Source of the DNA: Promethearchaeota archaeon | GTDB taxonomy: Archaea > Asgardarchaeota > Lokiarchaeia > Sigyniarchaeales > SOKP01 | Assembly: GCA_011364975.1 (NCBI GenBank) | Contig: RDOE01000091.1 | Coordinates: 1-12,289 of the forward strand | Length of the DNA: 12,289 nt | Reading direction: 5' to 3' | Shown: positions 1 through 12,289 of the stretch, in pieces | How the letters are laid out: each line of letters starts with the position of its first letter | Numbering within the stretch: the stretch's first letter is position 1 | Program-made: the position numbers and the translations under genes | Notes under the pieces: model-generated | The model's input: the letters and a program-made list of their open reading frames with translations, nothing else | The model's database searches: none | What the model was told of the DNA's origin: nothing

Positions 1-365
1 ATAAGAAAATCATTAGAATTGATTACTCCGATACCTTCAGAGAGGATTACTCTCTCATTTTCTTTAAAGATATAATGTACTAAATCCATCGGATGAATAA
101 TCTTTATAATGTTATCCTTGAATAACACCTTAAATTTAGTGATAAACGAAGTATCCTCCTTATCTAAAGATTTAGATGTTGGAATTTCAATAATTTTAAC
201 GATTCTTCCAATTCCTAATGATTGATTTAATCGAAATAATACTAAATTATCTAAATTAAAGTTATGTCCTTGACAATAGAGATTAAAACATTTTGAGAAT
301 CTATATTCTACCGAATTACCACAAAAAGGACATTTATATTTAGATTCGTTAATGGTAATAATCAC
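1..365 (-). CDS. Partial CDS (3' end outside window): N-terminal Zn ribbon followed by Tudor-like segments, probably a RapA/HepA-like SNF2 helicase
   Basis: Not in the ORF track; translated by hand. GTG at 365-363 opens a frame with no stop to the window edge (in-frame TGA upstream at 392-390): MIITINESKYKCPFCGNSVEYRFSKCFNLYCQGHNFNLDNLVLFRLNQSLGIGRIVKII...KFKVLFKDNIIKIIHPMDLVHYIFKENERVILSEGIGVINSNDFL. It has a CxxC-x10-Cx4C Zn ribbon. 'LGIGRIV..VLF..IFKENERV' resembles the RapA N-terminal Tudor region (ELGLGTVV..LLF..MFNPGDTI). Helicase motifs are not visible in the window. Confidence 0.6.
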   Translation of the reverse strand, partial: MIITINESKYKCPFCGNSVEYRFSKCFNLYCQGHNFNLDNLVLFRLNQSLGIGRIVKIIEIPTSKSLDKEDTSFITKFKVLFKDNIIKIIHPMDLVHYIFKENERVILSEGIGVINSNDFL

Positions 366-447
366 ACAGTTTTTATTCTCTCTACTTATTCAATATATTA
401 TGCTCTGAAGTAAAAATTTTTTTATTTTTAGATATAGGGATTTATTT

Positions 448-1311
448 ATGACTGAAGAAAAAGTAGAACCTACCTATGTAGGTGAAAATGATAATTTAGT
501 TTTTATTGTACCTAAAGAATTATTTACAATGAAATTAAGCTCTGAAGAAAAACTTGATCGGAAAATTGCTAATGAATTTAGTAAATACTTGACTGGAACC
601 TTTAAAGGTTTCCAAAAAGCCAATAAAACAAAATATAATAATAAGGATAATTCTAACACTGTGGTTCCTACGGAGGGTTGGGATAAATTTAGAAAATTAG
701 CTGCCGATAAAGGAATTGATCTTATTGGTTTCACTCCCGTCCTCAAAAATTTTATTTTTAAAAACCTACCGGTAGTCGGTAAAAATGCGATTGTGCTTGG
801 TATGCAGATGGATTGGAATAAAATAAAAACTGCACCCAGTATTTTATGCGGAATTGAGGCATTTAGAGTATATTATGAATTAGGAGAGTTAACAATAGAA
901 TTAACAGAATATTTGCAGAACTTAGGTTATAAAGCCGAAGCCCATCATCCTTTTGGAGGTAAATTATTGTTTACAGCACATGCAGTTGCTGCTGGGTTAG
1001 GATATATGGGAAGAAATGGATTAGTGATTACTCCAGAATTTGGACCTCGACAAAGATGGAGTATGATTACCACCGATGCAGAAATTCCAAGGGAACAAAG
1101 AAGAGATTTTACAGATCTAATCGATTTCTGTCAAACTTGTGGTTTATGTATTGAAAATTGCCTTGGTAAAGCCACTTTAGATGAACCTATTGAAAAAATT
1201 GAGGGCTCAGGGATAATTACTCATATTGATCGCCGAAAATGTATTGAAAGTCTTCTAATGAATAATTATTGTTCAAATTGTTTGAAAGTGTGTCCTCAGG
1301 GAAGAAAATGA
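448..1311 (+). CDS. Reductive dehalogenase (RdhA)/epoxyqueuosine reductase (QueG)-family cobalamin and 2x[4Fe-4S] protein, short cytoplasmic form
   Basis: Motifs GIDLIGFT, NAIVLGMQMD, YLQNLGYKA, AVAAGLGYMGRNGLVITPEFGPRQR..ITTD, then FCQTCGLCIENCL and KC-x8-CSNCLKVCP. This is the characteristic RdhA/QueG core. No twin-arginine signal and no adjacent rdhB-like membrane anchor gene. Confidence 0.75.
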   Translation: MTEEKVEPTYVGENDNLVFIVPKELFTMKLSSEEKLDRKIANEFSKYLTGTFKGFQKANKTKYNNKDNSNTVVPTEGWDKFRKLAADKGIDLIGFTPVLKNFIFKNLPVVGKNAIVLGMQMDWNKIKTAPSILCGIEAFRVYYELGELTIELTEYLQNLGYKAEAHHPFGGKLLFTAHAVAAGLGYMGRNGLVITPEFGPRQRWSMITTDAEIPREQRRDFTDLIDFCQTCGLCIENCLGKATLDEPIEKIEGSGIITHIDRRKCIESLLMNNYCSNCLKVCPQGRK

Positions 1312-1377
1312 ACAATATTTAATTACAATAAGAAAGATGAGACACAAAAATTAACTTTTTATAACTTCATGATTAAT

Positions 1378-2769
1378 CTATTTATTCTGAAATGATTTTT
1401 TCAATTTTTTTTTTATGAGAATGATTACTAAAGTAGATAGAATTCCTAAGAGAAGAAACAGATTATACCCGGGAATGTAAGTTGTGCGATCGTGACATTC
1501 ATTATTTTCAAATACATTACCTTCGGAATATACTTCATTAAAGCATTTTTCATTTCCAATAAGGGAATTTCCTATAATCGCATTAATTTTACAATTTATA
1601 AAGTTAATTCCATATTTTTGATTGTGATTTATGTCATTTCCAGAAATAAGGCTATTTTCCAAACCATAGCAATAAAATCCATTGAAATTATTATAACTTA
1701 CATTGTTCTCTAAGAATGAATTATTACTGTTAAGCTCTAAAAAAATACCGTTGAAGTTATTGTAAGAAAAAGAGTTTTCAGAGATAGTGTTATTATCTCC
1801 ACCAAAGATATAGATACCATCCCTACGATTGTTATTTATCGAGTTTCTCTTTACTATGTTATCATGACAATTTATAAATGTTAGTCCCGTATCGCTATAA
1901 GAGAGATTTAAATTTGTAACTAATGAATTACTACAAGAAGCCATTATAATTTGGCCTGCATTAGTAAAATTGTTTGGACCCAAATTCTGCTCGTAAGTGT
2001 AGTAATAGAGCGATTTTCCATTGATTAAATTAGTAATATCAATATTTTGGTAATAATAATTCATAGTGTTAGAGGATGATATTTGTAATCCGCATTCATA
2101 CATTAAATTATTTGATAATGAATTATGGATTCCATCTAATTCTATTCCACTGTTTATAATATTGTTTAAAATTAAATTATTATCACTGTCATATAATGAT
2201 ATTCCATAATCGGAGTTATCTAGTTCAATATTTTTTGATATATTATTCATATTGCTGTAGAATAAATTTATACCATAAAAATCATTGTTAGTTGCGATGT
2301 TGCCAGAAATATTATTATTAGTACTATGACTTAAGGATATACCAGATATTTTGTTTGAAGAGCAATCACTATTTAGTATCCAGGCATTTTTAGTATACGT
2401 TAATCTTATTCCAAAATATGAATTAAAAACACTACAATTCTCAATCTTAAAGAAGACCTCAGAATTTTCAATCAAGATACAGCTCTCTGAATTATCTCCA
2501 TCTATTACCAGATTTTTAATGATATAAGGATTGGAATAAGTACCATCCCCCGTACATATTCCTGCAGCTTTCGTAACAGTCCAATTATTATTAATATGGA
2601 TTGTTCTCGAGAAAATTGAGATTTTTAGATTATTATGATTGATTATATCGTTATGATTTGAAGTTATATCACTACTTTTAACTTTAAACCTTGGGTTATT
2701 GAAATAAATTGGTGAAATTATCGTTAAAATTATTAAAATTAGTGTTGTTGTTGTTTTATTTGATTTCAT
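1378..2769 (-). CDS. Secreted/surface right-handed parallel beta-helix (NosD/CASH-repeat) protein with Loki-CTERM-like C-terminal anchor
   Basis: N-terminal hydrophobic signal (LILIILTIISPIYF), GDGTYSNPYII motif, many Asn-rich 'GI.L..S.NN.I..N' repeats, and C-terminal IPGY + transmembrane helix + Lys-rich tail (IPGYNLFLLLGILSTLVIILIKKKLKK). Confidence 0.85.
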   Translation of the reverse strand: MKSNKTTTTLILIILTIISPIYFNNPRFKVKSSDITSNHNDIINHNNLKISIFSRTIHINNNWTVTKAAGICTGDGTYSNPYIIKNLVIDGDNSESCILIENSEVFFKIENCSVFNSYFGIRLTYTKNAWILNSDCSSNKISGISLSHSTNNNISGNIATNNDFYGINLFYSNMNNISKNIELDNSDYGISLYDSDNNLILNNIINSGIELDGIHNSLSNNLMYECGLQISSSNTMNYYYQNIDITNLINGKSLYYYTYEQNLGPNNFTNAGQIIMASCSNSLVTNLNLSYSDTGLTFINCHDNIVKRNSINNNRRDGIYIFGGDNNTISENSFSYNNFNGIFLELNSNNSFLENNVSYNNFNGFYCYGLENSLISGNDINHNQKYGINFINCKINAIIGNSLIGNEKCFNEVYSEGNVFENNECHDRTTYIPGYNLFLLLGILSTLVIILIKKKLKKSFQNK

Positions 2770-2893
2770 TCTGATTTCATTGAAATTTTATAAAGTATTA
2801 CAGATAAAAATTAAGTTGATTTAATATTTATATATAATTATAATATTTACTATTGCCTTTTATTAGAAATAAATATAGATTTTCTCAAAATAA

Positions 2894-2912
2894 GAGAGAA
2901 AAAAACAAGAAA
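2894..2912 (-). terminator. Possible archaeal oligo-T terminator downstream of the nfn genes
   Basis: Minus strand reads TTTCTTGTTTTTTTCTCTC about 20-35 nt after the TGA stop at 2931-2933. Weak evidence in such AT-rich DNA. Confidence 0.3.
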
Positions 2913-2930
2913 TAGTAATAAATTAGGTAA

Positions 2931-5663
2931 TCAATTTTCTTTAATTGAATATTTTTTTTGTAAATATTCATCGATAGATTTAGCTGCTTTTTTGCCAGCA
3001 CCCATAGCGGAAATAACAGTAGCACTACCCGTTACGATATCCCCTCCTGCAAAAATCTCCTCAATATTAGTCTGACCTTCCTCATTAGTCTCAATATAAC
3101 CCCACTTATTCAACTTCAAGTCTGGAATTGATTTTGTTAAAACTGGGTTTGCTTTAGTACCTACAGCAACTATTACGGTATCAGTATCTATTAGATATTC
3201 TGAATTTTCAATAGTAATTGGACTTCTACGGCCTGATTGGTCAGGTTCTCCTAGTTTCATTTTAACTACCTCCATTTGTTTGACATTTCCAGATTCATCG
3301 CCAACGAATCTTACTGGATTAGTTAAAAATTGAAATTGAACACCCTCTTCTATAGCATGATGATATTCTTCTCTTCTAGCGGGCATCTCCTCCTCGGATC
3401 TCCTATAGACTACAATCACTCGTTCTGCACCTAATCTTAGAGCGGTTCTAGCAGAGTCTAGAGCTACATTGCCTCCTCCTATTACAGTTATGATCTTTCC
3501 TATTTTAATTGGAGTATCATACTCAGGAAACCTATAAGCTTTCATTAAATTAGATCGTGTTAGAAATTCATTAGCTGATAGAACACCATTCAAGTTCAAT
3601 CCTGAAATGTTCAAGAACATGGGTAGACCTGCTCCAACTCCTATAAAGAAAGCTTTAAATCCCATCTCTTTCAAATCTTCGAATGATAACGTTTTTCCGA
3701 TAATGGCATTATAGTTAACTTTTACATCTAACATTTTAAGAGTTTCAATCTCATCTTTAACAATTTCTTTCGGTAACCTGAATTCAGGAATTCCATAAGT
3801 TAATACACCACCTCCTGCATGAAAAGCCTCAAATATAGTAACATCATACCCTCTCATAGCTAATTCTCCTGCACATGCTAATCCAGCAGGTCCGGAGCCA
3901 ATAACTGCTACCTTTATATTCGTAGGAGGAGCACACTCTGGGCACTCTTTTAATTTATTTCTTCTCTCCCAATCAGCAATATACCTCTCTAAATATCCAA
4001 TTGCTATAGGTTCTCCAAGCGAACCTAATAAGCATGAATTTTCACATTGTGTTTCTTGGGGACATACACGTCCGCAAATTGCAGGTAATAAATTACTTGA
4101 TTTTATTTTATAAAGAGCAGCAACATGTTTCTCTTCTCTAAGAAGTTTTATAAATTCAGGAATTCGGATATTCACCGGACAACCAGTCACACATAAAGGT
4201 AAACCACATTGTAAACATCTTTGCACCTCTAATTTCATCATTTCATCGGTTAATCCATAAGGAACTTCTTCAAAATTAGTGATTCTTTCGTTGGGAGGTT
4301 GTTCTACCATCTTTACTCTTCTTTGATCAACATAATTCTTTAATTTAGATAAGGCAATTCTGCTTAACTCCTCAAAGCTTTTACTTTCTTCTTGAATATC
4401 CTTTTTTGTGATTAAATTCATATCTAAGGCTTTTTGAAAAAACTCGGCACCTCTTTTAGTTCGAATAATAACAGTTGACCATCCTGGTTCTGAACCTATA
4501 GATCCTACTGAAATATCTGCATATTCTGCAGTTAAGTCATCACAAAAGAAGCATCCAAATCGGCCGTATTTCTTGATTCTTTTGATAGGAATATTAGAGA
4601 TGTTGCTTTCTTGGTCGTAAATGATGAATTTACCTTTATCTATATTCATTTTTTTAATATCAGATGGATAAACTTGGAATTCATTTTTTAATAATTCTAC
4701 AATTTTATCATAATCAAAAGATTCCATACAAAATAAGCCAATTTTTAGAACAATATTATCATAAAATGGTTTATTAAACGGAAAAAAGGAGATCTTTCTA
4801 AGAGCTTTCATAATACATGGAGTCCCTACTACTGCAATTTTGTCATGATCTCTAGCATCGTGAAATATTTTAAGTACTGGAACATTTGTATACTTGGTTC
4901 CGGCAGTTTTTAAGAGGTCCTCCTCATTTTCTATTAAAATAGGCAAAGGTTTTAACGGTTTATCTCCTATGGTAACCGCGAAAGATCCGTTAATGTAACC
5001 TTGCTTAAAAGCGGTCTTGAGAAGAGTTGTTACGATTCCTCCATCTTGTGCTACTGACTTTATCCTAGGTTCGGTTGTTTGAGCCGTAAAAAGATCACGG
5101 TAACAATTGAATTGTTTCGTAAACTTGATATTAGGATCGTGATTTTCCTCTAATTTTTCTAATTCCTTGGAAAAAAATGATCGTGGACAAGCTGAGAAGC
5201 ATAATCCACAATTTACGCACAAGTCTTCGTTGATTTCAAAGGAACCCTCTGAATAATCAATCGCATTAACGGGGCAAATTGCAACACATAAACCGCACCC
5301 ACAACAAAGGTTTTTTTCTTTAATTAGCTTTGTACTCGGAAATATCCCTTTCTTTTCAGAGTTTTCAATAATTTCTTTGAAAAACCTTGGGTGTTTATCT
5401 ACAAATGCTAATAAGCCTAATTCTTTTAAATATTCGATATTATTAAGAATATTCTCTTCGGGTAATTCTAACTCATTCTGAATTTTTTTAATATCAATTT
5501 GACCATCATTTTTGATTTTTTCTAAAATCCTGAATCTTTCATTTTCTGCTTCCGTTAATGAATTAATTAATTTTTCGAATTCATTTTGATTATATTTGCC
5601 AATCTCTAAGATTTTAGTTTTATGTTCCATTAACAGTTCAATTAAAGGAGATTTAACTTGCAT
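2931..5663 (-). CDS. Fusion protein: wHTH-like domain + 2[4Fe-4S] ferredoxin + FrhB/FpoF-type (F420-binding) flavoprotein + NfnB/NfnL (SudA/GltD-like) NADPH-binding bifurcating subunit
   Basis: Ferredoxin (~5330-5180): CCGCGLCVAICP and CVNCGLCFSACP. FrhB (~5100-4340): AQDGGIVT, TAGTKYT, VGTPC, IGLFCMESF, GCFFC, ADISVGSIG..GWSTVIIRT. NfnL (~4320-2931): ERITNFEEV..RCLQC..CVTGCP, GRVCPQETQCENSC, IGYLERY, GSGPAG, YGIPEFRLP, GGGNVALD..YRR, FAGGDIVTGSATVISAMGAG. Confidence 0.9.
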   Translation of the reverse strand: MQVKSPLIELLMEHKTKILEIGKYNQNEFEKLINSLTEAENERFRILEKIKNDGQIDIKKIQNELELPEENILNNIEYLKELGLLAFVDKHPRFFKEIIENSEKKGIFPSTKLIKEKNLCCGCGLCVAICPVNAIDYSEGSFEINEDLCVNCGLCFSACPRSFFSKELEKLEENHDPNIKFTKQFNCYRDLFTAQTTEPRIKSVAQDGGIVTTLLKTAFKQGYINGSFAVTIGDKPLKPLPILIENEEDLLKTAGTKYTNVPVLKIFHDARDHDKIAVVGTPCIMKALRKISFFPFNKPFYDNIVLKIGLFCMESFDYDKIVELLKNEFQVYPSDIKKMNIDKGKFIIYDQESNISNIPIKRIKKYGRFGCFFCDDLTAEYADISVGSIGSEPGWSTVIIRTKRGAEFFQKALDMNLITKKDIQEESKSFEELSRIALSKLKNYVDQRRVKMVEQPPNERITNFEEVPYGLTDEMMKLEVQRCLQCGLPLCVTGCPVNIRIPEFIKLLREEKHVAALYKIKSSNLLPAICGRVCPQETQCENSCLLGSLGEPIAIGYLERYIADWERRNKLKECPECAPPTNIKVAVIGSGPAGLACAGELAMRGYDVTIFEAFHAGGGVLTYGIPEFRLPKEIVKDEIETLKMLDVKVNYNAIIGKTLSFEDLKEMGFKAFFIGVGAGLPMFLNISGLNLNGVLSANEFLTRSNLMKAYRFPEYDTPIKIGKIITVIGGGNVALDSARTALRLGAERVIVVYRRSEEEMPARREEYHHAIEEGVQFQFLTNPVRFVGDESGNVKQMEVVKMKLGEPDQSGRRSPITIENSEYLIDTDTVIVAVGTKANPVLTKSIPDLKLNKWGYIETNEEGQTNIEEIFAGGDIVTGSATVISAMGAGKKAAKSIDEYLQKKYSIKEN

Positions 5664-5664
5664 T

Positions 5665-6549
5665 TTAAGAGACCTCCTCTTGAAATTTATTCATTGCTTT
5701 ACATTCGTGATCATATTGCTTAAGCGATTGCTTTTCTTGTTCAATAAATCTTATTGAGCGGGTTAATAAATTATCGAAATCAACCATATGAGCGTCCACA
5801 TCTGGTCCATCTACACAGGCATAATATATATCTCCATCAATTGTGGAAAAACGACATCCTCCACACATACCTGTTCCATCAATCATTATAGTATTTAGCG
5901 AGGCATAAGTTTTTACCTTAGGTAAATCTCCAGAACCGTCAGTTGTGAGAGCTACATATTTCATCATTATTAATGGCCCAATTGCAATTACAATGCTTAT
6001 TTTCTGCTTGATTATTAACTCCTTTAATGGAGCTGTTACCACTCCTTTAATACCTTCAGTTCCATCGTCAGTACAAATTATCAATTCGTCACTTACACTT
6101 CTCATTTTCTCACGCCAAAATAACAAATCGGTATTTCTAGCTCCGATGATCGTGATGACTGTATTTCCTGCTTCTTTTAACTCTTTGGCTTGAGGATAAC
6201 AAGGAGCGAGCCCAACCCCACCCCCAATTATAATAACAGGATATTCATACTTTTGAATGTGTATTTTGTTTCCTAAAGGTCCCACAACATCAAGAATCTC
6301 ATCACCAACATTTTGATGTGAGAGTAATTTTGTGCTTTTACCAACAACTTGATAGACTATTGTTATGGTTCCTTTATCCCTATCATAATCAGCAATGGTT
6401 AATGGAAATCTTTCTCCAGTTTCATTTATACGTAGGAGTATAAAATTACCAGCATATGCTTTTTGAGCAATTAATGGTGTATCGAGAACCATCTCAAATA
6501 ATACACCACTTTTCCCTAATTCCCTCTTTTCTAAAATTTTATATGGCAT
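5665..6549 (-). CDS. nfnA: NADH-dependent reduced ferredoxin:NADP+ oxidoreductase small subunit (NfnA/NfnS, SudB/PyrK-like; FAD, [2Fe-2S])
   Basis: GERFPLTIAD, VVGKST, VVGPLG, IGGGVG, TDDGT.G.KG.VT, IGPLIMM, and SLNTIMIDGTGMCGGCR...CVDGP (Asp/Cys3 [2Fe-2S] motif). It lies directly upstream of an NfnL-containing gene. Confidence 0.9.
   Translation of the reverse strand: MPYKILEKRELGKSGVLFEMVLDTPLIAQKAYAGNFILLRINETGERFPLTIADYDRDKGTITIVYQVVGKSTKLLSHQNVGDEILDVVGPLGNKIHIQKYEYPVIIIGGGVGLAPCYPQAKELKEAGNTVITIIGARNTDLLFWREKMRSVSDELIICTDDGTEGIKGVVTAPLKELIIKQKISIVIAIGPLIMMKYVALTTDGSGDLPKVKTYASLNTIMIDGTGMCGGCRFSTIDGDIYYACVDGPDVDAHMVDFDNLLTRSIRFIEQEKQSLKQYDHECKAMNKFQEEVS
5672..5677 (-). promoter_or_regulatory. 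Shine-Dalgarno site (GGAGGT) of the FrhB-NfnL fusion gene, embedded in the nfnA 3' end
   Basis: Minus strand reads GAGGAGGTCTCTTAAAATG. GGAGGT lies 8 nt before the ATG at 5663, and the nfnA stop is 1 nt from this ATG, which suggests translational coupling. Confidence 0.7.
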
Positions 6550-6709
6550 GGTTAATCAATAACTTTTCAATAACAAAATTTAAATTGATTATCTTTAAGC
6601 GATCTAAATTAATCAATTATTTTTAAATTGATGATTATGAAAATGTAAAGCGGATTTAGTTGGTAATAATTTTTATTACTGTAATGCTTAAATAAATAAA
6701 TTATAAAAA

Positions 6710-9463
6710 TTAATTAAGGAAGAGTAGTTTCCCTAGAAAAGTAGTTAGATCCATTATTTTCAATTTGCTCTTTTGTTCCTTATTTTCGTTCAGGTAACAA
6801 TTAAGATGGGCTAAACATTTCGGACAACTTACGATTAAGTAATCAGCACCAGTATCGATAGCCTCTTTAATGCGATCTGCTTGTATCATTCTTGAATACT
6901 CATTACAACTTATATATGAGGACACTCCACAGCATAATGCATCAGCTTTATTACTCTTCATCTCAATCAATTCAATAAACGGGATTTTTTTAAGTAGTTC
7001 ACGTGGAGGGTCATAAACTTTGCTCATTCTTCCTAATCTGCAAGCATCATGATAAGTAACTTTAATCTTTTCCATAATGGGAAATTTTAAATCCTCTAAT
7101 ATATGTTCTTTTAATAGGTATTCAGTTATATGGTAAATTTCAAAATCGAATTCTTGGGAATCTTTAAACAATTTTGGATATTCAAATTTCCATGTGTAAT
7201 ATCCTTCGGCGCAACTAAAAATTAGTGTTTTTACTCCAGCATCTTTAAATAATTTAACATTATATCGTGCTAATTTCTCGAATGAAACCATATCTCCTTG
7301 CCATAAACTATCATGTCCGCAACATTTTTCATTTGAGAGAACCACAGGCGAGATTTCGTTATGATTTAACAAACCTATTACTGTTTTTGGAATTTCTAAG
7401 AAATCTTGGGCTTCATAACATTGGTAAGTAGATTGAAATCCATAGGAACATTCTTGTATATTAGATTCATCACACGCATTACTATAAGCTTCAAGTTTTT
7501 GATCAGTACTACAACAGATATTGCAATTTAAACATCTTCTTGCCTCTTGAATTGCCCTATCCTCAGTCATACCCAATTCAACTTCATCAAATCCTCTTAA
7601 TCTTTTTTCCAATGGTAATATATCTAAAGTTTCTTTTGGTAACTCTCTTGCGTCTTTTTTTGGAATGGGAGCTACTTTTGCATATTGTCTTAAGGTTCTA
7701 TTTTGCTTCAAATCAATACCTCTCAAGTATCTATCTATGGATTCTGCAGCATCATATCCGTGGGCAATTGCCCTAATTGCGATTCCTTCACCTTCAATAA
7801 CATCACCACCAGCAAATATATTTGGAATATTAGTTTGTAAAGTGATTTCATCAGTTTCTATCTTACCCCATCTATCGATTTTTAATTGATCATGAGCAGC
7901 TTCTAATAGTGTAAAATCAGTACCTTGCCCTATTGCGAGGATCATAACATCAATATTCATTTTGAATTCGGAACCTTCAATTGGGATGGGACGCCTACGT
8001 CCTGAAGGATCGGGCTCACCAAGTTCCATTCTTATACATTCTACCTCTTTTATATTTCCTTGTTCATCCCCTATTACTCTTATAGGATTAGTTAAGAATT
8101 GAAAATCGATATTTTCTTCTTTAGCCATCTCGATTTCTTCTTCTGAAGCTGGCATTTCTTGTTCAGAACGTCTATATATAACAATGACCTTCTTGGCACC
8201 TAATCTTAAAGCAGTTCTTGCCGAATCCATGGCCACATTTCCACCTCCAACAACACCGATAATCTTATCTTTAAATTCGAACTGCTTTTTAGTTAGGTTT
8301 TTTTGTTTGAGAAAGTTAAGACCGCATAATACGTTTTTCAGATCAGCACCCTCAATTTTCATTTCTAAACAAGTTTGTTGACCAATTGAGATAAAAAATG
8401 CTTTAAATCCTTGCTTCTCTAAATTTTCAAAACTTAAGCTTGGACCTACAGGTGTGTTAAGTTTAATTTTTACACCCATACTTTCGATAAATTCAATTTC
8501 ATGATCTAAAATATAAGCTGGTAAACGATATCTTGGAATTCCAGACCTTAAAGTACCTCCTTTATAAATCTCCGCCTCAAAAACAGAAGGTTTGTATCCT
8601 TTTCTTGCTAAATAATAAGCTGCTGATAACCCTCCCGGTCCTGCGCCTATTATTGCAACTTTTCCTTTCTTTTGCTCAACAGGTTTAATCGTTGATTCAA
8701 GATTATTATTCAATTCATAATCTGAAATAAATCGCTTTAATGCCCGAATTGCAATAGGATCATCAATATCTTTGCGATTACAAGCTAAAGCGCAAGGTTC
8801 AGTACATATACGAGCACAAATCATTGGGAAAGGGTTTTTTTCTCTAATTAGATCAAGAGCCTCTTGAAATTTACCTTCTGCTATTAATGAAATATAACCT
8901 TGGACATCTACTCCCGCAGGACAAGCATTTGTACAGGGAGGTATTGAATTCATAAAGGGTAAGCATCCCATAAAGTACGCAATTTCACCTTTATCTGATA
9001 TTTTTAAATTTGTTGATTCTAAAAACCCTAGCTTATTATGAGTATCAATTAAATCATTTGCCATTAGATAGGGTAGATTCGAATATTCTCGATCATGATG
9101 AGCTTTTACTTTTTCTATCTCTAAGGGTTCATAGTCTGAAATAAGAGTTCTGAGATTTAATATAATATCAAGAAAGTTTACACCTGTTTTTTCTGTAAAC
9201 ATCGGACAATATTCCATACATGTTCCACAAGTTAAGCAACTCCATATATTATTACGTTCTAATGCTTCTTCTGGTGATAAGAAAGTTAAATCCATAATTA
9301 ATTGTCTTGGAAAAAAGGTGCCTATATGGGAGAGGGGACATACGTTAACACATCGATTACAGCTATAACAATAATTTGCCGCCGCTTTAACTTTATCAAT
9401 TACTGCTTTAGGAAGTTTAGTCTGTTCTTTTTTAGCGCCGTCTATATCTTTCGATTCAGTCAT
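6710..9463 (-). CDS. HdrD-like protein (HdrC 2x[4Fe-4S] + two CCG domains) with an inserted, circularly permuted GltD-type FAD/NADPH module
   Basis: HdrC: CYSCNRCVNVCP and IWSCLTCGTCMEYCP. CCG1 starts at IAYFMGCLP (~8980-8958). The insert (~8945-7511) runs PPCTNACPAG..ICTEPCALAC..LKRF..GAGPGG..GIPRYRLP..GGGNVAMD..YRR..FAGGD..EARRCLNC. CCG1 resumes at EKCCGHD..SCAEG. CCG2 is VTYHDACRLGR..LCCG..SCPKC. Confidence 0.85.
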   Translation of the reverse strand: MTESKDIDGAKKEQTKLPKAVIDKVKAAANYCYSCNRCVNVCPLSHIGTFFPRQLIMDLTFLSPEEALERNNIWSCLTCGTCMEYCPMFTEKTGVNFLDIILNLRTLISDYEPLEIEKVKAHHDREYSNLPYLMANDLIDTHNKLGFLESTNLKISDKGEIAYFMGCLPFMNSIPPCTNACPAGVDVQGYISLIAEGKFQEALDLIREKNPFPMICARICTEPCALACNRKDIDDPIAIRALKRFISDYELNNNLESTIKPVEQKKGKVAIIGAGPGGLSAAYYLARKGYKPSVFEAEIYKGGTLRSGIPRYRLPAYILDHEIEFIESMGVKIKLNTPVGPSLSFENLEKQGFKAFFISIGQQTCLEMKIEGADLKNVLCGLNFLKQKNLTKKQFEFKDKIIGVVGGGNVAMDSARTALRLGAKKVIVIYRRSEQEMPASEEEIEMAKEENIDFQFLTNPIRVIGDEQGNIKEVECIRMELGEPDPSGRRRPIPIEGSEFKMNIDVMILAIGQGTDFTLLEAAHDQLKIDRWGKIETDEITLQTNIPNIFAGGDVIEGEGIAIRAIAHGYDAAESIDRYLRGIDLKQNRTLRQYAKVAPIPKKDARELPKETLDILPLEKRLRGFDEVELGMTEDRAIQEARRCLNCNICCSTDQKLEAYSNACDESNIQECSYGFQSTYQCYEAQDFLEIPKTVIGLLNHNEISPVVLSNEKCCGHDSLWQGDMVSFEKLARYNVKLFKDAGVKTLIFSCAEGYYTWKFEYPKLFKDSQEFDFEIYHITEYLLKEHILEDLKFPIMEKIKVTYHDACRLGRMSKVYDPPRELLKKIPFIELIEMKSNKADALCCGVSSYISCNEYSRMIQADRIKEAIDTGADYLIVSCPKCLAHLNCYLNENKEQKSKLKIMDLTTFLGKLLFLN

Positions 9464-9919
9464 TATAATTCAAAATAAATCTTTATTGTTGATAAATATA
9501 GATGATCAAAATTTTTATATAATTTGATTATAGAATTAAACAAATTTGACCTTTTTCTTGAAAATTAATAATGAATATTGGAGAAAATAAATAAGTTAAA
9601 CTATGACGAGAATAGGAAGATTAGAAAATTCTTAAATTCGAACGATTAATTTCTTATAAGATTAAAAATTAGGCTGTTATAGGCCAATCTGAGATGATAA
9701 TTTTTCTCTTATTTATATAAATTATTTTATAGGAACTAATGATATTTTAGCGCATATTAAATAAATTATATCTCAAATAATTATCATACACGACAATGCA
9801 CTTTCATGAGTAGAAATACAATTAAAGAGTATAATTATTGCTATGTTATTAGCATCAATGAGTAAACTAATAAATAGTAGTATATTGTTAAAATTAAATA
9901 TCATCAAAAATAAAATTTA
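9464..9919. promoter_or_regulatory. Divergent promoter region between the hdrD-like/nfn cluster and the aor operon
   Basis: 456-bp very AT-rich non-coding gap between head-to-head genes. TATA-like boxes at 9515-9522 (TTATATAA) and 9711-9722 (palindromic ATTTATATAAAT). Exact promoters cannot be assigned. Confidence 0.5.
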
Positions 9920-9928
9920 GTGAAAAAC

Positions 9929-11854
9929 ATGAGTAAAGCGAAAGAAATAACCTTACCAGACGAGGTTAAAGGTTTTTCCCAAGTTAGACTTGATGTTGAT
10001 TTAACCACTGGAAAAATTCAAAAATCTACATTATCAAGAGAATTTTGCCGAGATTGGATTGGTGGCTATGGTTTCGGTGCAAAAGTTTTATGGGATGAAC
10101 TTAAACCAGGAGTAGATCCTTTAAGTCCAGATAATGTTTTTGTATATGCCCATGGTCCTTTTCCAACTACTATTTTGCCAACAAGTTCAAAATATGGAGT
10201 ATTTGCTAAATCACCCTTAACTAACATGTTTGGAATGGCCATTTCTTCAGGTTCGGTCGCAGCTCAAGCTCGGAGAGCAGGAGTAAACTTGATTGTCATC
10301 AAGGGTAAAGCGCCAGAACCTGTTTATATGGTTGTTGATGACGATGATCATTACCTAGTTCCTTGTGAAAAAACAGTTTGGGGCAAAGGTTGTTGGGAAA
10401 CAGAAGAAATGATTCGGGAAGAATTCCAAGATCATCGCTTAGCTGTTATGTCAATCGGTCCATCTGGAGAGCATATGAGCCACATGGCTTGCATAACCAA
10501 TGATCGCAACAGACAAGCTGGTAGAACAGGGATGGGTGCAGTTATGGGTTCTAAAAATCTAAAAGCTATTGCTTTTAGAGGTACTAAAGGGGTAAAAGTT
10601 GCGCAACCTGCAGAATTTTATAAATTAGCAAAAAAGCTAATTAAAGTTGCTAATGGCCCTGCTACTGCCAAATATAGAGATCTGGGAACCCCTGCAGGGA
10701 TTACCAGTTATAATAAACTCGGTATGATGCCTACCAATAATATGCTTGAAGGAAGTTGGGATAGAGTAGATGATGGCACTTTCACAGGAGACACACTCAA
10801 TGCAGATTGGGTGGTTAAGAAAGTTGCGTGCTCCCAATGCTCAATAGCATGTGATCATATTACTAAAGTGCCTAAAAATCATCCAAATTGGCCTAATCTC
10901 TATATTAGTATTGATCAAGAACTTTGTTATAGTTATGGTAGCGCTTGTGGGAATTATGATTGGCCAACAGTTTTCAAATGTGTGGAATTGAGTGATAATT
11001 TGGGAATTGATGCCATTTCTGGAGGAGTCACAGCCGCTATGGCCTGTAACTTATATGAGGATGGTCTTATTACAAAAGAGGATTTAGGATATGAGTTACC
11101 CTTCGGCTCTACGGTAAATCTAGCACGATTCACTGAAGAAATGTGTCTTGGTAAAGGATTTGCCGGTAAGATTTTTGGAGATGGTTGTCTTCAGGCAGGT
11201 AAAAGATTAGAAGAAATGGGGAGAAAAAATGCATCCTATTATGGAATGCATATAAAAGGGCTTGAAATGCCAGCATTTGATCTTCATGGAATGAGTACAT
11301 TTGCTGTTGGCATGAGTGTATCAGTCCGAGGGGCTTGTCACTTACGTAATGGAGCGTATGGTATCGATGCAAAAGGAACTTATGATAGATTAGCTTATGA
11401 TAAACCGGTAGAACGTGGAAAAGCTATAAAAAGTCTTGAAGATATTTACGGAATAATAGATTCTTATATTATTTGTAAATTTACTCGTGGAATTTATGAA
11501 TCAGATGATGAAATGGCAAAAGCATTCGAATTGGTTACAGGAATTCCACATACCGGAGACTCAATAAATCTTAGAGGCGATTCAATCGTTACTCTCTCTC
11601 GATGTTTTAATATTCGAGAAGGATGGACACGAGCCGATGATCATCCACCTGCAAGATTCTTTAAAGAAGCTCACACTAGAGGACCTAACAAAGGTGTGAC
11701 CTTAAAAGAAGATGGTTATCAGAAATTATTAAGTGGATACTTTGAAGCTAGAGGATATGATAAAGAGACAGGAATACCTACTGATGCTACGTTGAAGAAA
11801 TTAGGATTAGATTTTGTAATTGGGAAACTAAAGTCAACCGGAGGTAAGAAGTAG
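9929..11854 (+). CDS. aor: Tungsten-containing aldehyde:ferredoxin oxidoreductase (AOR/WOR family)
   Basis: WIGGYG, KSPLT, IGPSGE, AGRTGMGAVMGSKNLKAI, GTP, CSQCSIAC [4Fe-4S] motif, DNLGIDAIS, KGLEMPAFD, RGACHL, FNIREG..DD..P.RF. ATG at 9929 is preferred; the ORF track uses the in-frame GTG at 9920. Confidence 0.92.
   Translation: MSKAKEITLPDEVKGFSQVRLDVDLTTGKIQKSTLSREFCRDWIGGYGFGAKVLWDELKPGVDPLSPDNVFVYAHGPFPTTILPTSSKYGVFAKSPLTNMFGMAISSGSVAAQARRAGVNLIVIKGKAPEPVYMVVDDDDHYLVPCEKTVWGKGCWETEEMIREEFQDHRLAVMSIGPSGEHMSHMACITNDRNRQAGRTGMGAVMGSKNLKAIAFRGTKGVKVAQPAEFYKLAKKLIKVANGPATAKYRDLGTPAGITSYNKLGMMPTNNMLEGSWDRVDDGTFTGDTLNADWVVKKVACSQCSIACDHITKVPKNHPNWPNLYISIDQELCYSYGSACGNYDWPTVFKCVELSDNLGIDAISGGVTAAMACNLYEDGLITKEDLGYELPFGSTVNLARFTEEMCLGKGFAGKIFGDGCLQAGKRLEEMGRKNASYYGMHIKGLEMPAFDLHGMSTFAVGMSVSVRGACHLRNGAYGIDAKGTYDRLAYDKPVERGKAIKSLEDIYGIIDSYIICKFTRGIYESDDEMAKAFELVTGIPHTGDSINLRGDSIVTLSRCFNIREGWTRADDHPPARFFKEAHTRGPNKGVTLKEDGYQKLLSGYFEARGYDKETGIPTDATLKKLGLDFVIGKLKSTGGKK
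11840..11845 (+). promoter_or_regulatory. Shine-Dalgarno site (GGAGGT) for the downstream Fe-S subunit gene
   Basis: CCGGAGGTAAGAAGTAGAATG: GGAGGT lies 10 nt before the ATG at 11856, and the aor stop TAG (11852-11854) is 1 nt from that ATG. Confidence 0.65.
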
Positions 11855-11855
11855 A

Positions 11856-12289
11856 ATGTCTAAAGCCATAACAACGAAAAAAAGAGGTGGCGTAGTACAC
11901 CAATTCATTGTTGTCGATCCAGATCTCTGCACTGGGTGTGAAACATGTGAAACGATATGCTCCTTTGTACATGATGGCGAATTCAATCCAATAAATACTA
12001 GAATTCATAGAGTAAGAATAGAACCTGTATTTAACATAGCTCTAGCATGCCAGAAATGTGAAGATGCACCTTGTATTCGCAGTTGTCCCGAAAAAGCCTT
12101 GGAGAAAGATGAACGAGATGGTTCTATCCTTGTAGATGACGATAAGTGTAATGGATGCGGTTATTGTGTACGTGCTTGCGATTTTGGGGTTATGACTATG
12201 CATATTACTACACAAAAAGCACTTGTATGCGATCTCTGTGAGAATATGAAAGAGGAATTTATTGATCCAGAAGTAGGGAAGAAGGAGCC
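11856..12289 (+). CDS. Partial 4x[4Fe-4S] electron-transfer subunit (DmsB/CooF/AorA-like), AOR partner
   Basis: Not in the ORF track; translated by hand: MSKAITTKKRGGVVHQFIVVDPDLCTGCETCETICSFVH...ALACQKCEDAPCIRSCPEKA...DKCNGCGYCVRACDFG...LVCDLC...KKEP, open to the window end. The Cys spacing is typical of four-cluster subunits. Confidence 0.9.
   Translation, partial: MSKAITTKKRGGVVHQFIVVDPDLCTGCETCETICSFVHDGEFNPINTRIHRVRIEPVFNIALACQKCEDAPCIRSCPEKALEKDERDGSILVDDDKCNGCGYCVRACDFGVMTMHITTQKALVCDLCENMKEEFIDPEVGKKE

Follow-up and report, generated by a model that had tools for sequence, protein, structure and literature searches.

HdrA2 carries an FrhB-like domain. It is listed as a case of an F420-oxidising module on a bifurcating subunit (PMC8498797). 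The attachment of an Fsr-N-type F420 reductase to a ferredoxin-dependent enzyme is established for the CODH and the formylmethanofuran dehydrogenase (Fwd) of “Ca. Ethanoperedens” (PMC11493965). In these enzymes, for which F420 reduction was measured, an N-terminal 2x[4Fe-4S] domain sits at the ferredoxin position, and electrons pass to FAD and then to F420. Both complexes still reduce ferredoxin, eightfold slower, and the authors ascribed the slower rate to the module hindering access; thus, F420 need not be the sole partner. In Fsr, the relay runs from FAD through cluster 1 to the N-terminal ferredoxin clusters, and the F420 site, unresolved in the crystal structures, is “presumably” a positively charged cleft (PMC10229431). 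HdrA-NfnB fusions have been reported in ANME-1, as have FrhB paralogs that lie in clusters with genes for PFOR, CODH, and glutamate synthase (PMC9012536).

The window analysed here, a 12,289-nucleotide stretch of a Promethearchaeota contig (RDOE01000091.1), encodes an Nfn pair whose large subunit is fused to ferredoxin and FrhB domains (Table 1). The same window also holds an AOR and ferredoxin gene pair. As in the solved NfnAB enzymes, both subunits are adjacent, NfnB matches end to end, and the cluster ligands and the FAD and NADPH motifs are kept; the difference lies in 445 extra N-terminal residues of the large subunit, which form the helical, ferredoxin, and FrhB domains. The CODH zeta subunit and FwdI of Ethanoperedens thermophilum share with it the 2x[4Fe-4S] ferredoxin domain and the FrhB-type FAD/[4Fe-4S] domain, as well as, in our proposal, the logic of a ferredoxin-dependent enzyme re-plugged into F420. 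However, in that organism the module attaches to CODH or Fwd as a subunit of its own, whereas in the window it shares one polypeptide with the large subunit of a flavin-based bifurcating enzyme and bears an extra N-terminal domain. Fsr is likewise one polypeptide with N-terminal ferredoxin and FrhB domains fused to a C-terminal catalytic module (PMC10229431), but the C-terminal position is taken by a siroheme sulfite reductase instead of NfnB, and F420H2 is a plain donor without bifurcation. In the HdrA2 system, the F420-oxidising function also lies within a flavin-based electron-bifurcating subunit; that subunit, however, is HdrA and not NfnB, and F420H2 is the mid-potential donor that is bifurcated, whereas F420 would occupy the low-potential arm of the window enzyme. 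ANME-1 resembles our locus in using NfnB as a fusion building block and in having FrhB paralogs that adjoin ferredoxin-dependent enzymes, but it is another lineage, for which no FrhB-NfnB fusion is described, and the evidence is genomic inference throughout (PMC9012536). Fno (F420H2:NADP+ oxidoreductase) would also join the F420 and NADP pools, but its fold is unrelated, and it merely transfers hydride, with no coupling to NAD. An earlier note on this DNA was aware of no characterised enzyme of this architecture. This holds for the FrhB-NfnB combination, of which no description was found in the literature searched, but the attachment of F420 modules is known from ferredoxin-dependent enzymes (CODH and Fwd) and from the bifurcating HdrA2.

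Table 1. Features of the nfnA-fusion locus (positions in the window)
Feature	Coordinates	Strand	Basis
Fused gene, 910 aa	2931..5663	-	single ORF; Pfam and NCBIfam matches
NfnB FAD / NADPH-binding domains, residues 584-890	2994..3914	-	Pyr_redox_2, 135.6 bits
NfnB Fer4_20, two [4Fe-4S] clusters of the low-potential arm, residues 460-570	3954..4286	-	PF14691
Junction, end of FrhB C-terminal helix to natural NfnB N-terminus, residues 444-459	4287..4334	-	alignment
FrhB-type F420-oxidoreductase domain (FAD and one [4Fe-4S]), residues 184-443	4335..5114	-	Pfam, NF006807, PDB
2x[4Fe-4S] ferredoxin domain, two CxxCxxCxxxCP motifs, residues 106-170	5154..5348	-	Pfam
Helical N-terminal domain, possibly winged-helix-like, residues 1-105	5349..5663	-	sub-threshold Pfam, AF2
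nfnA stop / fusion start: GGAGG 5673-5677, TAA 5665-5667, ATG 5661-5663	5661..5677	-	sequence reading
nfnA, Nfn small subunit (FAD/NAD-binding, [2Fe-2S]), 294 aa	5665..6549	-	NF004862
AT-rich 160-bp spacer upstream of nfnA	6550..6709	-	sequence reading

The ferredoxin, FrhB, and complete NfnB domains named in the earlier note do lie in one frame, with Pfam and NCBIfam matches and all of its quoted motifs in the translation, but its domain list overlooked the conserved helical domain at the N-terminus. Pfam placed a Fer4 dicluster (Fer4_7/Fer4_9/Fer4_10) at residues 113–162, FrhB_FdhB_N at 192–266 (71 bits, cut-off 22), FrhB_FdhB_C at 274–425 (154 bits, cut-off 23.3), Fer4_20 at 460–570 (127.8 bits, with the same coordinates in the genome profile search), and Pyr_redox_2 at 584–890. 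The motifs of the FrhB part are AQDGG (205–209), GTKYT (255–259), GTPC (280–283), GLFC (309–312), and CFFC (371–374); those of the NfnB part are LER (558–560), YGIPEFRLP (623–631), GGGNVA (729–734), and YRR (753–755). The helical domain had only sub-threshold HTH/wH matches in Pfam, and its Atlas matches (0.86, under 0.9) are leads only. In the AF2 model of the whole protein (pLDDT 81, pTM 0.66), it consists mostly of helices, with block-mean pLDDT values of 78–95 for residues 1–90 and 72 for residues 91–100. The same domain was also found in standalone FrhB paralogs of about 500 aa.

Residues 8–440 align end to end with a standalone 497-aa paralog at 36% identity. The best explanation is that a whole standalone protein, composed of the N-terminal domain, the 2x[4Fe-4S] ferredoxin, and FrhB, appears to have been fused onto the N-terminus of NfnB. 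Since the alignment marks the N-terminal 445 residues as an autonomous unit, it also agrees with two unwired activities, namely a soluble FqoF/FpoF-like F420H2:ferredoxin oxidoreductase and an ordinary Nfn in the C-terminal half, joined merely for co-expression or ferredoxin channelling. For archaea that possess the WLP, soluble F420:ferredoxin oxidoreductases of the FqoF type have been put forward (PMC10667645), and loss of the module leaves a normal nfnAB; nevertheless, we regard this arrangement as quite unlikely.

The C-terminal half exceeded the cut-off of the NfnB/SudA-type “gltA” equivalog TIGR01316 (591 bits vs. 471.75) over residues 456–901, and matched T. maritima NfnB (4ylf_B, residues 3–459) with 555 bits (E 1e-165) and P. 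furiosus NfnI-L with 521 bits. The alignment starts at residue 4 of T. maritima NfnB, so the extra module is on the N-terminal, cluster-binding end, as had been claimed. N-terminal ferredoxin-domain extensions of NfnB occur in other lineages, which fits the N-terminus as an electron outlet. The public annotation names, “glutamate synthase (NADPH/NADH) small chain” and “NADPH-dependent glutamate synthase,” would make the fused protein a glutamate synthase small subunit. However, the corresponding models were not reached (TIGR01317, 265 vs. 447.7; TIGR01318, 365 vs. 483), true GltD scored 276 bits against the 555 bits of the end-to-end match to solved NfnB, and the adjacent partner is nfnA and not the large subunit GltB, which makes this identity highly improbable. 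The nfnA product is canonical, as previously stated: it matched NF004862 with 354.5 bits (cut-off 220), the P. furiosus NfnI small subunit (5jca_S) with 282.7 bits, and T. maritima NfnA (4ylf_A) with 238 bits, and contains the motif DGTGMCGGCR...ACVDGP. The gene ends 1 nt upstream of the ATG of the fusion gene, and the corresponding pair of ORFs is directly adjacent or overlapping in relatives. The spacer upstream of nfnA is likely the promoter region of the pair, judging from its sequence.

The fusion occurs in 59 of the 135 genomes of one Lokiarchaeia-type Asgard family (counted in the genome search); a search of 265 further genomes of the phylum, outside this family, gave no instance. The predicted conservation and linkage were both borne out, with nfnA directly upstream in 22/22 fused loci fetched. 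Among the 120 database clusters listed, 90 had lengths of 855–935 aa, with 58–94% identity and at least 94% of the query covered. In 48/48 full-length relatives, the ferredoxin cysteines (C120, C123, C126, C130, C149, C152, C155, and C159) and those of the FrhB domain (C283, C312, C371, and C374) are invariant. The cluster ligands of the NfnB Fer4_20 domain are intact, as the earlier note had it, but its count of seven cysteines was too low: seven are present in 48/48 relatives and C530 at 0.98, giving eight conserved in all, and E559 is conserved as well. The FrhB domains have a median identity of 60–67% to the window protein, and the ferredoxin domain has one of 65%. The fusion is kept under selection. 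An assembly or gene-calling artefact that joined two separate genes, a misassembly at the junction having been raised earlier, is refuted: the ORF is uninterrupted, contigs of three studies (X3, 2931–4802; X4, 4198–5228; X9, 4003–5249) bridge the junction at about 4287–4334 without joints or indels, the full-length fused ORF is present in 53 further genomes (counted in the family listing), and intact ORFs of 905 and 912 aa were confirmed in two relatives.

Plain nfnB genes with an identical gene neighbourhood were found in genomes of the same genus. Unfused NfnBs are nested within fused clades (SH-aLRT 96), and the AU test rejected a single fused clade (p = 0.005), the group having been named after the tree was seen. 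Five searched genomes with unfused NfnB contained no close standalone copy of the module, the best match being 41% identical. The F420 module has been lost or gained repeatedly and is dispensable.

The earlier suggestion that the FrhB module is kin to F420-exchanging proteins was corroborated: the nine solved proteins that match it best (E <= 6.5e-46) are all F420-binding subunits or domains. The best, 8riu_B (370 aa, E 1.4e-54), spans the ferredoxin and FrhB parts and was assigned by us, from its length and description, to the F420-reductase subunit of the “Ca. Ethanoperedens” CODH; the second, 8rja_E (E 3.5e-50), is by our own assignment the corresponding Fwd subunit. Further matches were 6qgr_B (185.8 bits), 3zfs_C (171 bits), and Fsr (7NP8/7NPA, 162–168 bits, with 161.6 bits for 7np8_A). 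By sequence kinship, the module falls into that branch of the FrhB family whose members use F420. On the other hand, the domain scored under NF006807 (257.6 bits, cut-off 269) and under the FrhB and FpoF equivalogs (228.7 vs. 331.5 and 164 vs. 475), and FrhB_C also matched the Synechococcus and Bacteroides control genomes, which fail the CofE, CofD, and CofH cut-offs. CofH was above the cut-off in 113 of the 135 family genomes and, by cross-count, had no match in seven of the 59 fusion-bearing ones, some of them 94–99% complete. These observations could mean that the domain works without F420, its FAD and [4Fe-4S] serving another partner (e.g., the F420 precursor Fo, a small molecule, or a protein). 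However, the CofH-negative genomes are metagenome bins, some merely 69–88% complete, and the host itself carries the F420 pathway that the earlier note had asked about (CofE, 262 bits; CofD, 318; CofG, 366; CofH, 462; all above curated cut-offs) and the F420-dependent Mtd (354 bits). The host gene set indicates that it makes and uses F420, and, with nine of nine solved relatives F420-dependent, a partner other than F420 seems improbable.

We consider it an even chance that, as the earlier note proposed, the fused NfnAB is a bifurcating transhydrogenase whose low-potential arm would be wired to F420. In such an enzyme, hydride exchange would take place between NADPH and the bifurcating FAD in NfnB; one electron would pass through the [2Fe-2S] cluster and FAD of NfnA to NAD+, and the other to the two [4Fe-4S] clusters of NfnB, the usual docking place of free ferredoxin. 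From there it would move through the tethered ferredoxin domain and the FrhB [4Fe-4S] cluster to the FrhB FAD, which would gather two electrons and deliver them to F420 as hydride. The sum of these steps would be a presumably reversible reaction, 2 NADPH + NAD+ + F420 <-> 2 NADP+ + NADH + F420H2. Here, we infer that the tethered ferredoxin contacts the distal NfnB cluster, that the substrate is F420, and that the stoichiometry is as written. The potential of NAD(P)H is -320 mV. The E0' of F420, quoted as -340 mV in PMC10667645, is almost the same, so bifurcation would bring hardly any gain (by our arithmetic, about 10 mV for each electron), and an enzyme of the simple Fno type would be enough; the energetics of F420 coupling in the fused Nfn are therefore puzzling.

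The search for Fno stayed below the curated cut-off in the host (24.5 vs. 149.8 bits) and throughout the 135 genomes of the family, 55 of which have a divergent Fno-like gene (61–113 bits). In the host genome (99% complete), no protein but the fused one passes the NfnB-type equivalog; a second GltD-like protein, 37% identical, scored 354.6 against 471.75. Any ferredoxin-dependent Nfn function would thus have to run through the fused protein, which lends some weight to a redox hub, with F420 as a second entry or exit, free ferredoxin still exchanging, and the ferredoxin, F420, NAD, and NADP pools equilibrated. The AOR and ferredoxin genes of the window and the residual ferredoxin reduction by the Ethanoperedens enzymes point the same way, but the hindered access to which that slow rate was ascribed (PMC11493965) speaks against it, and we hold a hub to be unlikely. 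Under the preferred F420-wired reading, free ferredoxin would probably no longer be the main low-potential partner of the fused Nfn.

Being the sole NfnB-grade protein, the fusion replaces plain NfnAB in this host and is not a supplement. An FrhB-PyrK fusion adjoins the alpha, beta, and gamma genes of a 2-oxoacid:ferredoxin oxidoreductase, and other host FrhB paralogs adjoin two HdrA-MvhD-HdrB-like clusters and, on contig C40, sulfhydrogenase beta/gamma-like (ShyB/ShyC-like) genes, the latter a candidate for another F420-NAD(P) link. The position of these paralogs suggests that F420 modules decorate several normally ferredoxin-linked complexes in this organism.

The 12,289-bp contig (C196), which is the window in its entirety, belongs to a host bin of 3.74 Mb and 30.6% G+C in 200 contigs (99% complete, 6% contaminated). 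The nfnA gene and the fused gene that follows it are separated by a single base (TAA-a-ATG), with a GGAGG located 8–12 nt before the ATG. The 294-aa protein was identified as NfnA (NF004862, 354.5 bits; cut-off 220) and matched the solved small subunits of Thermotoga maritima (238 bits) and Pyrococcus furiosus (5jca_S, 282.7 bits). The fused protein passed the NfnB-type test (TIGR01316, 591 bits against 471.75). Its C-terminal 465 residues aligned with T. maritima NfnB (4ylf_B, E 1e-165, 555 bits; query 3–459 on chain 4–462) and with P. furiosus NfnI-L (521 bits). In an alignment of 48 sequences, residues C483, C486, C491, C495, C534, C540, C544, and E559 of the NfnB part were invariant, and C530 was conserved at 0.98; the assignment of these residues to clusters presumably follows that in the published structures. 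On this sequence evidence, the locus is of the NfnAB class by its NfnB-type large subunit, its cluster ligands, and the adjacent NfnA. The arrangement further suggests that the ferredoxin site of the NfnB part may be taken up by the tethered domain.

Every motif listed in an earlier note on this DNA was found in the translation. The domain architecture described there was correct, except that it lacked the first 105 or so residues, which form a further conserved domain at the N-terminus; the Fer4_20 domain was likewise confirmed, with eight conserved cysteines rather than the seven claimed.

Features of the window, domains of the fused protein, and FrhB-containing loci elsewhere in the host genome (G000)
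Feature	Position	Strand	Remarks
121-aa ORF	3–365	-	no family
Reductive-dehalogenase-like protein	448–1311	+	TIGR02486 89 bits, below cut-off 160; C-terminal 2x[4Fe-4S]
Asn-rich right-handed beta-helix / NosD-like protein	1378–2769	-	463 aa; hydrophobic N- and C-terminal stretches
Fused gene	2931–5663	-	910-aa ORF
N-terminal domain of fused protein	residues 1–105		no significant Pfam/NCBIfam family
Two-cluster ferredoxin domain	residues 113–162		Pfam/NCBIfam
FrhB_FdhB_N	residues 192–266		Pfam, 71.2 bits (cut-off 22)
FrhB_FdhB_C	residues 274–425		Pfam, 154 bits (cut-off 23.3)
Fer4_20	residues 460–570		Pfam/NCBIfam
Pyr_redox_2	residues 584–890		Pfam/NCBIfam
nfnA	5665–6549	-	294-aa ORF
P0003	6710–9463	-	917-aa single polypeptide
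Aldehyde:ferredoxin oxidoreductase + ferredoxin-like ORF	9920–12287	+
FrhB-PyrK/NfnA-like fusion	G000:C149:30264-34787 (L178 3265-7788)		605 aa; immediately follows the alpha, beta, and gamma genes of a 2-oxoacid:ferredoxin oxidoreductase
Two clusters of FrhB paralog(s) + CCG/HdrB-like + ~1028-aa double HdrA + MvhD	G000:C145:10270-17729; G000:C177:76-6080
FrhB paralog + sulfhydrogenase gamma-like + beta-like genes	G000:C40:2459-5521		FrhB paralog 370 aa

Where the source databases name them, relatives of the fused protein are called "NADPH-dependent glutamate synthase" in some records and [quoted passage not shown] in others. An identity as the glutamate synthase small subunit (GltD) was rejected: the scores for TIGR01317 (265.4 against 447.7) and TIGR01318 (364.7 against 482.95) were both below the cut-off, there is no GltB-like gene within the window, and the neighbouring gene is nfnA. 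The widespread mis-annotation "glutamate synthase small chain" is thereby corrected. The fused protein was the only one in the host to pass the NfnB-type equivalog, and the other GltD-like protein of the host (37% identical) was below that cut-off.

The added module has four invariant FrhB cysteines (C283, C312, C371, and C374; one [4Fe-4S]) and two CxxCxxCxxxCP motifs, at 120–130 and 149–159, which were invariant in 48/48 sequences; its twelve cysteines were all invariant in the alignment of 48 full-length members. An FrhB domain with two N-terminal ferredoxin-type [4Fe-4S] centres is how "Fsr-N" is defined in the available text of PMC3448663, and by its predicted domains the module is of the Fsr-N architecture. 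The scores were below the FrhB and FpoF equivalog cut-offs (TIGR03289, 228.7 against 331.5; NF006807, 257.6 against 269; NF040616 for FpoF, 164.3 against 475); the module is therefore related to those subunits without belonging to them. Its nine best solved relatives were all F420-binding subunits or domains. The match to 8riu_B (E 1.4e-54) extended from the ferredoxin domain of that chain through the FrhB fold, followed by Methanosarcina barkeri FrhB (6qgr_B, 185.8 bits), 8rja_E (174 bits), M. marburgensis FrhB (3zfs_C, 171 bits), and Fsr (7npa_A and 7np8_A, 162–168 bits). The beta subunits of F420-dependent formate dehydrogenases matched the module far less well (62–77 bits). By our own assignment from length and description, 8riu_B (370 aa) corresponds to the CO dehydrogenase zeta subunit from Ca. 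Ethanoperedens thermophilum; 8rja_E, also by our own assignment, fits FwdI, the equivalent Fwd subunit of that organism.

The N-terminal 105 residues gave hints of a helix-turn-helix or winged helix, all of them sub-threshold, and were confidently modelled as mostly helical. AlphaFold2 run on an alignment of the fused protein gave a pLDDT of 81.1 and a pTM of 0.66. A complex prediction of the module (106–445) with the NfnB part (446–910), in which both were taken from that alignment and no controls were run, had a score of 0.00 (mark, 0.32), which bears on docking in neither direction. One chain with two activities and no wire between them is, in our estimate, a rather improbable reading of the fusion.

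The principle of an F420 module on a ferredoxin-linked enzyme is known. In the CODH and Fwd complexes of Ca. E. thermophilum, according to the part of PMC11493965 available to us, the N-terminal ferredoxin domain docks at the place of soluble ferredoxin and bridges the distal cluster of the enzyme to the FAD, and F420 reduction was measured. The relay order in Fsr is the same as in these F420-reducing enzymes; in the Fsr crystal structures, the F420 pocket is not resolved (PMC10229431). Among the nearest published items are also the HdrA-NfnB fusions of ANME-1 and their FrhB paralogs beside PFOR, CODH, and GltS genes (PMC9012536), putative glutamate synthases that depend on F420 and consist of separate subunits (PMC3448663), and HdrA2 (PMC8498797). 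The FrhB-NfnB combination itself was not found in print: a full-text literature search returned no description of it, with a passing mention in supplements or subscription papers being possible. A different FrhB/NfnB-type chimera was observed in the 821-aa database protein P0172, in which a GltD/NfnB-like Fer4_20 + Pyr_redox_2 block (206–603) is inserted inside FrhB, between FrhB_N (75–148) and FrhB_C (671–732). Four other database proteins (P0143, P0147, P0162, and P0230) are NfnB with N-terminal polyferredoxin extensions.

Nfn is the textbook link of the ferredoxin, NADH, and NADPH pools in anaerobes. In the published structures, the Fe-S exits of NfnB are the route to NfnA and the N-terminal two-[4Fe-4S] pair, which normally serves ferredoxin. 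In the fused protein, electrons would pass from this pair to the tethered ferredoxin domain and then to the F420-reducing flavin of the module. The reaction 2 NADPH + NAD+ + F420 <-> 2 NADP+ + NADH + F420H2 is proposed, as in the earlier note, because the NfnAB core is canonical and the module's solved relatives act as a tethered ferredoxin that feeds an F420-reducing flavin; by this analogy it is probably the best single candidate for the activity of the enzyme, and we consider the chances for and against it to be evenly balanced. An alternative is a redox hub in which the F420 module is present and ferredoxin is still used. We regard it as unlikely; on its side, the Ethanoperedens enzymes with a related module still accept ferredoxin, at eightfold lower rates (PMC11493965, in the part available).

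The energetics are at once the weakness and the attraction of the proposed F420 coupling. The E0' of NAD(P) is -320 mV. That of F420 is given as -340 mV in the accessible text of PMC10667645. By our own arithmetic, the driving force is about 10 mV per electron with F420, compared with about 50 mV if the acceptor were ferredoxin (-420 mV). Thus, the proposed reaction would be almost thermoneutral, with no obvious energy gain from bifurcation, and the purpose of bifurcating onto a carrier nearly isopotential with the donor is a thermodynamic puzzle. The reaction would link the F420 couple to 2E(NADP) - E(NAD), and F420 could be kept very reduced at high NADPH and low NADH. If so, reduced NADP and oxidised NAD pools could hold F420 far below its midpoint potential. 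In vivo, the forward direction could provide the reductive branch of the Wood-Ljungdahl pathway with F420H2 in fermenting cells, or the reverse direction could re-oxidise F420H2 to make NADPH. The source of F420H2 for the H4MPT-type Wood-Ljungdahl pathway of Lokiarchaeia in fermentation is a gap, for which soluble FqoF-type reductases have been proposed (PMC10667645, in the part available).

To our knowledge, ferredoxin or flavodoxin serves the low-potential side of all characterised flavin-based bifurcating enzymes. A low-potential arm ending in F420 would, if true, be a new reaction type. The wider claim, that this is a ferredoxin-free bifurcating enzyme coupling three two-electron carriers (NADPH, NAD+, and F420) with F420H2 as a ferredoxin-like low-potential currency, is put forward only tentatively.

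The fusion was conserved among relatives. Of the 120 best matches listed from 5.8 billion clustered proteins, 90 were 855–935 aa long and 58–94% identical, with at least 94% query coverage; the source names of these 120, where given, were Lokiarchaeota, Promethearchaeota, or Hermodarchaeota bins. In a library of 50%-identity representatives, the fusion family consisted of one full-length representative and two fragments. Since it collapses to a single full-length representative, it is a young, tight clade. Among the 400 genomes of the phylum searched, matches spanning residues 1 to ~908 were confined to the window's own family, where by our own count of the match listing the fusion occurs in 59 of 135 genomes and 7 of 13 genera (53 full-length, 2 cut by contig ends, and 4 fragmentary or variant). 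The listed matches outside the family, and the remaining ones within it, covered the NfnB part only, from about residue 356–460 on. A motif scan of genome contigs with patterns from the NfnB part yielded 80 kept loci, most of them from bacteria, a few from Bathyarchaeia, and one from Methanothrix; all of them matched only query 356–909 at 49–61% identity, and no fusion was present among them. The median identity to the window protein was 49% for the N-terminal domain, 65% for the ferredoxin domain, 60–67% for FrhB, and 72–77% for NfnB.

The 20 listed matches to the fused locus were all DNA contigs, from 5 studies; no RNA data set was among them, which has no bearing on expression. The FrhB/NfnB junction was crossed by independently assembled contigs of three studies with no joints or indels, and two checked relatives had intact fused ORFs of 905 and 912 aa, which settled the concern of the earlier note about a misassembly there; the genome search likewise found the fusion conserved and, in all 22 fused loci fetched, linked to nfnA.

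Two copies of the fusion were found in five genomes. In one of them (G175:C211:65360-70843, locus L138), a single nfnA is followed by two complete fused genes in tandem; the NfnB parts of the two were 77–79% identical to that of the window protein and formed one clade with a copy from genome G171 on the tree. In the other four (G209, G226, G239, and G265), the two copies are on different contigs. A shorter variant in genome G147 (contig C36; L158 6068-8614) has an 864-aa ORF with an Fd+FrhB part of about 288 codons (50% identical), and part of its module appears to be deleted. The short database matches P0144 and P0155 and the match in genome G213 appear to be truncated by contig ends; the G213 contig stops at 2652.

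The proteins of the window were mapped onto each of 36 fetched loci. In addition to the fused loci, all 14 loci with a plain nfnB had nfnA directly upstream; in the fused locus of genome G264, nfnA was divergent (41% identity). Three genomes of the same genus (G255, G244, and G247) had the neighbourhood of the window but a plain nfnB. The common gene set comprised aldehyde:ferredoxin oxidoreductase with its ferredoxin, a P0003-like gene, nfnA, and nfnB, together with the reductive-dehalogenase-like gene and a small ORF. Such syntenic relatives with a plain nfnB provide a natural deletion control. When 57 NfnB domains (42 fused and 15 unfused) were placed on a quickly built maximum-likelihood tree, the unfused sequences of these three genomes nested within fused clades (SH-aLRT 96), and well-supported branches forced at least three changes between the fused and unfused states. 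A single fused clade was rejected by the AU test (p = 0.005), with the group named after the tree was seen. The nesting and the AU rejection indicated that the module was therefore lost, or gained, repeatedly at one locus.

Five genomes with an unfused nfnB were searched for the module as a separate protein, and none had a close copy. The best matches there were paralogs of about 500 aa with 36–41% identity, which also covered the N-terminal domain, and a standalone 497-aa paralog in the host aligned with residues 8–440 of the fused protein at 36% identity. The simplest reading of these alignments is that the natural N-terminus of NfnB was joined, head to tail, to a complete standalone protein consisting of the N-domain, ferredoxin, and FrhB. 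The module can evidently be dispensed with, since it has disappeared repeatedly and nothing has taken its place, and this counts against the F420-coupled reading.

P0003 was considered as a part of the system and rejected: among the fetched loci of the family it adjoins nfnA in just 7, and these include fused as well as plain nfnB genes. It carries an HdrC-like 2x[4Fe-4S] domain (26–88), an NfnB/GltD-like Fer4_20 + Pyr_redox_2 core (175–569), and two CCG (HdrB-like) domains up to residue 887. In the PDB, the core was closest to the NfnB-like domains found in large bifurcating complexes (9bov_A, 9n5u_A, and 8oh5_C), and its match to T. maritima NfnB was 345 bits; the protein may be an NADPH-linked heterodisulfide-type reductase. 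The aldehyde:ferredoxin oxidoreductase (644 aa; AFOR_N 221 bits, AFOR_C 309 bits) is followed after 1 nt by the multi-[4Fe-4S] ferredoxin-like ORF, which runs off the contig end, and several relatives keep this pair in synteny with their nfn locus. The reductive-dehalogenase-like gene and the 121-aa ORF are kept beside the nfn locus in genomes of the same genus; the NosD-like gene was not found beside nfn genes in the fetched relatives.

The host has the F420 biosynthesis genes whose presence was suggested earlier as a check: CofE (262 bits), CofD (318), CofG (366), and CofH (462) were all above curated cut-offs, with the CofG and CofH genes adjacent. The F420-dependent methylene-H4MPT dehydrogenase Mtd was also detected (354 bits). 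For Mer and Fno, the best host scores were 66 bits against 348.7 and 24.5 bits against 149.8, respectively, and Fno was above the cut-off in 0 of 135 family genomes. A divergent Fno-like gene tracked the genus (48/54 in g12, 2/41 in g1) and not the fusion status; the idea that the fusion stands in for the missing Fno was dropped, with no usable pattern across the family genomes. CofH was above the cut-off in 113 of the 135 genomes. In our own cross-count, in which the relatives are non-independent, it was found in 52 of 59 fusion-bearing and 64 of 76 other genomes, and no association of CofH with the fusion was observed in the family. Seven of the 59 fusion-bearing genomes, some of them 94–99% complete, had no CofH match, which counts against the F420 reading. 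That the FrhB-like domain works on a substrate other than F420 is nevertheless improbable, more so than the alternatives already considered, given the F420 enzymes that make up its best solved relatives and the CofG/H/D/E genes of the host.

FrhB_C had ten matches in the host, seven of them strong. The 605-aa protein on C149 combines ferredoxin-like Cys motifs, FrhB (FrhB_C, 133 bits), and a PyrK/NfnA-like domain (NF000796, 253 bits, above the cut-off), and it occupies the place expected for the delta ferredoxin subunit. This arrangement is analogous to the FrhB-PFOR clusters of ANME-1, as described in the available part of PMC9012536. The clusters on C145 and C177 are candidate F420-linked HdrA complexes by their gene content; the 497-aa FrhB paralog of the C145 cluster is the closest in-genome relative of the module among those compared. 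The C40 genes encode a ShyC/HydG/AsrB-like gamma-type protein (279 aa) and a ShyB/HydB/AsrA-like beta-type protein (357 aa) beside the FrhB paralog, and the set is a possible non-bifurcating F420:NAD(P) oxidoreductase. The argument for the Nfn fusion as the only F420-NAD(P) link is thus weaker.

If the wider, ferredoxin-free reading is true, the fusion and the other FrhB contexts of the host would together point to a systematic move of soluble ferredoxin-dependent redox enzymes onto F420 in one family of Lokiarchaeia. The redox metabolism of the Lokiarchaeia, the group that hosts this enzyme, feeds models of the archaeal host in eukaryogenesis.

Follow-up and report, generated by a model that had tools for sequence, protein, structure and literature searches.

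Hdr-type enzymes are central in anaerobic energy conservation. Catalysis in CoB-CoM heterodisulfide reductase is the task of HdrD or HdrBC. Like the soluble HdrD-like proteins that are HdrCB fusions, they have an HdrC-like 2x[4Fe-4S] domain ahead of their two CCG domains, and the Hdr motif, CX31-39CCX35-36CXXC, contains five Cys. An HdrD-like Fe-S/CCG domain is also found in EtfD of Mycobacterium smegmatis, which has a membrane cytochrome b domain, receives electrons from ETF and carries no NAD(P)H cassette. The insertion of a GltD/NfnB domain in HdrA is already in print, in passages of PMC2702500, PMC9012536 and PMC12054007. HdrL, type III HdrA and ANME-1 HdrA9-11 carry a cassette of about 500 aa for NAD(P)H, FAD and Fe-S clusters within an Hdr subunit; in HdrL and type III HdrA the host is HdrA, with its ferredoxin domain, and keeps its own bifurcating FAD. 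A cassette is likewise inserted, as the middle 'NfnL-like' domain, between host Fe-S domains in NfnA of Bfu-type NfnABC/Stn (9bov, 9n5u/9n5v, 8oh5); this host is NuoG/Fdh-like and one of three subunits in a bifurcating enzyme that has no CCG domains. The passages of PMC11829005 on this middle domain describe its FAD as the chain end, a terminal and non-bifurcating NADPH entry that feeds clusters A7-A6-A3. [quoted passage not shown]

We analysed a window of 12,289 nucleotides from an Asgard archaeon, in which a single ORF (6710-9463, reverse strand) encodes P0001, a protein of 917 aa. P0001 is a genuine, conserved domain insertion in the loop after the first CCG1 Cys of an HdrD-like protein (an HdrC+HdrB fusion). 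From its N-terminus, it consists of a di-cluster domain of HdrC type, the opening strand of CCG1 with C167, an insert of 515 aa, the rest of CCG1, and CCG2. Whereas HdrL and type III HdrA carry their cassette in HdrA, that of P0001 sits in the catalytic HdrD-like subunit, inside a CCG active-site motif; HdrA-type domains were not found in P0001, whose host halves match HdrC, the CCG families and an HdrD-like protein that lacks the insert. The features of the gene and of its neighbours are the following.

6710..9463 (-): whole gene of P0001, an HdrD-like protein with an inserted NfnL/GltD-type module (105 full-length relatives aligned)
9200..9379 (-): HdrC-like 2x[4Fe-4S] ferredoxin domain, aa 29-88 (Pfam Fer4_8; NCBIfam HdrC TIGR03290 at aa 30-108)
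8951..9199 (-): linker, first beta-strand of CCG1 and its first Cys, 'IAYFMGC' (BLASTP to the uninserted P0139 and to an own-genome paralogue)
7406..8950 (-): 515-aa insert, aa 172-686, a circularly permuted NfnL/GltD-type FAD/NAD(P)H/2x[4Fe-4S] module with a short tail
8705..8941 (-): N-terminal Fe-S segment of the insert, aa 175-253 (Pfam Fer4_20, profile positions 30-111 only)
7757..8662 (-): FAD- and NAD(P)H-binding Rossmann domains, aa 268-569 (Pfam Pyr_redox_2; motifs from the alignment)
7448..7597 (-): C-terminal segment of the insert, aa 623-672, with the displaced first Fe-S motif 'RRCLNCNICC' (Fer4_20 profile positions 3-57)
7208..7405 (-): rest of CCG domain 1, aa 687-752, with C714, C715 and C751, and Gly754 in place of the fifth Cys
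6803..7060 (-): CCG domain 2, aa 802-887, with all five Cys (C808, C844, C845, C880, C883)
5665..6549 (-): downstream neighbour, an NfnS/NfnA-like (SudB/PyrK-like) FAD/[2Fe-2S] protein
9920..11854 (+): divergent neighbour, a tungsten-type aldehyde:ferredoxin oxidoreductase, WorL/AorB-like (Pfam AFOR_N/AFOR_C)
11856..12287 (+): WorS/AorA-like polyferredoxin, running past the window end (Pfam Fer4_11 and others)

The interruption of CCG1 is visible from both sides of the insert. Upstream, 'EIAYFMGCLPFM' around C167 (codon 8963-8965, invariant in 106/106 sequences) aligns with the opening strand and Cys of CCG1 in proteins that lack the insert. Downstream, the C-terminal part scanned alone gave two CCG matches, one at aa 682-752 that covers only 7-78 of the 85 profile positions and a full one at 802-887; because the former begins at position 7, the profile start with the first Cys is absent after the insert, and the six missing positions are supplied before it. 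Pfam reported two CCG stretches above cut-off, the first being complete only if the pre-insert strand (aa 161-167) is counted. The uninserted relative P0139 (414 aa) aligns by BLASTP to both flanks, P0001 aa 1-171 with its residues 1-170 (81/174 identical) and aa 687-916 with 180-413 (138/238 identical), and has 9 residues at the insert position, while own-genome paralogues span aa 172|683 with zero residues or one codon between. C167 and C714 are separated by 546 residues, against 39 in the uninserted form (C166...C206). A previous sequence-only reading had placed more than 500 aa between the first Cys and its CC partner, and both this spacing and its coordinates (~8965 and ~7322, with an excision at ~8945-7420) agree with the insert at 7406-8950 found here.

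The ligands of the host are strongly conserved. The HdrC-like domain has two CxxCxxCxxxCP motifs, and all eight Cys (C32, C35, C38, C42 and C76, C79, C82, C86) are invariant among 106 sequences, as are all other predicted ligands, including K243. CCG2 fits the five-Cys motif completely (C808-X35-C844 C845-X34-C880-xx-C883), as in HdrD/HdrBC. Unlike in those proteins, CCG1 is broken by 515 aa and does not fit, both by its 546-residue gap and by its last Cys, which is Gly754 in 106/106 sequences and is missing in uninserted relatives too (G247 invariant). With only four Cys, a canonical five-Cys non-cubane cluster at CCG1 is doubtful, and an electron path through CCG1 is uncertain.

The predicted structure of P0001 (pLDDT 87.5, pTM 0.88; above 90 for strand 161-164 before C167) showed both host halves superposing together on an HdrD-like domain that is contiguous in the solved EtfD chain 9ojn_A. 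With 23-24% sequence identity, this chain is the closest structural match to the host (VIA-wide comparison: Z 22.7, rmsd 3.8, 366 residues aligned, model 12..916). A control model of the uninserted form matched the same chain with Z 24.3 and HdrB 8rvu_B with Z 20.9, the latter alignment starting on the same strand, at residue 158, and the fold of the uninserted relative also matches HdrC. The HdrB comparison was taken from this control since the VIA-wide comparison of the full P0001 model gives each entry once and 8rvu appears there as its HdrA chain, 8rvu_a; in Foldseek against the PDB, cassette matches dominate and no HdrB was found among the matches listed for P0001.

The EtfD match could indicate a membrane- or quinone-linked dehydrogenase like EtfD, GlpC or HdrDE, in which the HdrD-like part hands NAD(P)H electrons on to a membrane partner, and a divergent neighbour of about 233 aa, multi-pass and hydrophobic, without a Pfam or NCBIfam family, is present at 9/60 inserted and 9/20 uninserted loci. 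We consider such a function extremely unlikely, as this neighbour is divergent and is missing from the window and from 51/60 loci, P0001 has no membrane or cytochrome b domain match in Pfam, and a common fold does not show common function. A Pfam scan of eight window ORFs likewise gave no cytochrome b match, and no HdrE partner was found.

The insert had been read as a GltD-type module, and we found a complete FAD/NAD(P)H/Fe-S module that is not plain GltD but of the permuted NfnABC/HdrL type. Its Fer4_20 profile is split, with positions 30-111 at the N-terminal end and 3-57 at the C-terminal end, instead of the canonical N-terminal order; the latter match (E 2.8e-5, 24.3 bits) falls just below the cut-off of 25.8, and the segment aligns to its counterpart in 9bov_A with C644, C647 and C650 invariant. 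The same permuted order is found in NfnA of NfnABC and in the stand-alone P0178. The Rossmann domains contain 'GAGPGG' and 'GGGNVAMD...IYRRSEQEMPA', and the N-terminal Fe-S segment contains C177, C181, C216, C220, C224, C228 and K243. Sequence identity to the NfnA middle domains is 40-44% (44% to that of the solved NfnABC; VIA Z about 47). C181, C220, C224 and K243 align with C108, C147, C151 and K170 of 9bov_A, named as the ligands of cluster A7 in the passages of PMC11829005 on this cluster, and the three-Cys-one-Lys set of the NfnABC proximal cluster is thus present and invariant. The second cluster, the counterpart of A6, was assigned by alignment and would be ligated jointly by Cys from the two cassette ends (C177, C228, C644, C647); such a shared cluster would bring the ends together and suit the cassette to insertion in a loop.

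The module had also been predicted to oxidise NADPH, which is supported for P0001 by the NADPH-type 'YRRS' motif and does not extend to the family: YRR[ST] is present in 36/106 members and an acidic, NADH-like motif in 69/106, so that 'NADPH' is not valid for all of them. The nearest relatives of the cassette are inserted in HdrA (HdrL-like) and FrhB-like proteins. In a congeneric genome, the HdrL-like gene that adjoins the uninserted paralogue has a module 52% identical to the P0001 insert, with the same boundaries. The module tree placed the inserts with HdrA-hosted and FrhB-hosted modules in one clade (SH-aLRT 99), sister to the HdrL modules of the same family (SH-aLRT 94).

The inserted architecture is conserved. 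We found 105 database proteins of 900-927 aa that align to P0001 end to end with 53-98% full-length identity, the insert varying from 506 to 521 aa among the 106 family members. The same architecture, which the sequence-only reading proposed to seek in relatives, occurs in 83/400 genomes of the phylum, all within one GTDB family. In addition, the upstream junction is spanned by contigs from four runs of four studies, and the downstream junction by contigs from X11 (68 nt beyond ~7405) and marginally from X1 (30 nt beyond). An assembly chimera at either junction, which had been named as a possible refutation, is ruled out by these independent contigs and by the recurrence in 83 genomes and 105 relatives; with an intact ORF in each of these genomes and every ligand invariant, we give virtually no chance to a chimera, a pseudogene or a juxtaposition by chance. 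Eight further proteins chosen from a list of 150 (five whose match starts before aa 170, plus P0127, P0145 and P0201) did not have the inserted HdrD layout, their hosts being NuoF-type, TPP-enzyme, DHODH, MvhD/CCG and other proteins. The insertion had been described as known in HdrA and not in HdrD, and our search agrees: for HdrD, none was found in full-text searches of the literature.

The same two building blocks also occur in tandem. P0120, P0126 and P0128, from Methanophagales, Syntropharchaeia and 'Ca. Methanoxibalbensis', contain the cassette, an HdrC-like domain and two CCG domains end to end in one chain, with CCG1 uninterrupted and with 41-45% identity to P0001 in the cassette only. 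They are annotated at source just as 'FAD-dependent oxidoreductase', and we found no published description of these fusions. An HdrD-like unit and an NAD(P)H cassette have thus been joined more than once.

Gene neighbourhoods were compared at 60 inserted and 20 uninserted loci, chosen from related genomes of one family, so that they do not count as independent samples. At 14/20 loci, a gene of HdrA-like or HdrL-like type is encoded downstream of the uninserted sister paralogue in the same orientation, whereas the inserted form has an HdrA-like neighbour within 5 kb at 9/60. An AOR gene is found within 5 kb of the inserted gene at 41/60 loci and a polyferredoxin gene at 40/60; the AOR gene is on the same strand downstream at 27 loci (median gap 246 bp) and divergent at 14, as in the window, and it is missing beside the uninserted paralogue at 20/20 loci. 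The best solved matches were 8c0z_A and 1aor_A for the AOR, and 9mqx_E, 6x6u_B and 8c0z_C for the complete orthologue of the polyferredoxin, corresponding to AorB/WorL and WorS/AorA and including chains of the N-type enzyme.

The NfnS-like gene downstream lies next on the same strand at 17/60 inserted loci, the window among them, with a median gap of 150 bp. This position, together with the 47% identity between the cassette and the NfnL domain encoded by the next gene and its 42-43% identity to solved NfnL chains, could mean that the NfnS-like protein docks on P0001 and that the cassette FAD bifurcates as in NfnSL, splitting NADPH electrons between a high-potential acceptor (a disulfide or NAD+) and ferredoxin. 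We regard this as very unlikely: NfnS is missing at 43/60 loci, at least 14 of the 17 loci with it have an NfnL gene of their own within 5 kb after it, and in the pertinent passages of PMC11829005 the FAD of the solved protein most closely related to the permuted cassette is terminal and does not bifurcate. Inspection by eye of the 160-bp gap between the two genes showed a T-rich stretch behind the P0001 stop codon and an A/T-rich box ahead of the NfnS start codon, which speak weakly in the same direction. The NfnS-like protein probably partners the next gene and not P0001.

These data led us to propose, with moderate confidence, that P0001 has an NAD(P)H port of its own, which takes the place of HdrA at the HdrD-type site. 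The proposal is supported by the HdrA-like gene being frequent beside the uninserted paralogue and rare beside the inserted form, which also fits the earlier suggestion that the protein bypasses HdrA, and by the kinship of the insert with HdrL-like and HdrA-hosted modules. A hydride from NAD(P)H (NADPH for P0001) would pass to the cassette FAD, and single electrons from there to the Lys-ligated proximal cluster (C181, C220, C224, K243) and then to the putative both-ends cluster (C177, C228, C644, C647), predicted to lie ten residues away from C167, at the site of insertion. From this cluster they would enter the CCG clusters, where a disulfide or persulfide may be reduced. The cassette would thereby stand in for HdrA, the partner that supplies electrons to the uninserted sister paralogue. 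CoM-S-S-CoB is not to be assumed as the substrate in an Asgard archaeon, and the passages of PMC11291895 on these archaea speak of an 'unidentified heterodisulfide'.

Because all eight HdrC-like Cys are kept and the AOR and polyferredoxin genes are linked at 41/60 loci, the HdrC-like di-cluster domain is probably a second port to a ferredoxin-type partner, most likely the polyferredoxin of the linked AOR; for the same reasons, it is doubtful that P0001 is self-sufficient, as had been suggested. Coupling to the AOR is plausible, and the linkage fits reverse electron flow, towards NAD(P)+, equally well. P0001 could then be the NAD(P)+-reducing output subunit of this AOR, an archaeal analogue of N-type WOR (AorABC), with electrons running from the aldehyde through W-pterin, polyferredoxin, HdrC-like domain, CCG and cassette clusters and FAD to NAD(P)+, the CCG clusters serving only as a wire without disulfide turnover. 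Such an output role is possible, though we think it rather unlikely. [quoted passage not shown] However, the likeness to AorABC lies in gene context and in the matches of the neighbours, the FAD protein here being embedded in an HdrD-like protein; 19/60 inserted loci, including whole sub-clades, have no AOR within 5 kb, the genome has 12 AOR-family matches, synteny is common to related genomes by descent, and an invariant five-Cys CCG2 with a four-Cys CCG1 is not obviously needed by a plain wire.

Beyond the replacement of HdrA by a built-in port, P0001 may be a three-port redox hub of a new kind, with the CCG site in the middle of a wire between an NAD(P)(H) flavin port and the AOR polyferredoxin, and the cassette a mobile 'NAD(P)H plug'; we regard this as distinctly unlikely. 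If true, a single complex independent of HdrA would couple the oxidation of aldehydes with NAD(P)(H) and with a disulfide or persulfide specific to Asgard archaea, with possible confurcation or bifurcation of electrons at the CCG site and not at the flavin, and the lineage would have spliced the permuted cassette into HdrA, HdrD and FrhB-like proteins.

An NAD(P)H cassette inside CCG1 of HdrD is a conserved and apparently undescribed design. P0001 demonstrates that a domain can be inserted directly into a metal-cluster motif, the same lineage uses the cassette in three hosts, and a cluster that appears to hold both ends would give a structural reason for this insertability. The AOR link suggests an archaeal counterpart of the NAD(P)-coupled WORs, which are bacterial only for clade 87 in the passages of PMC12318220 on that clade. 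Finally, a single chain that requires only NAD(P)H would be far simpler to produce and to assay than HdrABC complexes with their several subunits, and would thus offer a practical route to the Hdr substrate in the Asgard relatives of eukaryotes.

The HdrD-like gene is a single uninterrupted ORF encoding a 917-aa protein (P0001, whose numbering is used for all residues), in which we recognized the following domains.

6710-9463, (-) strand: HdrD-like gene, single uninterrupted ORF, 917 aa
aa 29-88: HdrC-type di-cluster ferredoxin domain (Pfam Fer4_8)
aa 175-253: GltD-type Fe-S segment (Pfam Fer4_20, profile positions 30-111 only)
aa 268-569: two-Rossmann flavoprotein domain (Pfam Pyr_redox_2)

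Pfam also indicated two CCG stretches; when the C-terminal 258 residues were scanned alone, the first (aa 682-752) covered only profile positions 7-78 of 85 and the second (aa 802-887) was complete. The NCBIfam models assigned aa 30-108 to HdrC, aa 167-658 to PRK12771, an 'NAD(P)-binding protein' subfamily among the GltD relatives, and aa 688-912 to TfrB/LdhH/GlpC-type CCG proteins. The start of the first CCG domain (CCG1) is absent downstream of the flavoprotein and is found upstream of it, where 'EIAYFMGCLPFM', containing C167, corresponds to the initial strand of uninserted HdrD-like proteins and to their first Cys.

The clearest uninserted comparison is P0139, a 414-aa relative from the 50%-identity library. 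BLASTP aligned its residues 1-170 with aa 1-171 of P0001 (81/174 identical) and its residues 180-413 with aa 687-916 (138/238 identical), a match in which both proteins share an unusual 'SCAEGYYTWKF' as well as 'GKLLFL' at the C-terminus. Since P0139 matches both flanks, 515 residues of P0001 (aa 172-686, hereafter the cassette) occupy the place of nine in P0139. Two paralogues from the same genome gave similar boundaries: on contig C145 directly adjoining DNA matched aa 16-172 and aa 683-910 in the genome search, and BLASTP paired aa 73-172 and 683-910 with residues 13-105 and 106-342 of the second paralogue. C167 and C714 are separated by 546 residues, whereas 39 separate the corresponding Cys of the uninserted form (C166...C206). 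These boundaries agree with the coordinates and excision points of the sequence-only reading, which had placed a whole NADPH-oxidising flavoprotein inside the first CCG motif.

The inserted architecture is not an artefact. An assembly chimera, the danger foreseen by that reading, is ruled out by 105 database proteins of 900-927 aa that align end to end with P0001 (53-98% identity), by the presence of the full-length gene in 83 of the 400 phylum genomes searched (E <= 1e-180), and by contigs over both junctions. The upstream junction is spanned by contigs of four runs, drawn from four studies, and the downstream junction by contigs of run X11, extending 68 nt past ~7405, with run X1 marginal (30 nt past ~7405). 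The gene occurs in 82 of 134 genomes of the same GTDB family, in addition to the genome under study, and was detected in none of the 265 genomes of other families of the phylum at that cut-off. Of the 150 best-scoring proteins among 1.84 billion 50%-identity representatives, the library protein P0039 alone gave a full-length colinear match, and each of the rest matched either the cassette or the host.

The order of its profile matches identifies the insert as a circularly permuted module of the GltD/NfnL type. The N-terminus begins at Fer4_20 profile position 30 ('PPCTNACP'), and profile positions 3-57 are matched by the C-terminus (aa 623-672, 'EARRCLNCNICC') with an E-value of 2.8e-5 and 24.3 bits, slightly under the curated cut-off. 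The permuted order was also observed in P0178, a stand-alone protein of 494 aa, and in numerous other hosts. Among solved structures, the nearest relatives are the 'NfnL-like' domains in the middle of NfnA from the Bfu-type NfnABC/Stn enzymes, represented by 9bov_A (E 4e-120, 44% identity), 9n5u/9n5v and 8oh5_C (VIA Z ~47). In the alignment to 9bov_A, whose chain numbering is that of P0001 minus 73, C181, C220, C224 and K243 correspond to C108, C147, C151 and K170, described as ligating cluster A7, which directly follows FAD; NADPH electrons run from this FAD along A7-A6-A3 (PMC11829005). The remaining Cys of the 9bov_A middle domain align with C177, C228 and C644/C647, and we infer that these hold a second, A6-like cluster. 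If so, both cassette ends would ligate one cluster and would be tied together beside the site of insertion, ten residues from C167.

The AlphaFold2 model of P0001, built from the family alignment, had a mean pLDDT of 87.5 and a pTM of 0.88, with pLDDT > 90 for strand 161-164. It matched EtfD (9ojn_A), which has a contiguous HdrD-like domain, with Z 22.7 and rmsd 3.8 over 366 aligned residues in the model range 12..916. Neither host half by itself could give so extensive a match, which indirectly supports a predicted reassembly of the split host. A control model of the uninserted P0139, of lower confidence (pLDDT 72.5), matched 9ojn_A with Z 24.3 and HdrB (8rvu_B) with Z 20.9 over residues 158..414; this starting point indicates that the HdrB fold opens with the strand that P0001 retains upstream of the insert.

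In an alignment of 106 inserted family members, invariant residues comprised the eight HdrC-type Cys, C167, K243, the cassette Cys (C177, C181, C216, C220, C224, C228, C644, C647 and C650) and the CCG Cys (C714, C715, C751, C844, C845, C880 and C883), and C808 was kept in 105. The fifth Cys of CCG1 is replaced by Gly754 in all 106 members; uninserted relatives also carry Gly at this site (G247, invariant in 15), and the CxxC is retained in more distant paralogues. The pyridine-nucleotide motif 'YRR[ST]', which NADPH-using NfnL and GltD also carry, was found in 36 of the 106, P0001 included, and an acidic 'V[DE][IVLF]' stands at the same site in 69, one sequence having neither. By general rules, an acidic motif at that place of a Rossmann fold goes with NADH, which suggests that these 69 members are NADH-type. 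The YRR[ST] to acidic split at the 60 genome loci was 18 to 42.

The same GTDB family also has the uninserted form, as a sister paralogue. A full-length copy with an open frame of 400-437 aa was present in 70 of 135 genomes, and comparison of the two genome lists showed both forms together in 33; the genome under study has the inserted form only. A quick IQ-TREE host tree was calculated from the last 235 residues, outside the insert, with 61 inserted and 13 uninserted rows and three outgroup paralogues. The inserted rows had SH-aLRT 63 for all 61 and 91 for 60 of them, and the uninserted rows made up the other side (support 73). One change suffices for the insertion, which makes a single origin the most parsimonious interpretation, moderately supported. 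Over 488 aa the cassette shares 52% identity, and the same end motifs, with the module of an HdrL-like ORF that follows the uninserted paralogue after a gap of 85 bp in a congeneric genome.

L117:974-5917, (-) strand: HdrL-like ORF, 1648 aa, with HdrA parts, permuted cassette, second HdrA-like part, ferredoxin and MvhD/FlpD

Such ORFs, of 1637-1657 aa, directly follow the uninserted paralogue at L111, L116, L117 and L118-L120. In a module tree of 87 rows (quick run), the HdrD inserts and four library proteins formed a clade (SH-aLRT 99), sister to the HdrL modules of the family (support 94). Two of the four are HdrA-type. The other two, P0130 (821 aa) and P0152 (817 aa), cluster with HdrD inserts of the NADH type; in each, FrhB_N (aa 75-148) precedes the cassette and the final portion of FrhB_C (profile 79/89-148, aa 663/671-734) follows it. 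The module tree and the host domains together point to one cassette lineage inserted in HdrA, HdrD and FrhB-like hosts. GltD/NfnB insertions are described for HdrA as HdrL (PMC2702500), in ANME-1 HdrA9-11 (PMC9012536) and in type III HdrA (PMC12054007). End-to-end fusions of cassette and HdrD-like protein occur in MAGs of Methanophagales, Syntropharchaeia and 'Ca. Methanoxibalbensis'. Our full-text literature search found no description of an HdrD-like protein with a GltD-type insert or of the tandem fusion, and the database names of the relatives are generic ('FAD-dependent oxidoreductase', 'heterodisulfide reductase-related iron-sulfur binding cluster').

The gene neighbourhoods were compared at 60 inserted loci from 58 genomes, chosen by us from the 83-genome list; the loci are related and the counts are therefore not independent.

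AOR-type tungsten oxidoreductase: within 5 kb at 41/60 loci, 27 on the same strand downstream (median gap 246 bp), 14 divergent
polyferredoxin of the AOR: 40/60
RDH/QueG-like gene: 29/60, 23 directly upstream, same strand, ~110 bp
NfnS-like gene: 17/60, same strand, downstream
HdrA-like gene: 9/60

The AOR was found at none of 20 uninserted loci, 14 of which have an HdrA-like gene downstream on the same strand. Six of these 14 are the HdrL-like giants (1637-1657 aa), and others of the 14 stand in the order HdrD-like, 1037-aa HdrA, MvhD and FrhB-like. Other genes of the window are listed here.

448-1311, (+) strand: reductive-dehalogenase/QueG-like Fe-S protein, 287 aa (TIGR02486, E 5e-25, under the cut-off)
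1378-2769, (-) strand: parallel beta-helix (NosD-like) surface protein, 463 aa, Loki-CTERM sorting domain at aa 432-458
2931-5663, (-) strand: 910-aa fusion of a ferredoxin domain, an FrhB-like part (FrhB_N/FrhB_C, aa 192-425) and canonical NfnL/GltA (aa 456-904)

The orthologue of the first is the QueG-like gene upstream of the inserted gene in 23/60 loci, and the Loki-CTERM protein fits a Lokiarchaeial origin. The NfnS-like gene (5665-6549, (-) strand) comes before the 910-aa fusion gene, and in related loci NfnL occurs with or without the FrhB part. A bifurcating role of the cassette with NfnS is less likely: the NfnS-like gene follows at only 17 of the 60 loci, and the FAD of the NfnA middle domain is described as the end of a chain, incompatible with bifurcation (PMC11829005).

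A multi-pass hydrophobic protein of ~230 aa is the divergent neighbour at 9/60 inserted and 9/20 uninserted loci, often in 2-3 tandem copies followed by an HhH protein; searches of Pfam and NCBIfam gave no match.

L039:10769-11455, (+) strand, and L057:638-1336, (-) strand: ~230-aa hydrophobic protein (orthologues elsewhere)

At L037:14068-15747 (+), an HdrA-like gene is cut into ORFs of 110 and 448 aa by one in-frame TGA (14398-14400), which is probably selenocysteine, as reported for Asgard HdrA (PMC11291895). The AOR ORF was listed from GTG 9920, and the ATG at 9929 ('...GTGAAAAACATGAGTAAA', window 9920-9931, (+) strand) may be its true start. The genome (3.7 Mb) contains 12 AOR-family and 41 CCG-domain matches, both families being strongly expanded.

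The best solved matches were AorB (8c0z_A) and P. furiosus AOR for the AOR, and 9mqx_E, WOR5-S and AorA for the polyferredoxin. WorSL enzymes are described as gaining either a BfuABC 'plug' or one FAD, NAD(P)-reducing subunit, both types being Bacteria-only within clade 87 of that study (PMC12318220). In the best-supported reading, the cassette would be a hard-wired NAD(P)H port in place of HdrA at an HdrD-type site. Hydride from NAD(P)H would reduce FAD, and electrons would pass to the Cys3-Lys cluster, the end-clamped cluster, the CCG clusters and finally a disulfide or persulfide acceptor. The strict conservation of the HdrC-like clusters argues for a second electron port, and gene linkage makes the AOR with its polyferredoxin a candidate partner. 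The main rival uses the same wire with reversed flow, from aldehyde to NAD(P)+, the CCG clusters being conductors only. The standard potentials are about -580 mV for aldehyde/acid, about -320 mV for NAD(P)H and higher for disulfides, and both directions are therefore thermodynamically allowed. The inserted HdrD is of interest for Asgard bioenergetics and could offer a tractable route to the Hdr substrate.
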